The notes beneath the pieces are model-generated. The model was not told the DNA's origin. It ran no database searches and saw nothing but the letters and a program-made list of their open reading frames with translations. From contig CAZECW010000025.1 of NCBI GenBank assembly GCA_964510585.1, positions 4,737 through 36,736 on the forward strand: a stretch of 32,000 nt of DNA, in the 5' to 3' direction. Below, piece by piece: positions 1-32,000 of the stretch. Positions within the stretch are counted from its first letter, which is position 1. Every line of letters starts with the position of its first letter. Source of the stretch: an uncultured archaeon (GTDB taxonomy: Archaea > Asgardarchaeota > Jordiarchaeia > Jordiarchaeales > Jordiarchaeaceae). Position numbers and translations under genes: made by a program.

Positions 1-103
1 AGCTTAGCAAATAATATATATTTAAAAATATAGTAAAATTATGTAAAGCCACCAAAAATATGAGGAAAAAGGAGAAAATGGCAAAAGCTGCAATAGGGGC
101 AGA

Positions 104-1837
104 GTGGATATGGTACCCAAGCATGAAGAATATGCGTTCAAAGTTGTTTGCATTGGGGATGGTGGTGTAGGCAAGACCAGCCTAATAGTAAGGCTAACCG
201 AGAATAGGTTCTCAGAAGACTACAAAATGACTTTAGGAACTTCTTTTGCCGCTCACACCATAAATATTGAGGATAAAATTGTGACTTTACAGATTTGGGA
301 TCTTGGAGGTCAGCCCTCCTTCAGTCACTTGAGGTCGTTTTTCTATGCTGGAGCTAAGGGGGCTGTGATTGTTTTTGACTTAACAGATATTAAATCTTTT
401 AAGAATGTTACAACATGGTATAAAGAGTTGCGTAGCGTTTGCGGTGATGTGCCGATTGTTTTGATCGGTAATAAGAATGATTTGGCTGGCAGCCGTGTTG
501 TTGCTAGGCAGGAGGCGGAGATGCTTGCTAGAAGCTTGGGCGCACCTTACATTGAGACTAGTGCTAAAACTGGTGACAAGGTTAATTTGGCTTTTCAAAG
601 TGTTTCAAGGCGCTTGTTGGGTATCGAAGAAAAGTTACCTATGGTAAAGGGTGTGGTGGTTCCAGATGTTAAGAGTAAGATTCTGCAGTTTATTGACAGT
701 CGAAGGGACTATCTCCTAAATTTGCTTGGAGATCTAATTTCCGCTCGCTCTGTTAATCCTCCAGGAAATGAGAAGGTCGCCGCGGATGTTGTTCAAGGCG
801 AGTTGTTTAGGATTGGAATGCAAACTGAATCTTACGAGAAGGAGAGTGGGCGGACCAACGTTGTGGGCTATGTGGAGAAGGGTAACTCTCCCACTTTAAT
901 GATTATTACACATCTGGATGTGGTGCCTGCAGGCGACGGATGGATTTATGATCCGTTTAAAGCTACTCCCACTAATGGTAGGATTGTGGGTAGGGGTGTT
1001 GTTGATGATAAGGGGCCTATGGCCTCTGTTCTTCTGGCTATTCAAGCGCTTAAGGAGTTTAATTTTCCCATTCGGGGACGCTTGTTGTTTGTGGCCGTGG
1101 CAGATGAGGAAACTGGAAATGAGCTGGGCATAAAGTATCTTTTGAACGAAAAGGGCTTAACCGCTGATTATGCTTTGGTGGCTGAGCAAACTAAGTGTGA
1201 AGCGGTGGAGATTGCGGAAAAGGGCCGTTTGTGGGCAAGGCTGAAGAGTACTGGTGCACAAGGTCACGGTAGTATGCCGGTGAAGGGTGCGAATGCAATT
1301 GTAAATCTCTCAAAAGTTTTGGCCCGCATAGAAAACCTGAAAATGTCCTACACTGAGCATCCTCTGCTTGGAGCTCCAACCATAAATGTAGGAACAATAA
1401 AGGGCGGAGTGGCTATTAATGTGATTCCTGCTTCCGCCGAGGCCACAGTGGATATTAGATATCTACCCTCTCAGGATTTGAGGCAGATAATTAACGAGTT
1501 GCGCGAATTAGTGAGGAGCGTCCAGAGGGAGAACCCTGGGCTAGAGGTGGCCATTGAGCCCATAGCTTCGGATCCCCCGACGGAAGTATCTCCGGAAGAT
1601 CCCGTTGTCAGAGCAATGGTGAGTGTAATAAGGGAAGTGACGGGAAGCCAGCCTAAGCTAATTGGGATAGGGGGCGCTACAGTGGCGAAGCACTGTATTT
1701 CTCACGGTATTCCCACAGCTGTTTTTGGACCAGGGGATCCTAAAGAGGCCCACGCCGCAAACGAGAGTGTGTCCATAGATAGTTTACTTAAGGCAGCTAA
1801 AATTTATGCTCTGACCATATTAAACCTGCTCTCTTAA
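104..1837 (+). CDS. Fusion of an N-terminal Rab-like small GTPase (about aa 9-172) and a C-terminal M20 metallohydrolase (ArgE/DapE-like)
   Basis: GTPase motifs G1 GDGGVGKT, G2 TLG, G3 WDLGGQ, G4 NKND and G5 SAK are present. M20 motifs THLDVVP, GRGVVDDKG, DEET, AEQT, GHGS and AHAANE are present. One uninterrupted 577-aa frame; start is GTG 104 or ATG 110. Confidence 0.88.
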   Translation: MDMVPKHEEYAFKVVCIGDGGVGKTSLIVRLTENRFSEDYKMTLGTSFAAHTINIEDKIVTLQIWDLGGQPSFSHLRSFFYAGAKGAVIVFDLTDIKSFKNVTTWYKELRSVCGDVPIVLIGNKNDLAGSRVVARQEAEMLARSLGAPYIETSAKTGDKVNLAFQSVSRRLLGIEEKLPMVKGVVVPDVKSKILQFIDSRRDYLLNLLGDLISARSVNPPGNEKVAADVVQGELFRIGMQTESYEKESGRTNVVGYVEKGNSPTLMIITHLDVVPAGDGWIYDPFKATPTNGRIVGRGVVDDKGPMASVLLAIQALKEFNFPIRGRLLFVAVADEETGNELGIKYLLNEKGLTADYALVAEQTKCEAVEIAEKGRLWARLKSTGAQGHGSMPVKGANAIVNLSKVLARIENLKMSYTEHPLLGAPTINVGTIKGGVAINVIPASAEATVDIRYLPSQDLRQIINELRELVRSVQRENPGLEVAIEPIASDPPTEVSPEDPVVRAMVSVIREVTGSQPKLIGIGGATVAKHCISHGIPTAVFGPGDPKEAHAANESVSIDSLLKAAKIYALTILNLLS

Positions 1838-1848
1838 AATTTTAAGGT

Positions 1849-2292
1849 GTGGTTAAAGCTTTGGTTGAGTCAGAGAAATTTATTCGTTTTAGTGTTTCCC
1901 TCCCAGAAGACCTACTTAAAGAATTTGACAAGGTTACAGAGTCTCTTGGAATACAAGGTAGGTCTGACGCGATACGCAAAGCTATGCGTGACTTCATAGT
2001 AAACTATACTTGGATGCACAAGGGTAAGGGTGATATGGTGGGCTCAATAACCATAATCTTGGACCACGAGACCACTGGAATAATGGATGAAATCACCGAG
2101 CTGCAGCACAGATATTTAAAATTGATAGCCTCCTCCATGCATGTACATTTGGATGAACGTGAATGTATGATTGTTCTTGCAGTAAGGGGAAAAGTGGAGG
2201 ATATCGAAAAACTCAACAATGAAATACTTGCCCTCAAGGGAGTTAAACTGGTAAAGTACACCATTATGACCCCAGGAACCGAATTACCATAA
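1849..2292 (+). CDS. nikR: Nickel-responsive transcriptional regulator NikR (ribbon-helix-helix plus ACT-like Ni-binding domain)
   Basis: RHH signature RFSVSLPEDLLKEFD...RSDAIRKAMRDFI. Ni-ligand pattern QHRY...MHVHL...EC matches H76/H87/H89/C95 of NikR. Lies 11 bp after the upstream stop. Confidence 0.9.
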   Translation: MVKALVESEKFIRFSVSLPEDLLKEFDKVTESLGIQGRSDAIRKAMRDFIVNYTWMHKGKGDMVGSITIILDHETTGIMDEITELQHRYLKLIASSMHVHLDERECMIVLAVRGKVEDIEKLNNEILALKGVKLVKYTIMTPGTELP

Positions 2293-2317
2293 ATTAAAAT
2301 ATGGAAGGGAACACCAC

Positions 2318-2336
2318 TTTCCAAAATGTTTTTATA
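2318..2336 (+). promoter_or_regulatory. Putative BRE/TATA promoter of serS
   Basis: TTTCCAAAATGTTTTTATA contains TTTATA at 2331-2336. A near-identical 19-mer lies upstream of the PCI gene (20548-20566). Confidence 0.4.
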
Positions 2337-2469
2337 CACCTGCTATTCAAGTGGGTACACCATAATCACCTCCAAAAAAGGGATTTTGGAATAAATACTC
2401 GCTACCAACAAAGCCTACGTTTTTTCCAGCATAGTAGTCTGCTAGGCCTCCCCTACTAAAGAGGTGGAA

Positions 2470-4026
2470 ATGTTGCACTTGGAGTTGGATGGTTATTTCG
2501 AGTTGAGCGGTGTTCTTCCTAAGGAAGCCCAAAGAGAATTAGAAGCCTTCTTCGAGGAAGCCAACAAAAAACTACTTAAAAAAGGAGCGCCCAAAGGAAA
2601 AGAATCTGAAGGGGCACAAGTAACCAATTGGGCTCTCAAGGGGAATAAGATAGAACTGCAGATAATTAGCGGCAGATACGTTAGGGCGCACACCGCACTA
2701 CTCAGACTTTCCAACGTATTATCCAACATTCTAGGATCAAAATATCACACTGGTATCCGAAAATCTGTCGCCACCAAGTACAGAATTGAAACCCAACTTG
2801 AAAAAGCACCCCTAGAACCAGTAACCCTACCCTTCACCAAAGAATTAGAAATCAAGGATAAAACTGCCACCATAACTATGGTGGAAATGGATGAGAGTGA
2901 ACTCAAAAGAAACTATCCAGACCGCCTATTGCGGCGTCTCGAAGAGAAAATCACGGCCCAGTATGTTCATGGAAAAGCGGAATACACACGCACCGTTGAA
3001 AGAAGCAACAAGGGCTTGGGAAAATACAAGTTGAGAGAAGACCCCACAGAGGCCGCGGTTAAATTGGGATGGGTTAAAGAGTTCCCGGGAGCGGGCATAT
3101 GGCAGATACTGCCCCCGTATGCTGCACTTATCAGAGCCATAGAAAACATAATCATCGACGACATAGCAAAACCCCTAGGCTTCCAAGAAGTCATGCTTCC
3201 CCGACTAATTCCACTAGAAGTTGAGATGAAAAAAGGACACTTCGGAATAGCAAATGAGATAATATGGGCCTGTCCTCCAATATCCCGAGACCCCAAGGAA
3301 TTCGAGGAAATACTAGACTACGTGGAAATAACTGGCACTCCCCCCGTAGAATTACTCCAGAAAAAACTCCGCCCCCCAATGTTTGGACTAGCATACGCTC
3401 AATGTGAACCCTTCTACGAACTATTCGCCCAAGAAATAGTAGACGTAGAAGAACTTGAGAAAAACCCCATAAAATTCTACGACAAAAATGGGCCCACCTG
3501 GAGGTGGGAAGGGGGAGGACTAAAAGGCCTAGAACGCCTAAACGAATTCCACAGAATAGAATTCGTATACATGGCGCCACCCCAAAAATGCATAGAAATA
3601 AGAGACCAAGTACTTGAAAAAGCAAAAACCATGATAGACAAAGATTTGGACTTAGAATACCGAATAGACGCAACCACCGCCGTATACCTTGAACACGCGG
3701 GAATCGCCGAAGAACAGAAAGAGGAAGAATTCGTGAAAACCTACGACCTCACCGTAATACTCCCATTCGAAACCAAAAGCAGACCCGAAGCCGAACTAGA
3801 AGTCTCCAGCTTCCACGTACACACCGACTTTTATGCCAAAAGATTCCACTTCCGAGACAAAACCCGCAAAACAGTATACACCGGATGCGTAGGAATGGGT
3901 CCATCCCGCTACGCATACGTAACACTAATACGGCACGGATTCAACTATGACGACTGGCCTCAAAAAATCAAAAAATACATTGGCGAAAAACTACCCGAAG
4001 TCCCCAAAACAGTAACCTGGCCATAA
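2470..4026 (+). CDS. serS: Seryl-tRNA synthetase, methanogen-type (type 2, Zn-dependent)
   Basis: N-terminal domain typical of type-2 SerRS (LLKKGAP...SGRYVRAHTALLRL). Class II motifs include GLERLNEFHRIE. Zn-ligand motifs YAQCEPF, EFHRIEF and YTGCVGMG correspond to the Cys/Glu/Cys triad of Methanosarcina barkeri SerRS. GAGGTG SD-like site at 2461-2466; the ORF track starts at GTG 2464. Confidence 0.92.
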   Translation: MLHLELDGYFELSGVLPKEAQRELEAFFEEANKKLLKKGAPKGKESEGAQVTNWALKGNKIELQIISGRYVRAHTALLRLSNVLSNILGSKYHTGIRKSVATKYRIETQLEKAPLEPVTLPFTKELEIKDKTATITMVEMDESELKRNYPDRLLRRLEEKITAQYVHGKAEYTRTVERSNKGLGKYKLREDPTEAAVKLGWVKEFPGAGIWQILPPYAALIRAIENIIIDDIAKPLGFQEVMLPRLIPLEVEMKKGHFGIANEIIWACPPISRDPKEFEEILDYVEITGTPPVELLQKKLRPPMFGLAYAQCEPFYELFAQEIVDVEELEKNPIKFYDKNGPTWRWEGGGLKGLERLNEFHRIEFVYMAPPQKCIEIRDQVLEKAKTMIDKDLDLEYRIDATTAVYLEHAGIAEEQKEEEFVKTYDLTVILPFETKSRPEAELEVSSFHVHTDFYAKRFHFRDKTRKTVYTGCVGMGPSRYAYVTLIRHGFNYDDWPQKIKKYIGEKLPEVPKTVTWP

Positions 4027-4039
4027 AAAACCAAAAACA

Positions 4040-4085
4040 AAACCCCACACCCCTCCACCCAGACAAGAATAAACCCCACACCCCC
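4040..4085. repeat. Direct repeat AAACCCCACACCCC x2 in an A/C-rich spacer between the convergent serS and leuS stops (G-tracts on the minus strand)
   Basis: Identical 14-mers at 4040-4053 and 4071-4084; five C-runs of 3 or more. Confidence 0.7.
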
Positions 4086-4101
4086 ACTAAAACTTATTCA
4101 A

Positions 4102-6933
4102 TTAGGTTTCGATGAGAACTCCTGGTTTTAACGGTTCAGCCACCCTTGCCTTCTCATGCTTCGACTCCTCAGCCCTCAGAACCTCAACCTTAGCTCCAAA
4201 TTCCTTAGATAAGAAATCCGCCGCCTCAGACAAAGTCTTAAACTCCATTTCCTGAGTAAGCATTTCATGGCGGGGATTCTTAAGCAATTTTTGCGCATAG
4301 TTCACAGCATCTTTTCCCTGCCTCTTAACCTCAGCATCAGCCATAACTCTCTTTATCAAATCTTCCCTACTCTTCAAGGACTCCGCTAAAATCTTGTACT
4401 TCCAACCCTGAGCCACAAAAAGAGTAATCTTAGAAGGCTTCTCAATTCTGGCAACCTTAAGAATCTCCTTTATATCCTCAATAGTGTCGCCTATGAGCTT
4501 CTCCCGAAGCTCCAACTCCTCATCAAAATACTTCTCATCATAAGTCGGCCAAGGCTCCTGGACAATGAATCTCTTGTGACCGATACTCTCCCAAATCTCC
4601 TCACAGATATGAGGAGTCACAGGAGACACCAGCAGAATCATAGTCTCCACAGCCTTCCTTAAAACATCCGAATATTCCTCAGTACGCTTCATATACCAAC
4701 GAATATCATTCCATAAATCAAAAAACCCCTCCTGAAGAGCAGAGCGGTTCCTCATAACCTCATAATACTCGGTAGCCGCCTTAATATGCCTATGAACTCT
4801 ACTCAAAAGCCAACGATCAATATCCCTATCCAAAGGCTTAGTCTCAGGCAAACTAGTAGCAAAATCATAAAACAACTCCAACCTCCTACGGAGACTCACA
4901 ACCTCCTGAGCCCGCCAATCCGGATCCACCAACCCCTCAGCCGAATAAGCCAACTCAAAACGAGTAGGATCAGCATTATACTGATCCAAAGCCTCCTTAA
5001 GAGTAATAAAAATCCCCCGCGACTTACTCATCTTCTGCCCCTCGATCTGAATCATACCATTAGCCCCCACCATCCGCGGCCACTTATCCTCAGGCCAAAT
5101 AGCCACATGCTGAAACAAGAAAAACGTCAAATGATTAAAAATCAACTCCTTAGCCGAATTCCTAAGAGAAACAGGATACCAATACTCAAACTCATCCCTC
5201 ATCTCCTCCAACAACTCCTCATCCAAACCACTCCTCCCAGCAACCTCCTCCACATTTCCCTTACCTAAAAAAATATAATCAAAAACCTCACGAGTCAACT
5301 TCTCTGCCGGAATCCCCAAACCATAAATATGCTTAGCAACAGTGTAAAAGGCCATATAAACCGTAGAATCCGATAAAGTCTCCACAATCCAATCCGGATC
5401 CCAAGGAAGCCTAGTACCCAAACCACTCCGCCGCACACAAGCCTTATCCTCCAACCAATCCACCGTATACTCAAAAGCACTCCTAGCCTCATCTGGAACA
5501 ATAACCATACGCCCCAAAAGCTCCCTAACCCGCGCCTTCCACTCCGGATCACTATACTTCAAAAACCACTGATTCTCCAAAATCTTCACAATAGTACGCG
5601 TATTGCAACGACAAACCACGGGCTCCGCAGTCTCCCACAAGCTACTCGCCTTACCTTCACTCACAAAATCCGCAATCAACTCCTTCTTAACCTCAGCAAC
5701 ACTCCGCCCCACATACTTACCAGTAACCTTTTTAAGAACACCCTTATGAAACTCCTTCCTATAAACCTCCTTAGTGATATCCTCCAACCGCCCATCCTTC
5801 TGACTCTTAATACCAGCCGCCTCAACAAGCTCCACAGCAGGATGCTCACCAAACCCCTCAGTCTCAATCAAAGAAATAGGCTTCAACCCCACAACAATAC
5901 TCGGATCAATACCATACTCTCTAAGAACCTCAGGATTCCTACGCAAATCAGCGATAGCCGCCCAGTCAAAAGGAGCATGACTCGGAACACTCATAACCAC
6001 ACCCGAAGCATTACCCGGATCAACAAAAGAAGCCGGCAAAATGGGAACCTCACTACCCACCACGACATTCCTACAAAACTTACCAATAAGCCTACGCCCC
6101 TCGAACTCCTCCAAAACCTCAACCACATGCAACTGATCCCTAAGCTTCTGAACCGCCTCCCTACTAACAATCCACACCTCACCATCAACACGAGCCCTAA
6201 CATAAACCGCATCCGGGTTCAACCACATATTCGTAACACCAAAAACAGTCTCCGGACGCAAAGTAGCAGCCATAAGAAAAGCATCATCACACTCAAACTT
6301 CAACAAAGTATACTCAATAGGAGAAACACCCTCACCCACCAATCGATCATGATCACCAGTAGGCGACAAACAACGAGGACACCAAACCACAGGATGACTA
6401 CCCAAAACCACATAACCCTTATCACGCAAAGTCCAATACTGCCACTCAACAAACTTATTATAAGGAGGATCAACAGTAGTAAACTGCCGCCGCCAATCAA
6501 CACTAAAACCAATCCGATCCACTGTTTCTATAGCTTCAGCCCGATAATAATCACCAATATATTTTGGATCCGTAAATTTGCTAATCTCCTCCCGTGGCAC
6601 ACCACTCCTAATCAAAATATCAATCTGCTTCTGATCACCCTCAGCAATACGCTTAGCCACACCCACAAGTGGCTCCCCCGTATAATGAAAGGCAAAGGGA
6701 AACAACACATTATAACCTTGCATACGCTTAAAACGAGCATAAATATCAACACGCAAACAAGTTAAGGCATGACCTATATGCAGTGGACCATTCATATAGG
6801 CGTAAGGAAATGTAAATAGTTTTCCTTTTGAATATTTAGATTTTCTTTTATTCTTTGGTGGTGGGTCTGCTTGGAATATTTTTGCCTGTTTCCACTTTTG
6901 TTGCCATTTTTTTTCTATTTGGTTCCAGTCCAT
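4102..6933 (-). CDS. leuS: Leucyl-tRNA synthetase (archaeal/eukaryotic type)
   Basis: TFPYAYMNGPLHIGH (HIGH), QKMSKS (KMSKS), CP1 editing domain (ATLRPETVFG, SVPSHAPFD) and WIVETLSDSTVY. Start is placed at ATG 6933 (MDWNQIEKKWQQKW); the first 60 codons of the ORF-track call overlap the VOC gene. Confidence 0.97.
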   Translation of the reverse strand: MDWNQIEKKWQQKWKQAKIFQADPPPKNKRKSKYSKGKLFTFPYAYMNGPLHIGHALTCLRVDIYARFKRMQGYNVLFPFAFHYTGEPLVGVAKRIAEGDQKQIDILIRSGVPREEISKFTDPKYIGDYYRAEAIETVDRIGFSVDWRRQFTTVDPPYNKFVEWQYWTLRDKGYVVLGSHPVVWCPRCLSPTGDHDRLVGEGVSPIEYTLLKFECDDAFLMAATLRPETVFGVTNMWLNPDAVYVRARVDGEVWIVSREAVQKLRDQLHVVEVLEEFEGRRLIGKFCRNVVVGSEVPILPASFVDPGNASGVVMSVPSHAPFDWAAIADLRRNPEVLREYGIDPSIVVGLKPISLIETEGFGEHPAVELVEAAGIKSQKDGRLEDITKEVYRKEFHKGVLKKVTGKYVGRSVAEVKKELIADFVSEGKASSLWETAEPVVCRCNTRTIVKILENQWFLKYSDPEWKARVRELLGRMVIVPDEARSAFEYTVDWLEDKACVRRSGLGTRLPWDPDWIVETLSDSTVYMAFYTVAKHIYGLGIPAEKLTREVFDYIFLGKGNVEEVAGRSGLDEELLEEMRDEFEYWYPVSLRNSAKELIFNHLTFFLFQHVAIWPEDKWPRMVGANGMIQIEGQKMSKSRGIFITLKEALDQYNADPTRFELAYSAEGLVDPDWRAQEVVSLRRRLELFYDFATSLPETKPLDRDIDRWLLSRVHRHIKAATEYYEVMRNRSALQEGFFDLWNDIRWYMKRTEEYSDVLRKAVETMILLVSPVTPHICEEIWESIGHKRFIVQEPWPTYDEKYFDEELELREKLIGDTIEDIKEILKVARIEKPSKITLFVAQGWKYKILAESLKSREDLIKRVMADAEVKRQGKDAVNYAQKLLKNPRHEMLTQEMEFKTLSEAADFLSKEFGAKVEVLRAEESKHEKARVAEPLKPGVLIET

Positions 6934-7043
6934 TCTTGTCGCCCTTGAAGATGGTGTGTTGTTAGGTTGGTTATCTATTGAGTCATTATTTAAGAATTGT
7001 GTGCAACTTTTGTTGAAACTGACATTTGTGTCTTTAATTATTT

Positions 7044-7472
7044 TTATTCTTCTGGCCATTGTCCTAGTTCTAGTATGAACCCACATTTTTCTTGCGTGTC
7101 TAGGTAAGCCCATTTTACTCCGAAGATTTCTCCTCTGTCGAGGATTTTTACTCCAATTTTTTCTAGGTTTTTTAGTTCTTTTTCAATATCCTTGCAGTGA
7201 TAGCTTACGTGGTGGAGTCCTTCTCCTTTTTGTTTGAGCCATTTGGAGTGTATTGTGTCTCCTTCTAGGGGTTGGATTAGCTCGATTTGTAGGTCTCCCT
7301 GCTGGTATATGCCGATTTTCACTTTGCCGCCTGGTACTTCTGTTTCTATTGTGGGAAATGGTCCTATTCCCAGCTTTTCTAGGAATTTTGCGGTCTTTTC
7401 CATGTCTTTTACTACTATTCCTAGTTGGCTGATTTTGTAGTCTGTTACCTTTTCGCTTGATGTGGTTTCCAT
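7044..7472 (-). CDS. VOC/glyoxalase-family protein (methylmalonyl-CoA epimerase-like)
   Basis: QLGIVVKDMEKTAKF, IELIQP, EGLHHVSY and ILELGQ form the two beta-alpha-beta-beta-beta VOC modules. Confidence 0.8.
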   Translation of the reverse strand: METTSSEKVTDYKISQLGIVVKDMEKTAKFLEKLGIGPFPTIETEVPGGKVKIGIYQQGDLQIELIQPLEGDTIHSKWLKQKGEGLHHVSYHCKDIEKELKNLEKIGVKILDRGEIFGVKWAYLDTQEKCGFILELGQWPEE

Positions 7473-7599
7473 TTTTATGCCTCCTTTTTTTGGGTTGTTG
7501 TTTAGAGTGTTTTGGTTCTTAATTTAATTTTCTATTTTAGATAATTTAAAAAGTGTGAGAGTTAATTATTGGGTGATTTAATCTGTCTGGAATTTTGGG

Positions 7600-8067
7600 G
7601 TGTTTGTTATGTTGGAGGATGTTGAGGAAATTAAAAAGTTGAAGGCTAAGTATTGCTATTATGTGGATGGGTATTATGAGGATTCGTCGTGTCTGGATTT
7701 GCTTTTGAGAGAAGTGTTTGCTGAGGATGCTTTTGTTGATTTTGGACCTTTTGGGAGTGCTAAGGGTCGGGAAGAGATAAGGAACTTCTATGTAAACGTG
7801 GTTTTTGGGGTGCTTTCTTTTAGTATGCATATGTTGCTTAACCCTCTGATAGAGATTAATGGTGAGAGTAGGGCTACGGGTAAGTGGTATTTTTTTGTTC
7901 CAAGTACTATGAGGGAGAACAATTTGGCCGGTTGGCTTGCGGGAATATATGATGATGAGTACGAGAAAAGGAATGGGAAGTGGTTTATAAAATCGCAGAG
8001 GGTTAAATGGTTCTTTGGCACCCCCTACGATAAGGGCTGGTCTAGAGAGAACATGATTCCTAAATAG
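7600..8067 (+). CDS. SnoaL-like / NTF2-like protein (LinA/BaiE/scytalone dehydratase-like fold)
   Basis: LEDVEEIKKLKAKYCYYVD, FAEDA, GREEI, MHMLLNP.IEING..ATGKWY and YDDEYEKRNGKWFIK. TTG start. Confidence 0.8.
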   Translation: MFVMLEDVEEIKKLKAKYCYYVDGYYEDSSCLDLLLREVFAEDAFVDFGPFGSAKGREEIRNFYVNVVFGVLSFSMHMLLNPLIEINGESRATGKWYFFVPSTMRENNLAGWLAGIYDDEYEKRNGKWFIKSQRVKWFFGTPYDKGWSRENMIPK

Positions 8068-8258
8068 GAAGCAATTTGACTCCTTCATAGTCGGTAACTC
8101 GGTCATTCAAAATTGGATGTTGTAGGGGTCCCACTTTAGTGGTGAGTGAATTTTTTGGGTCTAGATGATTTCGAGCCTCAGCCATAACTATTTATGGGTT
8201 GTGGAGCAAGTTGTATTAGTATCTCGTACCTGTTGGTAATTTGTTTTGGGGTGGTTTT

Positions 8259-9545
8259 GTGAAGGCTAGGGTTGTTGTTGAGGATGTTTCGGAAATTAGA
8301 GAGTCTTTGCTCCGGGTTTTTGATGCTTTTGGTGGTGTTGAGGAGTTTGTTAAGCCTGATTCTAAGGTTTTCATAAAGTATAATGGTGTCCACTTTGGTA
8401 GGGTGATGTATACTGATCCTAGGGTTATAGGTGAGATGGTTAGTATTGCTAGGGAATTTACTGTGGATAAGGTTTATGTGATGGAGAATTCTACTCAGGG
8501 CAATTTTACTCGTATGGTCGCTGAGGTTAGTGGTATTGCTCAAATTGTTGAGGAGAGGGGGGGTGAGAATCTGTACTTGGATGAGCAGAAGCCGGTTATG
8601 GTGGAGATGGGTGATGAGCGTATTCCTACTAAGTTTCCTGAGATTTTGTATGATAACCTTATTCGCAGGAAGGGTAGCAATGTTCTGATTAATATTCCCA
8701 AGCTTAAGACGCATTGGGAGACTACTGTTACGCTGGGCATTAAGTGTTTTCAGGGGCTTCTTTATGATTGCGATAAGCTTGTGAATCATAATTATAAGTT
8801 GCATCAGAAGCTTGTGGATACTGTAAAGTTTATTCGTCCGGATTTTACGATTATTGAGGGTATTACTGCCACCCGGTTTGGCCATTTTCCCCCCGAGACT
8901 TTGCTTTCGGAGTGTGTGGTTCCATTGAATATTTTTATTGCTTCGAATGATGTGGTTGCATGTGATACAGTGGGTGCGAAAATTCTGGGTTATGATGTTG
9001 AAGAGGTGAAACATATTAAGCTTGCCGCGGAGCAGGGACTAGGGATCGGTGACCTTAAAGATATTGAAATTATCGGTGACATTTCGCGTTTCAGAGAGCG
9101 TTTCCCATATACCCCCTGTAGGGACTGCCCCAGTGAGGTGCGCTTTATTAGGGGGAGGGAGATGGCCTGTGTGGAGGGCTGCTATGGAAACACATTATTG
9201 GCTCTCCTCTATTTCTGGTACGATTTTAAAGGTGAGGGCGGCTTTAACATTATTGCAGGTAAGGGTGTTAGTGAGGACGAACTGGACAACCTTCTGCCCG
9301 GGGACATTTTAATCGTTGGGCCTTGCACAATTGAAGAGAACTTGGACAGGATTCGTGAAAAGTATCCTGAACGCAAAATTTATACTATACCTGAATGTAA
9401 CGATATTGCCAAAATTACTGCGTATCTGTGTGCCATGATGAAAATTGATGTTCTTAGCATGATTCCAATGGACACGAATAAAACGCTCGAAATAATACAA
9501 CAGGCCCTGCAACATGGATTAGACGCAAATCTTCCCCTCCTCTAA
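8259..9545 (+). CDS. DUF362-domain protein with Cys-containing C-terminal extension (probable Fe-S protein)
   Basis: VFIKYN, ENST, INIPKLKTH..T.VTLGIKCFQG and NDVVACD motifs, plus a C-terminal CVEGCYG. Start is placed at GTG 8259 after GGGGTGG; the ORF track starts at 8241. Confidence 0.78.
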   Translation: MKARVVVEDVSEIRESLLRVFDAFGGVEEFVKPDSKVFIKYNGVHFGRVMYTDPRVIGEMVSIAREFTVDKVYVMENSTQGNFTRMVAEVSGIAQIVEERGGENLYLDEQKPVMVEMGDERIPTKFPEILYDNLIRRKGSNVLINIPKLKTHWETTVTLGIKCFQGLLYDCDKLVNHNYKLHQKLVDTVKFIRPDFTIIEGITATRFGHFPPETLLSECVVPLNIFIASNDVVACDTVGAKILGYDVEEVKHIKLAAEQGLGIGDLKDIEIIGDISRFRERFPYTPCRDCPSEVRFIRGREMACVEGCYGNTLLALLYFWYDFKGEGGFNIIAGKGVSEDELDNLLPGDILIVGPCTIEENLDRIREKYPERKIYTIPECNDIAKITAYLCAMMKIDVLSMIPMDTNKTLEIIQQALQHGLDANLPLL

Positions 9546-9734
9546 AAGCTCATCCTTATTGGGCGGCCCCTCCCCCCTTTGTGTTTTAATCCCCTTCTCC
9601 CTAGTTTCTCCCTTTTTATAAAGTATGATAAATGCTTAAATATGGAAAATAGATATGGTTAATTTAATTTGCACATGTATATAGAATTAGTGTTACACCC
9701 CTCTGAGATAAAGCTAGTTGAGGGTTGAGTTGGT

Positions 9735-10955
9735 ATGACAAAAATTTTCTTCACCAAAGAAGAATTACGTTTCAGAGAGGAAGTTCGGGAATTCGCAAGA
9801 AGAGAGATAGCTCCATATGCCGACGATGTTGAAAAAGGAATGTATCCAGGGCCGCTCCTGAAGAAAATTGCTGAGGCGGGATACATGAGACAGCTGCATC
9901 CAATTGAGTACGGTGGAACCAACAAGGGCTTGGTGTACGAGATGATTGTCGCCGAGGAGATTGCTGCAGTTAGTGCACCCACCGATATGTCGCGTACTGC
10001 TTCATCTACACTATGTGCGATTCCCATATCTCGATTCGGTACTGATGAACAGAAAAGAAAGTACCTGACACCTATAATAAGGGGAGAAATGATTGGGGCA
10101 ATAGGCATTACAGAGCCAGATGTGGGGTCTGATACTGCTGGCATGAAAACTCGCGCAATAAGAGATGGAGATGAGTATGTCATCAATGGTGAGAAGAGAT
10201 TTATAACGAATGGGGCGGATGCGGATATTATTACTCTATTTGCCATTTCGAATCCGGAAGTGCCAGCGAAGCGGGGCGCTAGTGCTTTTATTTTTCCAAC
10301 AGATACAGAAGGATTTAAGGTTGAGAAGGTTTACAACCTTCTGGGTATGCACGGTATGCGCATTGCACATTTGAAGTTTGAGAATTGCCGTATCCCCGCT
10401 GAAAATCTTCTTGGTAAGGAGGGTATGGGTTTTAATATCCTTATGGACGAGTTGGACACTGAGAGGATTTCTATTGCAGCAGAGATGATTGGAATTGCCC
10501 GGGCAGCATTTGAGATAGCCGTGAAATACTCCACCGAGCGTGTGCAGTTCAATAGGCCAATTAACTGGTTTGAGGGGGTAAGTTTTAAGATTGCTGATAT
10601 GGCTACCCAGCTAGATGCGGCGGAGCTTTTAACTCTACGTGCAGCACGGATGGTAAATCGTGGTGAAAATGCCAGCAAGGAATCAGCTATGGCTAAGGTG
10701 TTTGCAGTAGACCACGCCTTTGAAATTTGTAATCAGGCACTACAAATACTGGGCGGCATCGGGTACACAACCGAATACCCTGTTGAACGCTATTTAAGGG
10801 ATGTTAGGATTGGTATGATTGGCGGCGGGACGTCGGAAATAATGAGGTTTCTGATTCAGAGAGAGGTCTATAGGGAATTTGAGCAAAAGGCGGGAAAGGA
10901 GAAGCAAGCTATACCTGTTGAAGTTTCAAGCACTTCTGGCAGAGAGAACCCCTAA
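9735..10955 (+). CDS. Acyl-CoA dehydrogenase
   Basis: AIGITEPDVGSD, YVINGEKRFITNG, ERISIAA, RVQFNRPI, QILGGIGYT and GGGTSEIMR. Confidence 0.95.
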   Translation: MTKIFFTKEELRFREEVREFARREIAPYADDVEKGMYPGPLLKKIAEAGYMRQLHPIEYGGTNKGLVYEMIVAEEIAAVSAPTDMSRTASSTLCAIPISRFGTDEQKRKYLTPIIRGEMIGAIGITEPDVGSDTAGMKTRAIRDGDEYVINGEKRFITNGADADIITLFAISNPEVPAKRGASAFIFPTDTEGFKVEKVYNLLGMHGMRIAHLKFENCRIPAENLLGKEGMGFNILMDELDTERISIAAEMIGIARAAFEIAVKYSTERVQFNRPINWFEGVSFKIADMATQLDAAELLTLRAARMVNRGENASKESAMAKVFAVDHAFEICNQALQILGGIGYTTEYPVERYLRDVRIGMIGGGTSEIMRFLIQREVYREFEQKAGKEKQAIPVEVSSTSGRENP

Positions 10956-11370
10956 GGATTAATCCTCTAGTTAAACTTTTTTTGCTCCCTTCTTGACAGT
11001 ATCCCTAGGAGGATTTCTTGTTTCCTACGGTACTGGGAGCGGCTTCCACACCACTTTTCATATATGGAAGGAAAATCAGGAAATAGTAGCAAGTCTGACA
11101 CTGGCAAACGGCTCTTTTTTGGTTGGCGTTTCTTGGATGTCTGTTTTTAACAGGATTTTAAACCCGATATTTTTACTGGGGATATATACAAACTTTTAAT
11201 AAAACATTTAAATTATGGGGGATGACTGAATAAGTGGTATAATTTATGTTTCGCCTGCGTGAAAAGATATTAGAATTAGGTTTTGAGTAGTGTTTCAAAG
11301 TTGATTTGGATAGTTTGGAAAAATGGGTACCCTGAGAGCTGATTTAATGTTTTGCTGGAGTTGAACGTTT

Positions 11371-11877
11371 ATGGTTTTGCGAGAAAGCTTGAATAAATTG
11401 ACTCCGGAGAAGGAGATTGAGTTTCTTCGCGGAGCCTATTTTGGTGTGGATGGAGTTTGGTTTCTGGTTTGTGAGGATGAATATGATTTTGATGAGGCTC
11501 TTTACTTAGATGGTGAGGTTTGGAAACGTTTCGCTAAAATCCTGGCGAAGAGGGTGAAGAGATTATTTGATGTTGAGGGCGAGGATGCGGAAACTGTGGC
11601 TGACACCCTTGCTTTACGCTGGACTATGGAAAAATGGGAATTTGAGGTTTTAGAGTATAGTGCAAAGAGGAGTGTACTACGGGTTACAAGTTGTCCTTGG
11701 CTTGAGGGGTTAAAAAAGTCCAATAGGGAGAAATTTATACCTAAAATATGCGACCCAGTTTGCGAGATTGTTTATCACAGCTGGGCGGAAGCCATTAACC
11801 CAAAAATCGAGGTAGAGAAACCGAAAACGAGGGGAAAAGGAGACACGTATTGCGATTTCATATTTACTCTAAAGTAA
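11371..11877 (+). CDS. DUF6125 / ATC-hydrolase-like (V4R/HNOX-like fold) protein
   Basis: DGVWFL.CED.Y..DEAL.LD.EVW, CPW...C...C...WAEAINP...C.FIF pattern. Confidence 0.6.
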   Translation: MVLRESLNKLTPEKEIEFLRGAYFGVDGVWFLVCEDEYDFDEALYLDGEVWKRFAKILAKRVKRLFDVEGEDAETVADTLALRWTMEKWEFEVLEYSAKRSVLRVTSCPWLEGLKKSNREKFIPKICDPVCEIVYHSWAEAINPKIEVEKPKTRGKGDTYCDFIFTLK

Positions 11878-11956
11878 TAGTTTCAGGTTGGGGCAAAGAT
11901 AGGTTAAAGAAGAAATTGATATTTTATGCTACACCTTTCTTATGGTGGTGATGTAG

Positions 11957-12367
11957 ATGTCGCTTGGCGGCAAGATAAGAAACTTTCTGGGCGACGATCC
12001 TAAGAAGCTTGTTGATGAAATACTCAAGAGCATGAAAGAAGAGTATGGTGAAATTCCCTTTATTGCAAAATCTATGAGTAGTCAGAGACCAGAAGCATTT
12101 ATTTTCAATGCCCTACAAACCCTATTTATATTGAAAAGGCCTAAAGCAGTTCCTCAAAAAACAGCGGAGCTCTTAGCCATCGCAGCCGCTACCGCCATTG
12201 GATGCGAACACTGTATAGATTTTCATATAAGGGCCGCTATGCGCCTTGGAGTGTCCAAGGATGAAATATTTGACGCCATAATGGTTGCCGGCCTAATCTC
12301 TCAGACGTCAAAATTAGCCGTAGGCCTAAGAAAGCTGGAGAGGGCTTCCCTATCAGATTCACCTTAG
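11957..12367 (+). CDS. Carboxymuconolactone decarboxylase / AhpD-like protein with CxxC
   Basis: KTAELLAIAAATAIGCEHCIDFHIRAAMRLGVSKDEI. Its stop overlaps the convergent glpC stop by 4 nt. Confidence 0.85.
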   Translation: MSLGGKIRNFLGDDPKKLVDEILKSMKEEYGEIPFIAKSMSSQRPEAFIFNALQTLFILKRPKAVPQKTAELLAIAAATAIGCEHCIDFHIRAAMRLGVSKDEIFDAIMVAGLISQTSKLAVGLRKLERASLSDSP

Positions 12368-13497
12368 GGTTCCTTATGGAAGTGGTTTCCAGCGAATAAT
12401 TCAGCTATATCCACTATCTTAATTTTGCTCCGAGATTTCAATAGATTTTGCAGACAGGAGGGGCAAGATGTGATTATAGCATCAACTCTTAACTTTTCCG
12501 CCTCATCTATTTTGAGTTCCGCAGCATTCCGAGCAGTTTCTTGGTCGTAGGCTCTCAATAAACCTCCTCCCCCACAACATATCGCTTCGTCCTTGCACTG
12601 ATTGTATTCCTCAAGCTTCAACCCCGGAATACTTTTAAGCGCTCTTCGCGGCTCTTCTATTACCCCACATCCCCGAGCTAGTTCACAAGGATCTTGGTAA
12701 ACTACACGTAGGTCACCCACAGATTCTGGTTTAATTTTTCCCTCCTCCACGAGTCTGGATATGAACTGGGTTATATGTTCCACTTTGAAGGGAACTTCAG
12801 TGATTTTGGGGTAAACATCTCTCCACATTCTAAAACAGGCGGGACACGATGTTACCAATGTCTTTATTTTGAGATCCTTGAAGGCCTTCACGTTTTCTTC
12901 TATAATTTTTTTCGCTTGCCCCAGTCTTCCCGCCATAAGTAGGGGAGCCGCACAGCAGTTCTCATCGGGGCCTAGAATTGTGAAGTCTACGTTTGCCTTT
13001 CGGAAGATTTTTATGGTCGCCAAAGGAATTCTTGCAGCGGAGGGGCTATATGCAGAGTTGCAGCCAACAAAATACCCTACCTCAGCTGGAACCTTCACCC
13101 TGTCTTCCACCGGCTCTTCTGATTCGTAAGTCCACATCAACCAGTCCTCCCTCTCTGCTCCATGGACATTTCCACTATCCTGAATATTATCTACTACTTG
13201 TTTTACATTTGTGGGAAGCTCATCTTCCCCTAATTGACTTCTAAGGTACTCAACGACTAGGGGAACCGGGACGCCTCTGGGACAGACCTTCACACAAGCC
13301 ATGCACAGGGTGCAGTTAAAGGAGTTTTTGGCAGAGTGCTTCTCTCTCTCTGGGGTTCTGAAGCCCTCGGAGGCAAAATATCTAGAGTTTACTGGTGAAC
13401 TTGCTCTGGCCACAGGGCAGAAGGCGATGCAGGTGCCACATCTTATACATTTGTCTGTTTTTTTGAGAAGTTCGGCTTTTTCACCCAATTCTAGCAT
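12364..13497 (-). CDS. glpC: GlpC/HdrD-like Fe-S subunit (2x[4Fe-4S] plus two CCG domains)
   Basis: CIRCGTCIAFCP and CTLCMACVKVCP; CCG domains YFVGC...ENCC...TSCPAC and YQDPC...ICCGGGG...TSCPSC. Last gene of the glp operon; 7-nt overlap with glpB. Confidence 0.75.
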   Translation of the reverse strand: MLELGEKAELLKKTDKCIRCGTCIAFCPVARASSPVNSRYFASEGFRTPEREKHSAKNSFNCTLCMACVKVCPRGVPVPLVVEYLRSQLGEDELPTNVKQVVDNIQDSGNVHGAEREDWLMWTYESEEPVEDRVKVPAEVGYFVGCNSAYSPSAARIPLATIKIFRKANVDFTILGPDENCCAAPLLMAGRLGQAKKIIEENVKAFKDLKIKTLVTSCPACFRMWRDVYPKITEVPFKVEHITQFISRLVEEGKIKPESVGDLRVVYQDPCELARGCGVIEEPRRALKSIPGLKLEEYNQCKDEAICCGGGGLLRAYDQETARNAAELKIDEAEKLRVDAIITSCPSCLQNLLKSRSKIKIVDIAELFAGNHFHKEP

Positions 13498-14651
13498 CCC
13501 CTCAAATATTTTATTACTTCAACTGCTGATGAGTATCCTGTACATAGGGATGTTCCCAATCCTGTCATGTAATTTTCTGAAATGGCTGAACAGGCAGCAA
13601 AAATATTCTTAAAGCTCTTCCCGTTAAAGACAAGTCTCATCTTTCTATCAGTTTTAAAATACTCTCTTGCCTGTAGATTTAGGGATGCTTGAAAACCGTT
13701 TCCACCCTTTATATTGATTGTATCACTCATTAATTGTCCAGTGGCTATTATGACCACCTTGGACCATATTTCCTGTTTAGTATCATTTTCCACTATTTTG
13801 ATTTTGCAGCCTTTTCCTGTATCCTTTATCTCAGTCGACTGCCATCCTAGTTTAATTTCAACTCCATTCTCTATACATGGCTTTTCTAGCAATTGTTGTA
13901 GTCTTAGTCCGGGAACAGAAGGCGGGAAGGACATAGTTTCAAAAACCTTAGTTCCCAAACTGTCTTCAAACTCATGTATGATCTCCTCTGTTCGACGCAA
14001 ACCTAGAACTGGGGGAAACGCCAAATAATCATAGCTTCCCAAATTAAGCCCATTCAGACTTTTGATTATATCCTCACTATTAGATTCCAGCAAGAGCGCC
14101 AGCGGTACTGGTTGAATTTCGCTCCTATCCAGTTTTACATAGTCTGCGGCCACTCCCCAAATCTCTCTTAGTGAACGAGCGATTAAAGCTGGGGTGTGGT
14201 TTACCAGGTGGCGGAAACCAACTACCAAAACCTTGGAGCCTTCAAGGTTATCTCTTGTTCCCCTCATTATGCTGGACTGAGCCAATAGAGTGGGTTTAAA
14301 CAGTCCTAGGGGAGTTAAAAGAGTCTCATTTGTTTCCAGATTTCCCTCATACCTAATAAAAGAATCATACTTCTCTCTAAACTCCCGAAAAGCTTCCAAA
14401 ATTCTTTCCACGCCAACTATAGCGTAAGGGTGGCTGGGATTCCTACTAACAAAATCTTTCAGCACTTCCAAGGGCTTTTTGACATCCCTACCGTTAAAAT
14501 ACCCCAGAAAATCTATGGTTCCTGATGAAAGCACTGTGCTGCCTAGACCGGATGCAACCACCATAGTGGGGAGCTTCGCCTCGCTGGTTTTTCTGGCAGC
14601 CACCAGACCTGCCATACCACAGCCAATCACAGCTACATCAACTTCATGCAT
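13491..14651 (-). CDS. glpB: Anaerobic glycerol-3-phosphate dehydrogenase subunit B
   Basis: DVAVIGCGMAGLVAA, SSGTIDFLG, TPLG.FKPT, FPPVLG and PPSVPGLRLQ. Located between glpA and glpC. Confidence 0.87.
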   Translation of the reverse strand: MHEVDVAVIGCGMAGLVAARKTSEAKLPTMVVASGLGSTVLSSGTIDFLGYFNGRDVKKPLEVLKDFVSRNPSHPYAIVGVERILEAFREFREKYDSFIRYEGNLETNETLLTPLGLFKPTLLAQSSIMRGTRDNLEGSKVLVVGFRHLVNHTPALIARSLREIWGVAADYVKLDRSEIQPVPLALLLESNSEDIIKSLNGLNLGSYDYLAFPPVLGLRRTEEIIHEFEDSLGTKVFETMSFPPSVPGLRLQQLLEKPCIENGVEIKLGWQSTEIKDTGKGCKIKIVENDTKQEIWSKVVIIATGQLMSDTINIKGGNGFQASLNLQAREYFKTDRKMRLVFNGKSFKNIFAACSAISENYMTGLGTSLCTGYSSAVEVIKYLRGC

Positions 14652-16221
14652 CCTCTTTACCTCGGTGTCTTATGTTTCCCACCATCTCAAACATGACTTT
14701 GGCGAACATGAGTTGCCTAAGTTGGTCTCCCCTAAGTATGTGAGCAACCTTCCACTGTTCATCTAGGAACTCGACTAGTGAATTCAAAGCTTGTTGCGCC
14801 GAAAATTTGAGGTCTTCAACCATGACTTCTGCGGCGCGATGCACGCAGAGTTGGCCTTGGCAGGTTCCCATACCCAATCTGGTGCGCCTTTTGACATCTC
14901 TCAAGTTCTTAGCGAATAATGCTTCAAAACTGTGAACTATCTCTGCTCTGGAAACTAGACTACACTCGCATATTAAGCCAGGTTTCTGAGGCATTGCCGA
15001 CGACATTGTACCATACTTATTAATAATCTCTTTAGCGGTTAAGGAGTTAACTTGAAAACGCCTTTGAATCTCCTCAAGTGGTGGCGGGGGCCCCTCACTT
15101 CCAAGGATTGGCTCCTCTGCAGTTCTACAATTTGCTCTAATTCCCAGCTTCTCACAAACTAGGTCCGCTGTCTTTTCAGCCATAAGCCTATAAGTGGTGA
15201 GTTTCCCTCCCGTAATTGTTACAAACCCTTCCACTCCATCTTCCTCATGGTCAACTAATAACATTCCACGTGTAGCTGTACGTCCCGAACCCTCCCCAAA
15301 AAGAGGGCGAACCCCCGAGAAAGCTCTTATAATCCGAGATTCTGCAACAATGGGAATCATCTCCTCCCCCTCCTTCATAATTTTTTCAACCTCCTCATTT
15401 TCTGGAAGAATGTTATCCGGGTTTTCTACGAAGGTTGAGGTAGTTCCCAAAATCATTGTAGAATAGTGGGGTACGATTATGTCTCCATCCGAGGGGTAAC
15501 GGAGATGATTAATCACATGATTTATTACTCGATTATTGAGAACTACTAGAGTACCCTTGTTAGGTCTAATATTCAGCTTTATTCCCACTTGCCTCGCAAC
15601 AATACCTGCCCAGGCTCCAGTAGCATTAACCACAATTTCAGAAAAATACTTTTCACTCTTCCCGTTTCTCAACACCTCAACGCCTACAACTGCTCCATCA
15701 CTTAATATGGGTCTGGCGCTGGTGTAGTTTAGAGCTTCGGCCCCATTCTGCAGTGCAGAAAGCACGTTGGAGACGACAAGTAAGAAGGGATCTATGGAGC
15801 CATCATTAACCCAAACCGCAGCTTTAATATTTTTGGTCAGAAAGGGCTCCTTCTCTAATGCTTCTTCAACTGTTATTTCTCTATGTTCAACTTTGGTTTT
15901 GCTACAACCTTTAAGAAAAGAATCTAAATATTCCAAGTCCTCATTTCTGGTTGCTACAAATAGCCCCCCAGTATCCTCAATGGTATGCTTGGCAATCCTT
16001 CTGAGAATAATATTTTCCATGGCGCATTCTTGCGCTGACTCAGGGTCACTGATTACGTAGCGTGCCCCACTGTGCAAAAGTCCATGATTTTTGCCTGAGG
16101 CTTCTGAGGCTAAGTCTCCTCTATCAACAAGTAGGGTGCGCACTCCCCTTAGCGATAAGTCTCTTAGAACACCACTTCCTACTACTCCTCCGCCTATAAC
16201 AATTACATCAAATTTTGACAT
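14644..16221 (-). CDS. glpA: Anaerobic glycerol-3-phosphate dehydrogenase subunit A (FAD) with C-terminal BFD-like [2Fe-2S] domain
   Basis: IGGGVVG, ASGKNHGLLHSGARY, GVRPL, GGKLTTYRLMAE and CEC...RTRLGMGTCQGQLC. Confidence 0.93.
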   Translation of the reverse strand: MSKFDVIVIGGGVVGSGVLRDLSLRGVRTLLVDRGDLASEASGKNHGLLHSGARYVISDPESAQECAMENIILRRIAKHTIEDTGGLFVATRNEDLEYLDSFLKGCSKTKVEHREITVEEALEKEPFLTKNIKAAVWVNDGSIDPFLLVVSNVLSALQNGAEALNYTSARPILSDGAVVGVEVLRNGKSEKYFSEIVVNATGAWAGIVARQVGIKLNIRPNKGTLVVLNNRVINHVINHLRYPSDGDIIVPHYSTMILGTTSTFVENPDNILPENEEVEKIMKEGEEMIPIVAESRIIRAFSGVRPLFGEGSGRTATRGMLLVDHEEDGVEGFVTITGGKLTTYRLMAEKTADLVCEKLGIRANCRTAEEPILGSEGPPPPLEEIQRRFQVNSLTAKEIINKYGTMSSAMPQKPGLICECSLVSRAEIVHSFEALFAKNLRDVKRRTRLGMGTCQGQLCVHRAAEVMVEDLKFSAQQALNSLVEFLDEQWKVAHILRGDQLRQLMFAKVMFEMVGNIRHRGKEDA

Positions 16222-16229
16222 AGTGATCT

Positions 16230-17765
16230 CTACACAGAAAATTCTGAAAGCCTCGCGTAAATATTCTTATCCTTCAAAGCCATGTAAACATCATTGTGTA
16301 CTTTATATAGCTTATCGTAAATCTCTCGATTCTTTTCATCAGGCTCCTTTCGCTCACCTATCTGCACCATACTTTCCGCTGCATCTGAAACACTTCTGTA
16401 TATTCCTACACCCACACCAGCTAAAATGGCTGCGCCCAGTGAAGTGGCCTCCTCCACCTTCCCTCTAGCCACTGGAATATTATAGATATCTGCCTGAATC
16501 TGATTCCATAGTGGGCTGCGTGTGGCTCCTCCTGTGATTCTAACTTCCTCAAATTCTAGGCCTAATTCCTTCATAACCTCAATGTTTTTACGAACCTCGA
16601 AACAAGCGCCCTCCATTATAGCTCTGATGAGGTGCGCCCTAGTGTGGCCAAGAGCCAAGCCTACTATAACTCCTCTTGCATCTGGATCCCAGTAAGGCGC
16701 CCCCGCGCCCACAAAGTGGGGTAGTAAGATTATTCCTCCAGAGCCTGGGGGTGCCTGTTCTGCCACGCTGCATAGGATGTCGTAAGGATCTTTTCCCAAT
16801 ATTTCTGCCACATTCTTTTCTGGATGCCCCAGCTGGTCTCTAAACCATCTATATACGCTACCAGTGGTAAACATGCTAGCTTCAACAACCCATTTACCGG
16901 GATCGGCGTGGCAACTAAACAGTACACGTTTTTTAGGGTCACGCTTGGGTTTTTCGGTGTAAGCTAGGAGAAAGGTTCCTGTACCCATAGTTGCCTTAAT
17001 TCTTCCCGGCTTTATTACCCCCACCCCTAATGCGCCACACTGCTGATCTCCCCCTCCTGTAACCACCGGTGTTCCTTCTGCAAAACCAGTCTCTCTCGCC
17101 GCCTTCGCGGTTACCTCTCCAATTTTTTCCCCGGAAGCATGTGATTCATTCAATTTTTCGGGTGGGATTTCCAAGGCGTCGCAAATCTTGTCAGACCACC
17201 TAAATTTTTCAACATCAAAAAGCAAAGTCCTTGAAGCATTTGACCAGTCGGTTACAAACATATTTGACAATTTCATTTCGATGAAGTCATGAACCAGCAT
17301 GAATTTATAAGTGGAATTGAAAACTTTTGGTTCATTCTCTTTTATCCAGAGAATCTTGGGGGCTGAAAAATAAGGATCAACTGTGAGACCAGAGATCCGG
17401 TATACTTCATCAACACCCACTATCCTCTTTATTTCATCGCATTGTTTAACCGTCCTGCGATCCTGCCAAACAATAGCATTCCTCAAAGGATTTCCATCTT
17501 CGTCGACTGGAACCGTAGTCTCACGCTGATTAGTGACGCTTATACCGACAATATCTTCGGGAGCGATGCCTGCTTTTTCTATGGCCCTTTTCGAGGTGTT
17601 ACAAACAGCCCTCCACCAATCCAACGCGTTTTGTTCCACCCAAGCTGGGCGAGGAAAAATACTCGGGTATTCTTCATAATCTCTAGAAATTTCCACTCCA
17701 TTTTCATCAAAAATTATGGTTCGGCAACCAATAGTGCCCGCATCCACAGCCGCTATTAACTGCAT
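16230..17765 (-). CDS. glpK: FGGY-family carbohydrate kinase, probably glycerol kinase
   Basis: DAGT, WVEQNA, NQRETT, AIVWQDRRT, GGGDQQ, GTG.F, GAPYWD and GGATRS. First gene of the glpABC operon; GAGGTG SD-like site upstream. Substrate is inferred from context. Confidence 0.78.
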   Translation of the reverse strand: MQLIAAVDAGTIGCRTIIFDENGVEISRDYEEYPSIFPRPAWVEQNALDWWRAVCNTSKRAIEKAGIAPEDIVGISVTNQRETTVPVDEDGNPLRNAIVWQDRRTVKQCDEIKRIVGVDEVYRISGLTVDPYFSAPKILWIKENEPKVFNSTYKFMLVHDFIEMKLSNMFVTDWSNASRTLLFDVEKFRWSDKICDALEIPPEKLNESHASGEKIGEVTAKAARETGFAEGTPVVTGGGDQQCGALGVGVIKPGRIKATMGTGTFLLAYTEKPKRDPKKRVLFSCHADPGKWVVEASMFTTGSVYRWFRDQLGHPEKNVAEILGKDPYDILCSVAEQAPPGSGGIILLPHFVGAGAPYWDPDARGVIVGLALGHTRAHLIRAIMEGACFEVRKNIEVMKELGLEFEEVRITGGATRSPLWNQIQADIYNIPVARGKVEEATSLGAAILAGVGVGIYRSVSDAAESMVQIGERKEPDEKNREIYDKLYKVHNDVYMALKDKNIYARLSEFSV

Positions 17766-17805
17766 TCACATTCACCTCTTTTAAACTTCCAAGGGGAGTA
17801 AAACA

Positions 17806-17822
17806 ATCAGTAATATACTGAT
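17806..17822. promoter_or_regulatory. Palindrome ATCAGTA-N3-TACTGAT, candidate operator of the glp operon
   Basis: Perfect 7-bp inverted arms 41-57 bp upstream of the glpK ATG and downstream of a TATA-like box. Confidence 0.45.
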
Positions 17823-17863
17823 AATCTCTAATAAGAATAGCTCTCAAATACGAAACATTTAGC

Positions 17864-17880
17864 TATAAAAATATTTTTCA
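17864..17880 (-). promoter_or_regulatory. Putative TATA box/BRE of the glp operon
   Basis: Minus strand reads GAAAAATA-TTTTTATA, about 100 bp upstream of the glpK start. Confidence 0.4.
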
Positions 17881-18273
17881 TTCTTCACATAAAGGTAGAA
17901 TCAAATAGATAACCTATTTCTTGTCTTTGGCTGCAAAGTGCTGTCTTCTAACCAGTCCCTAGGGCATTTGCAATTTAGCAAGCACCAATCTCTTAAAACA
18001 CATAGAAGGCGGTGCTTATGTGCATTGTCTGAGGATAGCCTCACAGTTTTTTCAGAAATGTGGGGCTCAACAGTTGATAGATTACAAAAAAGCAATCCCA
18101 TTTACAAATATGCAAAAAATCGTCCCTCCCAGTTTGGAACCCTAGATAGTTTACACGCCCATACTTATTCTCCGTTAAGAAGCACATTTACCTTCCACAA
18201 AATCTACATTTTTAAATGTGTCTTTCTCAAAAAAAGAAAATAAATAAGGGTCTTTTTGAGAGCTGGTGTGGAG

Positions 18274-18879
18274 CTAGAGACCTAGAATCTTTTTTAGCTT
18301 GTCTGGCTCCTCGCCCTCTTCAACAAAGACTTCTTTTTGTACTCCTACACGCTCCGCGTCGAATTTTCTGGCTATTCTACCACCTACAACTTTTTCTCGA
18401 ACGCTACTTTTTTTACCTTGCCAGATATACACTGTATCGTGGGTATCTATCAAGAAAACATCCTCTGAGTCTAGAGACGCTTTGGATAGTGGCACTTGAA
18501 CGAATTGTATATCATCGAGAGTTTCAAACTCTTCCCCTGATATCCTGTACATAACAACTGGGTGTGTTTTTTTCTCCATTTTTTTGAGTATAGATTTGGC
18601 GAGGTCTTGATCCACTATGCGCATTGGACCTACTGTTTTCCTAAATTCTAGTGGTTCACTACCTTGGTGTACTGTTTCTACGCGAGGTTTGCCTTTGCGT
18701 TGCTTATCTATGAGGTCGCTTATGAAGGCGCCAGCGAATTTTTCATCAACTGTTGTTTTTTCACCCAACCATATCCATATTCGGTCTCCAGCGTCGACAA
18801 CATAGGTGTCTCCAGTTGAGAAAACAGGTTGCATTATTTCCTCATAATCGCCTTCCTTAACTAAGTAAATTTTTGCCAA
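18274..18879 (-). CDS. Two-domain gelsolin-family actin-binding protein (Asgard 2DGel-like)
   Basis: Two gelsolin repeats: FSTGDTYVVD...IWIWLG...HQGSEP and LDSEDVFLID...VYIWQG.KSS...EEGEEP. TTG start. Confidence 0.9.
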   Translation of the reverse strand: MAKIYLVKEGDYEEIMQPVFSTGDTYVVDAGDRIWIWLGEKTTVDEKFAGAFISDLIDKQRKGKPRVETVHQGSEPLEFRKTVGPMRIVDQDLAKSILKKMEKKTHPVVMYRISGEEFETLDDIQFVQVPLSKASLDSEDVFLIDTHDTVYIWQGKKSSVREKVVGGRIARKFDAERVGVQKEVFVEEGEEPDKLKKILGL

Positions 18880-19068
18880 GAGAAAACCTTCTACAATAAT
18901 TTGTGCAATTTATATATTAAATTATTGTTATATTAAATTACCCCTATTGAGCGACTGGATGACGCCTTATTTAAAAGCTGAATTTTAATGGGAATTATGT
19001 TATAGAAACTTAGATTAACTTTTTAAATAGTTCTTTGATAAGGGTAAACAGCTTTTTGAGGTGTTATT

Positions 19069-20232
19069 ATGAATGTGGCTATAAACTATTGGAAGAGAGT
19101 AGAAAATATTAGAGCGGCCATGGAAAGAAACGGATTTGACGTTCTAGTTTTAACGAGAAATAAGGAGCTTACCTACATTTCTGGGGTATTTATCCCTTGG
19201 AGAAGTGCAATGGTTATACCCCTAGATGGCGAAATTCAACTCTACACAGTGCTAAGTGACGCTGAAAGGATTAAGGATGAAACCTGGCTAGAAAATATTT
19301 CAGTTTACGCCCCTATTCCAACCCTTTCTTGGACTGATCAAGTAATTGCATACCTTAAACAAAACAATTTAGAAAAATCTACTGTGGGTGTTAACTTAGG
19401 CTACACAATTAGAGTTAATGAAGGATACCTATTTGCCTCCGAATATGAAGAGCTAAAAAGCGGGCTTCCAGACGCCGAGCTGAAAAACGCGGTTCAAGCC
19501 CTCGATGAGGTCATTGTAATAAAGGAGAAAGGGGCCATCAAGCTTTTGAGACAAGCTGCAGCAATCGCCGATATTGGTATTGATACGGCTCTGGAAACCA
19601 TTTATCCAGGTATGAGCGAAACAGAGCTTGTGGGTGTTATCGAGGAAGCCATGAGACACGCGGGGAACCAATGGGCTTGGGCTCTAACTGGGGGTCACGA
19701 AGTTGGCACTGGCGACAGAGCCACATACCATATGGGCGCCACTACTCCCGCAACCCAGCGTATAATACAACATGGAGACAATGTAGTCGTAGACCTACAC
19801 AGCATGTACGAAACATATCTGTCAGACCTCACGCATAATATCATCATCGGTAGTCCAACAAGTGAGCAGAAGAAACTTGCGGAAGTTTATGTCGAAGCTG
19901 TAAACACTCTCCTCGACTCTATGGGGCCCGGAGTGAAAGTCGGAGATATTGCCAAGAAGGTAACTGAAACTGTCACTAAGGCGGGATACGGAAGTAATGT
20001 GGTTCAAATGTTTGGTCACGGAATTGGTGCGATAGGAGACGAGTGGTATCTTCCCATAATCCAATATGGCCCCTATAGCGAGAAGACCTTGGAACCGAAT
20101 ATGGTAGAGATTGCTGTATGTATTTTAAATAAACCTGGGGTTGCAGGCTACCGCTTAGAGTACCCTGTGTTGATAACTAAAAGCGGCGCTGAGCCTCTAG
20201 CAAAGACACCTATAGAACCCACCATAATATAG
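19069..20232 (+). CDS. M24-family (Xaa-Pro peptidase/creatinase fold) protein with one metal ligand apparently substituted
   Basis: Creatinase-like N-domain; VVVDLH..YETYLSDLT, FGHGIG and GYRLE.PVLIT. GAGGTG SD-like site at 19058-19063. Confidence 0.82.
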   Translation: MNVAINYWKRVENIRAAMERNGFDVLVLTRNKELTYISGVFIPWRSAMVIPLDGEIQLYTVLSDAERIKDETWLENISVYAPIPTLSWTDQVIAYLKQNNLEKSTVGVNLGYTIRVNEGYLFASEYEELKSGLPDAELKNAVQALDEVIVIKEKGAIKLLRQAAAIADIGIDTALETIYPGMSETELVGVIEEAMRHAGNQWAWALTGGHEVGTGDRATYHMGATTPATQRIIQHGDNVVVDLHSMYETYLSDLTHNIIIGSPTSEQKKLAEVYVEAVNTLLDSMGPGVKVGDIAKKVTETVTKAGYGSNVVQMFGHGIGAIGDEWYLPIIQYGPYSEKTLEPNMVEIAVCILNKPGVAGYRLEYPVLITKSGAEPLAKTPIEPTII

Positions 20233-20547
20233 AAAATCTCTAGCTAAACAATGTTAAATCAGACCGTTTTCCAAGCATTACTAAAATAGTATAGAAATCC
20301 TCCTTCAAAACCAAGAAATAGAGAAGCAATCTCCCTCCGCTTCCCCAAATTTTCGCATTTTTTTCCCTTTTGATTGTTTTTAGTTACACATCCAGAGCTT
20401 CATCTAAAATCTATTCGTGGAAAATACCCCCAGAAGGCTTGCTAATTACTTCAGAAAAAAGGAATACGCAGAAAAGTGTTGAATCTAGAAGCAATAAACT
20501 CTAATTTAACTTTGTCAAGTTAGAATTATTGAATAAAATTCATAAAA

Positions 20548-20566
20548 TTTCCAAATGTTTTTTATA
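20548..20566 (+). promoter_or_regulatory. Putative BRE/TATA promoter of the PCI-domain gene
   Basis: TTTCCAAATGTTTTTTATA, nearly identical to 2318-2336. Confidence 0.4.
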
Positions 20567-20671
20567 TTAAAATTGGAGTTGCGGATTAATTTTTGTAATT
20601 TAAATTAAGTCACTGTTTTCTGAAGAAAAGTTTTATTATTCACGGATTGCCATTATTTATTAAAGTGAGTA

Positions 20672-22114
20672 GTGGAGCTGACCTTTGTGTCATTTATTGA
20701 AGAGCCTCATCTTACTCGAAGTAGGCAAAGATTCAGACTTTTAGCTTCCAATTGTGATAAACTCATTAAATCGGTTCTTCAAGTGGTAAATAGCTACAAA
20801 GATGGTGGTTTGAACAGACAGGAATTTTTCAGGGATATTCGAGATCGCCAAAAAATAGATGTTGGTGTCTTAGACAAGGAATTTCTAGAAGAATTGGAGA
20901 ACAGTGCAGGTATTTTGTACATGCGGGGCGAGTACCGTCTTAATATGAACCGCTTATTAATGCTAATAAACATGTTTCTCAAAGAAATCGAGCGGGTTGA
21001 TAAAGATAGGGCTGATGAATTAAGAAAAAATGTTAATCAAATTAATCTCAAAATTGACACTCTTACCGGCGAGACCACTGAGGTTGCAAAGACCGCTAAA
21101 ACAAAGCTACCAGAATATGAGGAAATCGAAAAAGAAGAAATAATTCAAGAACCCGCTGTAGTGGGGGAAAAGGCGGGATTAGAACCTGTAGATAAAGCTC
21201 TCACCACCTATATTAAAGAGTATGACAAACTAAGCCTTGTACAGATATCCTCAGTTTTAGGCATATCTGAAAATGAAGTCAAGAAGAGATTAAGTTACCT
21301 GTTAGAACAGGGGATTCTAGTCGGCAAAATACAAGATGAGTATTTCCTAAGAGAAGCAGTAAGTGTGATACCAACCCCATCAGAATTAGTAAAAGCAGAA
21401 GCTGTCACAGAGGTAACAAAAATCACTAAAGAGGCAGTTACACCGACACAAGAAGTAACCGTGAAACCGCCTGCGATAAAAAGTATTGAGACGCCTATGG
21501 TTGAAGAAGCCATCGCTAAAAAACCAGTTCTTAAAGAGCTCGAGGTTGAGAAGCCAGAGGTAATAAAAACCACTGTTGAGGAGCCTGTAGTTGAAGAGCC
21601 CGTAGTTGAGGAGCCTGTAGTTGAAGAGCCCGTAGTTGTTGAACGTATCGAAAGTGTGGTCACTAAGGAGGCCGTTGTTGAGACGCCTATGGTTGAGACT
21701 GCAGAGGTGGCGCCGCCTGAAGAGGTGACTTATACCCCTAAAGAGATCAAGGAGATTTACAAGAGGATGAAGATTTTTATTGAGATGGTTTCCCAAGTTC
21801 TTGAAATGGTTGTAGTTCCCGATAAGCCTGGATTTGATAGGAAGGCTCTGTACAAGTTGATTTATGATTACTACTTCCTTCCCATCGATGGGTCTTTTGA
21901 TGTGGAACCATTTAAGGAGCTAGCCAAAGAGGGAGTAGTTCGCGTGGAGGAAAACTGGATTAGAATTGACTTGGGCAAATCCCTTTCACTTTTCAAAAAC
22001 AAGTACCTTCCCGGGATTAGGAAGGTTAAAAAGAGAACCGCGTCTAAGCTGGAAAAAGCTTTAGACGAAAACATAGAGCAAATGATAAATAATCTCCTAA
22101 AGACTAGTGCTTAG
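20672..22114 (+). CDS. Hypothetical protein with central PCI-type winged helix, Glu/Pro/Val/Thr-rich linker and possibly homologous N- and C-terminal domains
   Basis: YDKLSLVQISSVLGISENEVKKRLSYLLEQGILVGKI (about aa 174-226) matches the PCI winged-helix pattern; VEEPV repeats. GTG start. Confidence 0.6.
   Translation: MELTFVSFIEEPHLTRSRQRFRLLASNCDKLIKSVLQVVNSYKDGGLNRQEFFRDIRDRQKIDVGVLDKEFLEELENSAGILYMRGEYRLNMNRLLMLINMFLKEIERVDKDRADELRKNVNQINLKIDTLTGETTEVAKTAKTKLPEYEEIEKEEIIQEPAVVGEKAGLEPVDKALTTYIKEYDKLSLVQISSVLGISENEVKKRLSYLLEQGILVGKIQDEYFLREAVSVIPTPSELVKAEAVTEVTKITKEAVTPTQEVTVKPPAIKSIETPMVEEAIAKKPVLKELEVEKPEVIKTTVEEPVVEEPVVEEPVVEEPVVVERIESVVTKEAVVETPMVETAEVAPPEEVTYTPKEIKEIYKRMKIFIEMVSQVLEMVVVPDKPGFDRKALYKLIYDYYFLPIDGSFDVEPFKELAKEGVVRVEENWIRIDLGKSLSLFKNKYLPGIRKVKKRTASKLEKALDENIEQMINNLLKTSA
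21575..21637 (+). repeat. In-frame tandem repeat: two perfect 30-bp copies (four 15-bp subunits) encoding (VEEPV)4
   Basis: GTTGAGGAGCCTGTAGTTGAAGAGCCCGTA at 21575-21604 and 21605-21634. It is flanked by a 19-bp direct repeat TTGAGACGCCTATGGTTGA at 21486-21504 and 21678-21696. Confidence 0.95.
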
Positions 22115-22256
22115 CGGCGATGAGGGTCGTTCAGATTAGTCTGATTCACTCCATTTTTGGGCTCTGAATGGGTAGAGGGTTCCCATGGTTACTTCCTTGT
22201 GAGGCAGAATAGAAAGAATCCAAATCTCCGGCTACGGTTTTGGTTGATTTTATAGG

Positions 22257-22544
22257 TTAGATGTTCTTGCAGTAGCCTATTATTTCAAAGTCTTCTTCGT
22301 CGAATTCGTTGGCAGTCCATTCTTCTATTTCTTTTATCATTTCTTTTATTTTTTCTGGCGGTCCGTAAATTGTATCCTTTGTTACGTTAAGTCTGTATTT
22401 TGACTTTGCGCAATCTTCTATGGCTAATTTTAGGAATTTTTCAGCTTTGTCTTCGGATATACGAAACTTTTCAGCTAATCCCGGAATTATCTGCCTCTTT
22501 TTTTCCACAAGTTCGACAGAAGAAACGTTCTCGCTCATTTCCAT
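22257..22544 (-). CDS. Small hypothetical protein (95 aa, charged, acidic C-terminus)
   Basis: Protein-like composition; fills the gap directly downstream of the TIGR00300 gene on the same strand. No family recognised. Confidence 0.7.
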   Translation of the reverse strand: MEMSENVSSVELVEKKRQIIPGLAEKFRISEDKAEKFLKLAIEDCAKSKYRLNVTKDTIYGPPEKIKEMIKEIEEWTANEFDEEDFEIIGYCKNI

Positions 22545-22618
22545 ATGGGCTCCGTTATACTTTTATTGTTTAGGGGGTTTAACTTTTTGCTTATTCTCTT
22601 TTTTATTTTTCTATTATT

Positions 22619-23842
22619 CTATACTGTGCCTTCTAGTTGCCATAGTTCCTGTACTAATCTAGGAAGGAATGCTCCAACGTCGCTTATTATCCCTATGGCG
22701 TAGGTTCCTCGATCTGTAAGTTTTGTAACCACCGCTGGGTTTATGTCTATACAAATTGTTTTTACAGTGGATGGGAGCATGTTTCCCACAGCTATGGAGT
22801 GTAGTGTGGTTGCGAGCATAAGTACTAAATCTGTGTTTCTCAATGCCTTCCTCATTGCGTCCTGTGCTTCCATTACGTCAGTAATGACATCCGGTATAGG
22901 GCCATCGTCTCTTATGGATCCTGCAAGTACCAGTTCCACATTGTTTCTTATGCATTCGTACATGATTCCGCTTTTTAGGATTCCCTTCTCAACCGCGTCC
23001 CGGATTGAGCCTGCTTTTCTGATTACATTTATAGCCATTAAGTGATGGCGGTGTCCTCCTTCATAGTTCTCAAGTGTTTTTAAATCCATTCCGAGGCTGG
23101 TTCCGTACAGAGAGTTCTCTACATCATGTACTGCTACTGCATTTCCTGTTAGTAGCGCCTGAACGTAACCCATTCTTATTAATTCGGACAGTGCTGCCGA
23201 TGCTCCAGCATGGATGACTGCGGGACCCGGAACCACTACGATTTTTCCGCCTTTTTTTCTAAGCTCAAACATCTCTTTTGCTATCATGCGTGTAAGGGAT
23301 AAGGTGGGTTTTTCTGATGATATGGCGCTGCTCATAAAGCTGAAAACCTCTTTTTTTCGTGACCTTTCTGGGGGGATAACTTTTATGCCCTTGTTTCCAA
23401 CAACAACTAGTTCCCCCTTCTTTACTTTTCTCATTGGTATGCTGTAGGGTTTACCCTCTCTAATCACTATGACTTTGTCCATTTCTTGGTTTTCTGTTTT
23501 TATCCATTCCCCGTTTATCATAATAAATGTGGGATGATTAGTCGTTGAATAGAAATTATCCGGTAGCACTCCATCGTCAGGGGCGGGGATTAGTTCTGCG
23601 TCCACCGCCTTTTCAGTTACCACCGCACCTAACTTCTGAAGTTCCGCAAGAATCATATCGAGGTGTTGTCGATCTTTGCCAAAAATGCGTATATGGGCGT
23701 GTGAATACTCGTTTTTAGTTTTCCCAATCCTGAACTCCAGTACCTCGAATTCTCCGTTTAAATCATAGATTGCTCCAAATATTTTGGGAAGTATCATTGA
23801 ATCTATTATATGCCCTGTTAACTCAATCTCAGCTTCAATCAA
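22619..23842 (-). CDS. TIGR00300-family protein (LOR/SDH-like conserved region, homologous to the ArgZ/AgrE C-terminal part); probable ornithine cyclodeaminase
   Basis: IELTGHIIDS, PDDGVLPDNFYSTTNHPT, FSFMSS.ISSEKP, GPAVIHAG, LAGSIRDDGP, TLHSIAVGNMLP and VDIN-like CIDINP..VTKLTDRG. TTG start. Confidence 0.88.
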   Translation of the reverse strand: MIEAEIELTGHIIDSMILPKIFGAIYDLNGEFEVLEFRIGKTKNEYSHAHIRIFGKDRQHLDMILAELQKLGAVVTEKAVDAELIPAPDDGVLPDNFYSTTNHPTFIMINGEWIKTENQEMDKVIVIREGKPYSIPMRKVKKGELVVVGNKGIKVIPPERSRKKEVFSFMSSAISSEKPTLSLTRMIAKEMFELRKKGGKIVVVPGPAVIHAGASAALSELIRMGYVQALLTGNAVAVHDVENSLYGTSLGMDLKTLENYEGGHRHHLMAINVIRKAGSIRDAVEKGILKSGIMYECIRNNVELVLAGSIRDDGPIPDVITDVMEAQDAMRKALRNTDLVLMLATTLHSIAVGNMLPSTVKTICIDINPAVVTKLTDRGTYAIGIISDVGAFLPRLVQELWQLEGTV

Positions 23843-24477
23843 TATTTATTCCTCTTTTAGGTTGGTACAGGCCTTCCTAGGTAAATTGATGCGGTTTTTG
23901 GGTGTTTGTTTGTTCTGTTTTTTATAACTCATATTTTGGTGTCTTGGGTGTGCAATAAGAATTGTATATTATAATATTTTTGGAGTTATTTTTGGCACTG
24001 CTAAACCCGGTTTACCTTCTGTGTGTATTATAGTTTTGTCTTCTTCTGCTCTTTTTTGGTTTAAACCAAGCTCATATCCATTCTTTAAAACTTAGGGTTT
24101 CCTGTTTCAAACGATACTTTTCAAAACTTCTTCAATTCGTATGTGGAGGCTTATGTTGGGTTACCTCTGCTTGGTTCTTTTGAAAAATTATTGTAGTAAG
24201 TTTTTGTGGCTTTTATATATGATTTTACAATAATTATGGTGAAACTTTAGGGCAATTTAAGTATCTTGAAAAAGTGGATGATGAAAATATGCAGGATATT
24301 TTGGGAAAAATGTCTAGGTCTAATTTGCATCCTTTTCTGTGCCTTATCCTTCTATTACAAATTAAGTTTGTCTTGTTTAAGGTTGGTCAGCTGACCTTGA
24401 GCACCAGTTTTGTGAATCTTTCTCACTCCATTAACTCAGAATCATTTGTCCTGCCTTTTCTCATATTTTTTGGTGCA

Positions 24478-27348
24478 GTGTTTTTTGATGGAAAAAAGGT
24501 GCCTTTTTCTCGTTATCTCCTAACGCAGGATAAAATTAGATTACTTAGGGGAAAAAATGTCTTATCAGAGGAGACTGTTTTCCAATTACTTCCCCCTTCT
24601 GAAAAGGATGGATTTAACTCTCCCTTGTGCCAAAATTTTTTGGTTCCAGATGTAGAGCTAGATGAGCAACTGGAGTATGCGTACGAGATAAATGTTAGGG
24701 GGGAAACAATTTCTCCTTGCCTTTACATTTTTTCAAAGCAACCAATCATTGAAGAAGATTTAGATGAAAAAGTTCAATCTGTTCTGTCAACCTTTAACCT
24801 AGGCGCCGATTATACTAGAATGCGTTTCGAGATATTGGAAGAAGAGTTTTTGGGTTTGATAGGAGGAGCTTATTTCACTGCGATTCGAAAGGTTAAGGGT
24901 GAAAAAAATATTTTAATTCTGGACGCGGATGGAAACCCAACTTACATTGCTGTGCTTACTTTGAAGGGTGCCCCAAATTGTGAATCACTAGATCCACAGT
25001 GCTTAGATCTTTTCTTGAAATCTATTGAAAACTTGGATACAAATTTAAATCTCGTAATTCCTTTTCGATTTTTAAAAAGAAGGAAATCTGAACAGACTTA
25101 TAAGAACTTAAAAACAAGTGTTCGGGTTAAAAGTAAAACTCCAATTAAATACTGTGAAGCCTCTCCCTACATAGTTGTGAGGGGCGCCTCTCTAGAGAGC
25201 ATTAAAAATCACATGAAGAGAGTGCACGCCGCCGCCAGTGCTGCATGGTCCGGAGTTAGGGAAAGAATTAATGTAGAGTTCTTGGACTGTAGCATAATTA
25301 AAAAATTCCTACACAACATAATTTGTAGGCGACTCCTTCCAGATAAAGATGTCTTTTTCATAAAAAATTTAAGTATTTATTTGAAAGTTCCCACTTCAAC
25401 TAACGAGAAAAAGTTAAACTTTCCAATTGCCAATGAAAATCTGAAGGGCAATATTTCTAACAGCGATAAAATCCTATTGGGCGAAACTGCTTTGAGTGGA
25501 CGCACAGTATCCGTTTGGATGGATTATGAAAATTTGTTACACTACGTGGTCATTTTTGGCGAATCCTACGAAAAATCTTTTTTTATAATGAGCTTCCTCA
25601 AAAAAATTAAGAAGCCTTGGATAGTTTTCGATTTTAAGGGCGATCTCTCAAAGTTGAAGGATCTGTTTAATGATTCAATTTCATTTTTCAGTCTTAATTC
25701 TGGGTCTGAGCAACTTAAAATAAACCTCTTTGATCCTAAAGATAAATCGCCGGAGGAACACGCCTCATTCCTAATTAGTATTTTCAAAAAATTTTTTGAA
25801 AACAAATTGGAAAATATGCAGGAGCCACTTCACAGAATTCTGAGTCACTTCAGTAATGTGTTGAGATGTGAACATGGTCTCAGAGAGTTCGACAACGCCT
25901 TTAATGAAGTACTAAAAATTAATGATTCTAAAAAGCAGACCATCATAAGAGAACTTACACTCTTGCTCCACAATCTTCAGCAAGGTGTCCTAAGTAATGT
26001 TTTCAGCAGTAGCCACTCTAACATAGGCACAGAAATAGCTGATAAGCGTGTAATCATCGATTTAAATCATCCATACTCTGAAACAGATGCGACTGGCATA
26101 AAATTTCTCACAACCTATATTCTAGAAATATTATCTCGTGGTTCGTCTGAGATAGTAAATGGCTTAAAGCACGTAACGGTAATAAACTGCCCCGAAAACG
26201 GTTCAGAACTGATTAATTTTTTAACCAAGAAAGTTTTAGATAAATCCACTTTGCTAAAAAAAGGTGAGGGTCTAATTCTATCTGCCACCCATCCTCAAGA
26301 CTTTAAAAGCATCTATAGTTTGGATTCATGTTATACAATTATTTTTGGCGGTCTAAGAGAACCTAGAAGAGGTTCTGAAATAATAGGTGGGATAAATCCA
26401 GAAGAAATAGAGAATCTCGGCGGGAAAGCTTTAATGATAATTCCGGGAACAGGAAACAAAATAAAATTTGAACCTATTTGGGATAAAAACCTAATTAAAA
26501 AAGAAGCGACAATTCCTGCGCTTAAAGTTGAACCTATCGATAACCGTTTCAAAGCACCGGCCACTTTGGAAATGGAAGAGGCTAGTGACAAACTTGAGTT
26601 GAAACATCAGCCCCTCCCAGTAAAGAATACCTTCGTGACCGCCGATCAATTTCTCAGAGGAGTCCGTAACTCGAAAATTTCATTCGAACCCCCATATAAT
26701 TTAAGTAGTGAGCAGGTCGCAGTCCTCATAAATCAGGTTTTAGCCATTCTTGATAGTGAAATATACTTAACAGATCTTTTTATATCAAAAATAATAGGAA
26801 TACCCCCCAAGACTGTAAACAAAATTATGCGTGAAGTCTTAAATACAGATTCGGAAATTCAAAGAATATATGTTCCCGTAGTTGGAAGCAAAACCAATAT
26901 TCCTCTGTACTACTCCAAATTCGGACCCAAATACGAAAATGTGCAGGACAAGTATTTGAAGGATATACTAGAGGAGATGTGCTTTAAAAACGGCATCAAT
27001 TTCTCGCTAAAAAGAGATACCGAAACCGGAGCAGATGGTAAAATTGAATCCTACACTTTTAAACTGTTTGTTCATATACCTAACGATGATGAGCTAAAAA
27101 GCACATTTCAAAAATTATTTTTGAAGTTTAACAGAGTTGCAGTTTTGTTCCTCCACGAAAAAGATCTTGAAAAGGCCGAGAAGCTGAACAGTCAATGGAA
27201 AATACCTATACTTATGGGTAGCCTAATCAATCTTAACACATTTCTCACAGAAATAGTGGAGTCCTCTACCGAAAAAACATCCAACCCATCCTACACTCCA
27301 GAGAGAGATTTACAAGAGTTAATATCCTGGCTTCGAACCGAAACTTAA
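24478..27348 (+). CDS. Large VirB4/HerA(FtsK)-like protein with degenerate Walker motifs and C-terminal wHTH plus PD-(D/E)XK-like region
   Basis: ILLGET..GRTVSVWMDYENLLHYVVIFGESYEKS (Walker A position), WIVFDFKGD, LKINLFDP, RVIIDL, HVTVINCPE (Walker B position) and GEGLILSATHP. Start is placed at GTG 24478 after a GGTG SD-like site; the ORF track starts at 24274. Confidence 0.6.
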   Translation: MFFDGKKVPFSRYLLTQDKIRLLRGKNVLSEETVFQLLPPSEKDGFNSPLCQNFLVPDVELDEQLEYAYEINVRGETISPCLYIFSKQPIIEEDLDEKVQSVLSTFNLGADYTRMRFEILEEEFLGLIGGAYFTAIRKVKGEKNILILDADGNPTYIAVLTLKGAPNCESLDPQCLDLFLKSIENLDTNLNLVIPFRFLKRRKSEQTYKNLKTSVRVKSKTPIKYCEASPYIVVRGASLESIKNHMKRVHAAASAAWSGVRERINVEFLDCSIIKKFLHNIICRRLLPDKDVFFIKNLSIYLKVPTSTNEKKLNFPIANENLKGNISNSDKILLGETALSGRTVSVWMDYENLLHYVVIFGESYEKSFFIMSFLKKIKKPWIVFDFKGDLSKLKDLFNDSISFFSLNSGSEQLKINLFDPKDKSPEEHASFLISIFKKFFENKLENMQEPLHRILSHFSNVLRCEHGLREFDNAFNEVLKINDSKKQTIIRELTLLLHNLQQGVLSNVFSSSHSNIGTEIADKRVIIDLNHPYSETDATGIKFLTTYILEILSRGSSEIVNGLKHVTVINCPENGSELINFLTKKVLDKSTLLKKGEGLILSATHPQDFKSIYSLDSCYTIIFGGLREPRRGSEIIGGINPEEIENLGGKALMIIPGTGNKIKFEPIWDKNLIKKEATIPALKVEPIDNRFKAPATLEMEEASDKLELKHQPLPVKNTFVTADQFLRGVRNSKISFEPPYNLSSEQVAVLINQVLAILDSEIYLTDLFISKIIGIPPKTVNKIMREVLNTDSEIQRIYVPVVGSKTNIPLYYSKFGPKYENVQDKYLKDILEEMCFKNGINFSLKRDTETGADGKIESYTFKLFVHIPNDDELKSTFQKLFLKFNRVAVLFLHEKDLEKAEKLNSQWKIPILMGSLINLNTFLTEIVESSTEKTSNPSYTPERDLQELISWLRTET

Positions 27349-27494
27349 CCCAAAAGAAAGTATTCATAATTTAAACAGAAATTCTGCAAAATAACCAAAA
27401 ATAAACCTTATAGAAAATTTTTCGCTTATCAAAAAAAGTTTACTTTTATGACTTCGAATTATGCGTTTCACACTTCTAATGCAGTCCAAAAAAT

Positions 27495-27581
27495 ATGAGT
27501 AACTATATCTATCCTATTATCCTTGGAGCTTTATTATCCTTTATGCTAAAGAAGTATGCGACCAAGGCTCTTAAAGAGTAG
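27495..27581 (+). CDS. Candidate 28-aa single-pass membrane peptide MSNYIYPIILGALLSFMLKKYATKALKE
   Basis: Hand-translated ATG...TAG in the intergenic gap; hydrophobic stretch followed by a Lys-rich tail. Could be a chance ORF. Confidence 0.2.
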   Translation: MSNYIYPIILGALLSFMLKKYATKALKE

Positions 27582-27672
27582 TGGTGTAAATTCGTTATGC
27601 TCTGGACTAATGGAGCGCATTATTTTTCAATGAAACTCACTATTTTAATCATTATATGCTATAAATAAGTGG

Positions 27673-28416
27673 TTGGATGCCGCGATGGGTGACAAATTTG
27701 ATGAAGCTTTTTCGGAGCTGGTTGCGGGGGTGGAGGCGCACGGTAGTAAGGAGTATAAGATTGCCTCACAGCACTTTAAGAGGGCTGCGGAACTTTTTAA
27801 ACAGTTAAGGGAAGAGGAACTAGATGAACAACTTCAGACCACTGCTGCGGGAAACTTTTATCAGGCCCGCGCTAATTATCATCAGTCTATTGCGGATTAT
27901 CTGAACTTTAAAATGCAAGATTATGAATCTGCTGCAAATAGTTACAATAACGCTGTTGCTGACAAAAAAATCGCTATAAATATTGTGAAGGATTTACTAA
28001 AAGAAGGGTGGATTAAAGACCAAAAACTTCCCTTGGAACTGGAGGCAGAACTAAACGGACTTGAAGCGGCAAGGTTTGAGTGTTTAGCCCAAACTGCGAT
28101 CATAAATAAAAATCTAGAGAAGGCAGCGGATCATTTCCGAGAGGCTTACGAAGCTTACGAGAATAAAGAAAAAATCGAAGAAGCTCTGAAGAATACATAC
28201 GAAGAAAAACTGGCTAGAGCTGACAAGATTAAGTGTGAGGGCTTGTACCACGAGTGCTTGGGTATCTACTACCTTGAAAAAGGTAAGAAGAAGCAAGCTA
28301 AAGGACTATTAATCAAGGCTAAAGAAAGATACGAAGAAGCAGTAAACCTGAATCCAGAATTTCAGGTTTTAAGCAAAGCCCTTGAAAGAGTAAACCATAT
28401 ACTTCTTAAACTCTAA
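27673..28416 (+). CDS. TPR-like / alpha-SNAP-like helical repeat protein
   Basis: Repeated YKIASQHFKRAAELF, YESAANSYNNA, LEKAADHFREAYEAY and AKERYEEAVNLNP helices. Start is TTG 27673 or ATG 27685. Confidence 0.62.
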   Translation: MDAAMGDKFDEAFSELVAGVEAHGSKEYKIASQHFKRAAELFKQLREEELDEQLQTTAAGNFYQARANYHQSIADYLNFKMQDYESAANSYNNAVADKKIAINIVKDLLKEGWIKDQKLPLELEAELNGLEAARFECLAQTAIINKNLEKAADHFREAYEAYENKEKIEEALKNTYEEKLARADKIKCEGLYHECLGIYYLEKGKKKQAKGLLIKAKERYEEAVNLNPEFQVLSKALERVNHILLKL

Positions 28417-28456
28417 TTTAATTCCCCACTCATCTTTCCAAGCATTTTTTCAGTTT

Positions 28457-29785
28457 TCAAAGCCCTTTTTGCAGTCGCGTGTAGAAGCGAACAAGTGCTC
28501 CCGTTGCTTTAACCGCTCTCTCTACTTCAGTAAAAACTGGAATCCGAAGTTTATGTAGGCCACTAACCACACGCTCATAACAGTCATTTTCAATCTGGAT
28601 ACACGCCGCCACAATTGGCTTTAACCTTTTTTCTGCTGCTTCCTTAAAGGCTCCTTCCATATCAAACTCTATCTCCTTCATAAGTTCAAGCACAAGGATT
28701 ATAGCGTCTACATTCTCATCTTCAAGGAGGGCTTCCACTGCGATTTTGTGTTTGTTTCCCACCTCTACACCGTCAAGACGGCTTGGAGGCCAATAATCCA
28801 CAGGGTTTACGGTTTTTGTGCGCTCATTTAGCACTTTTGCTTTTAAGATTTTAACTGTGTTCGGGCTGAGATCGGCGATTTTTAATCCATTTTTTTCTAA
28901 TGATCTTAAGCCTAAATCAATCGCACCAGAGGAGGGGCCCACTATTGCAACTCTATTACCCTTAGGTTTAGGCGAGAGAACGAAAATCTTAGCTAATTCA
29001 AATATTTCAGTATAAAGGGATGCACAGATAGCTCCTGCCTTAACTAGTTGCTCTCTTCTCTCCTCAGGGCAATGCAAAATTACAGGCTTCTGACTGGAAA
29101 TTTCCCTAACCACAGCTACAATTTCATCAGTAATTCTTCTAAAATATGCTGTAATAACCCTAGTAGAGGGATCTTGTGCAAAAAATCTGAGTAGCTCTCC
29201 TTCGCTGACATCACAGGTATTTCCTAAATGGACTATTTTGTTGAATCTTAAATCGTCTGGCTGCCACCATCCAAGTCCCCCAGAAAGCCCGCCACTTTGA
29301 CCAATAAAGCTCACCTCCCCTGCTTGGAAATTTCTAACAGGAGTAAAAGTTGTGGCGAAACGATTGGTGTAATCTATTAAACCTATAGTATTGGGGCCAA
29401 TAAGCCTCAAATTGTTCTCCTTAGCTATACGAGTGAGTGTTTCCTCTTTCTTTTTTCCCCATTCGTCGCATTCGGAGAAACCCGAGGATTGCAAGATAAT
29501 GTTCTTAACACCTCTTCTAGCCAACTCTTCAACCGCATCCACCACTAGATCTGAAGATAAAGCAACAATTGCTGTCTCTGGAACTTCTGGGATATCTTTA
29601 ACAGCTTTAAAGGCGGGAAAGCCAAGAATACTATCCCTATCAGGGTGAACCAAAAAGACTTTGCCAGTGTAGCCGATTTCGATTATGTTCTTTAAAATCT
29701 GGTTTCCAAATTTTCCAGGAGAGTTTGAGGCTCCCAGAATAAGGATGCTTTTAGGATTAAAGAAAGATTCTAAACTCATCTTCAA
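28457..29785 (-). CDS. Acyl-CoA synthetase (ADP-forming, ACD) alpha-subunit homologue lacking the phospho-histidine loop
   Basis: FNPKSI.ILGAS, SSGFSE, RLIGPNTIG, SFIGQSGG, GNRVAIV and NPVD are present. The K.GRT...SHTG.LAG segment is absent (KPVILHCPEERREQLVKAGAI). Confidence 0.85.
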   Translation of the reverse strand: MKMSLESFFNPKSILILGASNSPGKFGNQILKNIIEIGYTGKVFLVHPDRDSILGFPAFKAVKDIPEVPETAIVALSSDLVVDAVEELARRGVKNIILQSSGFSECDEWGKKKEETLTRIAKENNLRLIGPNTIGLIDYTNRFATTFTPVRNFQAGEVSFIGQSGGLSGGLGWWQPDDLRFNKIVHLGNTCDVSEGELLRFFAQDPSTRVITAYFRRITDEIVAVVREISSQKPVILHCPEERREQLVKAGAICASLYTEIFELAKIFVLSPKPKGNRVAIVGPSSGAIDLGLRSLEKNGLKIADLSPNTVKILKAKVLNERTKTVNPVDYWPPSRLDGVEVGNKHKIAVEALLEDENVDAIILVLELMKEIEFDMEGAFKEAAEKRLKPIVAACIQIENDCYERVVSGLHKLRIPVFTEVERAVKATGALVRFYTRLQKGL

Positions 29786-30864
29786 TCCCCATACCTAAAC
29801 GCCTCTAAGATGCTGGAACACGCCCCACAACGCACACATCCAGCACGATTCCTAGAAGGATCAAGATTGTATTCAGACAAAATCTCGGCGACCTTTCGGT
29901 AAAGATTTATCATTCTTCCGGCATTCGGTGGGTTACGATTCTCAAACTCAGTTCCCAAAATCGGTCTGAAGGGAACCAAAAAGGGAACAACTCCTAACCT
30001 GGTGACTATTTCCACCCCCTGTAATATGCTTTCATCATCCTCTCCTAAACCTGCAATAATATAAGTACTAACCTGCGCCTCCCCAAATAGTTCCACCGCT
30101 TCTCTCCACGCCTTCAAATACTCATCAAAACTGACCTGAGCCTTACCCGGACATACACTTTCTAAAACTGTCCTGTCAAAATTTTCTATGTGAATACCAA
30201 CCGTATCCACACCCACATCTGCTAATAACTCCAAATAACCAACACTGGGCGGCTCCAGCTGTACATGGATTGGAACATCATAGTTTTCCTTTAATTCTCT
30301 AGTTGTTTCTGCCAGAATTTTTGCTCCTCTGTCGGGCGTGCCGGGAGTGCCGGTAGTTAATGTGATGTGGCGACAGACACCTTCTTCAACTGCTGCTCCC
30401 ACAACCTCTACCAACTCTTTGGGATTTTTTCTTGGAACTGTTGACCCATCCTTTAGTGAATTTTCAATCCCACAAAACTTACAACTCTGGCCAGTGGACC
30501 AATATACACATTTCTGAAGAACCGTTGTTGCCAAACAATCTTTACCGTGGAGGAGTGCTATTTTATACATGGGTTGTCCGCTGGATGTTTTTAGAGAATA
30601 AAACCTGGGGGAATCAATTAATTCTATATTGGTGATCTTCTCTCTATCTTTGTAAAGAGACCAGCTGGAACCGAGCCTTCTTAAAATAATATCCGAATTT
30701 TTTACAAAGTGAGGCCACAGGGGAACATTAACTACAGAGTTATTGGGTAAAATCATGAATCTTCCGCCAGCTGGGCCGGCTCCTGCCTTCCTCCCCTTTT
30801 CGATGCTGTCTTCTGTCTTAACCCCTTTGCAGAGGAGCTCTGTCTTTAAATTCATTAGTTTCAA
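29782..30864 (-). CDS. Radical SAM protein, MSMEG_0568 / Nit1C NitD family
   Basis: GAGP, PRFY.LKT..G.P..KIALLHG.D.LATTVLQKC, expanded CX8CX2C (CVYWSTGQSCKFC), GIHIE, PFLVPFRPI.GT and a C-terminal AGCVRCGACS. Confidence 0.88.
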   Translation of the reverse strand: MKLMNLKTELLCKGVKTEDSIEKGRKAGAGPAGGRFMILPNNSVVNVPLWPHFVKNSDIILRRLGSSWSLYKDREKITNIELIDSPRFYSLKTSSGQPMYKIALLHGKDCLATTVLQKCVYWSTGQSCKFCGIENSLKDGSTVPRKNPKELVEVVGAAVEEGVCRHITLTTGTPGTPDRGAKILAETTRELKENYDVPIHVQLEPPSVGYLELLADVGVDTVGIHIENFDRTVLESVCPGKAQVSFDEYLKAWREAVELFGEAQVSTYIIAGLGEDDESILQGVEIVTRLGVVPFLVPFRPILGTEFENRNPPNAGRMINLYRKVAEILSEYNLDPSRNRAGCVRCGACSSILEAFRYGD

Positions 30865-31238
30865 GAGATTTCCCGGCTTTTTGTTAACGAAATTTTCGGC
30901 AACAAATTAAAGATGTCTAAACATATATACCTTTTGCCACCAAAAATAGTATAATATGCTGGTTTTTAGAGATGGCTGCGTGAAGAACAAAGAGAACATC
31001 GTATGCCCCCAAATCCCCCCACAATGGGGCCACACAACGAGGGAAATCAAAATAGATATACGGCATATTCTCTATGCAAAAATGCGATTGTTAACCATGC
31101 ATCTAAAAACTCTAAAAAGTAGAATTGAAAATATTCATTCTAGTTTTGTACGTCTAGTTTACCTCTATACAAAAAATAGAAATAGCGGGGGAGTTTATAA
31201 TTATCTGAGATTAGCGCGTCAGAAGGAAGGAAGTAGAA

Positions 31239-31622
31239 TTGGTTACAGAATTAAAGGAAGAAAAATTCAAGGAGTTTGTTTCATCGAATCCTATAGTGTT
31301 AGTAGATTTCTCAGCAACTTGGTGTGGTCCCTGTAGAATTCAGGGAAAAATTCTAGACGGTATTGAAGCTAAATTTGGGAATAAAATTGCGATAGCCAAA
31401 GTTGATGTTGACCAAAATCCGAATCTTGCACGAGATTTTAACATTTACGCAGTACCTTCACTAGTATTTTTCTACAAAGGACAGCCTGTAGTTTTTGATG
31501 TAGAATCTGAAGAATCAACTGAGGAAGAACTGATAGAATCCTCAAAGTTAGTGGGGGTTCAAAGCGAAGAAAACCTTGAAAAAATTATAGAAGAGCTTCT
31601 CTCACAAAAAGACTCCAAGTAA
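31239..31622 (+). CDS. trxA: Thioredoxin with an acidic insertion
   Basis: LVDFSATWCGPC, KVDVDQNP and AVPSLVFF. TTG start. Confidence 0.92.
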   Translation: MVTELKEEKFKEFVSSNPIVLVDFSATWCGPCRIQGKILDGIEAKFGNKIAIAKVDVDQNPNLARDFNIYAVPSLVFFYKGQPVVFDVESEESTEEELIESSKLVGVQSEENLEKIIEELLSQKDSK

Positions 31623-31624
31623 CC

Positions 31625-31680
31625 AAAAATAAACATTCATCCCACCTTCCTCACCCTTGGTTTATTTTTTTCTATTTTTG
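31625..31680 (+). terminator. Putative terminator of the thioredoxin gene
   Basis: 10-bp inverted repeat AAAAATAAAC (31625-31634) / GTTTATTTTT (31660-31669) running into an oligo-T tract. Confidence 0.4.
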
Positions 31681-31875
31681 CGGAATTTAAGTCTATAGTG
31701 GGAATGCTGAACTTACTTTATCAAACAATTTTTGGAAATCTCCAAATCCCGCAAGAAACAGGAGCAGAAATTGGCAAAAACAAAAAACCAAAAAATTCAC
31801 AAACGATGCGGAATATGGGATAAAAAGAATAATACAAAAATTTTTCTACAGTTCACACTGACACTATGTTCCTCG

Positions 31876-32000
31876 TTAGTGAATGGGGGTGATTAGGGTT
31901 ATGCGGTCTAGTCTGAAGGTTCGCTTCCTGTTCTTCAGGTAGCAGTAGGCTTCAACGTACTGTTCCCTACGTCTTCTGCCGAATCTGTGGATTTTGAGAA
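31876..32000 (-). CDS. C-terminal 40 aa of a WYL-domain protein (gene continues beyond the window)
   Basis: Hand translation of the minus strand gives LKIHRFGRRRREQYVEAYCYLKNRKRTFRLDRITLITPIH*, matching the WYL signature Y..AYC......R.FRLDRI. Not in the ORF track. Confidence 0.8.
   Translation of the reverse strand, partial: LKIHRFGRRRREQYVEAYCYLKNRKRTFRLDRITLITPIH

Follow-up and report, generated by a model that had tools for sequence, protein, structure and literature searches.

A Rab-like small GTPase fused in frame to an ArgE/DapE-type M20 body in the Asgard order Jordarchaeales: a candidate switch-and-partner module

The analysed stretch of DNA, hereafter the window, comprises 32,000 nucleotides from a hot-spring Asgard archaeon and carries a single uninterrupted frame of 577 codons on the + strand, at positions 104-1837. 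The longest possible start is an in-frame GTG at 104 (+ strand), while alignment of the orthologs, all of which start at the equivalent methionine, points to the ATG at 110 as the probable true start. The fusion gene therefore probably spans 110..1837 (+ strand), with its stop codon at 1835-1837 (+ strand), and encodes a product of 575-577 amino acids composed of a Rab-like G domain, a linker of approximately 17 residues and a full ArgE/DapE-type M20 hydrolase. Pfam analysis of the product revealed matches to Ras (residues 13-171; E = 1.6e-51; 174.5 bits against a cut-off of 21.6), Peptidase_M20 (residues 267-573; E = 8e-35) and M20_dimer (residues 370-476; E = 3.3e-25). The coordinates of the G boxes and of the M20 motifs were verified base by base at the codon level. 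A first-pass annotation of the window had read one 577-amino-acid frame with five G boxes, a short linker, an M20 domain with the full catalytic and metal-binding set, and no C-terminal prenylation motif. All five boxes were recovered in the codons, in agreement with the Pfam Ras match, and the M20 set proved complete (7/7 residues); the linker and the protein terminus likewise agreed with that description, as detailed below.

The G domain (residues 8-172; 125..619, + strand) contains, in order, the G1 P-loop GDGGVGKT (155..178), which is kept in all fusion clades, Thr43 of G2 in switch I (230..232), the G3 motif DLGGQ (299-313) with the catalytic Gln70, the G4 motif NKND (470..481) and the G5 motif SAK (560..568), all on the + strand. 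These correspond to the ordered signatures of the Ras superfamily (G1 GxxxxGK[ST], G2 Thr, G3 DxxGQ, G4 NKxD and G5 SAK), and the size of the domain, about 170 amino acids, lies within the range of that superfamily. The best solved relative was the Thorarchaeota Rab 7EZB (E = 1.9e-42), followed by eukaryotic Rab1, Rab21, Rab2 and Rab11, and the closest stand-alone sequences were Asgard 'Rab family' GTPases with at most 51% identity. Pfam Roc also matched the domain (1e-31), while the CobW, UreG, HypB and MeaB families gave no match in this domain, which is of the Ras type instead. The RabF1-F5 motifs of Pereira-Leal and Seabra read IGVDF, KLQIW, RFRSIT, YYRGA and LVYDIT. The corresponding stretches of the fusion, picked out by eye, are LGTSF, TLQIW, SFSHLRS, FYAGA and IVFDLT, and are partial matches. 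In the GTPase tree, five eukaryotic sequences, called Rabs mainly by annotation (the named one being Rab7), formed a clade of their own (support 97) that also took in a few stand-alone sequences without labels; the G domains of the fusion did not group with these eukaryotic sequences and occupied a separate clade. No prenylatable C-terminal cysteine is present, as the G domain runs on into the M20 body and the protein ends in ..NLLS. Judged by its sequence, the domain is best termed 'Rab-like' and not a Rab in the strict eukaryotic sense, because solved Rabs are its best matches, yet it forms a separate clade and has no prenylation motif.

Two related families carry the fusion within the order Jordarchaeales (also named Freyr-/Jordarchaeia), namely that of the window (f1) and a sister family (f2). 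Comparison between them revealed that the G3 motif together with switch II and helix alpha2 (299..349, + strand) is the most conserved stretch of the G domain: taking f1 and f2 together, 16 of its 18 positions do not vary, compared with 3 of 18 in stand-alone relatives. Three invariant residues of switch II, Pro71, Ser72 and His75, are peculiar to the Jordarchaeales fusions. This conservation, with its fusion-specific residues, suggests a dedicated partner surface.

The interdomain linker (residues 173-189; 620..670, + strand) is predicted to be flexible on the basis of model confidence, low conservation and dN/dS. It is the least conserved part of the protein (2/17 positions invariant), its pLDDT in the AlphaFold2 (AF2) model falls below 50 at residues 177-185, and its dN/dS exceeds the values of both domains, being relaxed in all clades. 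An internal ATG within the linker (Met180) was considered as a separate start for the M20 half and rejected; it is not conserved in the orthologs, and there is thus no conserved separate start for this half. The AF2 monomer of the window's protein had a mean pLDDT of 91.3, with each domain confident internally, and did not place the G domain confidently on the M20 body (pTM 0.67, linker disordered). A complex prediction with an M20 dimer, one G domain, GTP and Mg returned a score of 0.00 and carries no weight either way. Searching the AlphaFold DB clusters matched only the M20 part, and no cluster representative with both domains was found there.

The ArgE/DapE-type M20 metallohydrolase body (residues 190-577; 671..1834, + strand) was assigned from NCBIfam TIGR01910, the model of the ArgE/DapE family deacylases (291.5 bits; curated cut-off 217.6), to which the C-terminal 390 residues belong, and from an end-to-end alignment of the body with DapE 7UOI and ArgE 7RSF. 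By alignment with these enzymes, the metal ligands are His270 (911..913), the bridging Asp301 (1004..1006), Glu336, which lies beside the general base Glu335 (together 1106..1111), Glu361 (1184..1186) and His550 (1751..1753), all on the + strand; Glu361 corresponds to the ligand Glu of the GEPT motif in the solved DapE and ArgE. The dimerisation (lid) domain spans residues 370-476 (1211..1531, + strand) and includes His388, verified at the codon level (1265-1267, + strand), at the position that in DapE reaches into the active site of the partner subunit. The body scored below the cut-off of every substrate-specific NCBIfam equivalog considered (DapE, ArgE, LysK and PepV), with 248 against 333 for PRK13983, 231 against 381 for DapE PRK08651, 191 against 298 for ArgE and 115 against 288 for LysK. 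Public databases file the fusion proteins only as plain 'ArgE/DapE family deacylase'.

The possibility that two adjacent genes had been merged through mis-assembly or a sequencing indel was examined at the junction, where a check around 600-700 had been proposed. The stretch is present in hot-spring metagenomes from many studies, and contigs from three other hot-spring runs, belonging to different studies, span the junction with no gaps, no indels and no joints: contig X3 had no differences over 1-1887, and contigs X4 and X5 had 46-47 substitutions over approximately 2.3 kb. The junction is thus intact in three independent assemblies. The same single frame was found in 11/11 genomes of the order, one of them closed, so that the two separate frames that would have spoken for a merger did not appear. 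In addition, about 15 public protein clusters of 575-602 amino acids, ranging from 98% down to 49% identity and bearing the names Freyrarchaeum, Freyarchaeota or Jordarchaeales, contain both domains. Nothing was found in support of an artefact, which we give next to no probability, and the fusion is genuine. Contigs from an RNA-Seq library were 93-98% alike on both halves; none of them bridges 610-629 and DNA carry-over is possible, so they give at most a weak hint of expression.

The genome of the window (96% complete) contains exactly one fusion gene. It also encodes M20 paralogs that stand alone, with no more than 37% identity, and numerous stand-alone small GTPases that reach 51% at most. 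One full-length, single-frame fusion per genome was found in 6/6 f1 genomes, including the closed one, and in 5/5 f2 genomes. The idea of two paralogous fusions per genome was discarded, since each genome has one copy and the f1 and f2 clades are orthologs in two families. At E <= 1e-80, the fusion was absent from all other families among 400 Asgard genomes. Outside the order, none of approximately 386 other Asgard genomes has it, except for a third, divergent fusion clade, termed H, present in 3/3 genomes of a distant Asgard family (f26). The recurrence in Asgard proteomes, which the first-pass annotation had proposed to look for, thus extends to 11/11 genomes of the order and 3/3 of f26. An exhaustive HMMER pass over 1.84 billion representatives yielded only one further Ras-M20 protein (P0122), which belongs to clade H; members of this clade were found in full length in three MAGs labelled Promethearchaeota or Hodarchaeota, which make up f26. 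The other multi-hit proteins of that search were multi-Ras and not Ras-M20.

In the phylogenetic trees, f1 and f2 form a monophyletic group for the M20 half (SH-aLRT 98) and again for the GTPase half (SH-aLRT 98), which indicates one fusion event in the common ancestor of the order Jordarchaeales. Clade H forms a long branch inside the same small M20 clade, and constraining all fusions to one clade was not rejected for either half (p-AU 0.56 and 0.48), so that a common origin of clade H and the Jordarchaeales fusions is possible. The nearest stand-alone M20 proteins (about 50% identity) belong to Bathyarchaeia and to another Asgard family.

The three fusion clades differ in what they have kept. 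None of them shows variation in G1-G5, the catalytic Gln included, whereas the M20 catalytic set is complete in f1 only. In f2, Glu361 is replaced by Gly in every member, the substrate loop GIGGATVAK is rewritten, the general base is missing in one member and the lid His is replaced by Tyr in three. The changes go further in clade H, with Asp301 replaced by Cys, the Glu-Glu pair by Gly-Leu, Glu361 by Ser and His550 by Asn, and with the lid His lost. These replacements are themselves conserved among the four clade H sequences, and they include cysteines at or adjoining three former ligand positions. The predicted model of clade H nevertheless comprises a confident G domain and a full M20 body (pLDDT 88.5), the latter superposing on DapE and ArgE with TM scores of 0.66-0.76, joined by a linker that is longer still and disordered.

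Estimates of dN/dS showed both halves to be under purifying selection in all clades. In close pairs of f1 (dS 0.1-0.27), ω was 0.09-0.13 for the GTPase and 0.04 for the M20 half; in f2 (genomes G114 and G113), it was 0.05 and 0.13, respectively; and in clade H, it was 0.03-0.08 and 0.03-0.07, with a relaxed linker (0.17-0.53). The stem branch of the f2 M20 half is 2.4 times longer than that of f1. Selection has thus maintained the switch together with the M20 fold in every clade, and canonical catalysis in the window's family only; because the fold stays constrained despite the loss of ligands, the conserved core appears to be the switch together with the M20 body, and not hydrolysis. The loss of a single ligand in f2 may be compatible with a mono-metal enzyme, and the view that catalysis is dispensable therefore rests mainly on clade H, which, as read from its residues and model, is a conserved M20 pseudoenzyme tied to an intact switch. 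In f1, the M20 body probably retains activity as a deacylase or peptidase, because no residue of the site is missing, ω is 0.04 and the genome has no other copy of the orthogroup. As the best paralog in the window's genome is only 37% identical, the fused M20 is the only candidate there for the job of that enzyme.

Genomic context analyses showed that the fusion of the window is followed directly by NikR, and then by a methanogen-type SerRS and LeuRS, an arrangement conserved within the genus only. Upstream, three genes are linked to the fusion in both f1 and f2, namely a thioredoxin reductase (scoring above its equivalog cut-off), another TrxR-like gene and a small, unspecific NUDIX hydrolase. 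In f2, the fusion is flanked by the NUDIX gene and by RpiA, after which come a stand-alone Ras-like GTPase and NDK. In clade H, it is flanked by NadX-NadA-NadC and a divergent Arf-like GTPase on one side and by an NAD(P)HX repair enzyme on the other, and a stand-alone M20 ortholog of Bathyarchaeia adjoins NadE. An NAD theme was considered on these grounds and set aside as a lead only, given that other stand-alone M20 orthologs adjoin S-Me-THD and PGA_cap genes. Across the neighbourhoods of f1, f2, clade H and the stand-alone orthologs, no consistent pathway emerged, and no candidate GEF, GAP or receptor gene was consistently found near the fusion.

Small GTPases of Asgard archaea have been described as stand-alone proteins, as roadblock or longin fusions and in combination with 'various domains of unknown function' (PMC10933270), and lineage-specific shuffling of eukaryotic signature protein (ESP) domains is reported to be common in these archaea (bioRxiv 10.1101/2020.10.19.343400). 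In the literature searched, no description of a Ras/Rab-M20 architecture in Asgard archaea was found, which agrees with the first-pass annotation, whose author knew of none. The fusion can be regarded as a variant of the known Asgard multidomain GTPases, with an M20 partner that is new relative to the literature found. It shares the fold, G1-G5 and the catalytic Gln with the Asgard Rab-like GTPases (7EZB; Tran et al. 2024, PMC10933270); unlike these, which are stand-alone (about 175 amino acids) or roadblock/longin-fused, it carries a C-terminal enzyme body of 390 amino acids and has its own switch II signature. With the ArgE/DapE M20 deacylases (DapE 7UOI and 5VO3, ArgE 7RSF) it shares the two-lobed catalytic and dimerisation fold and, in f1, the complete His-Asp-Glu-Glu-Glu-His set with the lid His, but it differs from them in its N-terminal GTPase and in the erosion of the catalytic set in the sister lineages.

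Among more distant systems, Roco proteins (LRRK2 and bacterial Roco) likewise link, within one chain, a Ras-like G domain to a dimerisation module and to an enzyme as output. In the fusion, however, no COR domain follows the G domain (Pfam detects M20 domains only), the fused enzyme is an M20 hydrolase rather than a kinase, and the G domain is nearer to Rab than to Roc. IcmF is a MeaB-like G protein fused to isobutyryl-CoA mutase, in which the G domain is a chaperone of the SIMIBI/G3E type. Both proteins join a GTPase covalently to a metal or cofactor enzyme, but the switch of the present fusion is Ras-like (TRAFAC) and has no metal-binding motif. The Rag GTPases with their roadblock partners, which act in eukaryotic nutrient sensing, share with it the idea of a GTPase joined to a possibly non-catalytic ligand-binding module; there is no sequence relationship, and sensing by the fusion is purely hypothetical.

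The reading we favour, at roughly even chances, is that the fusion is a covalently tethered switch-and-partner module, in which the role shared by all clades is the partnership of the switch with the M20 body and not hydrolysis. Beyond any catalysis, the M20 body would thus probably act as a partner of the switch. By analogy with ArgE/DapE enzymes, the lid domains would dimerise and yield a two-headed GTPase. Its canonical G domain, predicted to be competent for hydrolysis, would cycle between GTP and GDP, with the nucleotide state being read through the conserved switch II. The state of the nucleotide would change the engagement of the G domain with the M20 body or with a third protein, and the state of the M20 cleft would thereby be coupled to the GTP/GDP cycle. 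Family-wide, the M20 body may act as a ligand-binding or scaffolding platform. Dimerisation, enzymatic activity and coupling between the halves are all features that we infer.

The first-pass annotation had proposed a GTP/GDP-gated amidohydrolase or peptidase, or else a GTPase that localises the enzyme. Such gating may hold for f1, where the site is complete, but not for the family as a whole (f2 and clade H), since the pairing also persists in lineages with eroded or lost catalysis. In its strict form, where the only purpose of the G domain is to turn M20 catalysis on and off allosterically, for instance by locking the lid, we consider it unlikely. DapE-type enzymes require an open-to-closed movement of the lid, and a docked domain could control this movement; both halves are intact in f1, with an M20 ω of 0.04, the tether is short and switch II is highly conserved. 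Nevertheless, the intact switch persists where the catalytic residues are partly (f2) or almost wholly (clade H) lost, the M20 fold remains under purifying selection in these catalysis-eroded clades, and the AF2 monomer has no confident docking. A service of the GTPase to the metal site, by loading or exchanging its metal, would fit a GTPase fused to a metalloenzyme, and it has precedents. MeaB-type G proteins serve mutases, as in the IcmF fusion, and ZNG1 serves methionine aminopeptidase. The position of the metal regulator NikR directly downstream in the window's genus, and the fact that the metal site is the part that varies between clades, would also fit, but the G domain is Ras-like (TRAFAC) and not G3E/SIMIBI, it has no Cys/His metal-binding motif and the NikR linkage is confined to this one genus, which makes a metallochaperone-like role very improbable.

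Nucleotide-dependent recruitment of the M20 body to a membrane, compartment or complex, with no allostery involved, is also rather doubtful. Rabs recruit effectors and this G domain resembles them; the linker has the flexibility and low conservation of a tether, and in clade H it is longer and disordered; and the conserved switch II could bind an external partner. Against such targeting, a lipid-anchor motif is absent and the fusion takes up the C-terminal end of the G domain; in HeLa cells, expressed Asgard GTPases showed no membrane localisation (PMC10933270); and no GEF, GAP or receptor candidate recurs consistently nearby. That the two domains work independently within one process, the fusion securing only co-expression or equal stoichiometry, would agree with the undocked AF2 monomer and with the common domain shuffling in Asgard archaea mentioned above. 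It is harder to reconcile with one frame and one copy per genome across an order with approximately 50% sequence divergence, plus a second lineage, with the fusion-specific invariant residues of switch II, and with an M20 half that is faster-evolving and remodelled only in fused lineages, and we regard it as distinctly improbable.

A more far-reaching reading, which at present we hold to be speculative and on balance unlikely, takes the fusion family for an innovation of the Asgard archaea: an M20 enzyme or pseudoenzyme would serve a Rab-like switch as its sensor of a small molecule, whether N-acyl amino acid, peptide or metal. Ligand binding or turnover in the M20 cleft would set the state of the GTPase or vice versa; f1 would represent the ancestral state, with catalysis retained, and clade H would only sense, through its remodelled Cys/His site. 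If true, GTPase-coupled nutrient sensing would have a prokaryotic counterpart in a single polypeptide.

The finding corrects the public annotation, in that the label 'ArgE/DapE family deacylase' hides a GTPase. What roles Asgard small GTPases play is a key question in understanding how the membrane and signalling systems of eukaryotes arose, and to our knowledge almost none of these proteins has a known effector. Here, a Rab-like switch is welded to a well-understood and easily assayed enzyme fold and has been kept for the lifetime of an order. The fusion offers a tractable read-out (hydrolysis, lid closure or dimer state) for the nucleotide cycle of an Asgard GTPase, and its clades provide a natural series, from active enzyme through remodelled site to pseudoenzyme, for asking what the partner domain contributes.

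Downstream of the fusion gene in the window, analysis of the genomic context revealed a nickel-responsive regulator, NikR (1849-2292), which was identified by a score of 162 bits to PRK01002, above the cut-off of 111. Its gene lies, like the fusion gene, on the plus strand and starts 12 nt past the fusion stop codon. The linkage of NikR and the fusion is kept only inside the window's own genus. A further plus-strand gene (2464-4026) encodes a class II aminoacyl-tRNA synthetase whose N-terminal domain is tRNA_bind_4, and it is adjoined by LeuRS (4102-7113), which lies on the opposite strand. A strong swing of GC skew was also observed between 4001 and 9000, with negative values at 4-6 kb (-0.41 and -0.52) and positive values at 7-9 kb (+0.28 and +0.35).

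Contigs of the sediment metatranscriptome run X18 aligned to positions 452-2085 of the window with 93-98% likeness, lying on both halves of the fusion gene as well as on NikR, and none of them spanned 610-629. These data give a weak hint that the fusion gene of a close relative is transcribed.

In the sister family of the same order, the fusion is followed at a distance of about 1.2 kb by the gene of a stand-alone Ras-like GTPase (L024:6223-6759 and L026:3804-4376, both on the minus strand), which shares 46-47% identity with the fused G domain. The gene order in this family is RpiA, then the stand-alone Ras-like GTPase, then NDK together with an ACT-domain gene. The genome that carries the fusion in the window was also found to encode, on another contig (C17; L005:598-1767, plus strand), a further multidomain small GTPase of 389 amino acids, in which HEAT/Armadillo repeats are N-terminal and the Ras domain, 51% identical to the G domain of the fusion, is C-terminal. 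An M20 fusion of a different kind was observed in P0210, a metagenomic protein of 501 amino acids, where DUF2007 (“putative prokaryotic signal transducing protein”) stands N-terminal to a full M20 including the dimerisation domain; this is a second case of a signalling-type domain ahead of the M20 fold.

The divergent fusion proteins of the third clade, clade H (L033:6001-7836; also L032, L034, and L009), have a gene neighbourhood that includes, immediately upstream and divergently oriented, an Arf-like GTPase of 281 amino acids (L033:4886-5731 and L009:47-862, minus strand), the N-terminal extension of which, about 125 amino acids long, showed no match to known families. Beyond this GTPase lie NadX, NadA, and NadC, while an NAD(P)HX repair enzyme is located downstream of the fusion. 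Within the M20 half of the clade H proteins, the conserved motifs VCHHD, GACC(G/S)KG, and EKCN occupy the place of the former di-zinc site, with cysteines and one extra histidine at or beside three of the former ligand positions. In the pseudo-M20 of clade H, these residues may form a novel site of the Cys/His type that binds metal or is redox-active.

Follow-up and report, generated by a model that had tools for sequence, protein, structure and literature searches.

What does an intact VirB4-like gene do once its ATPase motifs have degenerated, and is it still of any use to its host? The question is raised by one gene in the window analysed here, which is the whole 32,000-nucleotide stretch of DNA from an uncultured Asgard archaeon. 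Asgard archaea are widely considered the closest relatives of eukaryotes, and the dead paralogues of ring ATPases can often tell how a machine is put together or controlled. The gene is listed as hypothetical in all source annotations. A sequence-only reading had described it as an uninterrupted VirB4/HerA-like gene with dead Walker motifs, a domesticated pseudo-ATPase that might serve as scaffold, as regulator of an active partner or as dominant-negative anti-conjugation factor.

Reading frame and start

The frame is uninterrupted on the plus strand from 24274 to 27348 in both the list of open reading frames and the translation, as the sequence-only reading had it. Its start at GTG 24478 and its length of about 950 amino acids did not hold, the GTG lying too far downstream. 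The true start is about 63 codons further upstream, which adds two hydrophobic helices. Because the upstream frame is open to a conserved methionine (in all five orthologues examined), a TATA-like box stands about 70-90 nt upstream of both candidate ATGs, and the hydrophobic helices are encoded between, we place the start at ATG 24289 or 24310, giving a protein of 1012-1019 amino acids; the collection's gene model P0002 begins at 24289 (Table 1). Scanned as a whole against Pfam and NCBIfam, the protein matched no family at E up to 1, a PDB-sequence scan gave no match, and a profile search of the protein collection with the family alignment added almost no new relatives. The gene represents an unannotated, order-specific protein family of Asgard archaea.

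Table 1. Features of the gene and its surroundings, with positions in the window
Feature	Position	Strand	Basis or remark
Archaeal TATA-like box TTTATATA	24210-24217	+	Read from the sequence; presumed function
Full coding sequence	24289..27348	+	1019 aa from ATG 24289, stop included; alternative ATG 24310
N-terminal membrane anchor, two hydrophobic helices (residues 11-37, 48-66)	24319..24486	+	Kyte-Doolittle scan
VirB4-like N-terminal domain (residues 73-385)	24505..25443	+	TrwK/VirB4 structural alignment, ESM Atlas clusters
Degenerate RecA-like/P-loop domain, FtsK-HerA-VirB4 type (residues 391-739)	25459..26505	+	
Degenerate Walker A, GESYEKS	25558..25578	+	Alignment with 48 active relatives
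INLFDP motif, retained, common with active relatives	25720..25737	+	Alignment
Degenerate Walker B, HVTVINCPE	26170..26196	+	Both acids replaced, D/E-D/E to N-C/S
Site of ~13-residue deletion, ED...R segment lost	26245..26271	+	Alignment with active relatives
Variable, probably disordered linker (residues 740-801)	26506..26691	+	pLDDT <50, dN/dS up to 0.59, poorly conserved columns
Winged helix-turn-helix domain (residues 806-878)	26704..26922	+	
Alpha/beta domain, PD-(D/E)XK-like topology (residues 879-995)	26923..27273	+	DSSP order, conserved columns, Atlas leads
Conserved C-terminal helix DLQELISWL	27298..27342	+	E1010, I1012, S1013, W1014, L1015 invariant
243-aa helical-repeat (TPR-like) gene, co-directional	27685..28416	+	TPR_2 match, E 1.2e-6

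Fold and domain architecture

The AlphaFold model used here was built from a 72-sequence alignment that includes active relatives; a run on 16 close homologues alone reached a pLDDT of 35 and was discarded. Model helices 13-35 and 51-65 match the hydrophobic anchor segments, and TM-like helices also open the active relatives in Kyte-Doolittle scans. In Foldseek searches, which were dominated by the P-loop domain, the top match was full-length TrwK/VirB4 at E 2e-20 over 800 columns, the VirB4 C-terminal domain alone giving E 5e-9. The TrwK alignment joins 538-591 residues (model 58-746, chain 1-796) at an rmsd of 12-13 Å, a value due to differing domain orientation, and it bears out the VirB4-like N-terminal region recognised from sequence. 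VirB4/TraE-type clusters of the ESM Atlas cover residues ~6-745, and the N-terminal domain is homologous to that of the active relatives. The protein thus has the two-domain architecture of VirB4, an N-terminal domain followed by a P-loop C-terminal domain, and its model contains the RecA-like/ASCE core of the HerA/VirB4/TrwB type. Alignments to HerA chains begin at chain residue ~90-130, past the N-terminal barrel, and no NurA-like gene was found adjacent to the gene.

At the sequence level, phmmer against 1.8e9 representatives retrieved DUF87 proteins with intact Walker A motifs (E 1e-17 to 1e-4), and pairwise comparison with a Korarchaeota DUF87 protein gave E 1e-19, so that homology to members of the FtsK-HerA superfamily is detectable; no curated VirB4 family was matched in the whole-protein Pfam and NCBIfam scans. 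Structure and sequence together place the protein in the FtsK-HerA superfamily, as a VirB4-like member with two domains and a membrane anchor.

Past the linker, the predicted model contains a three-helix bundle (807-821, 829-836, 840-851) followed by a beta-hairpin wing (857-863, 870-876), as in a winged helix-turn-helix domain, and the winged-helix segment suspected earlier at 26737-26841 falls inside it. The last domain has the DSSP order alpha-beta-beta-beta-alpha-beta-alpha-beta-alpha at pLDDT >90, which fits the alpha-beta-beta-beta-alpha-beta core of PD-(D/E)XK enzymes, and Atlas features point to PDDEXK_3, PDDEXK_11, AHJR-like and RE_CfrBI clusters at 0.80-0.84, as leads only. Both families of the order conserve E895, D916 and K925, and the (D/E)xK signature is incomplete: two residues ahead of the lysine stands T, S or P in place of the acid. 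Of the ADGKI nuclease-like remnant proposed earlier, the letters are confirmed (27031-27054 reads ADGKIESY) and the PD-(D/E)XK-like character of the last domain is a weak lead. Against Pfam and PDB profiles, the C-terminal 220 residues had matches at chance level only (FANCM pseudonuclease E 0.13, Phage_rep_org_N E 0.12, Naa10 E 0.047). The conserved C-terminal helix may be a docking helix.

An active paralogue in the same genome

The active partner imagined in the sequence-only reading has a candidate: a paralogue with intact Walker motifs (GTVGSGKT and VVVDDA) lies on contig C51 at 10011-12947, matching DUF87 at E 6e-11 and the profile of the present family at E 2e-30. Like the protein studied here it has a membrane anchor, the N-terminal domain, the DxKGE and INLFDP core motifs and a winged-helix-like tail; unlike it, the paralogue retains Walker A, Walker B and the invariant arginine, and its motor is its most constrained part. 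The corresponding domains are only ~17-18% identical, the genes are unlinked (contigs C25 and C51), and hhalign of the C-terminal 220 residues against the C-terminal region of the paralogue found no similarity (probability 3%).

The active family was found in 306 of 400 Asgard genomes, where its members are stand-alone chromosomal genes; across 13 Asgard loci they had no conserved neighbour beyond a phosphoglycerate kinase gene within the order. A literature search for an Asgard VirB4- or HerA-like membrane ATPase found no relevant paper.

Loss of the ATP site

The degenerate Walker motifs, the 'ATH' motif (LILSATHPQ) and the fold landmarks PWIVFDFKGD, KINLFDP, GEGLIL and HYVVIFGE were all located on the translation, the Walker positions coinciding with those of the sequence-only reading. 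In the P-loop, FGESYE-KS, one residue has been deleted relative to GxxGxGK[ST] and two glycines are lost, while the lysine is kept. The 72-sequence alignment gives the family pattern FG[EDN]Sxx-K[TSNIA] where all 48 active relatives have GxxGxGK[ST], and VIN[CS]PEN where all 48 have hhhh[DE][DE]. Since every active relative carries intact motifs at the same columns, the degeneracy is real and not a misalignment, and the earlier description of the Walker motifs as dead is upheld. The deletion of ~13 residues downstream removes an arginine equivalent to R682 of the paralogue, which is invariant in 30 active relatives. The GxxxxGK[ST] Walker A and the hhhh(D/E)(D/E) Walker B of the FtsK-HerA superfamily are absent, VINCPE standing in place of VVVDDA-type motifs, and so is the arginine invariant in active relatives. 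The ATP site has been dismantled, and from these sequences we infer that catalytic activity is lost.

Across the 16 family members G424, S426 and K429 do not vary, nor do H628, T630, I632 and N633 at the Walker B position. N486 and F488 of the retained INLFDP motif are invariant in the active family. The sister family has gone further: in its orthologues neither the lysine nor any other P-loop residue is left, and INLFDP is gone as well, although the gene is kept. Neither family of the order has the Walker B acids or the arginine segment.

Origin, retention and selection

The C-terminal domain occurs in 6/6 and 4/5 sampled genomes of the two families of the order (genome G000 included) and in none of 389 other Asgard genomes sampled. 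Within the order the gene is single-copy, syntenic and without internal stops in 10 of the 11 sampled genomes, with the same ArgZ-like and FGGY neighbours at the loci examined, a sister-family locus among them. The degenerate sequences form one clade (SH-aLRT 99) in a tree with long branches. The shared one-residue P-loop deletion, the single clade and the common neighbours indicate a single origin of the dead copy, in the ancestral lineage of the Jordarchaeales, also called Freyarchaeia.

Neutral decay, the outcome that the sequence-only reading had set against its own proposal, was not seen. No internal stop occurs in any of the ten matching genomes; in one of them a contig end truncates the gene, and the other nine have the complete frame (798-1048 aa). 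The 16 family members are only 50-88% identical, yet share more than 100 invariant columns. Overall dN/dS is 0.24; the gene evolves faster than the active copy, but under purifying selection. By domain, dN/dS is 0.21-0.33 in the ATPase-like part and 0.11-0.13, the lowest of the gene, in the C-terminal winged helix and PD-(D/E)XK-like domain, whereas the order is reversed in the active paralogue (0.06-0.13 in the ATPase, 0.16-0.43 at the C-terminus). Constraint on the ATPase-like domain is relaxed 2-4 fold against the active paralogue, and constraint has moved from the motor to the C-terminal winged helix and PD-(D/E)XK-like domain. With its catalytic residues lost, purifying selection and lineage-wide retention, the protein qualifies as a pseudoenzyme, the loss of activity being judged from its residues.

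Genomic context

No integrase, relaxase or type IV secretion system (T4SS) gene is present in the window, in agreement with the absence of mobile-element context noted earlier, and the neighbours are housekeeping genes (an M24 peptidase, the ArgZ-like protein, the FGGY kinase, a CoA-binding protein, a radical SAM enzyme and aminoacyl-tRNA synthetases). VirB4 is encoded with T4SS components (VirB3, B6, B8, pilin, coupling protein), none of which lies in the window; TrbL/VirB6 had no match in the 96%-complete genome. A PADLOC scan of the protein gave no hits, and tRNA and Rfam scans of the window were empty. The TPR-like gene downstream is always the next gene in the protein's own family (synteny at 5 orthologous loci) and is not the neighbour in the sister family; that it belongs to the same functional unit is conceivable but unproven.

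Comparison with known systems

One close precedent is RvhB4-II of the Rickettsiales, a degenerate VirB4 paralogue of the rvh T4SS (PMC4676284). Like the present protein, it is a VirB4-type paralogue of full length without the conserved ATPase active sites; its lineage conserves it strictly, it changes faster than its active counterpart, and its gene lies apart from that of the latter (PMC4676284). RvhB4-II, however, is part of a recognisable T4SS whose VirB8 and VirB9 partners are duplicated, whereas no T4SS component was found for the protein described here, which has an archaeal host and an extra C-terminal winged helix and nuclease-like domain.

Identity to TrwK/VirB4 of plasmid R388 (PDB 7o42, 7o43, 8rtd) and to the Thermoanaerobacter VirB4 C-terminal domain (4ag5/4ag6) is only 11-14%; unlike TrwK/VirB4, our protein has no Pfam VirB4 match, no catalytic motifs and no T4SS context, and its N-terminal hydrophobic helices and C-terminal module are fused additions to the VirB4 plan. 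Further relatives are HerA (Sulfolobus 4d2i), the HerA-effector defence complexes SIR2-HerA and DUF4297-HerA, and the DndH/DptH C-domain (7es4). Structural alignments to HerA start past its N-terminal barrel (chain residues ~90-106), and in contrast to HerA-effector complexes the effector-like domain is fused, the ATPase is dead and no NurA-type partner is adjacent. The resemblance to FtsK/SpoIIIE is one of layout only (membrane anchor, linker, motor, gamma winged helix), for FtsK/SpoIIIE belongs to a different clade of the superfamily and the motor of the present protein is inactive; FtsK_SpoIIIE itself had no match above cut-off in the source genome.

Role of the protein

The reading that we favour, with some confidence, is that the protein is a non-enzymatic membrane scaffold for its C-terminal DNA-binding module and has lost its motor function. 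The protein would no longer be a motor but a membrane-tethered scaffold, probably an oligomeric one, and its working part would be the C-terminal module, a putative DNA-binding winged helix with a PD-(D/E)XK-like domain, which may hold or process DNA at the membrane, energy being supplied, if needed, by another protein. Both DNA binding by the winged helix and a nuclease activity are putative.

A possible but rather unlikely alternative is that the dead copy is a regulatory or structural subunit of the active VirB4-like ATPase on C51, in mixed or stacked rings, where it would tune the motor or add a DNA-binding tail. The membrane anchor, N-terminal domain, DFKGE and INLFDP are common to both copies, and a conserved, faster-evolving VirB4 paralogue without ATPase active sites provides a precedent (PMC4676284). 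A comparable arrangement has been proposed for RvhB4-II and RvhB4-I of the Rickettsiales. The active gene was also matched in every genome with the dead copy, which carries little weight because that gene is nearly universal in Asgard archaea. Against a subunit role stand the unlinked genes, the low identity of the domains and the loss of even INLFDP in the sister family. In solved relatives the interface ATP site has the P-loop on one face and the segment with the arginine on the other. The loss of both argues against an active site shared with an active partner, since the protein would neither bind ATP nor offer an arginine to the neighbouring subunit. A complex prediction between the two ATPase domains scored 0.00, a result that, coming without controls, counts neither way.

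A broader proposal, speculative and decidedly unlikely, is that Asgard archaea have a T4SS-independent membrane VirB4-like translocase and that the Jordarchaeales duplicate works with it as an ATP-independent, membrane-tethered DNA receptor or nuclease. If it were true, the active DNA translocase with its winged-helix tail would match FtsK in function or else drive uptake or exchange, and the pair would be a two-component membrane DNA-handling system without a described counterpart in archaea.

It is improbable that the protein is a non-canonical functional NTPase or a nucleotide sensor whose shortened P-loop binds nucleotide or phosphate as a switch. The invariance of G424, S426 and K429 across so divergent a family, with T or S after K429 in most members, would suit such a switch, and residual non-canonical nucleotide or phosphate binding is possible in the window's family, to judge from K429. 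However, the sister family keeps the gene without the lysine or any other P-loop residue, both families have lost the Walker B acids and the arginine segment, and the domain is under relaxed constraint.

An origin as a dominant-negative anti-conjugation or defence factor, taken from the VirB4 of a mobile element, is very improbable. The fold is like that of conjugative VirB4, and in defence systems, to go by PDB titles, nucleases are often scaffolded by an ATPase of the HerA type. Yet this is a vertically inherited core gene, syntenic and single-copy among housekeeping genes across 50%-divergent genomes, in a genome without a TrbL/VirB6 match and a window without T4SS, integrase or relaxase genes, and PADLOC recorded no hit. 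The dominant-negative role proposed earlier is accordingly unsupported, and so is the term 'domesticated', because the active relatives, too, stand alone on the chromosome, occur almost throughout the Asgard archaea and show no conserved T4SS neighbours. Nothing speaks for descent from a mobile element. A decaying pseudogene or annotation artefact, which the hypothetical annotations and the lack of Pfam, NCBIfam or PDB sequence matches might have suggested, is refuted by the intact frames and dN/dS of the orthologues (0.11-0.33 by domain), together with the invariant columns and confident domain models.

The genome holds a natural experiment: one VirB4-like chassis occurs in it both with a motor and without, and selection has visibly moved onto a tail predicted to be DNA-binding and nuclease-like. 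The active parent family deserves attention in itself: about three in four of the Asgard genomes sampled encode this membrane-anchored VirB4-like ATPase as a stand-alone gene, and candidate roles for it are chromosome segregation, DNA exchange or secretion.

Gene model and fold

The VirB4/HerA-like gene occupies a single open frame on the forward strand (24274..27348), and all the motifs quoted in the sequence-only reading were found where it had placed them, LILSATHPQ, PWIVFDFKGD, KINLFDP and GEGLIL among them. Its start at 24478, however, is too far downstream and cuts off a membrane anchor. In 5 orthologous loci no stop interrupts the frame between that position and a conserved Met upstream, after which hydrophobic helices are encoded. 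Because of this open frame, a TATA-like box and hydrophobic stretches at residues 11-37 and 48-66, we place the gene at 24289 (or 24310)..27348, encoding 1012-1019 aa.

Pfam, NCBIfam, PADLOC and PDB-sequence scans gave no match to the protein. A word-indexed search returned 16 homologues with 50-88% identity, all labelled 'hypothetical', whose organism-named members are from Freyarchaeota, Jordarchaeaceae/Jordarchaeum or Lokiarchaeia and no others; the close homologues carry the names Freyarchaeota, Jordarchaeaceae or Jordarchaeum. Exhaustive phmmer against 1.8 billion representatives added ~30 remote relatives. Those aligned to the centre are DUF87/HerA-central-domain proteins with an intact GxxGxGK[ST] (the ten looked up that name a host are from Ranarchaeia, Helarchaeota, Odinarchaeota, Korarchaeota and Jordarchaeales), and those aligned to the C-terminal 200 residues likewise lack Walker A (two named hosts, Jordarchaeales and Freyarchaeota). 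With the 16 close homologues as input, AlphaFold gave a model with a pLDDT of 35; a second model, from a 72-sequence alignment, reached 76 with confident domains and was used for structure searches. Its top Foldseek match was full-length TrwK/VirB4 of R388 (E 2e-20 over ~800 columns of alignment); HerA (1e-11) and the isolated VirB4 C-terminal domain (5e-9) ranked lower. Since 538-591 residues of full-length TrwK align across model residues 58-746 and the neighbours in the ESM Atlas belong to VirB4/TraE-type clusters that span residues ~6-745, the earlier proposals of a P-loop fold and of a VirB4-like N-domain are both supported.

Loss of the ATP site and shift of constraint

Judged from the alignment, the ATP site of this protein is dismantled. 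The G-x-x-G-x-G-K-[TS] of all 48 active relatives is replaced by F-G-[EDN]-S-x-x-(gap)-K-[TSNIA] in the window's family and by sequences such as AKHKSS-IV in the sister family, with the same one-residue gap and the lysine gone. Where active proteins have the Walker B hhhh[DE][DE], the window's family has VIN[CS]PEN and the sister family shows IAPSS or IASPP. A ~13-residue deletion in the degenerate proteins takes out the ED...R segment, the arginine of which is invariant in 30 active relatives. The DFKGE and INLFDP..PEEHA motifs common to active proteins are kept by the window's family. Solved ring ATPases of the superfamily bind ATP at subunit interfaces, the two faces of which carry the P-loop and a trans-acting arginine, respectively; on this basis both faces of that site are lost here.

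Constraint in the dead copy has shifted from the motor to the tail. Compared with an 88%-identical orthologue, dN/dS (Nei-Gojobori) is 0.24 for the whole gene, 0.33 for the ATPase-like domain and 0.13 for the C-terminal 229 residues; a second close pair gave 0.25, 0.32 and 0.12, and two more distant pairs gave 0.21 and 0.27 for the ATPase-like domain, for an overall range of 0.21-0.33. These values mean that the gene is not in neutral decay, and its reading as a pseudogene is poorly supported. The pattern is reversed in the active paralogue, with 0.06-0.13 for the ATPase and 0.16-0.43 for the C-terminus in four pairs of genomes from the window's genus, one of these genomes being apparently that of the 88%-identical orthologue. 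Divergence is also quicker in the dead copy: compared with its counterpart in the only complete genome of the genus, the window's copy is 52% identical, versus 71% for the active copy, and between the two families it is ~18-21% versus 42-44%.

Residues 879-995 of the tail were modelled as alpha-beta-beta-beta-alpha-beta-alpha-beta-alpha with pLDDT above 90. E895, D916 and K925 are conserved across both families, but the (D/E)xK acid is absent. Sequence-profile scans of the tail gave no match; taken by itself, this part has language-model neighbours in PD-(D/E)XK-clan clusters (0.80-0.84), which serve as leads only. The conserved last helix, DLQELISWL, may be a docking element.

Table. Coordinates of the features discussed (window positions unless a contig or locus is named)
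Feature	Position	Strand	Remark
TATA-like TTTATATA	24210-24217		upstream of the dead copy
GESYEKS	25558-25578	+	degenerate Walker A position
HVTVINCPE	26170-26196	+	degenerate Walker B position
ADGKIESY	27031-27054	+	present in the dead copy
TPR-like helical-repeat gene	27685-28416	+	next gene; 243 aa, soluble
Active paralogue	contig C51:10011-12947 (locus L012 10011-12947)	-	window's genome, G000
Sister-family orthologue	locus L026:9888-12263	-	
Type IA DNA topoisomerase	locus L026:7720-9783	-	Topoisom_bac E 6e-120
Interrupted active homologue	locus L064:8306-11200 (C1:107657-109237)		genome G002
Ras/Rab-like GTPase-M20 peptidase	104-1837	+	in-frame fusion
PCI-like gene	20672-22114	+	480 aa
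Small ORF	22257-22544	-	~93-95 aa

Distribution and origin

When 400 Asgard genomes were searched with a profile built from the C-terminal 220 residues, matches came from one order only: 6/6 genomes of the window's family, its own included (E ~1e-130), and 4/5 of the sister family (E ~1e-15), each with one copy and no internal stops. The sister-family gene adjoins, divergently, the same ArgZ-like and FGGY genes as its counterpart in the window and is therefore a positional orthologue. Both degenerate groups form one clade in a maximum-likelihood tree (SH-aLRT 99), which, with the P-loop deletion in both, indicates a single ancient inactivation at the level of sequence; because of long branches the origin of this clade among the active ones cannot be placed.

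An active paralogue was found in the window's genome. This 978-aa protein, a stand-alone, membrane-anchored VirB4-like ATPase with a layout recalling FtsK, is recovered by the family profile at E 2e-30. It combines intact Walker motifs (A, GTVGSGKT; B, VVVDDA) with a TM helix at the N-terminus and a winged-helix-like tail. It lies among ABCE1, FBPase, GAPDH, PGK and UbiA genes. Its relatives occur in 306/400 Asgard genomes at an E cut-off of 1e-10, and the 13 loci examined share no conserved neighbours. In the window's genome no FtsK match passed the cut-off, and TrbL/VirB6 gave no match. These results thus do not indicate that the dead copy came from a mobile element or a T4SS. Separately, the active VirB4-like homologue of the Asgard genome G002 is split by a single in-frame TGA into two ORFs (656 and 303 aa). 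The window's genome holds seven more DUF87/HerA-type matches above the Pfam cut-off (contigs C130, C137, C118, C195, C187, C114 and C122), three being open frames of 515-519 aa and that on C187 a 1016-aa frame whose Walker A is GHRGSGKS; against the family profile of the dead copy all seven have E above 0.001 and show no resemblance.

Possible functions

We infer a non-enzymatic role for the protein as a scaffold tethered to the membrane and probably oligomeric; its selected function would reside in a predicted DNA-binding, nuclease-like tail. The main rival, by analogy, is that it could serve the active paralogue as a regulatory subunit. RvhB4-II of Rickettsiales, for which such a role was proposed, is strictly conserved, has no ATPase active sites and evolves faster than RvhB4-I (PMC4676284). 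The loss of both ATP-site faces speaks against the two proteins sharing a catalytic interface; stacking or docking would be compatible with it. Residual nucleotide sensing through the invariant K429 is possible in the window's family, yet cannot be general because the sister family has lost the lysine. A defence role, or the anti-conjugation role raised earlier, is poorly supported.

Neighbouring genes

The TPR-like gene is a conserved co-directional downstream neighbour of the putative scaffold gene in 5/5 loci of the window's family. At the one sister-family locus with an annotated flank, a type IA topoisomerase follows ~100 bp downstream on the same strand. The window, which is from an Asgard archaeon, also holds gelsolin and PCI-domain genes and a Ras-like GTPase. 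A Ras/Rab-like GTPase (Ras E 1.6e-51) is fused to an M20 peptidase (Peptidase_M20 E 7.5e-35). The PCI-like gene has a borderline domain match (E 1.4e-4, 22.4 bits vs cut-off 22), and its syntenic counterparts in related genomes encode 423-496 aa with no Pfam match recorded. The small ORF, also with no Pfam match, has an equivalent called as a gene after the PCI-like gene in 4/4 orthologous loci examined.

Follow-up and report, generated by a model that had tools for sequence, protein, structure and literature searches.

What does a radical SAM enzyme do with an acyl-CoA synthetase subunit that has lost its catalytic loop? The question is raised by two minus-strand genes in the stretch of DNA analysed here (the window, 32,000 nucleotides), in which a radical SAM gene of the MSMEG_0568/NitD family runs directly into a gene for a homologue of the alpha subunit of NDP-forming acyl-CoA synthetases (ACDs). 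The NitD-NitE-NitF core of the Nit1C cluster, to which this radical SAM family belongs, has been recognised since 2005. The Nit1C gene order is radical SAM, acetyltransferase, AIR synthase (PMC1199592, PMC8567248). In the window the ACD-alpha-like gene takes the place of the acetyltransferase (GNAT) gene. We consider it probable (about 0.6) that the two proteins belong to a three-protein CoA-dependent radical system in which the loop-less protein displaced the GNAT and supplies an acyl-CoA thioester. The datasets listed as containing the stretch are all hot-spring DNA metagenomes, with no RNA dataset among them.

The radical SAM protein and the gene junction

The radical SAM gene (positions 29782-30864, minus strand) encodes a protein of 360 aa that matches TIGR04043 and PF04055. 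The TIGR04043 score of 356.8 bits is above the curated cut-off of 303.7 and a genome-wide search agreed with this. The AF2 model has a pLDDT of 95.5, and the nearest solved folds are those of LipA, HydE and BioB at a TM of ca. 0.48. A variant radical SAM cluster motif, C119-x8-C128-x2-C131, was read from the codons at 30472-30510 (minus strand), and a second cysteine motif, C343-x2-C346-x2-C349, lies at the C-terminal end (29818-29838, minus strand). All six cysteines are invariant in an alignment of 66 relatives (alignment A2) that includes radical SAM proteins of both partner types described below. The C-terminal cysteines likely form the site of an auxiliary Fe-S cluster, for which C110 and C238, each at least 90% conserved, are candidate fourth ligands. 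Conservation also marks an N-terminal Gly-rich basic loop, R25..G28-A-G-P-x-G-G-R35 (30760-30792, minus strand), where R25, G28, A29 and G30 are invariant and P31, G33, G34 and R35 at least 90% conserved among the same relatives. The loop has no regular secondary structure in the AF2 model; our guess is that it binds phosphate or a nucleotide.

At the gene junction (29777-29785, minus strand) the radical SAM stop codon TGA occupies 29784-29782. A TTG at 29785-29783 overlaps this stop as TTGA, giving a 4 nt overlap. An alternative ATG at 29779-29777, 2 nt past the stop, gives the N-terminus MSLESFFNPKS, which agrees more closely than the TTG start with how orthologues and 2csu begin, and GGGGAT lies 5 nt upstream of it. 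Judged from the junction sequence, the genes are tightly coupled with either start. In the close relatives (L018, L019 and L017) the junction is a gap of 0-3 nt or a short overlap.

A thioredoxin gene (31239-31622, plus strand; PF00085 at 7e-22) is divergent from the radical SAM gene. It could conceivably encode an accessory of the pair; as a fixed partner it was rejected, its position being kept only in a genome of the same genus (L017), with one fusion elsewhere. The latter is at the distant locus L010, where a CoA_binding_2-thioredoxin fusion is located directly 3' of the radical SAM gene. No ATP-grasp gene was found within the window.

An acyl-CoA synthetase scaffold without its swinging loop

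The ACD-alpha-like gene (28457-29785, minus strand), recognised with Pfam and NCBIfam models, encodes 442 aa, or 440 aa from the ATG. Residues 12-136 (29378-29752, minus strand) form a CoA-binding Rossmann domain that matches PF13380 (CoA_binding_2) at 2.3e-22 and PF02629 at 6.6e-11. Its residues G18, S20, N33, P69, G130 and G135 are invariant among 64 orthologues. The protein scored 289.6 bits with TIGR02717, below the cut-off of 567.15, and covers only positions 1-93 of the 138 of the Succ_CoA_lig profile. The AF2 model (pLDDT 94.3) superimposes on the ACD alpha chains 2csu, 4xyl and 4xz3 with TM values of 0.86-0.89. By the Pfam matches and the model comparison, the subdomain 1-2-5 ACD-alpha fold and the CoA-binding Rossmann domain are retained.

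Alignments to 2csu, 9y43 and 4xyl all break at residues 238-248 (29042-29074, minus strand), a short connector that stands in place of the 21-residue phospho-His swinging loop. Against 2csu, residues 237 to 249 align to 234 to 267, so about 21 residues are absent. A joint alignment showed a deletion of 19-21 residues at the SHTG loop in this protein and every orthologue. The loss, together with the change to GPSSG described below, was seen in 16 orthologues from MAGs labelled Frey-, Jord-, Hel-, Loki-, Njord-, Odin- and Hermod-, whereas three distant hits keep SHTG. All 23 other ACD-alpha paralogues of the same genome also keep the loop ('..SHTGS..'). The loop-less orthologues span Asgard classes at 36-94% identity, 44 residues are invariant in the alignment of 64, and the protein is under purifying selection.

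Both phosphate-binding helix tips of the ACD active site remain. The first power helix tip, S164-G165-G166 in subdomain 2 (29288-29296, minus strand), is invariant in the 64 orthologues and aligns with G163-A164 of Nmar_0206 (8WZU), which hold the active-site sulfate. The second, G283-P284-S285-S286-G287 in subdomain 5 (28925-28939, minus strand), corresponds to G310-G311 of 8WZU, so that both tips map to sulfate-binding helix tips; P284, S285, S286 and G287 are invariant. This tip reads GPSSG, against TNAGG or SNAGG (T/S-x-x-GG) in ACDs. In 8WZU the swinging loop is S246-I266 with H256, and phosphate transfer in ACDs across ca. 30 Å depends on this loop (PMC11494057). Among the 64 aligned loop-less orthologues not one His is invariant or reaches 90% conservation, and H238 of the ILHC sequence is not conserved, the consensus there being FFYVGK. 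Since the loop is gone and no His replaces it, the loop-less protein, as read from its sequence, can neither act as an NTP-forming ligase nor exchange phosphate with a nucleotide. Given the invariance of both phosphate-binding helix tips, it may still perform acyl transfer at the site that remains. That it binds CoA is predicted from the domain and its residue conservation.

An earlier note on this DNA had described the tight coupling, the CX8CX2C and CxxCxxC motifs, a retained Rossmann domain and overall length, and the loss of about 20 residues around SHTG with GPSSG in the second tip. These descriptions held up, with the ATG as the better-fitting start and the deletion extending over the whole orthologous family. 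A phosphorylated His in ILHC, which the note had named as a way to a normal ligase, found no support in the orthologues.

In automatic annotation the loop-less family goes by 'CoA-binding protein' or 'acyl-CoA synthetase (NDP forming)', and the latter name would wrongly raise estimates of substrate-level ATP formation in models of Asgard metabolism.

Partners of the radical SAM gene across genomes

The partner of the radical SAM gene was surveyed in 201 Asgard genomes grouped by GTDB family (labelled f). Five families are of the loop-less type, with the protein in 5/5 genomes of f1, 5/5 of f2, 2/3 of f13, 38/41 of f9 and 3/3 of f23; none of the 57 genomes of these families has the GNAT partner. 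Six families, f7 (40/43), f8, f12 (19/19), f15, f16 and f18, are of the GNAT type, and no loop-less orthologue was found in them. A small GNAT directly beside the radical SAM gene with no loop-less orthologue occurred in 69 genomes, and a loop-less orthologue with no GNAT in about 53 genomes plus the studied one. The two together were found in none of the genomes searched; exactly one of the two CoA-binding partners is linked to the radical SAM gene. In the studied genome the GNAT partner family is absent, the best match reaching 24 bits compared with more than 200 for true members. These phyletic patterns come from related genomes, many of them closely so, and are not independent observations. 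Of 80 loop-less loci drawn from 185,579 species genomes, 46 have a radical SAM gene within 4 kb and none has the GNAT.

The GNAT gene adjoins the radical SAM gene in all GNAT-type cases. In one genus (L039, L040) the two are fused with the radical SAM part N-terminal, and L010 has an AIRS-GNAT fusion beside the radical SAM gene. The in-frame stop reported for the GNAT match of G139 (L034) is its terminal stop codon; in-frame stops were also reported in other GNAT matches and in AIRS-like matches. The loop-less gene is adjacent to the radical SAM gene or 0.8-17 kb away, in three arrangements over the five families. In f1, f2, f13 and some Helarchaeota-labelled loci (L091, L092) the two genes lie side by side in one direction; further loci with that label (L088, L090) have them convergent, and in f9 and f23 they are divergent at 0.8-17 kb. 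Co-transcription is not general, because in f9 the two genes are on opposite strands with unrelated ones, for ribosomal L10e and an Arf-like GTPase, between them. A quick radical SAM tree needs at least two changes of partner label; therefore either the GNAT was not replaced in one simple event or the tree lacks resolution.

No fusion of a radical SAM protein to the loop-less protein was found among proteins of 775-2210 aa, which the search tool itself rates as weak evidence. The relatives of the loop-less protein in this size range were only Pat-type fusions of an ACD-like part with a GNAT, at no more than 31% identity. Complex prediction for the pair with alignments A2 and A1 gave a score of 0.00 and was counted neither way.

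A third gene follows the radical SAM gene. It is an AIR-synthase-like gene of the methanogenesis-marker-2/sll0787 type (TIGR03267/TIGR04049-like, NitF type), and in the studied genome it is located on another contig (G000:C146:17484-18446; TIGR03267, 378.8 bits). It tracks the radical SAM gene family by family in both partner types. In f16 both genes are present twice, and in two of the five f1 genomes, both fragmented assemblies, the AIR-synthase-like gene was not found. It is unlinked to the radical SAM gene in Asgard genomes and adjoins it in Bathyarchaeota. Genes for the nitrilase, GNAT, flavoprotein, MSMEG_0570 and MSMEG_0572 families are absent from the window, and none scored above cut-off genome-wide. 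Literature searches on Nit1C, MSMEG_0568, COG2516/COG2144 and methanogenesis marker 2 turned up no functional study of the radical SAM, GNAT or AIRS proteins.

These surveys bear on the larger claims of the earlier note. It had stated that nitrilase, GNAT, AIR-synthase-like and flavoprotein genes are missing from the window, which is correct; of the Nit1C genes it left to be sought in the genome, only the AIR-synthase-like one was recovered. The pairing, for which it feared uniqueness to one genome, recurs in five Asgard families, and its idea of the loop-less protein as a substitute for the Nit1C GNAT agrees with the either/or pattern. Its two-gene module survives as a pairing, not as a self-contained unit, given the co-occurring third gene.

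Two wider links were considered and rejected. In the studied genome and in f13 the AIR-synthase-like gene has aSelB, SepSecS and Sel_Asgard as its neighbours, while in f7 a few genes intervene. A selenium requirement was discarded: SepSecS was not found in the trio-bearing families f8, f12, f15 and f18, and the studied genome has a true SelD gene, with an in-frame TGA, at another locus. At two non-Asgard loci, L009 (Bathyarchaeota) and L010, FmdE, TM1506, CooT and a CooC-like gene are upstream of the trio. A link to CODH/ACS or nickel showed no tight tie, CdhC being present in 16/43 f7 genomes and also in the trio-less families f4 and f20.

Proposed system, alternatives and known relatives

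In the proposed system, which would be conserved in anaerobic archaea, a NitD-type radical SAM enzyme would work with a partner that binds acyl-CoA and with an ATP-using enzyme of the AIR-synthase-like kind. A small GNAT, like those of bacterial Nit1C, of Bathyarchaeota and of six Asgard families, would have been the ancestral partner. It would have been displaced, in the studied lineage and four other Asgard families, by a duplicate of an ACD alpha subunit that lost its phospho-His swinging loop. Site I, which the loop-less protein has kept, would bind a short acyl-CoA, and the protein would hand this thioester to the pathway, thereby doing the job done by the GNAT elsewhere. Two ways of doing so appear about equally likely. 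The acyl-CoA could be held such that the 5'-deoxyadenosyl radical takes a hydrogen from the acyl group, much as the GNAT domain presents acetyl-CoA in Elp3, or an acceptor bound at the phosphate site could receive the acyl group from the loop-less protein. An ATP-dependent activation or cyclisation by the AIR-synthase-like enzyme would follow. On gene content, the pathway is not nitrile hydrolysis because no Nit1C nitrilase is present. By the same measure, since both partner types also carry the AIR-synthase-like gene, the trio is a nitrilase-less relative of the NitD-NitE-NitF core, with a CoA-binding protein that is not homologous to the GNAT in the GNAT's place.

A more detailed version is tentative, and we would sooner doubt it than rely on it. 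The loop-less protein might be a 'site-I-only' acyl-CoA synthetase remnant and a novel type of partner for a radical SAM enzyme, holding acyl-CoA by the phosphate pocket. The NitD-type enzyme might then make a radical centred on the acyl-CoA, or a phosphorylated intermediate from the AIR-synthase-like enzyme might take over the acyl group. The product would be a small molecule or cofactor widespread in anaerobic archaea, built by a core shared with bacterial Nit1C.

The loop-less protein could instead be a regulator or sensor that binds CoA or acetyl-CoA and tunes the activity or assembly of the radical SAM enzyme to the acyl-CoA pool, as is thought for the ACD-like N-terminal domain of PatZ/Pat acting on its GNAT domain. 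PatZ (9it0, 9isq; 108 bits, TM 0.85) provides a solved ACD-like scaffold without the catalytic His, and since the longer relatives are all Pat-type fusions, non-ligase ACD-like domains recur as acetyl-CoA-binding modules. We nevertheless regard this explanation as unlikely. The loop-less protein stands in for a GNAT and does not accompany one; a regulator would be an unexpected substitute for a catalytic acyltransferase that in some genomes is fused to the radical SAM enzyme. A mere CoA sensor would also need neither of the invariant helix tips, and the PatZ loop is of normal length whereas here it is deleted.

Lower still is the probability that the two genes share inherited synteny without a functional link, with the loop-less protein serving an unrelated CoA-dependent process and the loss of the GNAT being coincidental. 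The close relationship of many counted genomes would favor this, as would the unrelated genes and differing strands in Lokiarchaeia-type genomes. Yet the linkage outlasts three arrangements in five families, presence and absence agree genome by genome except for contig-edge cases, and the genes of the studied genome are 2 nt apart or overlap by 4 nt. The exact complementarity with an always-adjacent GNAT is hard to obtain by chance. That the protein is still a working ACD alpha subunit, with a different His in use and a beta subunit from another locus, is the least credible alternative and very improbable. The fold and length are retained and the many ACD paralogues in the genome mean that beta subunits are available, but all orthologues lack the entire swinging loop needed for the long-range phosphate transfer (PMC11494057), H238 and every other His fail as a conserved replacement, and the TIGR02717 score is about half the cut-off.

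With the three-protein radical system as the preferred reading, the pairing points to a CoA-dependent radical pathway in which, across Asgard archaea, a loop-less protein sits in the acetyltransferase's usual place. Many genomes of Asgard archaea and Bathyarchaeota have the NitD-NitE-NitF core but no nitrilase to go with it. A CoA-binding scaffold unrelated to the GNAT can stand in for it, which narrows the required contribution of the partner to an acyl-CoA. Two natural versions of the system, GNAT and loop-less, are available for comparison in vitro. The loop-less family is essentially restricted to Asgard archaea and appears to be an ACD alpha subunit that was stripped of its phospho-His loop and then reused.

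The pairing resembles the Nit1C core NitD-NitE-NitF (MSMEG_0568/TIGR04043, GNAT, sll0787/TIGR04049) in a radical SAM protein above the family cut-off with the same Cys motifs, in the co-occurring AIR-synthase-like gene, and in the GNAT found beside the radical SAM gene in Bathyarchaeota and six Asgard families. It differs in that the studied genome lacks the other Nit1C families, has the ACD-alpha-derived protein in place of the GNAT and carries the AIR-synthase-like gene unlinked; the archaeal GNAT partner, moreover, is not recognised by TIGR04045. With ACD alpha subunits (PH0766, 2csu; Ca. Korarchaeum ACD1, 4xyl; Nmar_0206, 8wzu) the loop-less protein shares the 1-2-5 fold, the Rossmann domain and the QSGG helix tip. 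Unlike them it has no swinging loop, has GPSSG instead of TNAGG, falls below the family cut-off, and has a radical SAM gene, not one for an ATP-grasp beta subunit, as its linked neighbour. The loop-less family also has new invariant aromatic residues (W173, W174, W332, Y258, F262 and F374). The PatZ/Pat N-terminal domain is likewise an ACD-like scaffold that lacks the catalytic His, binds acetyl-CoA and has a GNAT as its working partner. PatZ, however, has a normal-length loop, an ATP-grasp-like part and a fused GNAT, whereas the loop-less protein is a stand-alone polypeptide of 442 aa with neither of these parts.

In Elp3 a radical SAM domain is fused to a GNAT domain and acetyl-CoA is the substrate of the radical reaction. 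The canonical Elp3 of the studied genome is a separate gene (G000:C18:16786-18324; TIGR01211, 744.6 bits), and the radical SAM protein studied here fails the Elp3 model; beyond the superfamily the NitD-type enzyme is not homologous. The likeness is of mechanism only, that of a radical SAM enzyme with a partner that binds acetyl-CoA, as predicted here. One Asgard genus even fuses the NitD-like radical SAM protein N-terminally to the GNAT, which is the domain order of Elp3.

The radical SAM gene and its loop-less partner

The upstream member of the pair (29782-30864, minus strand, 360 aa) encodes a protein that matches TIGR04043, the MSMEG_0568 family, with 356.8 bits, exceeding the curated 303.7-bit cut-off. 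It has the variant SAM-cluster motif C119-x8-C128-x2-C131 and, at its C-terminal end, C343-x2-C346-x2-C349. Both groups had been read from the sequence in the earlier note, and all six cysteines proved invariant in an alignment of 66 relatives. A structure search with the AF2 model (pLDDT 95.5) found no close solved relative, the nearest folds being lipoyl synthase, HydE and biotin synthase (TM ~0.48). Judged by score and motifs, not by context, the protein is assigned to the NitD family. Divergent from this gene lies a thioredoxin gene (31239-31622), a position kept in a same-genus genome.

The TGA stop of the radical SAM gene (29784-29782) overlaps a TTG (29785-29783), so that the TTGA junction noticed earlier can be read directly, although an ATG 2 nt beyond the stop (29779-29777, giving MSLESFFNPKS) fits the orthologues and PH0766 better as the start of the second gene. 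Either start leaves the two genes tightly packed. The downstream gene (28457-29785, minus strand) encodes 442 aa; about 1.1 kb from its 3' end, on the far side of a TPR gene, is a 1024-aa ORF (24274-27348) with no Pfam match.

The AF2 model of the downstream product (pLDDT 94.3) superimposes on the NDP-forming acyl-CoA synthetase (ACD) structures 2csu, 4xyl and 4xz3 with TM 0.86-0.89, which predicts an ACD alpha-subunit fold. Alignments with the solved ACDs 2csu, 9y43 and 4xyl break at 236-237 and resume at 249, skipping ~21 target residues. The missing stretch is the swinging loop of Nmar_0206, S246-I266 with H256 (PMC11494057). In the window protein and in 16/16 orthologues, from MAGs labelled Frey-, Jord-, Hel-, Loki-, Njord/Atabey-, Odin- and Hermodarchaeota, 19-21 residues are absent here and GPSSG stands where ACDs have TNAGG. 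Both changes had been claimed from the single protein, and the alignments show that the loop loss is a real, family-wide trait. The protein has the modelled ACD alpha fold yet fails in two respects that define ACDs: it scores below the family cut-off and lacks the phospho-His loop. The same genome encodes ~23 further ACD-alpha paralogues, several in tandem (e.g. C9:4405-8686, C160:8572-11284), a large expansion in which SHTG or a close variant is kept in 23/23.

Conservation of the pairing and the alternative GNAT partner

The loop-less protein and TIGR04043 served as queries against 201 Asgard genomes. Close loop-less orthologues occurred in five GTDB families (f1 5/5, f2 5/5, f13 2/3, f9 38/41 including two cut by contig ends, f23 3/3), counts that overstate independence because of the relatedness among the genomes. 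Both genes lie on one contig in nearly all of these genomes, the exceptions being fragmented assemblies. In f1, f2 and f13 they adjoin co-directionally. In f9 and f23 they are divergent and separated by 0.8-17 kb holding unrelated genes, among them those for ribosomal protein L10e and an Arf-like GTPase, and at two Helarchaeota-labelled loci they are convergent. Scanning 185,579 species, with one genome for each, gave 170 relatives; the best 80 were all from Asgard-labelled MAGs except three oddly labelled ones, and 46 of these 80 loci had the radical SAM gene within 4 kb. The pairing is conserved. At one Lokiarchaeota locus (RDOG01000006, L004:7077-13011) a co-directional run comprises CN_hydrolase, a Tyw1-like radical SAM gene (Wyosine_form), the pair, a PF03692 CxxCxxCC protein and Zn-ADH, with a second, ordinary ACD alpha 8 kb upstream; at none of the other loci was a CN_hydrolase seen nearby.

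Clustering the neighbours of 46 radical SAM loci revealed a GNAT of ~165 aa directly beside the radical SAM gene in every locus from f7, f8, f12, f15, f16 and f18, and never at loci holding the loop-less protein. In genus g21 of f12 it is fused to the radical SAM C-terminus (541 and 577 aa). Profile matches occurred in 69/201 genomes (f7 40/43, f8 1/1, f12 19/19, f15 3/4, f16 5/5, f18 1/1), versus 0/57 in f1, f2, f9, f13 and f23; the best match in the window's own genome reached 24 bits, against >200 bits for members. GNAT and loop-less protein are alternatives, as the earlier suggestion of a replacement had anticipated. A quick radical SAM tree needs at least two changes of partner label, so that the swap may not have been a single event. 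Sixteen other Asgard families lacked the TIGR04043-type radical SAM, this GNAT and the loop-less protein among the 201 genomes; a weak, partial radical SAM match in f10 (E 3e-22) was not accepted as an orthologue. In f7 (L028-L035, L055, L056), GlpA-like, GlpB-like, CCG/4Fe-4S and FAD-oxidase genes immediately precede the radical SAM-GNAT pair on the same strand.

The nearest radical SAM relatives outside Asgard (55-60% identity) are from Bathyarchaeota, where locus L009 has the order GNAT, radical SAM, AIR-synthase-like (AIRS). Locus L010, from an unclassified archaeal contig, has an AIRS-GNAT fusion, radical SAM and a 284-aa CoA_binding_2-thioredoxin fusion (L010:9160-10014). Just upstream in both non-Asgard loci are FmdE, TM1506, CooT and a CooC/CbiA-like ATPase (L009:3042-5227, L010:4359-6284), with NikR_C additionally in L009; CdhC does not track the trio of radical SAM, CoA partner and AIRS in Asgard.

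Possible roles of the loop-less protein

A domain search showed that the CoA-binding Rossmann domain is kept. An alignment of 64 orthologues has 44 invariant positions, and S164-G165-G166 and P284-S285-S286-G287 are kept. By alignment these correspond to the two power-helix tips of 8WZU, where G163, A164, G310 and G311 hold the active-site sulfate/phosphate (PMC11494057). Site I looks preserved, and new invariant aromatics are W173, W174, Y258, F262, W332 and F374. No histidine is invariant or even 90% conserved in these 64 sequences, and having no phospho-His route the protein is predicted to be unable to move phosphate to a nucleotide. The earlier note had left room for phosphorylation of another histidine, for instance the one in ILHC; since this residue, H238, is not conserved, the escape is removed, and a still-working ligase, for all its ACD fold, is highly improbable.

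Mere synteny is improbable. The loop-less protein is genomically tied to the radical SAM protein, to which the GNAT is fused in some genomes, and loop-less protein and GNAT are mutually exclusive; independent lines for the link come from the variety of arrangements, from the fusions and from the Bathyarchaeota loci. A sensor resembling PatZ, a protein acetyltransferase with an ACD-like domain, is also unlikely, though less so. Because acyl-CoA thioester binding is the feature shared by GNAT and ACD-alpha site I, the loop-less protein most likely serves as the subunit that handles acyl-CoA in the system (probability about 0.6). As such a subunit it might present the acyl-CoA for hydrogen abstraction by a 5'-deoxyadenosyl radical, for which Elp3 is the one known precedent; the genome also has a canonical Elp3 gene at another place. 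It might instead transfer the acyl group to an acceptor occupying the phosphate site, perhaps fed by the ATP-using AIR-synthase-like enzyme.

The AIR-synthase-like component and relation to Nit1C

The proposed search for remaining Nit1C genes yielded an AIRS gene on another contig of the genome (G000:C146:17484-18446), of the family that adjoins the radical SAM gene in Bathyarchaeota. The TIGR03267 model (methanogenesis marker 2; cut-off 365) gives it 378.8 bits, and TIGR04049 (sll0787 AIR-synthase-like) gives 263.8 bits. Across the 201 genomes AIRS and the radical SAM gene occur in 124 and 123 genomes, with the same family-level distribution; of the five genomes in f16, three (G031, G041, G058) have two AIRS copies and a second radical SAM-family match. 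Of the two-gene module once envisaged the pairing thus stands, but it is not self-contained.

The AIRS gene follows aSelB, SepSecS and an NF045535 'Sel_Asgard' gene (G000:C146:13300-18750; L016:4337-9744), and precedes a conserved basic ORF of ~75 aa with CxxxxC...CxxHYK and a C-terminal RxGLPF. The block is also present in f13, and f7 has it with the genes reordered; four trio-bearing families yielded no SepSecS.

The possibility that the pairing is unique to this genome, with a full Nit1C cluster elsewhere, is contradicted by its presence in five Asgard families and by the lack of matches above cut-off for the nitrilase, flavoprotein and two small proteins of Nit1C in this 96% complete genome. 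No functional study of NitD, NitE or NitF proteins, nor any account of the loop-less family, came up in literature searches. Bacterial Nit1C has the order nitrilase, radical SAM, acetyltransferase, AIR synthase (PMC1199592, PMC8567248), whereas the archaeal system lacks nitrilase, flavoprotein and both small proteins. Because of this gene order and these absences, it corresponds to the NitD-NitE-NitF core alone, and is a variant of a known, uncharacterised kind of system.
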